Positions 1-64,000 of a stretch of DNA of 64,000 nucleotides are shown piece after piece. Every line of letters begins with the position of its first letter. Positions within the stretch are counted from its first letter, which is position 1. The DNA is from Octopus vulgaris. Its lineage: Eukaryota. Both the position numbers and the translations under genes were made by a program. The notes beneath the pieces are model-generated. The model saw only the letters and a list, made by a program, of their open reading frames with translations. It did no database searches and was not told the origin of the DNA. The stretch lies in assembly GCA_951406725.2 (NCBI GenBank), contig OX597821.1, positions 22,754,001 to 22,818,000 of the forward strand, read 5' to 3'.

Positions 1-519
1 CTTTGCAGCAATACTGGTAGGAATCAGGCTTGCCTACGTAGCAGATGGTAGAACACATAGTCAGGTGGGTGATGGATCAGTGTATCATGGCAAACTAAAG
101 AACTGGGGCGGAGGAGGACAAAGAGAGTATAGGGTGCACATGATACATACATGCAAGGAATAGTGGGTTGATGTGTGAGGAGAATATTCAGTAAATGTGG
201 AAAAAGTATGGGTTTATGAGGAAGATATATTGGGTATTGTCCAGGGTGTGACTTTCAGCTACATCCAGAAGTGGGTCTCTGGTTCAAGAGGTCCAAGGTT
301 TTAAGGAGTGTGGAACCATCATGTAGTCACTATTGTTTTCAGGTCTACTATGCCCTGGGGTAGTAGCACCTGTCAGGGTCCCAGCAATGGGTTACTTAGC
401 ATGTTATGGAAGAACCTCCAAGTACAAACCCAATAGGAAAAGAAAAGGCTAGAGGGGCCAGCCTTAAATCAAGGAGCAGAGTCTCTCACATGATTCAATT
501 GCCTCTTTAGAAGTAAATA

Positions 520-770
520 AAGGTACTTTCTTGAGTTATATGGACTCATAAGGGCCGGTTTCCCGATTTCAAGGTGTATGTATTCTCCACCAGGATGAGA
601 CACCAGTCCATCACAGGATTACTCATTTTGGTCAGCTGAGTGGACTGAAGTAAAGTGAAATGCAGTGCCTTGCTCGAGAACACTATGCATTGCCTGGTCC
701 AGGAATTGAAACCACAATCTTATGATCATGAGTCCGACACTATAACCTCTAAGCCACACACTTCCACAGT
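520..770 (-). mobile_element. tRNA-derived SINE (V-domain-like family); relatives at about 15540-15880 (-) and 25350-25680 (+)
   Basis: Shared gtgttcttgagcaag...tttca...cagctcactcagctg core with a tRNA-like head in three copies. Confidence 0.55.
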
Positions 771-1129
771 GACCTCTTTGACACCTTTACCAGCAACTCC
801 AAGGTAGGCAGAACTCTTCAGCTCTGTAAGGCAATTCACCAAGGAGAAATCCACTCCAATGTAAAAACCTATAACTTGTTGGTCACTGCAGGCTGCCTTA
901 GCTTGCTGAGATGCAGTGGTCAGACCTCCAAGTCTAAAGAGGTGGGGAGGTCAGATTGCACAGACTGAATCTCACTTTAGAACAACTAAGAACTGATAGG
1001 AAGAAAAACCCTGCAGTGTCAAAGATCAGTTTACATTGCTGCATGAGGGCAGGCTGCTCTTCTTTGTGATTTTTGGACGATGCTGCTATCATTTTGGATA
1101 TATGTAAGAGGTAAAAACAATGAATACAG

Positions 1130-2480
1130 GTGGATTTGTTTAAGAGAGGTGAGTATTAGATCTAACTGAGAACAGAGTACAAGCTCTGATTAAAAACAAT
1201 GTATTGAAACTGGTTGATGAAAGAATATAAGAACTGTCTGAGGAAGGAGCACTGGAATTTGTTAATAATGGTGTACTGGAGTTGACTGAGCAAGAAGTTT
1301 AAGAATTGCCAGGAAATGAAGTATTGGAACTGGCTGATAAATGAGTAATAGAACATTAATAAATGAATATTAGAGTTGAACCTTACTGTAAAAAGAGTAT
1401 TGGAACAGGGTGGGAAAGGATTACTAAATTTGACAGAGAAAAGAGTATCATGTCTGATTGAAAAAGAGCTGTTGGAAAAGATGGAAAAGGAGTATTGGAT
1501 CTGGCTGAGAAAGGAATATTGATTGGGTTTAGTCATCAATATTAGCTCAGTCTGAGAAAGATTTGCTGGAAATAGCAGAGATAAAAGAAGTATAGGACTG
1601 GGTAGAAGAGGAGTAATAGAACTGCTTGATAAATGAGATTAGATATAAAATCATCATCATCATAATTTAGCGTCTGCTTTCCATGCTGGCATGGGTTAGA
1701 CGGTTTGGCTGAAAATGGTAAGCTGGAGGGCTACACCAGGTTCCAGTCTGATTTGGCATGGTTTCTATGGCTAGATGCCCTTCCCAATGCCAACCATTCC
1801 AAGAGTGTAATGGGTGCTTTTTACGTGCCACTGGCATGGGTGCCATTTACATGACACTGGCATCAGCCACGACTACGGTTTCACCTGGCTTGACCGGTCT
1901 TCTTAAGTATGGCATATCGCCAAAGGTCTTGGTCATTTATCGTTGCTTCTGTGAGGCTCAATGTTTGAAGGGTGTTTCTCCATGTCACTGGCACAGGTAC
2001 CAGTTATGTGACACCAGTATCAGCCATGATTGCAATTCTACTTGGCTTCACAGGTCTTCTCAAAGCATGGCATCTCACCCAAGGTCTCAGTCACTTGTGA
2101 GTAGGCAATGACAAATAGTATATTTGGCTGATAAAGGAATTTTGGAAATGGCTTGGAAAGATGTATTGGAACTGGTTCAGACAGTCATTTGCTGGGAAAG
2201 AAATATTGGAACTCACCTAGAAAGGGATAGGAGATTTGACTGAGAAATGAGCATCAGAACTGACTTAGAAACGAGTATTGAAACTGAATGAAAAGGACTA
2301 TTGGGACTGCCCGAGAAAGATGTGTTCAAAGCAGCTGAGCAAGAATTGGTTATTGGAGGTAGTTTTAAAAAGGCTAAGAAAAAGGCATTAGATCTGTTTG
2401 TAAAAGGAATAACTGAATAGAGTGAGTAAGGAGTCCTGGATGTAGATGAGAAAGGAGTTTTGAATATGGATGAGAATGAG
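1130..2480. repeat. Degenerate ~24-bp minisatellite interrupted by a retroposon at about 1650-2100
   Basis: Recurring (g)agtattggaactggctgagaaag units. Confidence 0.7.
1650..2095 (-). mobile_element. RTE-tail-like retroposon with (gat)n tail; relatives at 9970-10130, 14675-14880, 22726-22920, 25030-25230, 26330-26500, 33804-34200, 46610-46850
   Basis: Repeated tttccatgctggcatgggttggacgg...ggatgcccttcctaacgccaaccac next to a (cat)n/(gat)n tail. Confidence 0.7.
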
Positions 2481-2621
2481 ATATTATAGGAACAAGTTTA
2501 CGGAATCAGGGAGACAAAAAGATCCTGTATGGAAGGAGAATAAGGGATACTATGAAGAACATGGGGACTGAGTTGACAGAATGGAGAAACTAGATGTGTC
2601 AATGCTGAAAGAAACACTTAC

Positions 2622-4142
2622 TTTGGTCCTCGGTTCCACAGGGTGAACCTTTCGGTGTTGCTATCTCTGTTTTGAAAGAGACAGATGGTCCATTGCTGCC
2701 TGTTGGAGAAACAGTGATGTCAGAGAGATCTTCAGTGAGTATGTTGGACGACGAGTGACTGGAGCTGCAGGCAAGAGGAGTAGAGGAGCAATGGCAGACA
2801 CTGCTGTTGTTGCTGTCATCAAGGTGGTGCTGCATGGATGAGGACGGTGTTGATGTTGACGGCATGGTCACCATAAACTGAGATCGGTCTCCAGGGCTGT
2901 CCGTGCAGTTGTTCACTTTGGTGGTACACACGATGTTGTGGACTAACTGTTTGTTACTGTTGCTGCTGCTGCTGTTGTTGTTGTTGTTGTTGCAACTGCT
3001 GTTAGTGCTGATGGTGTTGGTGTTGTTATGATTGTTGTTGCAGGCTGTAATGCTGGAAATCTCTTCGACCTTACATTCACCGGAATGGTCACTGGTTGCC
3101 AGGGTTACAGAGCACTTCACAGAAACATTCTGCAGCTTTGCACAGCTAGCATTAACACCACAGTGGGGATGTTGGGAGCCTAAGTGGGGGTCATATTGAA
3201 GGTCATTTTGGGAGCTGTGTTGAAGTTCATTCTGGAGGTCATTTGGGGCATCGGTCAAGAGGCCATGTCGAAGTTCATGTCCAGTGTTATTAACAATATC
3301 CATACAAGAGCTATGTTGATGATTATTTTGGGGGTCATTTTGAAAGCTGTGTTGAGGTGGGTCTTGGTGATTGTCCTTAGATATGTAGGGGTGTGTCATG
3401 GATAGAGGGTCATTAGCTGCACTGTCTAGTGTTGTAGGGAGAGGGAACGGAGAGTCTGGGGGTGTAGAGAGTGGGGTTTCATTGGGTGATGCTGTGGCTG
3501 ATGTACCGACACAGCTGGTACCTTGACTGCTCTCAGAATCATGCCACACCTTATTAGCAGTCTCCTCAGTTTGTTTGATTTTGTCGACCATGTGTGACAG
3601 CTTTTTGCGCATTGGTCGCATCAGCTTAGGGTCCACGGCAGTGACGAGTAAATTGTCCAGCTGTATCACAATCTCATCCTGCCCTGCGCTGAATTTCACA
3701 CAAATGAAGAAGATACGACGTGCAATTTTTGCTATTCTGGAATGTGCATTACCAACGGCATACGTTGCAAACCTGGCAACAATAACAATCCGACAGAATT
3801 CATTTTGTGAGGAAGAAGAAGAAGAAGGAGGACACGAAGAAGAGGATGTAGGAGGAGGAGATGATGAAGAAGAAGAAGAAGTAGTAGTAGTAGTAGTAGT
3901 GGCAGCAGAAGAAGAAGAAGTCTCAGGAGTATGTGGCTGAGGTAAAGGTGAAGAGTTCAGTTCTTCTTCAGAAGCATCTGGGTCTGGTTCTGGGTCACGT
4001 ATAAACTCCCCAGGGAACTCCTCTAGTAATCTGTCCAAGACATACAGCCGCCCCAACAACCACTGCCATCTCACAGTTTTCACTTGATATTCCTGGAGCA
4101 CGAGTTTCAGGATGTAAGCCAATCCTCCAAGACCACCAGAGC
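2622..4142 (-). CDS. MAP3K1: MAP3K1 large exon (end of the TOG-like region plus low-complexity linker); the gene continues beyond the window start
   Basis: ttttcAG at 4143-4144 and GTAAGT donor at 2621; 1521 nt, phase 1-1, inside ORF 2599..4209; WQWLLGRLYVLDRLLEEFP motif. Confidence 0.92.
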
Positions 4143-4427
4143 CTGAAAAACAATTGTTCAAAATTTGTGTTTTAATGATAATAACAATAATCCTTTCTAC
4201 TATAGGCAAAAGGCCTGGAATTAGTGGGATGGGGGGATGGTCAATTATGTTGACCCTAGTACTTGACTGGAACTTAATTTATCAACCTCAAAAGGATGAA
4301 AGGATGAAAGTCGACCTCGGTGGAATTTGAACTCAGAATGTGAAGGTATACGAAATGCTGCTAAGCATTCTGCCTGGCATGCCATCAGTTTTCCCAGCTC
4401 ACAACCTTATGATGATAATAATAATAT

Positions 4428-4650
4428 ATTTCTTTACTACCCACAAGGGGCTAAACATAGAGGGGACAAACAAGGACAGACAAAGGGATTAAGTCGATTA
4501 TATCGACCCCAGTGCGTAACTGGTACTTTATTTATCAACCCTGAAAGGATGAAGTGCAAAGTCAACCTCGGCGGAATTTGAACTCGGAACGTAACGGCAG
4601 ACGAAATACGGCTGCGCATTTCGCCCGGCGTGCTAACGATTCTGCCAGCT
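4428..4650 (-). mobile_element. SINE with Meta/MESC-like core; copies at 13180-13380 (+), 13640-13858 (-), 19861-20092 (+), 29476-29707 (-)
   Basis: Near-identical repeats with gcctttcatcctttcggggtcgataaattaagtaccag and a tRNA-like head. Confidence 0.75.
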
Positions 4651-5035
4651 CAATAATAATAATAATCATGATGATGATGATGATGAACATTTCTTTTATT
4701 CGCTCCCAGGGCAAAGGATGAAAAGGACAATACAAAGACAGATGTAAAGTGTGGGGGGTTTACATAATGGAATAAAGTAATAATAAAAACAATAATAATA
4801 ACAATGATGATGATGATGAAAATAATAATAACAACCACAACAACAATAATAAGGACAACACTTGCTTACATCTATCTATCTCTCTGTCTGCTGTCTTTCT
4901 CTTTATATCTATTTATCTATCTATGTATAAATGTGTGTGTGTGTATGTATATATATATATATATATATGACTTTTCATGACAATAATTGTTTATGTGTGT
5001 ATATGTATCACACACACAATATATATATATGTAAA

Positions 5036-5419
5036 CTAGCAGTATCGCCCGGCGTTGCTCAGGTTTGTAAGGGAAATAACTATAAAGCATTTTTAGAGAG
5101 TTATAGCCAAAAAATAGCAAAAAAAATGGGAAAAAAATGATGGTAAATTTTTTTTTTAGTTAAAAAAGGTGGAGTTGCGTCCCCTAGACAGTTTGCGGTT
5201 TGCGTTTCTGATTCTCGACCCCATGTCGAATTTATCGATTTTTTCAGAACTGGGGGAACTTTTGAAAATTTTCGCTGCGTTAGTTTTGAATTATGACATT
5301 GGGCTATGTATGTGTCAAGTTTCATCAGAATCGGTTGAAAGCCGTGGTCAGGGTGAGGGTACAAGCAAACAGACACACAGAAACACGCACAGACAAACTG
5401 CCGTTTATATATAGAGAGA
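5036..5419 (-). mobile_element. Non-autonomous Helitron-like element
   Basis: The minus strand begins TC and ends in a GC-rich subterminal segment plus CTAG, inserted between A and T, with no TSD. Confidence 0.7.
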
Positions 5420-6442
5420 TATCAAGCAACAAGAATGAGTGCTCAACACCACATTGGTGGATAGAATTTCTTTATTTGTGTAATAAGGCTACCAATGGTT
5501 TCCTGTTGCGAAAATTATCTTAATATATTCACAATTTTTCAAGATGACGATGAGCTTCTTTCAATTTCCATCTACCAAATCCACTCACAGAGTTTTGGTT
5601 GGCTTTGGCTTGATGCCATAATAGAAGACACTTGCCCAAGGTGCCACGCAGTGGGGCTGAACTCAGAGCCATGAGGTTGAGAAGCAAGCTTCTTTCATAT
5701 AACAAAAAGTAAAAGGGATTAGTAAATCCAAGCACCCAGTGTTAAGCAAACTTGGTTAACTATATCAGATACCAATAATATATATATATATACACACACA
5801 CACACATATATACTTTTATTCTTTTATATGGTGGAGGGACAAACACAGACACACAAACACACACACACATGACGGGCTTCGTTCAGTTTCTGTCTACCAA
5901 ATCCACTCACAAGGCTTTGTGGTTGGTAAGCAAGCTACTTACTACACAGCCACTCCTGCGCTTATATATATCTTTTAAGTTCGTTTATGGTATGCAAATA
6001 AAGCTCCTATTTCATTATGCCAGCTACCATCCAATGATACTGATTAGTGAGTCAGTTTTTCAGGGTTGTATCATGGTTATAACGATATAATGTAGGATAG
6101 ATATAAAAATAACAATAATTCTAGGATGAAATTTATAAATATTTAATACATCGCTTCACACGTTTCCACAAATCACATGATTTTGACATCAGAGTTGGTA
6201 TCCTTGGGATTAGTACAGTATAGTCCGTATGCTCTACTGGCATCCAGCTGATCATTATCATTGATTCATTTCATCAGGCAATACTGCATTATTGGATGAA
6301 TCACAGGGGGATGTTTATCTCTTCGGGGATAATACGGACTATACTAATCTCAAGGATACTGACTCTGATGTCAAAATTATGTTATTTATGGAAATGTACA
6401 TAGTGATGTATCAAATATTTATAAATTCCATTCTAGAATTAT

Positions 6443-6498
<56 letters not shown>

Positions 6499-6547
6499 AA
6501 TATTAAATTTCTAAATCTCTCATAGAGATATGTATGGTGGTGGGGCG

Positions 6548-6978
6548 ATAGAATGGTTGTATACTGTCAATCTAACGTGAACGTGACAGTAGGGGGTTAC
6601 ACCACTGCTGTTTAGCCCCAGGAAGCATCAATGCTTCCTGCTGGCTTCGACACATTTTTCCCTGTGTCCTTATATACATTTACGAAGGGAGACAAACACC
6701 CCCAGCAGCCAGGCCTGCATCTAGAGACACGCATGTTTCAGGATCATTGTCCATCATCAGTCTAGAGTAACAGACTGATGATGGACAATGATCCTGAAAC
6801 ATGCGTGTCTCTAGATGCAGGCCTGGCTGCTGGGGGTGTTTGTCTCCCTTCGTAAATGTATATAAGGACACAGGGAAAATGTGTCGAAGCCAGCAGGAAG
6901 CATTGATGCTTCCTGGGGCTAAACAGCGGTGGTGTAACCCCCTACTGTCACGTTCACGTTAGATTGACAGTATACAAC

Positions 6979-6986
<8 letters not shown>
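6548..6986. repeat. Near-perfect 215-bp-arm palindrome carrying hammerhead-like motifs
   Basis: Arms 6548-6763 and 6772-6986, 8-nt loop; about 1 mismatch and 1 indel seen; (TA)n flank. Confidence 0.95.
6720..6766 (-). ncRNA. Putative type I hammerhead ribozyme
   Basis: UCUAGA-CUGAUGA-uGGAcaaugaUCCu-GAAAC-augcgu-GUC-UCUAGA. Confidence 0.65.
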
Positions 6987-7022
<36 letters not shown>

Positions 7023-7162
7023 ATAATGGTTGAAAAGAGATAACAAATGGTCCCACCACTACTTCCCAAATAAAACATACCCACACATGCATGCCTACAC
7101 ACACACAGCCCAAAATCAATGACTGAAAGCTATTTTCAGAATCAAGATGTTATATTTCTTAC

Positions 7163-7254
7163 CAGGAGAGACAATCTCACGTCCAACAGCCAGTTCGCCA
7201 TCTTGACCTTTGGTCAGTTCAACCATAGTGGACAGTGACAGCTGGCTGGTACGT
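7163..7254 (-). CDS. MAP3K1: MAP3K1 exon ([30 protein letters not shown])
   Basis: tttcAG/GTAAGA; 92 nt, phase 2-1; resembles MEKK1 [23 protein letters not shown]. Confidence 0.94.
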
Positions 7255-7496
7255 CTGAAAGAAGAGACAAAAAGAGGGCAGGGTAAAATGTTTGGCAGAA
7301 ACACTGTAACTGCCCCTGGTTCTATGATATGAAATCCCTGTTTTAAAGTGATCCAACTTTAAAACTTCACCAAAATTTTTTGTTAATTTATGTTCCAAAC
7401 ACGAGATGAATAAAGACAAAAATACTTCTATATTTTCCAGCATGAAATTCAAATTTTTTCAGACCAAAATTTACAGTTAAAAAAGCCAGGACAAGT

Positions 7497-7717
7497 TACG
7501 AGGCGCCACTGAATAGTTCCTGGCTTTGGGTAAAAGAAAATACAGGAGGATCAGTTAATTATGATTTTATTCAACATATTCCCCTCTCAATTCACACACT
7601 TATTGTTAACAGTCCTTCATTTTTTCTAAGCCCTGTAAAAGAACTCGAAAGGTTGGACCTTCAACCAGGCCTTTCATGAAACCCTTAAAGTCGGGAACTT
7701 TTCAGAACTCTCTCATA
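7497..7717. mobile_element. Mariner-type MITE nested in a piggyBac-like MITE remnant
   Basis: TA-flanked degenerate TIRs (tacgagg..ctgaatagttcctggcttt / aaagtcgggaacttttcag..tcata); the host remnant ends gtaacaaaaaggtta near 7930. Confidence 0.55.
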
Positions 7718-7986
7718 TCCACCAAGACAACTTTAGAGGACCAAAGATTCCATGTGAAATACAGCACGGTTTGGAAAGATAAGGGTGATGTTTGAATGGT
7801 TACACTACATGTGTATGCTATACACTACACTGCCTTGCATGCTGGAAGAATATAAATTCTCTATTTTCTTCAAAATTAGTTGAAACAAAGGAAATGGTTT
7901 TCAACAGAAATATAGTAACAAAAAGGTTAGTAAATCAATAACACACACACACACATATAGATAGATAGATAGATAGATAGATAGTT

Positions 7987-8019
<33 letters not shown>

Positions 8020-8199
8020 CAGATAGATAGATAGACAGAGAGCTACATACATTCATATATACATGCATACATACATACATACATACATACACACACATAC
8101 ATGTGTACACACACACACATACATAGATACATACAAACAAACAAACATATATATGTAGAAATTAGTGTGTACCATGTATGCCCAAGAGGCGTAGTGGGA

Positions 8200-9310
8200 T
8201 CAAAGGTAAACAGGTTAAGGGGGAAAGGTAGATTTTGTATGTGGCAAACACATCGGAGCAGACAGCAGTAAGAGTACACATGAAATAAATACTTTCAAAT
8301 ACATGGAAGGCTCCAAAATAGTAGTTGAGGGCTTTTGTTAGCTCGGTGATCTAATTAGCAGTAGAGGTGGGTGTTCCAAAAGCACAGTAGCTAGAGTAAG
8401 AATGGAGTACAAAAAAAAATGGGGTAGGTATTTCTGCTGGCAACAAAGGATTTCTCCATCAGAGTGAAAGGTAGATTCTGTGATGCTTGCGTATAAACTG
8501 TATGGGTCGTACTACATGGGGCTTTGAAAACAGAGGATTTGCAAAGATTAAAATGAAATGAAGTGGGTATACTCTGCTGGGTGTGTAATGTTAGCATGCG
8601 TGAAGAACAGAGCACAAATGAGCTAATAGAAAAGCTGGATACTCTCTTTTACTCTTTTACTTGTTTCAGTCATTTGACTGCGGCCATGCTGGAGCACCGT
8701 CTTTAGTCGAGCAAATCGACCCCGGGACTTATTCTTTGTAAGCCCAGTACTTATTTTATTGGTCTCTTTTGCCGAACCGCTAAGTGACGGGGACATAAAC
8801 ACACCAGCATCAGTTGTCAAGCGATGGTGGGGGGACAAACACAGACACACAAACACACACACACATACATATATATATATACATATATACGACAGGCTTC
8901 TTTCAGTTTCCATCTACCAAATCCACTCACAAGGCATTGGTCGGCCCGGGGCTATAGCAGAAGACACTTGCCCAAGATGCCACGCAGTGGGACTGAACCC
9001 GGAACCATGTGGTTGGTAAGCAAGCTACTTACCACACAGCCACTCCTGCGCCTATAAGAGGAATTGGATATAGGGTGCAAGAGAGAGGACAACACTGATG
9101 GACATATAAGGAGGATGCTGGCTGTATGAGGAAGTGTTAAGCACTTGAAGTAGAATGAACATATAGAAGAGAGAGAGAGAAGAGAAGGAAAGACCTAGGA
9201 TGAAGAGGTGAAGACCAATCAACAAGTTGAAGATGATGAACATCACAAAGGGGATAGTAAAGGACTGTGGTGGGTTGCAACATAATGTACTACAAGAAAT
9301 CAACCCCACC
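8200..9310 (+). mobile_element. Decayed RTE-clade LINE 3' coding remnant split by a SINE
   Basis: Translates with stops as ATKDFSIRVKGRFCDACV...NEVGILCWVCNV...KLD|IRGI..VQER, typical of the RTE RT C-terminus. Confidence 0.6.
8641..9053 (-). mobile_element. Major young tRNA-derived SINE (CORE-like); copies at 9487-9873, 19247-19630, 30088-30503, 42279-42636, 44166-44561, 44970-45360, 47346-47664, 47995-48412, 49694-50080, 55352-55745 plus fragments
   Basis: Head ggcgcaggagtggctgtgtggtaag...ggttcagtcccactgcg, ttgggcaagtgtcttc core, internal (TA/TG)n and (gtaaaaga)n tail. Confidence 0.85.
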
Positions 9311-12300
9311 CCCAATACATGAATGGCAAATCAAGTTTTAAAACAGTGAAGATTTTGGATGTATAATACCTACAAGTGGGGCCCCCTTGTCTGTCATGCC
9401 CCTTTTAACCCTTTGAATACAGAAAGTAGATATTTCCACTCACAATTCTATTGCAGTTAACTTTAGGAAGTGGTTTTGCCCAATGGCTCTTTTACTCTTT
9501 CACTTGTTTCAGTCATTTGACTGTGGCCACGCTGGAGCACCACCTTTAGTGAAGCAAATTGACCCAGGACTTATTCTTTGTAAGCCTGGTTCTTATTCTA
9601 TCGGTCTCTTTTGATGAACCACTAAGTTACGGGGATGTAAACACACCAGCATCAGTTGTCAAGCGATGTTAAGGGGACAAACACAGACACATAAAGACAC
9701 ACACATATAAATGTATACGACAGGCTTCTTTCAGTTTCCATCTACCAAACCCACTCACAAGGCTTTGGTCGGCCCAAGTAGAAGACACTTGCCCAAGGTG
9801 CCACACAGTAGGACTGAACCCGGGACCATGTGGTTCGTAAGCAAGCTACTTACCACACAGCCACTCCTACGCCTATAAGTAAAAATACCTTTCCTTATGT
9901 TGTGAGTAGCAGAGACACCTTCAGTGACAATGTCATTGTCATCGTGATCGTCATCACCACCACCCTTCACCATCATCATTTAATGTCCTTTTTCCCATGC
10001 TGGCACAGGTTAGATGGTTTGACAAGAACAGACAAACCAGAGGGCTCCGCCAGGTTTCTACAGCTGGATGCCCTTCTTAACACCAGCCACTTTACAGAGT
10101 GGATTGGATGCTTTTTACACAATCACTAGTGAGGTTGCCAAATACCCACAAGATAAGACCCCTCAACTAAGGGGGGTATAGACAGGAGGAATAAGAAACT
10201 ATGATAATTAAGTTGTTGGACCATGAAATTTAATTATGTAATCAGAGGGTTAAACACATCCTTTCTCTCCCACCCTTTGCTTTGTTAACCCTCTCATCTA
10301 TTACACACCCTTTCTCGTATTTACTGTACCATTCTGCTTGTCTAAAAGATGATGTTGCTTCTGTCCATATTCAATACCATACTGCTCACATCATCCTTTA
10401 TCTCTCAGCTTCTCTTCACCCATCATGCCACCTGTGGTAATAAGAGATGGCTTCAGCGCTCTCCATATTCAACCACCACTACTGATCATTACCTTTTTCT
10501 TTTTATTGCTTGCCACCACTCTCATTCATTCTCTGTCCCTATCACTCCACTAAAATCTACTGCTCTTTCTCTTACCATTACCCCCATCCCTCTCTCCTTA
10601 CTCCATCTTCTATCATTCACTGTTGATATTAAGAACATACATCACTCTTTCTTTCCCTCATTTCCATTATTTCCTCTTCAACCATCCTATCTAAGATAGG
10701 GCTGGATTTACTACAGGTCAATATTGCTAATCAGCCACATGGTTCCGGGTTCAGTCCCACTGCGTGGCATCTTGGGCAAGTGTCTTCTGCGATAGCCCCG
10801 GGCCGACCAATACCTTGTGAGTGGATTTGGTAGACAGAAACTGAAAGAAGCCTGTCGTATATATGTATATATGTATGTGTGTTTGTGTGTCTGTGTTTGT
10901 CCCCCTAGCATTGCTTGACAACCGATGTCAGGGGTTCCTTTAGCTTAGATAAGTCTAAAGCTTGGAGTTAAAAATTAAAAGATATTTTTACGGCAATGAA
11001 ATAAATAATTTGTATTTTTTTTTTTTACTTACTCTTTTACTCTTTTACTTGTTTCAGTCATTTGACTGTGGCCATGCTGGAGCACCGCCTTTAGAGTGAG
11101 AGAAAGTTGTGGCGAAAGAGTACAGCAGGGATCACCATCACCCCCTGCCGGAGCCTCGTGGAGCTTTAAGTGTTTTCGCTCAATAAACACTCACAACGCC
11201 CGGTCTGGGAATCGAAACCGCGATCCTACAACCGCAAGTCCACTGCCCTATCCACTGGGCCATTGCGCCGCCTACTTGTTTAAATTTTTTTAATCCACTA
11301 CTTTTTTTAAACAGTATTGATCCCTCTTTTGAATTAATGGGACCTTTTTAAATTTAAAAAGCCACTAAATTTAACTGCAACCCTCTGAATTTATTGAGGC
11401 CCTTTCAAGCTTATGGGGGGTGGGGGGCTCTTCAAACTCTTTCAGGCCCCTTGTTTTAATGGGGCCCATTTTATTATCTTGTTTTGAATTACCATACTCA
11501 TCGAGGCCCGCCCCCAAACCTATTAGCCCAATCTTCCTTCTATCATTCTCTCCAAAGCAGGCCTAGAGCTACACAGCAACAATGACAAAAAGAAAGTCAT
11601 ATTAGATAATGTAGTCCAAGATATATTAAGCTAAAAGCATCTTTGATCACATGTCTGCTGGACCAAAGCTGACCTAGGGTTCAAAAGATAATAATCTCAA
11701 AGAAGAACATATGATTACATAGTGTAATCTTTGATGGACTATGTCAATAAAATACAAGATGATCACAGCTTGATCAAGACTTTGCTCACAGATTTGTTAA
11801 ATCAGTGCTGATCTTGGACTAACAATGACAACAACAACAGCAGTGGAGGCACAATGGCCCGGTGGTTAGGGCAGTGGACTCACGGTCGTAAGAACGCGGT
11901 TTTGATTCCCAGACCGGGCATTGCTAGTGTTTATTGAACAAAAACACTCAAGCTCCACAAGGCTCCGGCGGGGTGGGGTGGTGAACCCCGCTGTACTCTT
12001 TCACCACAACTTTCTCTCACTCTTTCTTCCTACTTCTGCCACAATGCAGAGGAACCATGGTGTAACCCACTATGGTGTGGTAAACTTTCAGACCCTAGTC
12101 TAGATTGCGAATCCTCTGTACCCCAGGATGGTTCAGCTCTCCACCCGTTAAAAGCCACCATTTACGGAATGAGGATAACAACGTAGCTTTTGCACCCGTG
12201 CAACCGCCACTCTATCGCATGTGGTGGGTGGATCTTCAAGTTGCCACACGCATTCTTAGTAGCTTAGAGTAGGCTCGAATTAGAGATTATTCTTTGTGGC

Positions 12301-12411
12301 TAATGGCTTGAGTCCTGATCGGAAGAAGAAAAAGACAACAACAGCAGTGAGGGTGGGTTGAACAGGTTGAAAGTTGAAAGAAACACCAGGTGGCAGAAGA
12401 AAGAAACTTAC

Positions 12412-12533
12412 TTGTTTCCATCTGTACATTTAATAATGATGGCTTCAATAACAGGTTTTAAGATGATCTGTAACCGTTTCCTCTGTTGTTTGTCTCGGCA
12501 TGGTGTGTACGACAGCAACGCTCGGAGAGTGCG
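12412..12533 (-). CDS. MAP3K1: MAP3K1 exon (RTLRALLSYTPC...IIIKCTDGN)
   Basis: cctttAG/GTAAGT; 122 nt, phase 0-2; resembles MEKK1 TLRAMLVYTPC. Confidence 0.93.
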
Positions 12534-14002
12534 CTAAAGGGGAAAAAAAAAAGACCAGAAGGTCTGACTCTTACTCAAAGGAGAAGTAACTCAACTTGGA
12601 ATTTGGTAAATGAGGAACAGAGAAAAAACATTTCATTTCATATATCATGGCACAGGCAGTTAGAAGCTGGTTTCTCAACCATATGGTTCCAGGTTCAGTT
12701 CCACTGCATGGCACTATGAGCAAGTGTCTTCTACTACAGCCTCAGGCCAACCAAAGCCTTGTAAGTGGATTTGATGAATGGAAACAGAAAGAAGCTGACT
12801 GCATATATATATATATATATATATATGCCAACCAAAGCCTCCTAGAAAAGGAGTCAAATGGCTCAAGAGTACCCTGATTATATATATATATATAATCAGG
12901 GAACTCTTGAGCCATTTGACTCCTTTTTCTAGGAGGCTTTGGTTGGCATATATATATGCTTTAGTAGAAGACACTTGCCCAAGGTTCCACACAGTGGGAC
13001 TGAACCCTGAACCATGTAGTTCGTAAGTAAGCTACTTACCACACAGCCACTCCTATACCTTTATTTTATCAATCCCCCACAAGAATAAAAAGTAAGGTTG
13101 ATCTGGCCAAAATTTGAACTCAGAATATAAAGAGTTAGAACAAATACTGCTCTGCATGGATTTAGTTAGATAACGAGTGGGCGAAATGCTTAACAGTATT
13201 TCTTCTGCCATTACGTTCTGAGTTCAAATTCCGCCGAGGTCAACTTTGCCTTTCATCCTTTCGGGGTCGATAAATTAAGTACCAGTTACGCACTGGGGTC
13301 GATGTAATCGACTTAATCCATTTGACTGTCCTTGTTTGTCCTCTCTGTGTTTAGCCCCTTGTGGGTAGTAAAGAAATAAGTTAGATAATTTAAAAGGAAG
13401 GGCTAGTTGGTTAAACTAATCCCAGTACTTGACTGACACTTTATTTTATCAACCCCAGAAGGTTAAATGACTAAGCTGACCTTGGCAGGATTTGAACGTG
13501 GAACATAAGGAGCTGGAACAAATACTGCAAGACGTTATATTCAACATTATATTTTTTTCAGCAAGATAATTTCTAACACAGATGATACAAAGTCACAGAT
13601 TTAAAGAACAGGAACAGTTGATTTTGATTCAACAACCCTTATTTCTTTATTGCCCTCAAGAGGCTAAACATAGAGGAGACAAACAGATTAAGTTGATTAT
13701 ATCGACTCCAGTGCATAACTGGTACTTATTTAATCGACCCTGAAAGGATGAAAGGCAAAGTCGACCTCGGCGGAATTTGAACTCGGAACGTAGTGGCAGG
13801 CGAAATACCGCTAAGCATTTTGCCCGGCGTGCTAACGTTTCTGCCAGCTCGTCGCCTTCAACAACCCTTAGCAGTCAACCAGTACTTCTTTTATTAATCC
13901 TGAAAAGATGAAGAGAAAATGAAACCCCCATCTCAAGCTGTATAAGTAAGGACAACAAAAACAACTTCAGCAAAATATCAAAGTAGAACAAAGTAAACTT
14001 AC

Positions 14003-14245
14003 AAGACATGAAATGAAGACTCTGTAGACAGGGTCTGCACACATGAATGCAAGCACGCTGCAACAACACTCCAGCATCTGATGGGTGGCAGTTTGTTGAC
14101 TCGAAGATATCATCGCACCACTGCGACCTTCTCCAGAACCTCTCAGCAACGTGGAGACCATCTCACGACTCAAATACTTCAACGCAGCCTCTCGAATTGA
14201 CCAGTTCCGTGAAAATAGACAGCACACGAGGTCCTCACCCAGAAC
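14003..14245 (-). CDS. MAP3K1: MAP3K1 exon, TOG/ARM-like region (VLGEDLVCCLFSRNWSIREAAL...CADPVYRVFISCL)
   Basis: ccatAG/GTAAGT; 243 nt, phase 0-0; CLFSRNW..RE.AL and CADPVY motifs of MEKK1. Confidence 0.95.
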
Positions 14246-14359
14246 CTATGGCGAAATATAGAAAGAGTAAAAATGGTAGTAGAGCAAGGGTACCCAATCT
14301 TTTTTGCACCATGGACCCGTTTCATCATCATCATCGTCATCATCATTATTATCATTTCA

Positions 14360-14668
14360 CCGTGATCACCGTGACCAACCAGGCTATCAGATGTTGCTAC
14401 ACATCGCTGGTCACAAGGCGCTTCGCATTGTTTTAGCCTTCAAATGATGCCACCCCACTGGCTAAGCGAGCAGGCCAACAGAAGAAAGAATGAGAGAAAG
14501 TTGTGGCAAAAGAGTACAGCAGGGATCACCACCAAATCCTGCCGGAGCCTTGTGGAGCTTTATGTGTTTTTGCTCAATAAATACTCACAACGCCCGGTCT
14601 GGGAATCGAAATCGCGATCCTGCAACCGCGAGTCCGCTGCCCTAACCACTGGGCCATTGCGCCTCCAC
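14360..14668 (-). mobile_element. Second tRNA-derived SINE family; copies at 11095-11270, 11845-12330, 34320-34598, 35940-36322, 41583-41860, 60142-60520
   Basis: Head ggaggcgcaatggcccagtggttagggcagcggactcgcgg...ggtttcgattccc with A/B-box-like motifs. Confidence 0.8.
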
Positions 14669-15301
14669 ATTATTATCATTTAATGTTTACTTTCCATGCT
14701 AGCATGGTATGAACTGTTTGACAGGAGGTGGCTAGCCAGACAGCTGCACCAGACTCTAATCGTCTGTTCTGGTATGAATTCTATGGCTGGATGCCCTTCC
14801 TAACACCAACCACTTTACAGTGTGCTGGGTGCTTTTACGTGGCACCAGTATTGGTGCTTTTACGTGGCACCCACACAAGTGATTTTTACATGACAATCTT
14901 TTCCTTGAGCCAGGGGATCACACGTATAACAAAACAATAAAATACGCAACATATAATTTAATTATAACATATATATAATACATATATTATATATATAATA
15001 CACATATAATGCAAAAACATCATGCAGACTGTGACAGAGGAACTCTGCAATTAGGGTACAGAGCATTAAGATTAACAAACCAAAAAACCTTTTGCAGAGC
15101 AGAAGTACAGCATTGGTAGAAGAAAGATGTGGAATTCAACTTCTGTTCTTGTAACAAAGTACTAGAAAGTAGGGGTAACTTATCACAAGAAATGGTTAAC
15201 AGGCACTTCCTACATCAGTTTAGGCTACATGGTAATTCTTAAAAACATAAGTTCTCTTCAATAAAATCAGTATATCTATCTATCTATCTCTATATATATA
15301 T

Positions 15302-15332
<31 letters not shown>

Positions 15333-16010
15333 TAGATATATATATATATATAAGAGTATATAAGGCTCATCTTTGCATTATAACACAGAGCCATCTACTA
15401 CTTTATCTAGATATCTTGGGAGATGTAAATGAATCTGGACAGACTATAAAGATAGGGTAACCAGTCGGTTTTGTTTCTTTCTCTAAACTTTAGCAAGGAC
15501 TAATTTCACAGCAGTATTAAATATACATGGATAAAAGGGTAAAGGATGAAAATCCCCTTTGGTTATGAATGACCATGGGATTGCACCAAGAAAGTTACCC
15601 TCCCAGGCACAAGTCCAGGCAAGGTTGTTTATGAAAGACCAGCAGTTGCCCATGCATACCAGCCTCCTCTCTCCATGCCCCCCAGTGTTATCCAAGAGAA
15701 TGGCAAAGGCTGATACAGGTTGGCACCAGTGATGTTGCAACTCATTTCTATAGCTGAGTGAACTGGAGCAACATGAAATAGAGTGTTTTGCTCAAAAAAC
15801 ACACGGCCCAGTCTAGGAATTGAACTCACTGCCTCGTGATTGTGAGCCTGACATTCAAACCATTGAGCCATACACCTTCGCAGATATACATAGATTACTC
15901 TCTATATTTATACAAAACTCACGCATTCATTTATCTCCTCCTTCACACACATGCTCTGACTCCAGTTTCTTTTTTTTTTTGTCTTCTAAAAATGGTAAAT
16001 CCATACATAC

Positions 16011-16128
16011 CTGGATCCAAGGTCGAGCTGTGTCTCTGTATTCTACAGGAACTGGTTCAGCATATGGAAGTCTTAAGTCATCTGGAATCAATGGTGAAGA
16101 AACTTCTCCTTGGCTGATGCCTGTTTCA
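16011..16128 (-). CDS. MAP3K1: MAP3K1 exon (ETGISQ...LPYAEPVPVEYRDTARPWIQ)
   Basis: aatcAG/GTATGT; 118 nt, phase 2-0; the PWIQ|V junction resembles MEKK1. Confidence 0.92.
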
Positions 16129-16439
16129 CTGATTAAAGGTAGATGGAGAAAATGTTCCAATGAAAAGTATAAAAAAAAAATGTCTGCAGTCAAGAGACAG
16201 ACTGATCAGATTAAAAACAAAAAGGTATTAGGCTAATTAACAAAGATTCATTAATCAAAAACACCACTGGCTCACACAAGCATGCTGTTTCCACTCTGTT
16301 TTTTTTTTTTTTACTACTATGGCCTCAAATCCACTCAAATAGCAAAGATAGATTCCTCAGCTCAAGTATTGCACCAAATTGATACCATATCACACTATAT
16401 CATATAGATTGTTGGTTCTCAACATGTACTGTTTGACAT

Positions 16440-16840
16440 TTGCGCTGGAAGTTCAAATAAGAACATTTCAGAGTGTTTGGGTGTCAATCTGAGGACAGTG
16501 AAATCTGAGGACATGAATGGAGAGTGATAAAAATCAAACATCCAGTCAACATCATGGTGTTTGAAGTGATCACTAGTGATGGCTATGTTATGCCTCCATT
16601 CATCTTCCCACACGGACTCAGACTCAAGATGGAGGCCAACATCAAGTGCCTGGAGGAGGTAGTACTGTCCTGGGCCAAGAGGGTGGCTGCTGGAAGACCC
16701 TATGTTTGGAAACAGGATTCTGCACCATGCTACACAAGCAGAAGAACCCAGTCATGGCTGTCAGACCATTTCTGTGACCACATCACCCCTAATGTCTGAC
16801 CACCTAACTCCCCAGACTGCAACCTCCTTGATTATTATGT
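16440..16840 (+). pseudogene. DD37D (maT) transposase fragment
   Basis: QDSAPC.TSRRTQSWL...PPNSPDCNLLD; 37 residues between the 2nd and 3rd Asp. Confidence 0.75.
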
Positions 16841-18366
16841 GTATATATATATATATAGGTATGTATATATGTATATATATAATATAATATAATAAATGTG
16901 AGAACTAATTTCTGTGTGTCAGTGTGACACACTTAGACTCCCACCTCTCTCACTATTCAATGACACACCTATCCCACATGATGGGGTGAGAGTAATAGTA
17001 GACATAGAGGCAGTGAGGGCAGTGGTGAAGGCAGAGAGAAAGAGAGAGAAAGAAAATGAGAGAGAGAGAAGGAGGGAGATGATGTACAACTTTGTATAAC
17101 CATGTCTCTTTCACAGAAATTCCTGTCGCCAAAATACTAAACAGTTATTTTTGTTTTATTCTTTATACTCACACATTTATATAAAATACACTTTAATTGA
17201 AATAAAGTTTCTGCAAAATTAAACATATCTAATATAATAAATGTGACTGTCAGTGTGTCACACTTTTTCAACTTTAGTAAATCCTTTCTACTGGAAGCAT
17301 AAGACCTCAAATTTTGGAGGAAAGGATTAAGTCGATTACATCAACTCCAGTACGTAACTGGTACTAATTTTATCGACTCCGAAAGGATGAAAGCCAAAGT
17401 CGACCTCGACAGAATTCGAACTCAAAACCTAATGGCAGACAAAATACCGCCAAGCATTTGGGCCATATCGCCACCTTTATACAATATAATAAATGTGAAA
17501 ATCAGTGTGTTACTTTTTCAACTTCACTCCTAGAGGCCGTAGCCCAACATATACCATTTTGGAATCAGGCTCACTCTGTGAGTAAATTGAAGACATTCCG
17601 GGCAGAATCTGGACCCATAATCCTGAAATTTTGGATTCTCAAGTGTTCATTACTGTGATTGGTTCCGGCGATTTTTTTATGTAACTTTTTGCGACAAATT
17701 TTTTTGTACGATAACAATTTTTATAATCTAAAGGCCAAATCTGTGAGTAAATTAAAAACATTCTGGACTGAATCTGGACCTGCACTCCTGAAATCTATGT
17801 TTTCATTACTGCGATTGTTTTACATCATTTTTGTTACATGATTTTTTGAGACAAATATGGTTCATCATTGGGATATGACTCTGGAGGAACCAATTGCAAC
17901 AAATTCTCCAAAACAAGTCAGAGATCTGTTTGCAGATCTTCCCATCCGGTGTTAGTTGCTTAAAAAGCTTGTGTATATTTATAAAATTTGTACTGTCTTT
18001 ACTGTCCTGTTTTTGTTACCATTTTTACCCCTCCGCAAAAAAATCTCAAATTTTATTTAATTTGCTTTTTGCAGGAAGGAATGTTTCACCGAAGTCGCCT
18101 TGACCTTCGGAACGCAGAGTAGATGAAACAGAGGCGATTGAAGAAGGGGAATTTTCCTTGTGTTGTATGTCCTGTACTCTATTTTTTTGTTGTTTAAGAA
18201 AAATGTCCATTTCCTTGGTTTTGTGTTTATGTTTTCGTTTCTCATTGTGTTTGACGTTTTGTTTTGGTGTCCTGTTCCCATATATACATGTAGAGGTAGG
18301 TACGTACATATATGTATGTGTATATGCATATATTTATTTATTTATTTGTTATATATATATACATAT

Positions 18367-18399
<33 letters not shown>

Positions 18400-18590
18400 T
18401 ATACATATAGATAGATAAATAGATACATATAGATACACACACATGAATATATACATACACACACATACATATATGCATAATTATATATATATATATACAC
18501 ACACACATATACATAGATATATTTATATACATATATATATACACATACACATATACAGACATGTGTGTATATAGTTACAAACATACATAC

Positions 18591-18626
<36 letters not shown>

Positions 18627-19196
18627 ACATTAATCTGCAAAGTTCTTAACACCGCCACCACGATTACCGCCACCACCACTACCACCACCACCACCACCAC
18701 CACCGGAAATTCACACCCAATATAAACACCACAACAACTGCACGTACACCCACCCAACCTAATGTAGTAGCACCCGGCTGCAATAGGTTTATTGCACAAT
18801 TTAGCTTGAGGCATTCCTCCAAATGTGCACTTGTTTCATTAAAAGTGTGCAACTAGCTTGCAGATGGCGTATTTCTTATATCACCAACAGTATCAGCACA
18901 AGACACACACACAGCATCAAACATGCAAATATGGTTGGAAGTAATGAGGCAGCACAAGTGTTAGTCTTTGTGTGTGTCTACTCCTATGTGCATGTATTCT
19001 TATATAGGCGCAGGAGTGGCTGTGTGGTAAGTAGCTTATTTACCAACCACATGGTTCCGGGTTTAGTCTATTTTTCCATTTGTTTTTGTTGTTTTCTGTT
19101 ATGTTTTTGTCAGATTTTGAAATACAAAAACACACGCACACACATACACCTCTATTGGGTAAGTATGAACATAAATGTTCTATAAATATATATATA

Positions 19197-19232
<36 letters not shown>

Positions 19233-20345
19233 TGTGTGTATATATAGACGCAGGAGTGGCTGTGTGGTAAGTAGCTTGCTTACCAACCACATGGTTCCGG
19301 GTTCAGTCCCACTGCGTGACATCTTGGGCAAGTGTCTTCTACTATAGCCCCGGGCCAACCAATGCCTTGTGAGTCGATTTGGTAGACGGAAACTGAACAG
19401 AAGCCCGTCGTATATATGTATGCGTGTGTGTGTTTGTCCCCCCAACATTGCTTGACAACCGATGCTGGTGTGTTTATGTCCCTGTTACTTAGCGGTTCAG
19501 CAAAAGAGACCGATAGAATAAGTACTGGGCTTACAAAGAGAATAAGTCCCGGGGTCGAGTTGCTCGACTAAAGACGGTGCTCCAGCATGGCCGCAGTCAA
19601 ATGACTGAAACAAGTTAAAGAGTAAAGAGTATATGTGCATGTGTATTTATACATGTGTGTGTTTGTGTGAGGGTGGTATGGGTTTGTACTTCTGTGCACC
19701 TGTATTTATATGTGTGTATATGTATTTGTGTGTATGTGTGTGTATGCATATGCAAGTATCTCTGTGCGTGTGTGTGTGTGTGTATATGCGTAGGTGTGTG
19801 CATATGCAAGTATTTGTGTGTGTATGTACTTTTGTGCACATATTTATACGTGTGAATATGCAAGGCGGCGAGCTGGCAGAAACGTTAGCACGCCGGACGA
19901 AAACGTAGCCGTATTTCGTCTGTCGTTACGTTCCAAGTTCAAATTCCGCCGAGGTCGACTTAGCCTTTCATCCTTTCGGGGTCGATAAATTAAGTACCAG
20001 TTATGTACTGAGGTCGATGTAATCGATTTAATCCCTTTGTCTGTCCTTGTTTGTCCCCTCTGTATTTAGCCCCTTGTGGGTAGTAAAGAAATATATATGT
20101 GTGAATATGTATTTATGTGTGTGTGTGTGTGTGCATGTGTGTACTTGCATGTACAAGTATGTGTGTGCTTGCATATGCAAATTTGTGAGTGTGTGTGTGT
20201 GTGGGTGTGTGTAATGGAAAGAATGTTAAGCGATGAGGCAGATGAACTTTGTCTGTTTGTGGATAACTATATTGGATTTTCAGGACAGGAGAATAGATTC
20301 AGGTTTCTTTCATACACACACACAACTAATAAGTGTATATACATA

Positions 20346-20558
20346 TACGGGGTGTCCCGGAAGTTGCGCACCATCCTGGTTTTTTAAAAGAATACACTCT
20401 TATTGATTTCAAAAACACTTTATTGAAATCAATCGTAACAAATGCTCAAATTGAGCACCCTCTACAATAAAACATGCCGTGAAAATATAATAAAATAAAA
20501 TGCTTTAATTATTTTAAATGAAAACCAGAATGGTGCGTGACTTCTGGGACATCCTGTA
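20346..20558. mobile_element. Tc1/mariner-type MITE
   Basis: TA-cggggtgtcccggaagttgcgcaccat...atggtgcgtgacttctgggacatcctg-TA inverted termini. Confidence 0.7.
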
Positions 20559-20851
20559 TATTCAAATGTATATATATATGCAAACAATACATATATATAT
20601 ATATACACACACACACACAAACATATATACACACATATATATATATATACATATGCATATACACACACACGCACACACACATATATGTACCTATATATCT
20701 CTCTCTATATATATATAGATTAATCAGCCAAAATTGCGAAGATGATCCGGTTCTTGACTGAAGATTGAAGGCTTCGAATGTCCCGCCCGTGTTTTTTGTA
20801 TCGTCTTCTAAATGTTTCACGTTCTTGTCCCAGTTTGTATTTTTTTACATT

Positions 20852-20912
<61 letters not shown>

Positions 20913-20939
20913 ATACACACACACATACATATATATATA

Positions 20940-21210
20940 TTAATAGTATGACAACAAAAGAATGAATGAGATCTCGATATTAGGTAAATAGAGGAATTTA
21001 TCTGTAATATAATATGTGACAATTATTCAGTTGCCATAATAAAACTCTGAGTTTCAGATGTCGGGACGAAAATCTGCTCCGGCATCTCGTAAGTAATTAA
21101 GACAATCAAAACATGATTGTCTTAACAACTGACGAGATGCCGGAACAGATTTCCGCCCTGACATCTGAAAGCCAGAGTCTTCTTATGGCAACTGAATTGT
21201 CACATTTTAT
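20940..21210. mobile_element. (TA)n-embedded inverted-repeat element with hammerhead-like motifs; second copy at 56104-56380
   Basis: Arms about 21013-21107 and 21115-21206; consensus uaauaa-CUGACGA-GAUG..CAUC-u-GAAAC-ucaga-GUU-uuauua. Confidence 0.7.
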
Positions 21211-21224
21211 AAATGCATACATAC

Positions 21225-21269
<45 letters not shown>

Positions 21270-21345
21270 TATGTGTATATATATATATGTATATACACAC
21301 ACATATATACACATATATATATGTAAATACATACAAATACACATG

Positions 21346-21381
<36 letters not shown>

Positions 21382-21493
21382 TATATATATATACATATAT
21401 ATATTACATCTGTTTGTTTTGTACACCACATGTCTTCGTCTTTTTTTTTTTCGTGAACTCTCTCCCTGTATATATATATATATATATATATAC

Positions 21494-21853
21494 TACCACT
21501 ATGACCCGGCAACGCTGGGTGCTAGTGCATGCATATACAGCTGTGTGCGTGCGCACATACACGCGAGTACTGTCCAAATCTCCGACCAATCACATACAGC
21601 TAGCTGGCATTCAATTGGCCTATCAAGTTTCGGGCATTTTGATTGGGTTTTGGATAGAAAATTCACAAAAAAGTCACATCTATTAATTTTTTAATGGCTT
21701 TGCAGGGTGACTGGAGAAATGTAAAGATGTGCACGACCACCCTTGGACGGTCTTGAATGACCATAGAAAGTGCGAGCCCTCTAACTGAAAAATTGTGCAT
21801 TTGTATAAAGGACGGACACATAGACAGACATTTTGCCGTTTATATATAGAGAT
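21494..21853 (-). mobile_element. Helitron-like element; second copy at 37781-38062
   Basis: Two similar copies; TC start and hairpin/CTAG end on the minus strand (clear in the 37781 copy). Confidence 0.65.
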
Positions 21854-22073
21854 ACATATATATATGTGTGCACATACATATACGTGCACAAGCAATATAT
21901 TTATTTGACGCTTGGTGAAAGGAGAGAGTGGTTAATGTTTCAAGGCTAGCTCTTCGTCAGAAAGTGGAAAATCCAAAGAAAAAGAAAGGAAAATAAAGAA
22001 AAATCACCAACAATCCACATGTGGTTACATTTCTGAATTGACCAGAAATCATCTATCTATCTATCTATCTATC

Positions 22074-22107
<34 letters not shown>

Positions 22108-23037
22108 TAATAAATAAAACATATGCATATATATAAACATATATGTATGTACCTACCTTTACATGTACATATACACGCATATATGAGTACAGGACACCAA
22201 AAAGACGTCGAACACAATGAGAAACGAAAACATAGACACAAACCAAAGGAACTGGACATTTTTTTAAACAACAAAAAAATAGAGTACAGGACAATTAACA
22301 GCAAGAAAAAACCCCTTCTTCAGTCGCTATGGTTTCATCGACTCTACGTTTCGAAGGTAAAAGCGAGACGTATCTTCGACAAGAAACTTTCCTTCCTGCG
22401 AAAAGCAAATCAATTAAAATTCTGAGATCTTTTCGCAGAGGGGTAAAAAATGGTAACAAAAACAGGACAGTAACGACAGTACAAATTATAAACAGTAAAA
22501 GACAGGACAAGGAAAAACAAGATAAGAAGGGCTGTTAACGCTGAACGAAAACAAGCATTGCGAACGACGAGCGGAGCAAAAAGAATTGTCGTCCATACCT
22601 CGAGAGGGTAAAGGCTAGAAAGACATAAATATATATATATATACACTCATATTCACAGATTCACTAATTCATGTTAGATTAGTTTTTTTACACTAGCATG
22701 GGCTACATGAATGTCATGTTTTATATCATCATCATCGTTGTACATCAGTTTTTCCATGCTGGCATGGGTTGGACAGTTTGACAGGGGCTGGCAAGCCACA
22801 GAGCTGCATCTGACTCCAATTGTCTGTTTTGGCAAGGTTTCTGCAGCTGGATGCCCTTCCTAATACCAACCACTCTACGTAGGGTACTGGGTGTATTCTA
22901 TTCGGCACCAGCACTGGTACCTTTTATGTAACAATTGCACCGGTGCCATTTCTGTGCTGGTAGCACATAAATACATACATATATATATATTCTTTTACTT
23001 GTTTCAGTCATTTGACGGTGGCCATGCTGGAGCACCA

Positions 23038-23077
<40 letters not shown>

Positions 23078-23083
<6 letters not shown>

Positions 23084-23215
23084 TATATAGAAGGAGCTTC
23101 TACAGGACTAGTACTGTTTCATTCAAGAGAAATCTTCAGGAAGCTCAAGCTTCCTGAAGATTTCTCTTGAATGAAACAGTACTAGTCCTGTAGAAGCTCC
23201 TTCTATATAATAAAT
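23078..23215. repeat. Perfect ~68-bp-arm palindrome of two hammerhead motifs
   Basis: Arms 23078-23145 and 23148-23215, 2-nt centre; flanked by (TA)n. Confidence 0.95.
23148..23198 (+). ncRNA. Putative type I hammerhead ribozyme (mirror copy at 23095-23145 on -)
   Basis: AGCUUC-CUGAAGA-uUUCucuuGAAu-GAA-ACAG-uacuaguc-CUGU-A-GAAGCU; GUA triplet. Confidence 0.65.
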
Positions 23216-23489
23216 TAATTTTACTCTGCTATGTATTGAGTACCTTACTTACTGTGGTTAACCCCGAATCAACCCGGGACCTACATATATATATATATAT
23301 ATATATTTGAGTAGTAGAATGAATTATCTTGTTATGGATAATTCGGTTAACCGATACCTGGGTAGCAAATTCACATCAGAGAAGACACGTTTGAAGTTAC
23401 GTGCTTTCGTGTGGAAATTTGTATGTTTTTTTTTAAATATAAATATATGAAAGAATGGAGTTGAACGACGAATTAACAAAATTCCTTTA

Positions 23490-23572
23490 TTTTCGACATA
23501 TGTTTCGAAAACTGCATATTCCTAATTGCAAAGGAATAAGGAGTATATTTTGCCGCTTTCTTATCAGGAAAA
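23490..23572 (-). ncRNA. Hammerhead-like motif with G8A substitution
   Basis: UUUUC-CUGAUAA-GAAAGCGGCA...UGCAGUUUUC-GAAAC-auau-GUC-GAAAA. Confidence 0.6.
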
Positions 23573-23935
23573 GCAAGGAACTTATGTCAACATCAAGATG
23601 CACAAAAAACTTTTAGATGACTGCTCACACAGAGCCCATATATATACATATAGTTAATCCAAACATGAAAACACAATAACGCGAGGATGTGGAACAAGTA
23701 TAGTGTTATTGGACGCTCAGGAAAGGAAAGAAAGAAGGAGGATTTAACGTTTCGAGTAGAGCTCTTCATCAAAAAACATAGGAAAAGGAAAGATCTAAGG
23801 AAGGGAAGACGGAGGAAAAAACACACATACACACATACATATATACACACACGCACACACACACATACACACACACACTCAGACTCATTCCCTCTCATAC
23901 ACACATTAATAAGTGTGCATACAGTGGAGACTTAC

Positions 23936-24014
23936 TTCTCTTCAATTTTGCTTTTCCATTTTGTTCGACATATTGGACAAATGAGAGGACTCTGGTTATG
24001 ACATTCTTCAAACC
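23936..24014 (-). CDS. MAP3K1: MAP3K1 exon, RING/PHD C-half (WFEECHNQSPLICPICRTKW)
   Basis: ttcctAG/GTAAGT; 79 nt, phase 1-2; not in the ORF track, found by reading the minus strand; completes the RING. Confidence 0.93.
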
Positions 24015-26811
24015 CTAGGAAGAAAAAATAAATAAATGAATAATTATCATATATACATCCACACATGCCAACCCACTTTTATTTATTTACTTTTTTCCTG
24101 TTAATTAGCAGTTAATTAATGAACCTGGACATGGAAATTTTTGCAGTTGTAAAGAGGAAACAGATGTTAAAATGATGATGGTGGTGGTGGCAGAGACGGT
24201 GATGATGATCATGATGGTAATGATAATATGATGGTAGTGGTGTTGGTGTTGATGGTAATGATGTAATATTGATGACGATGAGGAGGAGGAGGATGGTGGT
24301 GATGGTGGTGGAGATTATGATTATGTGGTGGTAGTGGCAGTGGTGGTGATGGTGATGATGATGATGATGGCAATGATAACTCCTTAGTTATTAAATCACC
24401 ACCACCACCACCATTACCATCACCATCACCACCACCACCACCACCACCATCATCATCATCACCACCACCACCACCATCACCATCACCATCATCATCATCA
24501 TCATCATCATCAACAACAACAACGTGATTATCATTTTCATCACTTCTGCTTCCGCAACTGCTTCCGCAACTGCTTCCGCAACTGCTTCCGCCGCCACTAT
24601 CTTCATTATCATCATTTTACATTCGTTTTCCATGCCGGCATGGGTTAGATGGTTTGACAGACGTCAACAGAAGGAGGACCATATCTCGATCTTATATGTC
24701 ATGGTTTTATCAGAAGTGCTTAATTTTCTAACTGGTTAATTATAAGTGGTTAAATGTTTAATACAAAGAATTTAATCCAAACAGATAATCTGAAAGAGTA
24801 AGTTAATTTGATAAATAATATAATAAAACATCTGTTATGTAAGACAGATGCAGTATTAGTTTAAAATAGCAACTTGCATATTATACTTAATGCAGATACA
24901 CTGTTGAAAACCTATAGTCTTAAAGACATATGTGTATGTATACATTCTTTTGGTGTTCTAATAATTCTATGATTGTTATATGCTTTAACTCTGACCTCAG
25001 TAACACATTGCTCGTATCATCATCATCATCATCATCATCATTTAACATTCACTTTCCATGCTGGCATGAGTTGGATGGTTTGACAAGATTCCACAAGCTG
25101 CAAGGTTGTACCAAGCTCCAATGTTAGCTTTGACACGGTTTCTATGGCTGGATGTCCTTCTTAACACCAACCACTTGATTGATTGATTGATTGTACTGGG
25201 TGCTATTTATTTATTTTTTTGCACCACTAGCACAAGTAAGGCTACTGTGTAGCTTACAAGACAGAGTAAGAATAAGGAATAAGGAAAAAGCTCCCACTAC
25301 TGAGAGGGAAGTATGGTTATTCAGAATAAAGTATTCTTGTATTGCTTAATGCCACTGTGGTTAAAGCACTGGGCTCACAATCATGAGATAGTGAGTTCAA
25401 TTTCTGGACCAGGCTGTGTGTTGTGTTCTTGAGCAAGACACTTTATTTCACATAGTTCCAGCTCACTCAGCTGTAGAGATGAGTTGTGACGTCACTGGCG
25501 CCAGGCTGTATCGGCCCTTTTGTCTTTCCCTTGGATAACATCGGTGGTGTGGAGAGGGGAGACTAGTATGCTGGGTAACTGCTGGTCTTCCATAAGCAAC
25601 CTTGCCCTGACTTGTGCCTTGGAGGGGAACTTTCTAGGTGCAATCTCATGGTCATTCATGAACGAAGGGGTTTTTACCCTTTACTGGAAAACTTTGTCTC
25701 ATCATCATTTAGTGTCCTTTTTTCCATGCTGGCATGGTTTGGATGGTTTGACAAGAAGAGATGAACCAGAGGGTTCCAACAGGTTCTATATCTGCTTTGG
25801 CATGGTTTCTACAGCAGGATGCTCTTCCTAATGCCAACCACTTAACAGTGTGCTGGGTGCTTTTTATGTGGCACCAGCACCACTGAAGTCACCAACTATC
25901 CACAATATAAGGCCCCCTCAACTGAGCAGGGTACAAACTGGGGGAATAAGAAATTATGATAGATGGAGAGGAGTAAGTGTCTTGTTGAAGAGGTGAATAC
26001 ATATTTTGCCATGGTTTACCCACCTGGAAAGTGAGAGAGAGAAAGAAAGAAATGGAAGGTCCAGGTACAACATGACTATGAGACAGAATAGGATAGAAAG
26101 GCAGAAAAGGTGGAAGTGTAGAAAAGTGCACTGAATGAAAATAGTGTGACAGATGATTAGGAGTAGGGAATGAGTTGGATTCAGAGGATATCAGTTCAGT
26201 GTAAGGGTTAGTGATAGAAACAGGGTAAAATTGCAGACTGATGGAAGAGTGGGTATCAGAAGAAGAGTTGTGCGGGAAGGCTGGGCAGAACCTCAATTCT
26301 GCTGAGATGGACAGAGTTTCTCAAGCACGGCAAAGTGGTTGACGTTAGGAAGGGCATCCAGCTGTAGAAACCAAGCCAAATCAGTCTGGAACCTGGTGCT
26401 GCTCACCAGCTTGCCATCTCTGGTCAAATCATCCAACCCATGGCAGCTTGGAAAACGGATGTTAAAGGATAATGATGATGGTGGTGATAATGATGATGAT
26501 GGTGATGACATATTGCCAGTCCTCTTAGTGCACCATCATTTCCTCTAAGAGGCTCAACATCTTGAGGTCAATCTTTACCACCTTCTCTCATATCTTCCTG
26601 AGTCTCCCTCTTCCACAGGTTCCTTCCATGTATAATTAATGGCACGTCTTTATAACAGTTCTTGATATATTTCTTTGCTTCTTTGATACTATACATCTAA
26701 AAGATACATTATCTCAAGGCAAAAATTACGCTAAACTAGGCTTTTGATGATGTATCTGCTTTAAGTATGATACACACATTGCCATTTAAATATAATGTGC
26801 TATATACTTAC

Positions 26812-26930
26812 AGACAGTGATACAATGATGGTGCAGACGGTTGTGGCAGCCATTCATACATCGAACTAAACTTTCACCTTCCAGCATCTCCAACAGACAG
26901 ATAGGACAGGTGTCTTCATCATCTTTGGAG
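26812..26930 (-). CDS. MAP3K1: MAP3K1 exon, RING/PHD N-half ([29 protein letters not shown])
   Basis: aacAG/GTAAGT; 119 nt, phase 2-1; MEKK1-type RING ligands. Confidence 0.95.
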
Positions 26931-27065
26931 CTGTTAGTTGAAAGGGAGACAGTAAAAGAGAGAAAGAGAGAAAATACAGAAAATAGTGTGACATTGTGCA
27001 CAGTTTATATTATTAGTTATAAGCATCTTCATCATCAATCTTGGAAATGTTAGTTAAAAGTCAGG

Positions 27066-27160
<95 letters not shown>

Positions 27161-28051
27161 CATACGGAAAATAGTGTTACACTGCACAGTCTATATTATT
27201 AGTTATATGCATTTTCATCAAACTTGGAAATGTTAGTTAAAAGTGAGAGAGAGTGTCAGTGTGTATAAATATACACACACACATATACATATATATATAA
27301 ATTAGACATAAAACCACTATTATGCAGCTCAAACATTGATAGACATAAACCAATACATAAATAACAAATAATATATATTTTTATAAAAAAATATATATCA
27401 TTTGTTATTTATGCACTGGTTTATGTGGGATCTGACCATGATTCGTGATATATATATATATACACAAAGACATTGTGAGCAGAATGTGGTGGGTACCATC
27501 ATCAGTGTTTTAATGTCAACTTTTCTATGTCAGCATGAGCCAGGTGGAATTGTTGAGGTAGATGTGCTTCATGTTGTCACCTGTAACTTGTTTCCAAGCA
27601 AAGTAATATCTCCCCCATGGCCATTATTGTTTTTAAGGAAGACTGGATATGATGGACACAACTTGTATGGCAGTGGTACTCATTTACAACTATCATATTA
27701 TGCCAGGACATGGAGACACACACATACACACACACAGTGGTCTTCTTTCTGAAGTCTGCTAAATCTGCTCACAAGACTTTGGTTGACCTGGGGCTATAAT
27801 AGAAGACACTAGCCCAAAGAGGTGCACAGAAAGACTGAATTCAAAACCACATGGTTAAGAAGCAAATTTCTTAACCACGCCACCATGCAACAACAACGAG
27901 TGTGTTTATTCATTTGTGAGTTAGCAAAGCTACCAATAGTTTCATGTAGAAAGAAATTTCTCAACAATTGGTAACTTTGTTAACCTGCGAATAAAGAATA
28001 TTTATCCACCAATGCTGTGGTGAGCACTCATTCTCACCGTTTGATATTAGC

Positions 28052-28090
<39 letters not shown>

Positions 28091-28092
28091 GA

Positions 28093-28141
<49 letters not shown>

Positions 28142-28490
28142 ATACATACGTATGTATGTATGTATGTACACACACACACATATAATTTAAATTTACAGAA
28201 AACAAAATATGAAGCAGGTGTATTAGTTTGACTCTCAGGAAGAATGGAAAAGTCTTTGACATTTTGAGCCTATGTTCTTTGATGGAAAGAACTGAGAAGG
28301 AAAAAAAAAAATAGAGAGAGAATGAAGAGAGATAAAAATGTGTAGGGATATTTTGGTTAGGCATTGCAATACGAATAACCTGAGGTAGGATTCAATATAC
28401 GTATGCTCCTGAATGAAGCAATTTTTGAGTACAGAGCAGTAATAAGAAAAGAAAAGATGACAAAGGAATAAACGATTATCTCACAAACTT

Positions 28491-28569
28491 CATTAGCTCA
28501 CAGCTGTTTCTGCTATAAGATGCATAGTTGAGTTCCTGATTAACACCTTACAGCTTCATCAGAGCAATG
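28491..28569 (-). ncRNA. Hammerhead-like motif with GUG at the cleavage triplet
   Basis: GCU-CUGAUGA-a-GCUGUAAGGUG...CAUCUUAUAGC-a-GAAAC-agcu-GUG-AGC; 11-bp stem II. Confidence 0.55.
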
Positions 28570-28982
28570 TTGTAAAACTTCCCTGCATATCATGTATAAT
28601 AGTAACATCATTTGGTAATGTCTGATGAGGTGCTACTCTGCACTGTTGAGCTATGGACAAATTTATGCGGCTCTTAAATAATTAATTATGCGTAATCATC
28701 TATATGTAATGTGGCCTGAGTGGAATGATACTTAAATCAATGCTGTATCTATATTTTCATTTTCTTCCTTGTCATTTGTGAGTGTGTGTTCATAGTAGCC
28801 ATCTACTAGATCCACTCAAAGGGCATTCATTGGCTTGGGACTATAATAGAAAAAAATTGCTCAAGGATGTGACAAAGTGGGATTGAAACCGAGACCATGT
28901 GGCTGGGAAGCAAACTTCTTAGCCACACCCGTGCCATCACCTTTTAATAGATAAACAAAAACAACAACCGAGATGTACCCAC

Positions 28983-29131
28983 CCAGTGTCGCTCTCGGCA
29001 CGAATGGAGATTTTTTCAGGAGAGTTTTCTGGTTTCTCTTCCAACTGCTTTTTCTGTATGTTTTTAGAACTTCCCTTGTTGACAAGTAACAATTCCCGGC
29101 GGTCGTTGTACATTCGAAACAGGTTCTCCAC
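28983..29131 (-). CDS. MAP3K1: MAP3K1 exon (VENLFRMYNDRR...AESDTG)
   Basis: ccatAG acceptor; the GTGGGT donor gives phase 2, matching the next exon; continues NYE|VENLF like MEKK1 NFE|VESLF. Confidence 0.88.
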
Positions 29132-30286
29132 CTATGGAAGGGCAAACAGAAGACAATGGCATTAAACCATACAAGAAGAACAGTTTGTTTTAACTCAAAA
29201 TAGCCACACACAGAGAAATAAGATCTTAACTAGAACAAGGTCAGAGCTACAACCAAACAACAACAGTCAACACACACACAAACATCTGTGACTTGATTTC
29301 AAGCTATGCTATCGTTTGGTAGTTCTCTTAAACATGAGGATCACAGATGTAGATTTTTAGTCTTCCTAGGCACCTATACACATTTTCTGAACAGATGATG
29401 GGCATCTGCAGCAGGTGTTAAGAGGGCTCAGCACCCATACTAGCACATGTATTCACTCCATCATGGAATTTTCCTTATTTCTTTACTGCCCTCAAGGGGC
29501 TACACACAGAGGGGACAAACAAGAACAGACAGACGGATTAAGTCGATTACATCGACCCCAGTGCATAACTGGTACTTATTTAATCAACCCCGAAAGGTTG
29601 AAATGCAAAGTCAACCTCGGCGGAATTTGAACTCAGAACATAGCAGAGGACAAAATACCGCTAAGCATTTTGCCCGGTGTGCTAACGTTTCTGCCAGCTC
29701 ACCGCCTTTTTCCATTGAGTGTTTTGTCTTTCTTAGTTAAAGCTATCCATAGTATGCAACATACAATAGAGATGTTAAAAATCAAATTATGCCTCTGCTT
29801 GAAGCTTTTTAAAGTGAAGAAAGGCCTTGTACAGAATCATTCCCACTCCCTACAAAATGTGTGCATCTACCCAAAAAAGAACTAACCTACACCATTAGAT
29901 GCCTTCCTTCTCCAAGACAGATATTTAACCTGTTAGCATTCAGAATTCTCTGTCAAATGTAATGCTTATTAATTCACACTGTTTTAATTAAATCATGCAT
30001 TATATAATCATGCTTTGAGATTTTGACAATGTGATTGCTTATATTTAGGATGACATTGTAGGATAGATATGAGACCAGGTCTGGCCAGTTTACTCTTTAC
30101 TCTTTTACTTGTTTCAGTCATTTGACTGCGGCCATGCTGGAGCACCGCCTTTAGTCGAGCAAATCGACCCCGGGACTTATTCTTTGTAAGCCCAATACTT
30201 ATTCTATCGGTCTCTTTTGCCGAACCGCTAAGTGACAGGGACGTAAACACACCAGCATCGGTTGTCAAGCAATGCAAGGGGGACAA

Positions 30287-30337
<51 letters not shown>

Positions 30338-30735
30338 TACGACAGGCTTCTTTCAGTTTCCGTCTACCAAATCCACTCACAAGGCATTGGTCGGCCCTGG
30401 GGCTATAGCAGAAGACACTTGCCCAAGATGCCACGCAGTGGGACTGAACCCGGAACCATGTGGTTGGTTAGCAAGCTACTTACCACACAGCCACTCCTGC
30501 GCCTATTTGAACATATTTAGGTGCGATTTGACTGGTTTAACAGCTAAAGGGTTAAACAAAGACCAAGATTCTCTCATTCCCAGCTGATGGATGGCCATTG
30601 ACTCTCCTGAGTTCAAATTCACCGTTTGATGGGTTTTGTTTATTGTTCTGTAGGGTGTCTAACAAAAATCACCCTCATTTCCAAGTAGGCATGATAGGGC
30701 TGCTGGTTTAGTCACCAATGATCCAACAATACACA

Positions 30736-30769
<34 letters not shown>

Positions 30770-30983
30770 TATGCATGCACACAAAGAGCTTTCACTTAGT
30801 TTCCATCAGCCAAATTCACTTAACAAAATATTGTCTGGTCAAAGAATATTCTAAACAACACTTGTGCAATTGTTACTCTGGTTATGTGCTGCTTTCGATG
30901 CAACGATGCATGCTAACAATTCTACCAGCTCACCACCTTAATAATAATAACAGTAACAACAACAACAACAACAACAACAATAA

Positions 30984-31025
<42 letters not shown>

Positions 31026-31343
31026 TAATAATAATTAAAATTATAATAATAATCCTTTCTACTCTGGACACAAGGCCTAAAATTTGGGGGTAGAGTGCTA
31101 CTCGATTACATCAAACACAGAGGTCAACTGGCCATTATTTCATCGACCTTGAAAGGATGAAAGGCCTATCTTGCTGTGAGGGTAATGAATGAAGATATAA
31201 CAAAGTCAAAGGACAAACAGTGGGAAATTACAAGTTGTTTAGGAAAAATATGGATGAACAAAAGAGAAACATGTCTATGTCCTATATAAGTAGGACAGTC
31301 ACCAAAGGCCATAAATCACGTAAGAAAGAGTAGAAAGACTTAC

Positions 31344-31460
31344 TTCATAATTTTTCAAAGTCTGGCTCCATAAACATGGATCGGTCTCTTTCACTTTAAA
31401 CACACGTAACATGACAAAAAGAACATGGACACAATGAGGGCTGCGACCACAACTGCATGT
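31344..31460 (-). CDS. MAP3K1: MAP3K1 exon, SWIM zinc finger ([21 protein letters not shown]...LKNYE)
   Basis: ttgcAG/GTAAGT; 117 nt; CxC...CxH SWIM motif followed by LFVMLRVF as in MEKK1. Confidence 0.95.
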
Positions 31461-32760
31461 CTGCAATGAAACAACATCAACAACAAATATCATTAGCAAC
31501 ACCATCATCATGATCAATGCCAACACGACTACCAACATCACCATCATCATCATCATCATCATCATCATCACCATTTTAATATCCAGTTTTCCATTCTTGC
31601 ATGAATCAGACGAAATCCGCAGAGGCAGATTTTTCTACAGCCTGATGTCCTTCCTGTTTCCAAACCCAGACCTGTTTCCAAACAAGGTAATATTTCTCCT
31701 CATCTTTTGTGTACGAACAGCACAATAGGCCAGACATGTTTTCACAGAAGATTGCAAACAAAGCACATTACTTGTATGACAGCAATGTTTGTCAACAGCC
31801 ATCATTTGATATATATATCAAGACAAGGGGACATGAACACATATGCACAATAGGCTTCTTCCAGTGTCTGTCAACCAAATTAACTCACAAGGCTTTTGTC
31901 AAATTGGGGCTATAGCAGAAGACATTTACTTCTTGCCCAAGGTACCAGGCAGTGGGACTGAACTCAAAACCACATGGTTTGGAAACAAACTTCTTAACCA
32001 CAGTCATGCTTGTTCATATTAACACTTTGTATTTTCAAACAAAACAATATATATTTATATTCATAAACTGAATAAATCCTTATAAAAAAAACCTGGTGTG
32101 TTCTTATTGAACAATATAAAGTTAAGTGCCTGTTGTCTGAGGAACACATGTAGATTCATAAAGAACCACCAAGGAGGTATTTCATGGCCATAACAACAAC
32201 AACAGCCAGCATGCAATTGCTGTGGTATAGAGGCCTGTCCAACTAAAAGGCAAATATTTATATAGAAATAATGTGTACCACAGCATGTTCCTTGACAACA
32301 CCTCTATCTGCTAAATAGCACTGGCAGAGACCACATTCAAAAACCATCAGTACCAAAACAGCTTTTAGCTATCAGTGCTACCTTGAAAGCATAATACAAA
32401 TGTTTGGAAATGAAAGAATACATACAGCATAAACCTCAAGGCATGAAGGTTAAGTTTTTCACCCCTTGTTTACAGAGAAGTTACACATTGTCAGCCACTT
32501 CACACTAATGCCAAACACAAAATCTGAGCTTATCTCAACTTGCCACCATATACCAAACTTCTTGCTGATTACCATTAAAGCTGAACTATCTCATGTTTAA
32601 CAAAAGAGATTATTTTAGTCTCATTAATGAGTTTAGTCAATTTCCACAAAACCTTTAAGTATTATGAAATAATTTTGTTTACTAAAATGCAGTTATACAC
32701 ATACATACACACACACACACACACATATACATGCACACATGCATTGACACATACTCATAC

Positions 32761-32976
32761 CTGTGGTCCAATGATAACTTTAAACTTGTGTATAGGTGAA
32801 TCTCCACCAATCAGAAAGGAATTGGGACCTGTAAGTTGCAGGAGATATAGTCGAGCTCGTTGTACTTTTTCGATTCTCTTCCGTGTCAGCTCACTGTTGC
32901 TAGTCAGATATGCAGAGATGTTCTGCGAAAGGAGACGGCGATAGGCATATACACCAGACGTTTGTTGCGTTCGAAA
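32761..32976 (-). CDS. MAP3K1: MAP3K1 exon preceding the SWIM finger ([33 protein letters not shown])
   Basis: tttcAG/GTATGA; 216 nt, phase 0-0; the motif closely resembles vertebrate MEKK1 as I recall it ([21 protein letters not shown]). Confidence 0.93.
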
Positions 32977-33459
32977 CTGAAATGATAAGTAAACAGAGAT
33001 GAAATTAAGGTACAACAGTGGCCATACTTGGCCATCACTTCAAATTTTGTCATTTCAAACACTAGTTAAGCTTCCATTGAATAAACCACTTCACAAATGA
33101 GTTAAACAAAGTAAATAACTCTGTTTGCAGTAGTGTGCCTGATTGAAAATCTTTATATCAGAGGTAGACAATATTTTAATAATGGGGGTGAATTGACCGT
33201 GAATAAAAACCTATGAGGATACAAATGTACTGAGAAAAATGATGGAGCTTTCATTTTAAAATTCTTGCATAGATGTGTGGTTAAGGAATTTGCCTTGTCT
33301 TGACATCATGTGATACTTATTAGCAAATGGCACCATCATACAGTGTTATTAATTTCCAATCTTCCGCGAAAACATGTCTGGCCATGAGGAACAAACACAC
33401 TGCTTGGAAACAAGTGAGAGCCGATGAAATGAAGAGCCATTAAAAAATATATATATATT

Positions 33460-33502
<43 letters not shown>

Positions 33503-34647
33503 TTATATATAAAAGTGAAGTTGTGTGTCTGTCTCCTACGATTTAGATTCCTAACTACTCCCACATTTTGCGGTTCAGTTTAACCAAAACCGGGTATCTT
33601 ATAGTCGTAATTCATATCGAGCCCTTCTGGGTATTAGCACGTGTCTACGATGAGTCTGCGATTTTAAAAATAATTTACCATCATTTTTTTCCATTTTAAT
33701 GCATTTTTTCGCTATTATATAAGGGAAGTAACTCTCTAAAAATGTTTACGATGAGTCAACGATTAAAAAAAAAAATTTACCATAATTTTTTTTCCATTTT
33801 TAATGGATGCCCTTCCTAACGCCAACCACTCTGAGAGTGTAGTGGGCGCTTTTACGTGCCATCGGCATGAGGGCCAGTCAAGCGTTTCTGGCAACGACCA
33901 TGCTCAAAAGGTGTTTTTTACATGCTACCTGCATGGGAGCCAGTCCGGTGGCACTGGCAACGACGATACTCAAAAATTGTTTTTCACATGCCACCAGCAC
34001 ATGTGCTGGTAAAGCAACGCTGGCAACAATCACACACAATCTGTGGCCCTGGCAACAATCACGCTCGGATATGCTTTTAACGTTCCACAGGCATGAGTGC
34101 CAATCAGGTGGTACTGTCATCGGCCATGTCAGTGATTTTGATTTGATTTCACTTGCCTTAATAGGTCTTTGCAAGCAAAGTTTATAGCCCAATGAATGAG
34201 GAATACTCATAAGTGGGCTGGTTACACTCCACGCTTGGATGTGCTTTAATGTTCCACTGGCACATGTGCCAAACAGGCGGTATTGTAATCGGCCATGTCA
34301 GCGATATATATATATATCACAAGATCACGTGACCGACCAGTCCATCAGATGTGGTTACACATCACTGGTCACAATGCGTTCGCATTGTTTTAGCCTTCGA
34401 ATGATGCCACCCCGCTGGCTAAGCGAGCAGGCCAACAGAAGAAAGAGTGGTGAAAGAATACAGCAAGGATCACCACCCCCTGCCGGAGCTTTTAGGTGTT
34501 TTCGTTCAATAAACACTCACAACGCCCGGTCTGGGAATTGAAACCGCGATCCTACGACCGCGAGTCTGCTGCCCTGACCACTGGGCCATTGCGCCTCCAC
34601 ACACACACACACACATACACACACACACACATACACACATACATACA

Positions 34648-34683
<36 letters not shown>

Positions 34684-35471
34684 TATGACAAAATTCTTTC
34701 AATTTCCATCTGTTGAAATTCCCTCACAAGGATTGGTGAGTCTGTGGCTATAGTAGAAACACTTGCCCAAGGTGTACAAGTAAAACCAAGACCATGTGGT
34801 TGGGAAGCAAACTTCTTACCACACAGTCACCACACTTGTGCCATACCAAGAAAATTCATTTCATCATAAATTTGCAAAGTATCTCCAACGATAACATCAA
34901 CCCAGTAACCAATTTTAGCCTATAAAAGAGCTCTAGTTCATTAATTAAGCTTATCCGTCTTCATTTTAGATCTGACTATGGATTTAAAGAATCAAAACAG
35001 GTCAAGATTATCTGAACAAAATAATTAATGAACAGTAATTAATTAACATGCTGGACAAAATTCATCTTGGTTGCTTCTCTCTGTAGTTATATCACAACAA
35101 ACCACGAGAGACAGGATAAATAAAATGGACAGGAAATTAGATAGAACATGTCCAGACAGACTGGTCAAACGAGATGATCATCAGACTGTATTTACCATTC
35201 TATATGTCAAGGTATGTTTTATAATCCTTTTTATTTTTAATCTTTTACCATGTTTCAATCATTGGACAGCTGCCATGCTGGGACACCACCTTGAATGATT
35301 TGGCTGAACAAACTGACCCATAGCATTTTTGTGTTTTAAAGCCTGGTGCTTATTCTATCAGCCTCTTTTAGCTGAACTGTTAAGTTATAGGGACATAAAC
35401 AAACTCACACCGATTGTCAAGAGGGACAACCACAAAGACACACACACATAGATATATATATAGATAGATAG

Positions 35472-35566
<95 letters not shown>

Positions 35567-38326
35567 CACACACACATACATATATACATACATACATACA
35601 TAAATATATACATACATAAGAAGTCCTTCATATACACAAATATACATATGTATATATGTGTATATGAAGGGCTTCTTTCAGTTTCCGTCCACCAAATCCA
35701 CTTACAAGTGGATTAAACTGAGGCTATAGTAGAAGACACTTGCCCAAAGTGCCATGCAGTGGGACTGGAGCTGGAACCATGTGGCTAGGAAGTAGACTTG
35801 CTACCACACAGTCACATGTTAAAACTATCAGAACACCTTGGTGTTATTATTATCCTCCATATAGAAGGGTAGTAGTAGAGACTGCAAAAAATAGCAGGCA
35901 AATCACCCTTCAATCATACCTTATTGTTTTCTTACAATGGAAGCACTCCGTCGGTTACGACGATGAGGGTTCCGGTTGATCCGAATCAACGGAACAGCCT
36001 GCTCGTGAAATTAACGTGTAAGTGGCTGAGCACTCCACAGACACGTGCACCCTTAATGTAGTTCTCGGGGATATTCAGCGTGACACAGAGAGTGACAAGG
36101 CCGGCCCCTTGAAATACAGGTACAACAGAAACAGGAAGTAAGAGTGAGAGAAAGTTGTGGTGAAAGAGTACAGCAGGGATCACCACCATCCCCTGCTGGA
36201 GCCTCGTGGAGCTTTTAGGTGTTTTTGCTCAATGAACACTCACAACGCCCGGTCTGGGAATCGAAACCGTGATCCTATGACCGCAAGTCCGCTGCCCTAA
36301 CCACTGGGCCATTGCGCCTCCACACCTTATTGTTTAAAAGAAATTAAACAGAAAAGTACATGTTCGAGAAATGTTGTTCCAGATGAAATGTATCTGGAAA
36401 CAAAACAGACTAGATAGTCATATCTGGAATGTTTTTATCAAAAATTAGCTTGATCAAGGTTGACATAGGGCTGGAGGAGAGGAAAAGAGGAGGAAGAGAA
36501 GGATAATATAAAGAAGTAAGATAAGAGAGAGAGGGAGGAGGATGAGGAAACAATATCTAAGTAATCCTTTGTATCAAAGATGGGATAGTCATGGATGGAA
36601 AGGCAGTTATAAATTTGTTTGATCAGCTCTGTTTCTTTCCGAGAGTTTATTGAGAGTTCATCAGTAGATAATTTCAAATATGTGGAAGATATCTAACTTG
36701 CAATCAAAGGGAGGGGGTTTATTATATCTGCTCTACATGGTCACTAACCCTGCAAGAAATAAGAGTCAAATCTTGCTGTAATGGAGCTGGAAAAGACAGA
36801 ATAGTAAAGCTGGCATGTCAGGGTGGGACCCCAAGTTATGGGATAAGCAGAGTTTCCATCCATCCAATTTCACTCACAAGGTATGGATCAACTTCAGGCT
36901 GCAGAAAATGACACTGTGGTTCCTAGAACATCAACACTAACTACACTAACCACCAGAACCACCACAACAATAACAACTACAACAGCAACAAGCAGCTCCT
37001 CAACAACCACTGCCTCTACAACCCACCAACACCACTTAAACAGTCACCACCAAAACTAGAACAACAATGACTGATGATGATGATCGTCATCATCGTCATC
37101 ATCATCATCATCGTTGTCGTTGTCATCATCATCGTCATCATCATTATCATCGTCGTCGTCGTCATCATCATCGTCGTCATCATCATCGTCATCATCATCA
37201 TCATCATCATCATGACCACCATTTTAATGTCCATTTGACTATGCTTACATGGACTCAATGGAGTTTACTGAGGCTGGAATTTTCTACAGCTCGAAGCTCT
37301 TCCTGTCACCAACAGTCATCTGTTTCCAAGTAAGGGGATAATTAATTTCCCTGTGGCCAGACATATTTCCACAGAATATTGGAAATGAATTACATTGCTT
37401 GTATGACAGAGACACTTATATACAGAGACAACCCAAACACATTATTTGATTCTCAGTCTGAAGAATTTGTAATAAAGAATTGAATAATATACTATTTGGC
37501 ACTCTGCTTGAAGAATTTCTAATAGGAAATTTCTTACATGTTTATCTAACATGTAAAACCTAATAATTCCTATTAGCAAATGAAACATATGTAATGGTGA
37601 GTAAATCTGCAAATAATATTTGTAGAATTTTCAACTCTAAAATGTACCTCACTTCAATGCAACAACAACAAACTGGATTGTAATACTGGAAGAAGTAGAT
37701 GTGCCTCAAGAGGATACAACTTGGATTTTACTCTGCCTACATAATGTGTGTGTGCGTGTGCATATCTATATATATACATACTAGCACTATGACCCGGCAA
37801 CGCTGGGTCATAGTGCTAGTGCATGCATATACATGATTGGGTTTTGGATAGAAAATTCACAAAAAAGTCACATCTATTGATTTTTTAATGGCTTTGCAGG
37901 GTGACTGGAGAAATGTAAAGATGTGCACGACCACCCTTGGACGGTTTTGAATGACCATAGAAAGTGCGAGCCCTCTAACTGAAAAATTGTGGATTTGTAT
38001 AAAAGACATGCACATGCACACACACACACACACAGACATTTTACCATTTATATAAATAGAGATATTCATATACACCCAACCCATGCCAGCATGGAACATG
38101 GACATTAAATTAAGATGATGGGCTTCTTTCAGCTTCTGCCAAACAAATCCGTCCATCAGGCTTTGATTTGTCTGAGGCTATAGTAGAAGACACTGGCCCA
38201 AGATGCCACACAGTGGGACTGAACCTAAAACTAAATGATTGTGAAGCAAAGTTTTTAAACCACACAGCCATGCATGCACCTATGTTATAAAAACAAATTA
38301 AATACCAAAAGCTCAAAAGTTCTTAC

Positions 38327-38473
38327 TGAGTTGGATGGTGAAAATCTTCGTCGATAGAGAGTTGAAGGTCCATGTGAGAGAGGTCCAGGGTTAACAACTT
38401 GTTGTGTGAAAGGGGACTCTTTGGCCATTTGGGCCCTGCGTCTGAATACTTCACTAACTCCATTAACTGGGTT
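38327..38473 (-). CDS. MAP3K1: MAP3K1 exon (most 5' exon identified; phase 0-0; NPVNGVSEVFRRRAQMAKESPF...RRRFSPSNS)
   Basis: ttttcacAG acceptor and GTAAGA donor; 147 nt open in phase 0, joining the next exon in frame. In-frame ATG (caaATGG) at 38428. The frame differs from ORF 38323..38517 in the track. No domain homology recognised. Confidence 0.6.
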
Positions 38474-38678
38474 CTGTGAAAAATATATAAAAAAGGAATT
38501 GAAAAAAAAGGAAACACATATTTGCTACAAATGTATAAAAGCTACTTTGTGTATTGAATACTGCTTTCTACTTGTAAATCAGCACAAACACACATGTGAG
38601 TGTGTATGTATATATGTATGAATTTATATATATAAATATATATACATATATATATATACATATATAAACATATATATG

Positions 38679-38721
<43 letters not shown>

Positions 38722-38969
38722 ATATGTATGAATTTATATATATAAATATATATACATATATATATATACATATATAAACAATTGCAGTGTGGAAGCCATT
38801 TCAAAGCGACAAAAATATTTTGACACAAATTAAATTTAAATATTGAATTGAATCTAATGGATTTTTGTGTGTTTTTTAAATGGGTTATAAACTCCTTCGA
38901 TGCTGCAATTGTTTTTGTTGCAGCACACGATTTCAGATCAAGTCACTTTCTATGCAAGTACATTTCCGT

Positions 38970-39018
<49 letters not shown>

Positions 39019-39331
39019 ATATTTCGGAATGGTCATATTGCCAGTTTAGCCAATAAAAACACACGCACTATATATTTGGTGTTATTTTGCTTCAGTGATA
39101 TTTATTTTTTACATTAATCTTAATCTTATTTCGGCCAAAGTTCTTTCGTCACACTCCTGTGACCGCATCAGTGGTCCTTTGTTTTCTTCTCACTTACTTG
39201 TGTCTCTCCTTACTAACCGTCAGCGTGTGTTTTTATTGGCTAAACTGGCAATATGACCATTCCGAAATATAACAATATCTGTTTCAACACACGACTTCAC
39301 ATAAAAAATCTTGCACAACAAATATTTAAAC

Positions 39332-39375
<44 letters not shown>

Positions 39376-39377
39376 GC

Positions 39378-39425
<48 letters not shown>

Positions 39426-41866
39426 CTGGCTAATATATATATTAGGTTGCAAGCCTAGCCAGCAGAGTGACATCTTTCAAAAGCTAAAATGATGCAAAAA
39501 GCATCGTGACTAGCAATGTATAACAACATTCGCTAATCTGGTTGATACCATGATGTGTGTGTGTAGTTAAAATTTACAGAAAACAAAAGGTTAAGACAAG
39601 TGAAGGAACAACAAGCAGGTGTATTAGTTTAACGCTCGGGAAGAATGGAAAAGTCTTTGACGTTTCGAGCCTATGCTCTTCGGCAAAAAGGAATTGAGAG
39701 GAAAAGAAAAAAAAAGAGAGAATGAAAAAATACAGAGAAAGATTAATGGTAGGGATTAATGGTTCAACATGATAAAATGTCTGCAAGAAAGAGGCTGAGT
39801 GAAGGGAAGATAATAACGATCACCCGACTGAACCAGAGTGCACAAGTGCGTATGTGTATGAGAGAATGGTGTGTGTGCATATGTATGTGTGAATGGGGAT
39901 GAGTGCATGTGAATGTATGTGTGGGTAAGCTAAAAATTATGTGGGCCTTTGGGTATGTGTGTGGGAGTGTCTATGTGTGTAAGTAACCTAGTGTGTGCAT
40001 TTTCATGTATTTGTGTGTGTGTGGTGTGTGTGTGTGTGCATATGAATGTGTGTATATGTGTTTGAGGTTATTGTCTGTCTCAAAAAAATATACTGGAAAA
40101 ATTTGGTATATTTAAAAATTTTTCCAGTCTTTTGTTTTGATATGTAAATTACTCCGCAAATAGAATTCACCAGAAATCCTAAATGTTATGGATGCCTCAT
40201 TTAAGTGCTACACACGGACACAGATTGAATTAAAACCCCTTCTATATACTATCTGCTTGAATATGACTTATTGGACTATATATATATATAATAATGAAGG
40301 TGACAAAAAAGCACGTCTATGCACTGGCAGGGTAGATAACCGCCTCATTGAGTGAACTCACCATACTAGTCTAGTTTTGCTTAAAATTAGAGCTCATCAG
40401 AAGTGACTATTCTGCGTGTGTGTGTGTGTGTGTGTGCATGTGCACGTGTGTGCGTTTGTGTTTGTGTGTGCTTATTGTGTGTGAATCAGGGTGTAAGTAC
40501 ATACATATAGGAATGGATGTGCTCAGTGCGTGAAAAAGTTACCATTTAGGTTGCAGCTCTTAGTAGCAATCCCATTAAACTCCAGCCATTGCATCATTTC
40601 AAAGGATTCTATGAGGCCTGGAAAGGATTATAACGTTATATAAACAGCACATCAATAATAGTTTCTACTACAGACACAAGGCCTGAAATTTGTTGGGGGG
40701 TGGGGACAGTCGAGTACATCGACCCCAGTACTCAACTGCATAGGTGATTTAGTGTTCTCTAGCAATGTGTGTTATTAATCATTTTGATCATTAGTCATCT
40801 TCATCTGTCACAGCATCTTAGGATTAGTCTTCACCACTCCATTCCATGTCTTCCGAATTCTCCCTGTTGTATCCAGCTGAAAAATGAGGGCCTTTTTAAA
40901 ATATTTTCAAATTTTGGAACAAGACCAGTAGTTTTGGGGGCAGGGGTAAGTTGACTGCATCAACCTCAGTACTCATCGGGGACTTATTTTATCAACCCCC
41001 ACCCGAAAGGATGAAAGGCAGCAGTTTGCAGGAAGGGTGTAAGTCAGTTGGTACTTATTTTATCAACCCCCAAAAACATAAAAGGCAAAATCAACCTCAG
41101 CAGAATTTGAACTCTGAATGTAAAGACAAACAAAATGCCGCTATGCATTTTGCCCGGCACGCTAACAATTCTACAAACTCATCGCCTTTCGCACATCAAT
41201 GAGAGAAAAAACGTGGGCTTGAACTTGGAAGTCCTTTATAACCCTCTTAGCGCCAGTGTTGTTGGACAATGGACAATGAACCTTCTCCATACATCCTGAT
41301 TGTTCACTTTCTTCTTTAGATCCACGAGAGACCGAGTCCTCTTTTACTCCAGTTATGCGTTTCTGTATTCAGTAATAAATGAGGTCACACTATAAATGCT
41401 ATTCCTTTGTCTATTCAAGGAAGTATCTGGGCTTGATTAAGCATGGAACACTTATAAATTGCATCTATGGATTGCATTTACAATATAACATCATTCATTA
41501 CCAACTCTTGAAACAAGTAACCGATGTAATAAGGAAAAGCCAAATTGAAGCTCAAGTTCTTTTCTCTCATTGTATGTAATTATCACGTGATCACGTGACC
41601 GACCAGTCCATCAGATGTAGTTACACATCGCTGGTCACAATGCGTTCGCATTGCTTTAGCCTTCGAATGACGCCACCCCGCTGGCTGAGTGAGCAGGCCA
41701 ACAGAAGAAAGAGTGGGAGAAAGTTGCGGCGAAAGAGTACAGTAGGGATCACCACCCCCAGCTGGAGCCTCATGGAGCTTTTAGGTGTTTTCGCTCAATA
41801 AACACTCACAACGCCCGGTCTGGGAATCGAAACTGCGATCCTACGACCGCGAGTCCGCTGCGCATC

Positions 41867-41922
<56 letters not shown>

Positions 41923-41931
41923 AACATATGA

Positions 41932-41962
<31 letters not shown>

Positions 41963-42237
41963 CATACATATGAATATATATGAATATATACAAGAAGCTA
42001 GCTGGTGGTTATAGCAACACACATCTGCACATGTCCACTCCACACACGATTACACACACATAACATTCGTCAATTTCTTAAAAATGGGGTCATAACCCCG
42101 AAATATTGAATACAAGGTAACTCAACATTAATTCACATATTTGTTTTCTTGTGATTTGCCTTGCATTTACTTTGCATTGTTTTGACCTTACCCATGATCT
42201 TTTATAGAATACATATATGTATATATATATGTGTGTG

Positions 42238-42282
<45 letters not shown>

Positions 42283-42659
42283 TTTTATTTGTTTCAGACT
42301 GAGGCCATGCTGGAGCACTGCCTTTAGTCGAACAAACTGACCCCAAGACTTATTCTTTGTAAGCCTAGTACTTATTCTATTGGTGTATTTTGCCGACACC
42401 GCTAAGTTACAGGGACATAAACACACCAGCATCTGTTGTCAAGCAATGATGAGGGACAAACATATACATTTACATACATACATGATGGGCTTCTTTCAGT
42501 TTCTACCAAGTGTATTCACAAGGCTTTGGTCAGCCCAAGGCTATATTGGAAGACACTTGCCCAAGGTGCCACACAGTGGGACTGAACCTGGAACCATGTG
42601 GTTGGTAAGCAAGCAACTTACCACACAGTCACTCCTGAAGGAAGGGAGGAGAGGAGGGG

Positions 42660-42870
42660 AAAGAGGAGGGGAGGATGAAGGGATGAGGGGAAGATGAGAG
42701 AAAGGGAGGAGAAGGATGATGATGATGAGGAGGAGGAGGTGATGGAGGAGCAATATTATTGAATACAGTTAAGGATTTTAAATATGATGATGATGATGAT
42801 GATTATACTAGTTTGTTGACCCCTGGTACTTGACTGGTACTTTATTTTGACCCTGAAAGGATAAAAAGAC

Positions 42871-42901
<31 letters not shown>

Positions 42902-44110
42902 GTTGGTTGTGGCAGTTGTAATAACAATTGCAATGAGTGATGATGATGGTGGAAAAAAAAAGGGGAGTAAAAACGGGTGAGGGGCGAAGGGAGAGAGGAA
43001 GGAGGAGGGGAGAATAAGGGAAGGATGAGAGAAGGAGAGGAGAAGGATTATGATGATGAGGAGGAGGTGATAAAGAACCAACATGACCATGAATAGATAT
43101 GATAGCAATGATGATGATGATGATGACGATGATGATAATAATGATGATGATGATGATGACGATGATGACGATGATAATGGTGATGATGATGATGTTGAGG
43201 AGGAGGAGGACGATAATAATGGTGACGATGATGATGATGATGATGACAGTGGTGATGATGATGGTGGTGGTGGTGATGATGACGACAGCAATAATAAAGA
43301 TGTTGACAAACATTCTTGTGTTGAAGAGAAAGGGAAAGAGATTCCTTGCTATCCGAAGAATGTCATCTCCCCCACTCCTTCATCAGCACACACACACACA
43401 CACACCTACACCTCCACACACTTACTCATATACACTCACTCTTCCCACTGTCCCTCTTTCCCCCCTCTCCTTGCTTCCCTCCTAGCACTCAGCTATGTCA
43501 GCCACATAAACCAGATCACAGTCTGCGGGAAGATGATTCTACAGCCTAGTGTGGCACTGCATATTTAGGTTTGAAGATCAATGGCACTGCACTGGTGGCG
43601 GTGGTGGTGGAAGTGGTGATGGTAGTGGTGGAAGTGATGGTGGCAGCGATGGTGGTAGTGCCAATAGTAAAAAGTAAAGGTAATGAGGATTGTTGTGATG
43701 GTGATGGCTTGTAATGGTGGTAGTGGTGGTGGTGGTGGTGGTGGTGGTAGTGGTGGAAGTGATGGTGGCAGCGATGGTGGTAGTGCCAATAGTAAAAAGT
43801 AAAGGTAATGTTGTTGTAATGGTGGTGGTGGTGGTGGTGGGAGTGGTTGTGGTGGTTTGTGGTGGTGGTGATTTAGAGTGGTGGTAGTGTGTTTTGGTTG
43901 TAGTGGTGGTGGTTTGTGATGGTGGCAGTCGGAGATGGTGTGGCGGTGGCGGTGGTTGATGGCTGTCAAGATGGTGGTGGAAATGATGGGGGTAGTGGTG
44001 GGGATGGTGGCAGTGGTGGTGGTTGTTTGTAGTGGTAGTGGTGGTGGTTTGTGGTGATGGTGATGGTGGTGGTAATAGCGGAGGTGGTGATGGTGGTTGT
44101 GATTGGTAAA
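42660..44110. repeat. Trinucleotide low-complexity block (gat/ggt/gga); similar blocks at 24170-24620, 37060-37220 and 48670-49120
   Basis: Directly visible tracts. Confidence 0.9.
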
Positions 44111-45362
44111 TTAAATATTACTGACAAAACAAACACAACAGACATGTCATCCAACAATACATTATTACTCTTTACTCTTTTACTTGTTTCAGTCATTCGA
44201 CTGCGGCCATGCTGGAGCACCGCCTTTAGTCGAGCAAATCGACCCCGGGACTTATTCTTTGTAAGCCCAGTACTTATTCTATCGGTCTCTTTTGCCGAAC
44301 CGCTAAGTGACGGGGACATAAACACACCAGCATCGGTTGTCAAGCAATGCTAGGGTGACAAACACAGACACACAAACACATATATATATATACATATATA
44401 CGACAGGCTTCTTTCAGTTTCCGTCTATCAAATCCACTCACAAGGCATTGGTCGGCCCGAGGCTATAGCAGAAGACACTTGCCCAAGATGCCATGCAGTG
44501 GGACTGAACCCGGACCCATGTGGTTGGTTAGCAAGCTCCTTACCACACAGCCACTCCTGCGAATTTTTTCTACTTTACTGTAAGCTATGTTTTTCTATCA
44601 CTATTTACACTTTTAGATGAATATAAATTAGCAATGGAGACAATTGTGATAAAAAGTAAGGTAACAGTTAGGCACAGGCATTGCTCTGTAGTTCTAGGTT
44701 CAATCCTACTGTGTAGCACCTTGGGCAAGGGTCTTCTACTATAGCCATAGGCCAACCAAAGCCTTGTGAGTGGATTTGGTAGATGGAAACTGAAAGAAGT
44801 CCATCATATATACAGACACATACACACACACACATATACAGACACATACACACACACACATATACAGACACATACACACACACATATATACATACATACA
44901 TACACACAAACCCATGCTAGCATGGAAAGCAGACGTTAAACGATGATATATATATATATATATATATATAGGAGTGGCTGTGTGGTAAGTTGCTATAGGT
45001 GCAGGAGTGGCTATGGTTCCGGTTCAGCCCCTCAGTGTGGCACCTGGGTAAGTGTCTTCTACTATAGCCTCGGGCTGACCAAAGCCTTGTGAGTGCATTT
45101 AATAGATGGAAATTGAAAGAAGCCTGTTGTACATATATATATATGTATGTGTGCCTGTGTTTGTCCCCCCACCAACATCGCTTGACAACTGATGCTGGTG
45201 CGTTTATGTCCCTGTAACCTAGCGGTTCAGCAAAAGAGACTGATAGAATAACTACTAGGCTGACAAAGAATAAGTCCTGGGGTCACTTTGCTCGACTAAA
45301 GGTGGTACACCAGCATGGCCACAGTCAAATGGCAGAAATAAGTAAAAGAACAAAAGAATATA

Positions 45363-45401
<39 letters not shown>

Positions 45402-46079
45402 CTTTGTGTCTGTGTTTGTCCCTCACCATTGATTATTTATGACCCTGAAGCGTACCAATTCAATGAAAGAAACCAACAGAATACTAAGCTTAAAAAAAAG
45501 TCCTAGGGTTGATTTGTTCGACTTTAAAAAAATCCTTCAAGGTGGTGCCCCAGCATGGCCACAATCAAATGACTGAAACAAGCAAAGGACAAAAACAGAA
45601 CTCTATGAAGGACCGAGTTGTATAAGTCTAAGAAACCATTATTTATACTGGCATCAACAGGCTTCTCCCACCAGCAGAAGTTTCTACTGAGGCAAACTAC
45701 AGCCTCATACATAGCCTTACTAAAACTAAATGGAGATTAAATGGCATGGCTATATGGTAAGAAGCTTGCTTTCCAACCACATGATTCCAGGTTCAGACCT
45801 ACTGCGTAGCATTTTGGGCAAGCATCTTCTACTATAGCATTGGACCAACCAAACCTTTGTGGGTGGATTTGGTAGGTGGAAACTGAGAGAAGCATGATGT
45901 GTGTGTGTGTATATATGTGTATGTAGATATATAATCTAATTCATCCCGTAATCTGTACCAGTAATATTCTCATGCAAATTTGTCTGATCTCTAGTGGTTA
46001 AGCTGTTTATTATTATTATTATTATTATTATTAGTATTAGTATTATCCCTTTGACCCTTGTTTATTAGTATTATTATTT

Positions 46080-46600
46080 CGCCTCGTATTGCATATTCTG
46101 TATAATTTATTAGTTATTGTTGACCATCGGTTTTCCGGCCTCGTGTCTCGCTAAATACAGAATAGATATTTGAGTTTCTCCATACAGGATTTTTTCAATG
46201 GCGGCCGATTTTCGCGGGGTTCCACCATTCCCTTCTCTCTCTCTCTCTCCCTCTTTTACGTTGTATGCCCTCCCCCCTCTTCCTTTCCTCCCTTCCATTG
46301 CTAAGAGCATTTTTAAGCCAGCCCGTCAAGTTCAACCTTTGCATATTCCCGGTGCACCCGCCCTTGCCCACCCCCACCACCAATACCGGATATCTCTATA
46401 TTTTTGCTCCATCTATACCGGATGTCGCTTCTCCCACCACCATTATAGGTGTCTACTCTTCGAACCCCCCTCTTCAATACGCTATTTCACCATGCATTAC
46501 CCCTCTCGTGATACCCTACGTTCTACTTGTCTAGAACCTGTCATCGTTTTCTCCGAACACCCCTCCCCACTGGTGCTCCCCTATATTTCTGCACCCTCCC
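46080..46600. promoter_or_regulatory. Candidate promoter/TSS region
   Basis: Non-repetitive, locally CpG-rich; contains a YY1-like aATGGCGGC near 46197 and an ATGCAAAT octamer near 45972; lies upstream of the minus-strand MAP3K1 exons. Confidence 0.35.
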
Positions 46601-47211
46601 CCACATAAAAAGCACCAACTGACCGTGGCCGATGCCAGACCCCTCTGGCACCTGTGCAGGTGGCACATAAAAAGCACCCACTACACTCGCGGAGTGGTTG
46701 GCGTTAGGAAGGGCATCCAGCTGTTGAAACACTGCCAGACCAGACTGGAGCCTGGGGCAGCCCCTGGCTCCCCAGACTCCGGTCGAAACTGTCCAACCCG
46801 TGCTAGCGCGGAAAACGGACGTTAAACAATGATGATGATGATGATGATAATGATATATATTTCAGCAAAACAATTAAGATTCAAATGAATTCAAATGAAT
46901 TCAAATGAATATGGTACTTAGATGCACCAGAATACTTTAATAATCTTTTTAAAATTAAAAAAAAAAAACTGTGCATTGTTGGAAGACATATAAAGTCTGC
47001 TTATTACCTTACTTCAAAGTCATAGAACTCACTCTGAATGCTTCATAAGGATATTTACACTTTCTAGGATGGTTGGAAAACATATATGTGATTTGGCTGA
47101 TGAATACTTGACATTATATTTGCTGTAATATTTGCAGCTTCAAATAAACATGTTCTCAGTATGAAACAATTGTACCGAATTACTGATCCATTGTTCTTAC
47201 TTTTTTCTTGG

Positions 47212-47245
<34 letters not shown>

Positions 47246-47663
47246 GTCATACCATAAATAATATGGTTTTTTGCAATTGCATGAAGTAAAAGGCAGAGGG
47301 CAATGGAATAAATTACCTGCATCAACTTACTATAAAAGCAGGTAGTCTCGGGCCGACCAATGCCTTGTGAGTGGATTTAGTAGATGGAAACTGAAAGAAG
47401 CCTGTCGTATATATGTATATATATGTATATGTATGTGTGTGTACATGTTTGTGTGTCTGTGTTTGTCCCCCCACCATCGCTTGACAACCGATGCTGGTGT
47501 GTTTATGTCCCCGTCACTTAGCAGTTCGGCAAAAAGAGACCGATAGAATAAGTACTGGGCTTACAAAGAATAAGTCCCGGGGTCGATTTGCTCGACTAAA
47601 TGTGGTGCTCCAGCATGGCCGCAGTCAAATGACTGAAACAATTAAAAAAAAAAGAGTAAAAGA

Positions 47664-47715
<52 letters not shown>

Positions 47716-48884
47716 GTGTGTGTATGTGTGTTTGTATAAATGTATGTATGTATGTATGTATGCATTAAAATTCTTTAAAACAAAAACAAAGATGCAAGAA
47801 ATTTGTAAAATATCAAAGCCAGAAAAGAAGAAGGAACACGTGCAAGCACACAGACACACGCAAACTTTGGATTTTCGTATATATGCATTCACACACACAC
47901 ACACAAACTTTTGACTTTTACACACATGCATTCATACACACACACACACACAAATGGGGATAGGGCTAATAAGTGAGTTTGATGTATATATATTCTCTCT
48001 CTCTTTTACTTGTTTCAGTCATTTGACTGCGGCCATACTGGAGCACCGCCTTTTTAGTCGAGCAAACTCGACCTCGGGACTTATTCTTTTTGCAAGCCCA
48101 GTACTTATTCTATCGGTCTCTTTTGCCGAACCGCTAAGTGTAACGGGGACGTAAACACACCAGCATCGGTTGTCAAGCAAAGCTAGGGGGACAAACACAG
48201 ACACACAAACATACACGCACACACATATATATATATATATACATATATATGACAGGCTTCTTTCAGTTTCCGTCTACCAAATCCACTCACAAGGCATTGT
48301 CGGCTCGGGGCTATAGCAGAAGACACTTGCCCAAGGTGCCACGCAGTGGGGCTGAACTCGGAACCACGTGGTTGGTTAGCAAGCTACTTACCACACAGCC
48401 ACTCCTGCGCCTATATATATTTTTTTTCTCTCTTTTTTTTGGGGGGGGGAGGGGAATTCTATGAATTTCAAGAGAAATGAAACAGCTAGATGAGGTGGTA
48501 AAGAGAGAACTGTGCCTTACACAAACAACTTCCTCACTCCTTCACTCTCTTCATTCATTGTTGGCCTTCAGCAAAGGAAACTTGTCTACAGCTGATGTCT
48601 TTACACCACATTCAACTAGGAAACAGTGTGTTCGTGGGGAGAGAGGGGGGAGGTTTGTATTTATCTTTGAGACGATGATGATGTTGACGAGGAGGAGGAG
48701 GAAGACAGCGACGATAAAGATGATGGGGGTGATGAGAATAATGTTGAAGACGCAGATGATGATAATGATGATGACACTGACAGTGTCGTTGATGGTGATG
48801 ATGGTTATAATAATGGTGCCAATTCTGCAGGCAACGATGATGATTGTGTTGGTGGTGATGGTGTTGGTGGTGGTGGTGGTGATG

Positions 48885-48935
<51 letters not shown>

Positions 48936-50079
48936 GTCATGATGATGGTGATGATGATGATGATGATGATGATGATGGTCATGATGATGATGATGGTGAT
49001 GATGATGCCAGTTGGATTTTTCTTATTGGTTGTTCCGGATGATGTGTTTGTTTCTTGTTTTTGTTGTCTTGCCCTTAAGTGCTACCCACCACCACCACCA
49101 CCACCACCACCACCGCCGCCAGCATGGGAACGAAGTAATGTTGGGAGGGGAGTGAGAGAGAGAAAGAGAATGATAGAGAGAGAGAGAGGGGGAGAAAGAT
49201 AAAGATGCTCAGATAAATGTTTGTTTTCATAATCTGCATCCTATGTGTGTGTGTGTGTGTGTGAGTGTGTATAAGAATGCATACGTGTATATCCAGAAGT
49301 GTATGCTTTCGTGTAGCTATGCAAGTACACATACATGTATACATCTATGTCTGTACATAGACATAGACGTGTGCACAAGGATGTACGTCTGTTACAAGTT
49401 TGATGGTTTTTCAGAAATTTTAGGGTGGAGTTAACAACATAGGGGGGGCGGGGCGTTAGTGAAACACATGTGTCGAGGTAGATGGCAATGATAATGATGG
49501 TGGTGGTGTTGGCAGTGGCAGTGGTGGTAACGCCAGTGGTGGTATTGGTGGTGATGGTGATGGTTGCTGTGGAGGTAGTAGTATATAGTGGTTGTAGAGA
49601 TGGCTATGATGGTGATGGCTGTGGTGTAGTGTGTAGTGGTAAGCAGCCATGGCCATTCCATCTAATTTATTTTCTTTTCCTAGATATAATAGATAGGCGC
49701 AGGAGTGGCTGTATGGTAAGAAGCTTGTTTACCAGCCACATGGTTCCAGGTTCAGTTCCACTGTGTGGCACCTTGGGCAAGTGTCTTCTACTGTAGTCTT
49801 GGGCCGACCAAAGCCTTGTGAGTGGATTTGGTAGATGGAAACTGAAAGAATCCCGTCGTATGTGTGTGTGTGTGTGTTTGTGTGTGTGTCTGTGTTTGTC
49901 CCCTACCCCATCGCTTGACAACCGATGTTGCTGTGTTTACGTCCCCATAACTTAGCGGTTCGGCAAAAGAGACCGATAAGATAAGTACTAGGCTTACAAA
50001 GAATAAGTCCTGGGGTCGATTTGTTTGACTAAAAGCAGTGTTCCAGCATGGCCACGGTCAGATGACTGAAACAAAGAGA

Positions 50080-50122
<43 letters not shown>

Positions 50123-50924
50123 ATGGCTGTAAGTGAAGGGTGCTGGCATGGATGTGCTAAAGAAGTTTGCTTCCAAACCAAAGTCCAGTCTCATAGCATG
50201 GCACCTTGAGCTAGAGTGTCTTCTACTATAGCCCCAAGTCAGCCAATCTGTAAGTGGATTTAGTAGATGGAAATTGAAAGAAGCCTATTGTGTGTGTATG
50301 TGTGTGTGTCCTTGCCTTTGATATTACTTGATAGTTGTAAACAAGTGTCACCAACAATTAAGCAGTGTCCTTCATTTCTAATATTCCATGCAAACATGTC
50401 TTGTTATAGGAAAATATTACCTTATTCTGAAACAGGTAAGAGTTGGCAACAGGAAGGGCATTTGGTCTTAGAAAAGAAAATCCACCACACTCAAGGAACT
50501 CCATCCAACTCATGCAAGTATGGAAAAGAGGACATTAAAAAAGGATGATGGTGATGATTATGATGGTTATGGTGGTATCAGTGGTGGTGTGTAGATTGAG
50601 AAAGATTTAGCTGCAATTTCTAGCATTTCCTCATTTTCGGGTCAATAAAATAAGTACCAGTTGAGCACTGGGGCTGATGTAATCCTTAGTCCGTTCTCCC
50701 AAAATTGCTTGCCTTGGGCCAAAATTTGAAATGAATATTATTGGTGCCAATTGCAGTTTTAGTGGTGGCAGTGCCTGTGTCATTGGTATTGTTTGTGTTG
50801 TCTACAAGCCAGCCTTCCACTTAGCACCTTTTCAAACTCCACCTGTCTAACACCTGTAGACATGTTTACAAAGTCAGAAAACAACACAGCTCCCATGACT
50901 TTCGGAAACATTTTTTTCACACTA

Positions 50925-52174
50925 CGAGGGACGTTCAATAAGTAATGCCCCTGATCCACTTGCAGTTGTTTGATCTAGCTGAAATTATTTATATCTCTAT
51001 AGATCAAGTGGCAAATTACAGCTCTGAACTAATTGTGGTTTCTGATTTACAGGTGTTTGAACTGAGTCAAGTGTGAAATTGAGCCTGTTGAGTGTCGAGC
51101 AGTGATCCGGTTTTTGTATTTGAAAGGACGCACACCACGGGAGACTTTTGATGAAATGAAAGTAACTTATGGTGATGATGCCCCATCATATGACCTTGTA
51201 AAACGCTGGCATCGTGAATTCAAACATAGTCGGAACTCTGTGGAAACAGCTCCCAGATCTGGTCGCCCCCTTCTGCCATTGATGAGGCATCTGTCCGTTA
51301 AGTTGAGGCTGCCATTTGGAAGATCGACGCATAACTATTCACCAAATAGCCCATGAGGTCAAGATTAGTACCAGATCTGTGGAATCTATCATTCATGACC
51401 ATTTGCATATGCAAAAGGTGTCTGCCAGATGGATTCCCAGGTTGCTCACACCTTTCCAGAAGCAAGAACGCATCGAGTGCTTGAGGATGAATTTGGAGAT
51501 GTGCCAAGAAGATGAGTCAAAATTTTTCAAAAGACTGATTACACAGGATGAAACCTGGGTCCATCACTATGATCCAGAGACCAAAGCCCAGTCAATGCAG
51601 TGGAAGCACCGTGACTCACCTCCTCCAAAGAAGGCAAGGGTGCAGCCCTCCGCTGGCAAGGTCATGCTCACAGTCTTCTGGGACCAGGACGGAGTAGTGA
51701 TGACAGATTTCCTGGCAAAGGGTACCACAATTACAGGAGCCTATTATGCTTCACTTTTGAGGAAATTAAGAGAAGCTATCAAAATCAAGATGTGGGGCAA
51801 GATCAGCAAAGACATCCTCCTCCTGCAGGACAACGCTCCGGTCCACAACTCGCGTGTCGCCAGATCAGAAGCACAGGCGTACGACTATGAACTCCTCCCC
51901 CATCCCCCCTACTCTCCTGACCTTGCACCCTCTGATTTTCACCTCTTCCCAGCCATGAAGTTGTTTTTGAAAGGATGATGATGTAGCCTTGATTTCTGAA
52001 GTCACGTCCTGGTTGGAGGACCAAGCTAGGGTCTTCTACAAAAACGGTCTCCAGAGCTGCATCAAACGATGGGAGATGGTTCCTATGTAGAAAAAGACTA
52101 ATAACTGTGCTAAGTTTCGTTGCTCTACTGCTATGGGAAGTGGGTCAGGGGCATTACTTATTGAACGCCCCTCG
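50925..52174 (+). mobile_element. Near full-length mariner transposon (DD34D, irritans-like TIRs)
   Basis: TA TSDs (50923-24, 52175-76); TIRs cgagggacgttcaataagtaatgcccctga / tcaggggcattacttattgaacgcccctcg. Confidence 0.93.
51102..52100 (+). pseudogene. Mariner transposase, frameshifted
   Basis: HTH region in ORF 51102; WIPRLL, DETW, QDNA and YSPDLAPSDF (D34D) in ORF 51316; frameshift near 51270-51316 and a break at 51978. Confidence 0.9.
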
Positions 52175-52788
52175 TAAGAGTTGCTGAAGTATGGAACAAA
52201 CTGCCGGCATCAGTTGTTAGTTATCGGAGCACTGCATCCTTCAAAACTTCCATGCTTCCTGAGATTCGCCAACACTACACCTGATTTTCTCCTCTCCATG
52301 CACACGCAAGCATGTATCTGACTCATACACTGTTCACTTTCCAGACATTTGTACATTACTGCATATGCTTTATATGCACTTTTGACAAGTTATGGTGCAC
52401 CTGAGCACTGTATACAATAATTTCATTATTATTTTTTTTATTTTGTTCTCTATGCCTTAACTATGGGACCAGCTTCATATATTTGACTCATAATGCGGCC
52501 AGAGCTGACCAGGAAGTAAAAGCGACAAGTGTGTAACTTTACATACCCCCAAAACTCCTGAACTCCTGAGCTGAAGTGTCACCATTGAATGCAATCTAAT
52601 TGCTTCATATACTCTTTGTATTAATGCAGATTATAGTAGCCAAAACTCTTACCATTCATCTAACATTCTCTATCCACTGATAAAAGTAATTTCATGAAGA
52701 CTATGCTTCACTGATAAAATCTTATAACACTGCAATATGTCCGTAACTGTACTCTCGTCCAATAACAAAAATCAGGGATCCTCATTAA

Positions 52789-53847
52789 CCCTTTCGTTAC
52801 TATATTTCTGACCAAAATACACCCCTTGTGTTTCAATTAATTTCTTACATAATCATAAATTTAGTCTGGTTTCATTAAACAATTATAACTTTTTTATTTA
52901 TCAATATATTCACGTGAATTTTGGAAAATAATTTAATGAAATGTTCTCAACCAATTCTATACTATAATTTTTGTCACAAAGTGACTCTAATTGCAGGTAG
53001 ATACAGGTAAATTCAACAAAATATAAAATTATTAAAATTTTGTTCAAACATCGCTATAGAAAATGGGTAATATTCAATTGGGTATACAACAAAATTTTAC
53101 GATAGAATTTGTTATTCTGGGTAACTTTCTGATACCCATATTTATGGCAAAATAGTCTTAATTCCATTTAAGGTTGTGGGAAACCACTAACTATCCTTTC
53201 TTTCGTTTTGTTTACATTTAGCGTAACGGTTCGTTTCCGCCGTAATGATTTCAAATAGGCTCATTCGAAAAAGTAAAAAGAAATAGTCTAAGGCTTTACT
53301 CTCCTGGGAAAGTCTGTGGCTTGGTCCAGTTTCTTCAGAAAAATCACCGAAAGTAACAGTTTTTAAATTTTCACTCCATTCAGGTGCCAATTCATTTTCT
53401 TTACTGCTGTCGGAGCTCTCGGATTCACTGTTTTCACTTTCGGAAAATGAAACATCAGATTCATTATCAAATACCACGTGCTTTTTTTTTCAGTCATAGA
53501 GTTAGATTTATCAAGGTCTTCAGTAGAAAATCCTTCGAATTCTGACTCGCTGCTTGATATAATGAAATTCGTATCCATTTTTTGTCAGAATTACAAATTT
53601 TGAAAACACAATAGGAACAAATTTTGGAAAAAAATCTCCCAAAATTCACGGAATTAAAATTACACTTCGATTTTTGTACAAAACAGTAGTTGAACTCTTT
53701 ACAAAGTATAATACATGTTTTCACGAATGTACTAAAGAGATTTGCTCTGATATTCTCATTTAAATATGAATAGGTAAATTCGGGCGGCTTTGGGCGGTTT
53801 GGTCACATTAACCAAAATTTTTTGGGGGCGGTTTGGTAACGAAAGGG
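52789..53847 (-). mobile_element. Internally deleted piggyBac element
   Basis: TTAA TSDs (52785-88, 53848-51); TIRs ccctttcgttac/gtaacgaaaggg; acidic N-terminal transposase remnant LDYFFLLF...ITAETNRYA at 53187-53578. Confidence 0.88.
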
Positions 53848-54629
53848 TTAAGCATGAAAATGTGGTTTACTGTGAAATTAATTCCTATGAAATTATCTCC
53901 CTTCTTTGAGCATTGTCAATAACTGCCACTTAGATGTTTTGTTTTCCTTCTCCAGCTAAGAGGAAAATCTCAATTCATTTAGAGTTATTTTGTGTTCATC
54001 ACTCAGTCAATCGCCACCTAGCTGGCTCGTCGAGCAGTTAAGGTTTGCAGGAAGGGTATTTACTATGTAAAATCATATAAAGCAACCTAAAATTGTTTAA
54101 AGATAATAAGGTAATCCAAAATAGATAGTAATGATGATGATGATGATGATGATGAGGAATATTTCTCAGACAAGAGAAGACAGAAAAAGTAAAGTTATTT
54201 ACTTCAAGATTGCATTCTATCTTAATGTGAACACAAGTATCACTAGCATTACTTTATTTATATGTATTTTTAAGGGAATCAGACACATCATGAGATAATT
54301 AATAGGGATATTCTTAAATTAAGTTTTAGTTCTACTCATAATATGTTACATAAATAGAAACTATTAATTTTTGTACTGTTATCCCAATTTGTCTTAATTT
54401 CACAAATTACCCATTAAACAATTTAGGTCTTTCAGAATTGATAGCCTGTAGTCCAAAAAATATTTTTCAGTTAACAATCCACTCCCTAAAGACTATACTG
54501 GTTTGACAAAGTACATCTGGCTTTTAACCTTTTGTCTGTCATGTATATCACATGCGATACACAGGACCTATTTCCCTGGCACCCAGGTATCATATATGAT
54601 ATACACTACCAATGTTTTTCAACCACCAG

Positions 54630-55350
54630 AAATTGGGAAATGACATGCTGTACTGCTTGGCATTCATGCAGGAAGCTCCAATATAAACATTTCAGAGTGT
54701 TTGGGTGTCAATCTGAGGACATGTACCAAGAGTGCGATAAAAGTCAAACTTCCAGTCAACATCATGATGTTTGGAGTGATCACTAGTGATAGCAACGTTA
54801 TGCCTCCATTCATCTTCCCACATGGCCTCAGACTCAACACGGAGGCCTACATCAAGTGCCTGCAGGAGGTAGTGTTGCCCCGGGTCAAGAGGGTGGCTAC
54901 TGGAAACTCTGTGTCTAGCAATAGGACGCTGCACCATTCCACACAAGCAGGAGAACCCAGTCATGGTTGTCAGACAATTTCTGTGGCCACATCACCCCTA
55001 ACATCTGGCCACCTAACTCCCCAGACTGTAAAACCCTTGATTATTATATGAGGAGTGCAGTTGAGTGAGAGCTCAACAAAACTCCTTGCAACACCAAAGA
55101 TGAATTGAAGGCAAGGATTATGGTAGCATTCACTAACTTAAACAAAGAGACCATCCAGAAGAGTTACAGGAGATTGCAAAGTTGTCTTGAGGCCATGGTT
55201 GAAGCCAATGGCGATTTTATTGAATAAATTTATTCTTTAGTATTTCAAGATATTTTTATGTAATTTTGGTAAATATATCTGTTAAAATGAGATGTCGGTG
55301 TTATTTTCACTTTTGCATAATTTAAATGACAGTTTATTCACTGTACCCTA
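54630..55350 (+). pseudogene. DD37D (maT) transposon 3' remnant
   Basis: Same sequence family as 16440-16840, with WPPNSPDCKTLDYY. Confidence 0.75.
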
Positions 55351-55795
55351 TATAGGCACAGGTGTGACTGTGTGGTAAGTAGCTTGCTTATCAATCACAT
55401 GGTTCCAGGTTCAGTCTCACTGCATGGCACATTGGGCAAGAGTCTTCTACTATAGCCTCAGGCTGACCAAAGCCTTGTGAGTGGATTTGGTAGACGGAAA
55501 CTGAAAGAAGCCAATCATGTGTGTGTGTGTGTGTGTTTATGTGTCTGTGTTTGTCCCCCCCACCAGCGTTTGACAACTGATGTTGGTGTGTTTACATCCC
55601 ATAACTTAGCAGTTCAGCAAAAGAGACTGATAGAATAAGTACTAGGCTTACAAAAAATAAGTCCTGGGGTCGATTTGTTTGACTAAAGAAGATGCTCCAG
55701 CATGGCAACAGTCAAATGACTGAAACAAATAAAAGAATAGAAGAATATACATAAAATAATTGATAGGAAAGACAGAGTGTACTGTAAGCTTCCTT

Positions 55796-55916
55796 TAGCA
55801 CAACGATTGTTTCGACTTACATCTGCACTGTCCCCTGCTGGAAGAGGTAATCATATAATGGAATCAAATGCACCCCACAATGCAGAAGAAACCTCATCAG
55901 GTTACATAATATGCTA
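55796..55916 (-). ncRNA. Hammerhead-like motif with intact core and long stem II
   Basis: ac-CUGAUGA-G...UCUGCAUUGU...ACAGUGCAGA...C-GAAAC-aauc-GUU-gu. Confidence 0.5.
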
Positions 55917-56055
55917 CAGTGTTATATGTATATTTCACTATTGTATGTGGCAGGACGGCATTGGTATGATGCATGCATTGCAAACTTTTATCAAGGCTTC
56001 AGAATCTTTACAAAACTGTTACTCAAAAGTTCTCATTTGTCAGTCATATGTGATG

Positions 56056-56106
<51 letters not shown>

Positions 56107-56375
56107 AATAGTAGTGGTATGACAACAACAGAATGAATGAGACCTCGATATTATGTAAATAGAGGAATTTATCTGTAATATAATATGAGACAATTATTCG
56201 GTTGTCGGGGTGGAAACCTGCTCCAGCATCTCGTCAGTTATTAAGACAATCACTGTCTTAATAACTGACGAAATGCCGGAGCAGATTTCTGCCCCAGCAT
56301 CAGAAACTCAGAGTTTTATCACAACAACCGAATAATTGTCACATATTATATTATCGAGGTCTCATATTCTGTTGT

Positions 56376-56409
<34 letters not shown>

Positions 56410-56939
56410 ACTGCTATTTCTAAATTGTATGTGTGGCAACTAGTTGCTAAACCCTTTATTGCTATATATATATATATATATATACATGTGAGTGTGTGTG
56501 TGAGAGAGAGAGTGTGTAAGTTTGTTAGATTTACTTCATCCATTTGTTTAAAATTGAAAATTATTTAAATGTAAAAACTCAGAATTCAGAGTCACATTTG
56601 GTGAAATATTCATTTTCCGCATGAAAAGTCAACTGTTTTATCCACCATGGAACAATGAAAGGCAAGTGTAATCAGAACAGGACATTTTTTATTCAACATT
56701 CTACCAAATCTGCCATTTAAACATAAATATAACCATAACTATATGCTAGTACACATGCTGTAACATTATATCATGGAACATGGGTAATGTCACAGTTAAA
56801 GATTACAATAACAGGATGTATGTATGTGTGTGTGCATGTGTGTGTATATGTGTATGGGTGGGCTAGGGGAGTGAATGTATGCATGTCTGTGAATAAGTGT
56901 GTGTGTGTGACTATGCGTGTGAGTGTCTATAAATATGTG

Positions 56940-57230
56940 TATGTGTATTTGAGTATGGGTGGACTATGGGAATGAGTGTGTGTGTGTGTGTGAATGTATG
57001 CATGTGAGTGTGTATATGTGTGTGTTGGTGAGTATAGGTGGACTATGGGAATGAGTGTGTGTGTGTGTGTGTGAATGTATGCATGTGAGTGTGTATATGT
57101 GTGTGTCGGTGAGTATAGGTGGACTATGGGAATGAGTGTGTGTGTGTGTGTGAATGTATGTATGTGAGTGTGTATATATATATGTGTATGTGTGTCTGAG
57201 TATGGGTGGACTATGGAATGAGTGTGTGTG
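56940..57230. repeat. ~75-80-bp tandem repeat, about 4 units
   Basis: Repeated gagtataggtggactatgggaatgagtgtgtg... Confidence 0.8.
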
Positions 57231-57973
57231 TGTGTACATATGGTGGGTGATATAATAGTGAATGTGTGTATGTATGTGTGAAGCGTGAACATATATTTAT
57301 GTATGTGTGTATAGGTGGGGGTAGCTATGGGAGTGAATGTGTGTGTGTTTGTGTGTGTAAACATGTGTGTATATGTGAGCGTATGCATGCGTATGGGTAA
57401 GCTGTGTGTGTGTGTGTGTAAGTGGGGGCTCTGGGAGTTAACGTGTATATGTACATGTGTGTATCTGTCTGTGTGTACATGCATATGAGTTGGCTATAGT
57501 AGTTAGTGTGTGTATATGTATGTGTGTGTGAGTGCATATATGTGTGTGTGGGGGCTATGGGAGTAAGTATGTGTATTGCATGAGGTGTGTGTGTGTTTAT
57601 GGGTGCGGGTGTAGCAGCCCAAATGTGTAGTAGATATTTTTAGACCAATTATCTACCCCTGACTGATATTACAATGAGACAAATGACATTCAAGCTTTAC
57701 TTCTTATTTCTATTTATTGTTTTTATATAAATTGTATTTTCTGATGTCCATGTTGCTGCTGTTGTTGTTGTTGGTGGTGGTGTTTTTATTATTATAACAC
57801 CCCAGGACTCGAAATATATTAAACAAAAAAAACGATGACAATTTGTAGAATCACATCAGTTATTTAATAAACATACACACACACACACACATTAAAGGCA
57901 GTGCTCCAGCATGGCCACGGTCAAATGACTGAAACAAATAAAAGAGTAAAAGAGTACATAAACACCAGCATAT

Positions 57974-58019
<46 letters not shown>

Positions 58020-58366
58020 TTATATATTCACACATACAGTTTCTAATAAACACAAATACAGCTATTTAATAACATAGGTATTAATAAACACATATACAAT
58101 AACATATTCGCATACACAACTATTACTAACACGGATACTGCTTTTTTATAGCACACACACACACACACACATTAATATATTTATACACATAGATAGTATT
58201 AATCCACATAAAGCTATTTAAAAACACACTTATACAAATATAGTCAAACTTTTACATCCATTTATAAACAGACACACATTATTTAACAAACACATACACA
58301 CTAATACATGCACACATACAACCGTTATTAACCTACATAGAGTAGTTAGTAACGCACACACACACG

Positions 58367-58402
<36 letters not shown>

Positions 58403-58506
58403 CTAATAAAGTCACACTTATTCAATGACACACATTAACATAAGTCATACACAACGCACATACAGTAAACCTTTTCATACACACATCTATTACAAACACG
58501 CACACA

Positions 58507-58553
<47 letters not shown>

Positions 58554-58994
58554 ACACACACTAACATATTCAGTATTTCTCCTATTTGGTCAACCCATAT
58601 GACATGAGTGAAATTGGGTTGTGTGCGTGTGTGTTGTGCGTATGTGTATTGCGTGTGTGCATGGTGTGTGTGTGTGTTACTCTCCTTGCCTTGATATCAT
58701 GTGATAGTTGTAAACGAGGGTCACTCTCATATAAGCAGTGTCCTTCTAAGTTTCTTCAAGTGTCTTCTACTATATATATTCAAAACTTCCATTATTTGGT
58801 AATAAAAACCCTGCCTCGCTCTCTCATCCAGTAAATATTATCGCTGATATCCTTCCAGACTCTTTCTATACTAACCTACCTCACACTGCCAATGTTGCTA
58901 CAATACAAACTTCCTGCTTTCCATTTTAAAAGTGATTTGAGTTAAAAACCTTCCATCAAAATTTCATATTAAATTATGTCCTGAATGTTGAGTA

Positions 58995-59660
58995 ATGACC
59001 AAAAGAGTATGATTGCAAATACAAGCAGCAGAAATGGAGTTGGGCTCTCATAACTAAGAGCCCTGCCAAGTCCAAGCCAAGCTGGAGAACCATCAAGAAC
59101 ATCAGATGGTACCATTGTGTTTCCGACAAAGAACTGCAAGCGCACACTTGTCAGCCTGCAGCCTCCCACCTCATAGCTAACACTGTATGCACTGGTACAG
59201 ACATGTTCTCCATTTCCTTCTAGATCATCCTATCAGAGCTTTACTTTCATTCAATGCAGCAACTGTGGGCTAGAAGAGGCCTCGTGGCAGGCCCTGTACC
59301 AGATGGCTAGACCCAGACATGATTGTGGAAGATTTCTAGAGGCTCGACATCACCATGGAAGATGCAGAAGGGCATTACCTGGGATGACTCCAACCCCATC
59401 AAGCAAGAGCATAAAGCAAGCAAAGAGAAGTAGAGATAAGGTTCTTCCAAAAGTTCTCTGGAATAACATAACTCAACAGGGTGCATAGCTCAGAGATCAG
59501 GAGGTGAGGGGGTCACTCCATGTTGAGCCACTACTTCTCTGCATTGAGATATTACAGCTTCAAAATGTTGCAGGAAAGAATTGCAAGACAGATTCTTCAA
59601 ACTGAGCCAACCAGCAGGAAATCTAGGGGCAAAACAAGGATGAGATGATTGGATAATAAG
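58995..59660 (+). mobile_element. Decayed RTE-type LINE 3' remnant
   Basis: VEPLLLCIE.LQL...QERIARQIL..PTSRKSRGKTRMR-like translation. Confidence 0.45.
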
Positions 59661-61120
59661 CATAGGCGCAGGAGTGGCTGTGCGGTAAGTAGCTTGCTAA
59701 CCAACCACATGGTTCCGGGTTCAGTCCCACTGCGCGACACCTTGGGCAAGTATCTTCTGCTATAGCCCCGGGCCGACCAATGCCTTGTGAGACACACACA
59801 TATATATACATATATACGACGGGCTTCTTTCAGTTTCCGTCTACCAAATCCACTCACAAGGCTTTGGTCGGCCCGAGGCTATAGTAGAAGACACTTGCCC
59901 AAGGTTCCACGCAGTGGGACTGAACCCGGAACCATGTGGTTGGTAATAGTAATTTATATTTAAGTATTTTTAAACTGAACAAGAGGACAGAGACAAAAAG
60001 ATGTGACAGAAAAATCAAATGTGAGGTTTTGTGGTTTCACAACTAAGTTGAAGTTGTAATCACACAGCAAAATAGTATGGTTGGTTATATACAAATATAC
60101 ATACATACATGTCTGTGTGTGTGCATATATATGTATATATATGGAGGCGCAATGGCCCAGTGGTTAGGGCAGCGGACTCGCGGTCGTAAGATTGCGGTTT
60201 CGATTCCCAGACCAGGCGTTGTGAGTGTTTATTGAGCGAAAACACCTAAAAGCTTCACGAGGCTCCAGCAGGGATGGTGGTGATCCCTGCTGTACTCTTT
60301 CACCACAACTTTCTCTCACTCTTACTTCCTGTTTCTGTTGTACCTGTATTTCAAAGGGCCGGCCTTGTCACTCTCTGTGTCACGCTGAATATCCCTGAGA
60401 ACTACGTTAAGTACACGTGTCTATGGAGTGCTCAGCCACTTACACGTTAATTTCACGAGCAGGCTGTTCCGTTGATTGGATCAACCAGAACCCTCGTCGT
60501 CGTAACCGACGGAGTGCTTCCATGTCCATATATATATGGTCAGATCGCTCATGGGTACTATTGGTAACATGTATCCCAGTACAAACTGTTGCATGGTCAG
60601 GTTGGCGGTGACTGAACTGGCAACCCCATCAAGCTTGCTTGGTGAGGAGGGTGATTGTTGGACACACTGCAGTACAAAAAATAAGACCTTTCAAAGGGTG
60701 GAAGAGCTCATGAGTAGTCAATGGTCATCCAACAATATGTGTACATGTGGATGTATGCATGTATGTATGTATGTACAGGGACATGGAAATACCTGGCTTG
60801 GCCCACTGGGAGTAGGAGGCTCTTCTGTTGTTGTTACAATATCTCTCAAGGAGAAGGAAACTCTGTGAGGAAACCTGGGAACTGACAATATTTGATGATG
60901 TAAACTAGTTCTTCTTTTCGAGTTTATGTTGTCCCTGTTCAGAGAGTGGGATTGGATTTGTGCAAATCCATCCCCGCTATAAAAATCATCACACACAGGC
61001 ACCGCTTGAAAAGAAAGTAAGACCTGCTGCAAAAATGGCTGGTCATAGCCCTCACATATGTAGGGCTTTCAATCAAGTGACAGCAATACTCAAACACAAG
61101 TTTGTAGCCATCATTACACA

Positions 61121-62433
61121 CAGGGTGTGATGGATAAATTGTCGCCATTTTATATTCATAATTACGTGCATGTGCATTGTTTGTTTTTGATTTTGTTGCT
61201 TACAGAGTATTGTAGAGTCAGTTGGGCAGCATCTGTGAGATAAAGAGCACCATGACACTATTCACTCTGCCAGAAATTTGGAAACGAGATGCTGTACAGC
61301 TTGGCATTTGAACCGGAAGCTCCAATATGAACATTTCAGAGTGTTTGGGTGTCAATTTGAGGACATGTACTGAGAGTGATAAAAATCAAACATCCAGTCG
61401 ACATCATGGTGTTTGGAGTGATCACTAGTGATGGCGACGTTATGCCTCCATTTATCTTCCCACACGGCCTCAACATGGAGGCCTACATCAAGTACTTGGA
61501 GGAGGTAGTGCTTCCCTGAGTCAAGAGGATGGCTACGAGAAGACCCTATGTCTGGCAACAAGTCTCTGCACCATGCTACACAAGTAGGAGAAACCAGTCA
61601 TTGCTATCAGACAATTTCTGCAACCACATCAACACTAACATCCGGCCATCTAACTCCGCAGTGTTGGTTGTAGTAGATGGAGGCATAACGTCACCATTAT
61701 TAGTCATCACTTCAAACACCATGATGTTGAATGGATGTTTGGTTTTTATCATTCTCAGTACATGTTTTGTGGACATGGCAAGCCAACAGTTGTTCTGTAT
61801 GTTCTCCATCTGATCCTGGCAAAAATACTTCTCGTCTGAGAAAACCAAAGCATGTTCGGTTGGAGGGGGATACCTGAGTTTGTTCAAAACCTTTGTAGTG
61901 CAGTCTTTGATCTTGACCCTGATGGTTTGGGATAGAAATTGGCCCCTTTCTCATCTTGTATGAGGAATACCAAATGTCTTCATGCACTACTTGCCTGATA
62001 AGAAACTCAGATACTCCAGTGTTCCTGGTGATGAACCTGATTGAAGGATCATTATCAATCATGGCCTGGATCTCACCAACAAATCCAGGAATTCTTTTCT
62101 TTTCAGAATGATCAGAGTGAGTTTTCCAAGCTGCCGTACCTTCGTAATCACCATTAGACTCATCCGACTCTTTCCAGTTCCTCTGCACTCTCCTCAGATT
62201 GACACACAAACACTCTGAAACATTCGTATTGGGGCTTCTGATGAGAATACCAAGCAGTACAGCATGTCGATTCCAAATTTCTGGCAGAGTGAATTGCATC
62301 ATGGTGCTGTTTTTCTCACAGATGGTGCCCAACAGACCCTACTATGCTGTGTAGTCGACAAAATCAAAAACAAACAATGCACATGCGCAAAATAAAAAAT
62401 ATAAAATGGCGGCAATTTACCCATCATACTCTG
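61121..62433. mobile_element. Two DD37D/maT copies fused in inverted orientation (left +, right -)
   Basis: 5' TIR cagggtgtgatggataaattgtcgccat at 61121 and its inverse ending at 62433; FSDEKYF and VWQQVSAPC motifs. Confidence 0.8.
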
Positions 62434-63193
62434 TATATATAAATATATATAGAAGTGAGTAGACAAATAAAAAAAATTTTATTTAAAAGTTTCATTGCAA
62501 TTGTGATAAGAATTTTGCTTCCCGGCCACGTGTCAAAGATACGCGTGTCTTTACATGGTTGCTCAACTTGCTAGAAATAGCAGCTAAATTTCTCTCAAAT
62601 CAACCCTACTGTCTTACAAAGTGAACACATGTACACCAAAGATTAAGCAGTTCTGGATACACCATCCTTTTTTTTTAAATCAGTGGTTTTCAATCTTTTT
62701 AACTTTGTCATATACCATGGATCAATCACAGGATAATGCTCCACATTTAAATTGCCATTTAACACTGATAATTAATATAGCAAATACAACCATTTAAAAA
62801 CCACTCTTTATCATTTTTGTTTTATCAGACCAGATATGGGGATATGAAGTGTTGTTGTCAATATTTTGCTGTTGCTGTTGGTGATGATGGCAGTGGTGGT
62901 GGTAGTGTTTAAATACTATAGCTATATCAAATAAGGTTAGCAATTACTATTTAGAGCTTGTATCAAAATACACAAAATTTTCATAGGAAGGAAGTGGGGG
63001 AGAGAGAGAGACAGACAGACAGACAGACTGAGAGAAAGAGATGCACAAGCAGAGAGAGACTATTATATGTCAGAGATGTTATTGAAAAGTGTCAATTTTT
63101 TTGCATTGTCATATCAAAGCTGTCTAAAATATGCAACTTTTTTTTTTGGCAAGGAAGGGGTGTGAACGTGTGTGTGTGTGTGTGAATGTGTGA

Positions 63194-63238
<45 letters not shown>

Positions 63239-63279
63239 TGTGTGTGTGTGTGAGTGTGTGTGAATGTGTGAGTGTGTGA

Positions 63280-63310
<31 letters not shown>

Positions 63311-63333
63311 TGTGAATGTGTGAGTGTGTGTGA

Positions 63334-63421
<88 letters not shown>

Positions 63422-64000
63422 TACATCTCCCTTTATATATATTTTTTTTAAATTTCAAAGGAAATTTAATATTTTTATAATTATCATTATGCTTTTTTAA
63501 AAATCAAATTGAATATAAAATATTGATAGAAAGAAAAACAAAAAAAATGAATAATTTTCCCAAGTGAATCTGATTCACTAAAAAACTACTAAATCTTTAA
63601 AAATTCAATATGGACCGTTTCACTATTCACTGAACTTTATTCATTCATTCTGTAATGAATAATGAGTGGTACTGTTTACACAGATAATTAAATTTTTTTT
63701 TTTATTAATTAATCATATGTATTAAATGGTAATCTATTTTAGCAGTGTTATCATGAAATGAATAGCCGCCGAAGTAAGGAATTTAAACATAAAAGACTAG
63801 TTCAAAATTCAGTGACTGTTATTAATATGATGTTTAATTAATTTTACAAATTAGAAATTGAATAAATATAATCTGTTTTGTCTTTTTTTTCTTTTTAACT
63901 TATAATCATCATTCTTTCATAATCGTTTTAACATCTGCTATTTCACACTTGTATGGTTCAGAGACAATTTTTTTGAAACAGATTTTTCTGTAGCTGGATG

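What the first reader, a model, noticed from the sequence alone, without database searches (positions are those of the whole stretch)
23078..23215. Second, unrelated perfect palindrome built from two hammerheads
Same architecture as 6548-6986 but a different sequence. The inversion point falls right at the 5' end of stem I (AGCUUC), there is a GUA triplet, a near-palindromic stem III (ACAGUACUAGUCCUGU) and a (TA)n flank. A recurrent inversion next to the ribozyme suggests a mechanistic product such as fold-back priming during reverse transcription.
Basis: partly seen in the sequence, partly recalled or inferred. Interest (0 to 1): 0.75.

Follow-up and report, generated by a model that had tools for sequence, protein, structure and literature searches.

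The report
Penelope stub mirrored at transcript start
This DNA hairpin is one of well over a thousand tiny back-to-back insertions of a Penelope-type jumping gene, a known insertion shape, but its centre likely marks where the element's RNA begins, which would explain how these mirror-image insertions are made.

Summary
Both arms are 100% identical to the pLTR of a Hydra-clade Penelope-like retrotransposon found in this genome (2,860 exact tail matches). About half of sampled copies are such short head-to-head stubs. Inverted pLTR plus tail is a known PLE insertion form, and this scan has noted it before in this and other genomes. What is added here: arms stop sharply at one base (+1). That base lies 29 nt below a conserved TATAAAT, and is preceded by a G absent from the element (19 of 20 informative ends). 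This points to the capped 5' end of the transcript. Junctions are diverse microhomology joins, and either arm can be the shorter, so two run-off cDNAs joined end to end fit better than fold-back priming. No arm ends at the cleavage site, so templates were uncut. The window's other palindrome belongs to an unrelated repeat with scattered breakpoints. The start site and ribozyme cleavage were not measured.

The parts
23049..23077 (.). Left (TA)n target run
23078..23145 (-). Inverted, tail-less arm: element positions +68 to +1, inferred second cDNA
   Evidence: 100% identical to the pLTR in L144 over 68 nt
23095..23145 (-). Mirror copy of the type I hammerhead motif
   Evidence: core at 23139 on the minus strand
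23146..23147 (.). Junction CA. The C reads as a G just 5' of +1 on the inverted arm (inferred copy of the cap); the A is an extra base
   Evidence: the element has T at this position
23148..23215 (+). Direct arm, element positions +1 to +68; 23148 is the inferred transcription start
23148..23198 (+). Type I hammerhead motif: stem I 6 bp, CUGAAGA, short stem II with U.U, GAAA, palindromic stem III, predicted cut after 23192
   Evidence: cleavage untested
23216..23288 (+). PLE tail (+69 to +141), present at this end only; in full-length copies it runs on to the ORF start at +183
23285..23307 (.). Right (TA)n target run (overlaps the last 4 nt of the tail)

Best explanation
This is a recent, promoter-less, non-coding insertion of a Hydra-clade Penelope-like retrotransposon, made of two head-to-head copies of the first 68 and 141 bases of what is likely the element's capped transcript. 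Shown: identity to the element, tail at one end only, (TA)n target, a sharp stop at +1, an extra G, TATAAAT at -29, varied junctions. Inferred mechanism: the RT/GIY-YIG protein nicks both strands of a (TA)n run. One strand primes reverse transcription at the tail end (about +137-141), the other at the AT-rich site near +67, probably on the same uncut RNA. When the bound site is the one near the RNA's 5' end, both cDNAs run off at the cap, often adding a C opposite it. Their 3' ends are then joined through microhomology (the self-complementary AGCT, or GA/TC using the added C), sometimes with templated insertions. The ribozyme is a passenger that happens to start at +1. In a read-through RNA of this copy it would be locked in a 68-bp hairpin.
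For: Element: tandem pLTR-ORF units 5.2 kb apart with RT and GIY-YIG-type motifs in L144/L238/L239; the window copy is 100% identical. Census of 93 tail-bearing copies taken in order along contig C1: 45 short+short palindromes, 42 reading through +1, 5 solo, 1 mixed. Arm ends: 37 of 92 exactly at +1, none at offsets 36-69, which include the cut site. Extra G: 19 of 20 ends at +1 outside the AGCT junction, against 11 of 63 at other ends. Genome-wide, 80 G, 14 C, 6 A in the first 100 of 364 matches (hand count; the pattern excluded T at -1 and G at -2). Solo copies read (TA)n-G-+1, with the tail (L151) and without it (L165, L166); L159 starts at G-+1 and reads into the ORF. TATAAAT sits at -29 in 42 of 50 read-through upstream sequences, with spacing kept while the bases between vary. 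Where both arms reach +1 with an insert: 18 G, 6 A, 2 T (13 loci, not a random sample). Long head-to-head pairs have unequal arms, e.g. L230, L231, L232. Contigs of independent public runs also break off at +1, and one shows the single extra base. In vitro, a PLE protein cuts and extends both strands, starts at two sites that bound the tail, and uses uncut RNA (PMC11167929). Cap copying as an extra G is reported for L1 and AMV RT (passage in PMC4038843).
Against: No RNA 5'-end data: only contigs were available and none is on record as RNA. Stem-I complementarity also ends exactly at +1 and its next templated base would also give G, so a one-base fold-back cannot be excluded. Arms almost always share the subfamily allele (only 3 exact discordant loci beside 309 AGCT-junction loci), which fold-back predicts too. 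Unequal arms could partly come from later deletion at palindrome centres. The TATA coincidence is modest in AT-rich DNA. Both ORF copies examined carry the same frameshift, and Pfam found no family.
Confidence: 0.7

Rival explanations
1. Fold-back or self-priming: one cDNA (or an antisense template) snaps back at or near stem I and copies itself, giving the second arm; the G is one base templated by stem I.
For: Arms are nearly always the same subfamily and share private variants, e.g. L133. Short arms pair with short arms (45 of 46). The second commonest junction can be drawn as a 3-bp hairpin. Self-priming on an antisense template was proposed for such palindromes (PMC3846280).
Against: The commonest junction has no loop (309 loci). 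Either arm can be the longer, and a tail cannot be copied from an arm that lacks it. Both arms can carry the G. Extension along stem I beyond 3 nt was seen in 1 of 30 GG loci (L057), and that locus has the polarity of a two-cDNA join. Tail-less solo copies reach G-+1 alone.
Confidence: 0.17
2. A few palindromic master copies are transcribed and retrotransposed whole, as a non-autonomous hairpin element.
For: Two junction types are very common (309 loci; 246 GG matches, mostly the second type), and arms are concordant.
Against: About 27 of 45 sampled stubs have rare or unique junctions. Both common junctions occur in both subfamilies, and the second occurs in both polarities to the tail. The stubs lack the upstream TATA.
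Confidence: 0.07
3. The RNA end at +1 is made by processing or an RT pause, not by transcription start; the C is ordinary terminal addition.
For: No direct start-site data. RTs can add untemplated bases (recalled).
Against: 2,035 exact matches read through +1, so there is no strong pause. G is not enriched at other ends (11 of 63). TATA at -29. The ribozyme cut lies 45 nt downstream.
Confidence: 0.05
4. Assembly or sequencing artefact (hairpin chimeras).
For: Long-read chimeras form palindromes (recalled). One-base deletions cluster in one arm near offsets 26-29 of the compared stretch.
Against: The palindrome stops at the element boundary, with different flanks and a one-sided tail. Independent runs show the same junction.
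Confidence: 0.01

Closest known systems
Hydra-clade Penelope-like elements, incl. Hydra-1_Obim (Craig et al. 2021, PMC8557442; passages, section 11, supplement hits)
   Same: C-terminal endonuclease, DKT, RW(R/K), CxCX5C linker, CxxC and CxH, hammerhead, (TA)n target, inverted 5'-truncated copy plus one-sided tail.
   Different: A different family from Hydra-1_Obim (protein and hammerhead differ by eye). The unit is 5.2 kb because of a long microsatellite-rich 3' region. The tail is about 70 nt rather than 30-40. About half of the sampled insertions stop at one fixed 5' position.
PAc / Poseidon_Ac of Anolis (Frangieh et al. 2024, PMC11167929; parts 1-2 of 4 read)
   Same: Both strands cut and extended, two RT start sites bounding the tail, AT-rich target, uncut RNA as template.
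   Different: Different clade; its ORF starts inside the ribozyme. The parts read do not address the inverted junction or the transcript's 5' end.
Adineta vaga Pen2a/Pen3a inverted pLTRs (Arkhipova et al. 2013, PMC3846280; passages)
   Same: Head-to-head pLTRs, palindromic junction, tail, putative TATA/Inr inside the pLTR, inverted pLTR shorter at its 5' end.
   Different: Explained there by self-priming on an antisense template; the census here favours two sense-templated cDNAs.
PLE minimal / dimer-acting hammerheads (Cervera and De la Pena 2014, PMC4209133; part 1 of 4 read)
   Same: Type I, in the pLTR, palindromic helix III, extra nucleotide at the 5' side of stem II, opposite-strand pairs 100-700 bp apart already noted.
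   Different: Here stem II is short with a U.U closure, and the pair abuts.
Extra G at 5' ends of full-length L1 / cap-copied cDNA (passages in PMC4038843)
   Same: One G not in the template at the RNA's first base.
   Different: Not found reported for PLEs in the searches made.

Membership tests
EN+ Penelope-like element | Single ORF with RT followed by GIY-YIG endonuclease | tested here: met
   L144 minus strand: 501-aa RT part (YRDDG) and 166-aa EN part (VY...YIG...R), split by one frameshift. Motif-based; Pfam gave no hit; atlas neighbours carry HTH_animal and RVT_1 in part.
EN+ Penelope-like element | Tandem or partial-tandem pLTRs carrying a hammerhead | tested here: met
   Three pLTRs 5.2-5.4 kb apart flanking two ORFs.
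EN+ Penelope-like element | Inverted 5'-truncated copy and a tail at one end | tested here: met
   Window copy and 45 of 93 sampled copies; long pairs too.
EN+ Penelope-like element | Target-site duplication | tested here: inconclusive
   Hidden by (TA)n on both sides.
Hydra clade | DKT, RWK, CxCX5C linker, CxxC/CxH, no CCHH | tested here: met
   SDKTK, IRWRS (R for K), CNCHDKTTC, CDLC, CMH against the definition; visible match to the Hydra alignment. No tree was built.
Hydra clade | (TA)n targeting | tested here: met
   Nearly all 93 tails end in (TA)n; two run on into the ORF.
Hydra clade | Generally under 3 kb | tested here: not met
   Unit 5,193 bp. A tendency in the paper, not a strict criterion; the coding part is about 2.1 kb.
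Type I hammerhead ribozyme | Core CUGANGA / GAAA / NUH with stems I-III | tested here: met
   U.U at the base of stem II; not detected by Rfam.
Type I hammerhead ribozyme | Self-cleavage | not testable with these tools
   Predicted dimer -29.4 vs monomer -8.5 kcal/mol; no arm ends at the cut site.
Non-LTR retrozyme | Non-coding head-to-tail tandem units, each with a hammerhead | tested here: not met
   This family's unit carries an ORF and the stub is head-to-head. The 6548-6986 family does look like such a repeat.
MITE / miRNA hairpin | Terminal inverted repeats moved as a fixed unit; Rfam threshold | tested here: not met
   Variable junctions, one-sided tail; miRNA scores below gathering.

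The most novel reading that the evidence does not exclude
Penelope-like elements integrate by copying one capped, uncut RNA twice, once from each nicked target strand, and joining the two cDNA 3' ends by microhomology. Initiation at the 5' tail site yields strong-stop-like mirror stubs whose centre records the transcription start and the cap, so start sites of PLE families could be read from genomes alone. The hammerhead would sit at the very 5' end of the mRNA, where cutting would remove the cap.
Probability: 0.55. Interest if true: 0.62.

Novelty: new member of a known kind. Interest (0 to 1): 0.43.

Why it matters
How PLEs form their inverted repeats is named as an open question (PMC8557442), and the explanation found in print is antisense self-priming (PMC3846280). 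This young, high-copy family gives over a thousand natural products with a fixed end, an extra G and two start sites, which makes the question testable in the existing in vitro system. It also places the ribozyme at the cap end of the mRNA, suggesting a role in controlling the RNA rather than in making the insertion. The window copy itself is a dead stub.

Tried and rejected
Rfam scan: no hammerhead hit. Pfam on both ORF parts: nothing. My first idea, a master with a longer stem I ending in GG, was wrong: the element has T at -1, and most GG matches are a junction. RNA evidence: no RNA holder listed and only contigs were available, so no start site could be read. The first junction script had an indexing error and was rerun. 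The binomial for mixed arms (2 of 89) assumes long partners for long arms that I did not check one by one; I rely on 1 of 46 from the short side. The 20 loci were picked by me, mostly as pairs, so they show arm asymmetry, not frequency. The GTTC-concordant count was not run, so the discordance rate is approximate, and 3 loci is only weakly above background. No ORF or other copy of this family lies in the window. Paper searches showed no paper tying the palindrome centre to a start site or cap. The library lacks most subscription journals, I did not see the original Penelope promoter papers, and the bioRxiv preprint's supplement was not seen.

Full report
Observation. 23078-23215 is a perfect inverted repeat with 68-bp arms and a CA spacer, one of three long non-simple palindromes in the window. 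Each arm, read outward from the centre, holds a type I hammerhead motif: stem I AGCUUC/GAAGCU, CUGAAGA, a 3-bp stem II with a U.U closure, GAAA, a self-complementary stem III and GUA ending at 23192. Rfam does not detect it. The insertion does not end at 23215: a 73-nt tail follows, then (TA)n.

Family. The window lies in a 2.8-Gb genome. All 40 scored candidates for the right arm, of 447, came as opposite-strand pairs. A 20-mer of the tail has 2,860 exact matches. Following the tail led to the parent element: three pLTRs 5.2-5.4 kb apart flanking two ORFs, ATG at +183, both ORFs with the same frameshift. Its motifs (DKT, RWR, CNCHDKTTC, CDLC, CMH, no CCHH), (TA)n target and hammerhead fit the Hydra clade as defined in PMC8557442 section 11. 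By eye it matches that paper's Hydra alignment but is not Hydra-1_Obim. The window copy equals element positions +1..+141 and, inverted, +68..+1, at 100%. An inverted truncated copy plus a one-sided tail is the described PLE insertion form, and opposite-strand hammerhead pairs were already noted.

Breakpoints. I fetched 90 loci from the first 93 tail matches listed on contig C1 and classified the 93 tails they hold: 45 short palindromes, 42 reading through +1, 5 solo, 1 with a short tail arm and a long inverted arm. Among 46 two-arm stubs (one of them, L108, an older subfamily copy that classes as long), 37 of 92 arm ends lie exactly at +1, 34 insertions have an arm within 4 nt of it, and no end lies at offsets 36-69, which include the ribozyme cut after +45. 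Junctions vary: 9 use the self-complementary AGCT (309 loci genome-wide), 9 use a GA/TC-type join found in both polarities to the tail, and the rest are rare or unique, many with templated insertions.

Why +1. The element has T at -1, and 2,035 matches read through it. Where arms stop at +1 outside the AGCT join, the preceding base is G in 19 of 20, against 11 of 63 at other ends. A genome-wide pattern that excluded T at -1 and G at -2 gave 80 G in the first 100 of 364 matches (hand count). Solo copies read (TA)n-G-AGCTT with or without the tail, and one copy starts at G-+1 and runs into the ORF. TATAAAT begins at -29 in 42 of 50 read-through upstream sequences; most exceptions are truncated or junction sequences. 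A TATA box about 30 nt above a start site is established knowledge; cap copying as an extra G is reported for other RTs; PLE start sites lie in the pLTR. I infer that +1 is the capped 5' end. Contigs of independent runs show loose ends at the same base and one joint with the single extra base, but contigs cannot show RNA ends and no holder is on record as RNA.

Two cDNAs or fold-back. The tail arm is shorter in 22 stubs, the tail-less arm in 10, equal in 14. In long head-to-head insertions the arms are unequal in both polarities (hand-picked loci). Both arms can carry the G. Simple fold-back predicts none of this. A protein that extends both strands from two start sites bounding the tail does. 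The arms are coupled: 45 of 46 short tail arms have a short partner although about half of all tail arms are long, and subfamily alleles almost always agree (3 discordant of 83 sampled loci; 3 exact genome-wide). That suggests one RNA copied twice, but it is also the best argument left for fold-back. The other caveat is that stem-I pairing ends at +1 and would template the same G; against this, longer stem-I extension was seen in 1 of 30 GG loci.

The other palindrome. 6548-6986 belongs to a different repeat, a tandem non-coding unit of roughly 350 nt with a hammerhead (2,408 candidates), resembling non-LTR retrozymes. It has the same one-sided-tail layout, but most of the 26 other copies displayed, of 28 fetched, read through stem I, and inversions fall at scattered places (best-hit sample, biased to long arms). 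A general rule of inversion at the ribozyme is therefore not supported.

Verdict. Known kind of insertion, new family. The scan noted such PLE palindromes before in this and other genomes; a word search for start site or cap found none, nor did the paper searches. Papers seen: PMC8557442 (passages, section 11, supplement hits), PMC11167929 (parts 1-2 of 4), PMC3846280, PMC4038843 and PMC9977147 (passages), PMC4209133 (part 1 of 4), bioRxiv 2026.07.22.740005 (part 1 of 5). Interest rests on the mechanistic lead, which is strong in sequence but untested at the bench.

Noticed in passing
window 6500-6986: The first palindrome is a head-to-head insertion of a tandem, non-coding hammerhead repeat with a tail on the left arm (about 6500-6547) only; many relatives have CCGA instead of CUGA in the core.
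   Followed up: partly
window 21040-21190 and 56210-56330: Two more, older head-to-head pairs of a third hammerhead-like family (CTGACGA ... GAAA with a long stem II), centred on a short inverted repeat.
   Followed up: no
L144 3077-3193: Runs guessed to be RNA show many T>C differences on the plus strand (A>G on the element strand; 11 places in X9, 5 in X1, 4 in X10) that the large runs do not list. This may be A-to-I editing of element RNA; strain differences are not excluded.
   Followed up: no
L144 / L238, G000:C1 about 68813000-68813200: A short palindromic stub of the same family has inserted into a TA run inside the 3' region of a full-length unit.
   Followed up: partly
L054 / L172, G000:C1 about 172236800: Tandem repeat of the ribozyme joined where +1 meets the 3' strand of stem I, as if the cDNA jumped back through stem-I homology; the arms also differ in subfamily allele.
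   Followed up: partly
L058 and L141: Rare insertions with tails on both arms; L141 also carries an internally deleted ORF start followed by a third arm beginning at G-+1.
   Followed up: partly
L007, L008, L025, L030 and others: One- or two-base deletions cluster around the cut site and stem I 3' strand in one arm of many palindromes; sequencing error in hairpins or RT slippage.
   Followed up: no
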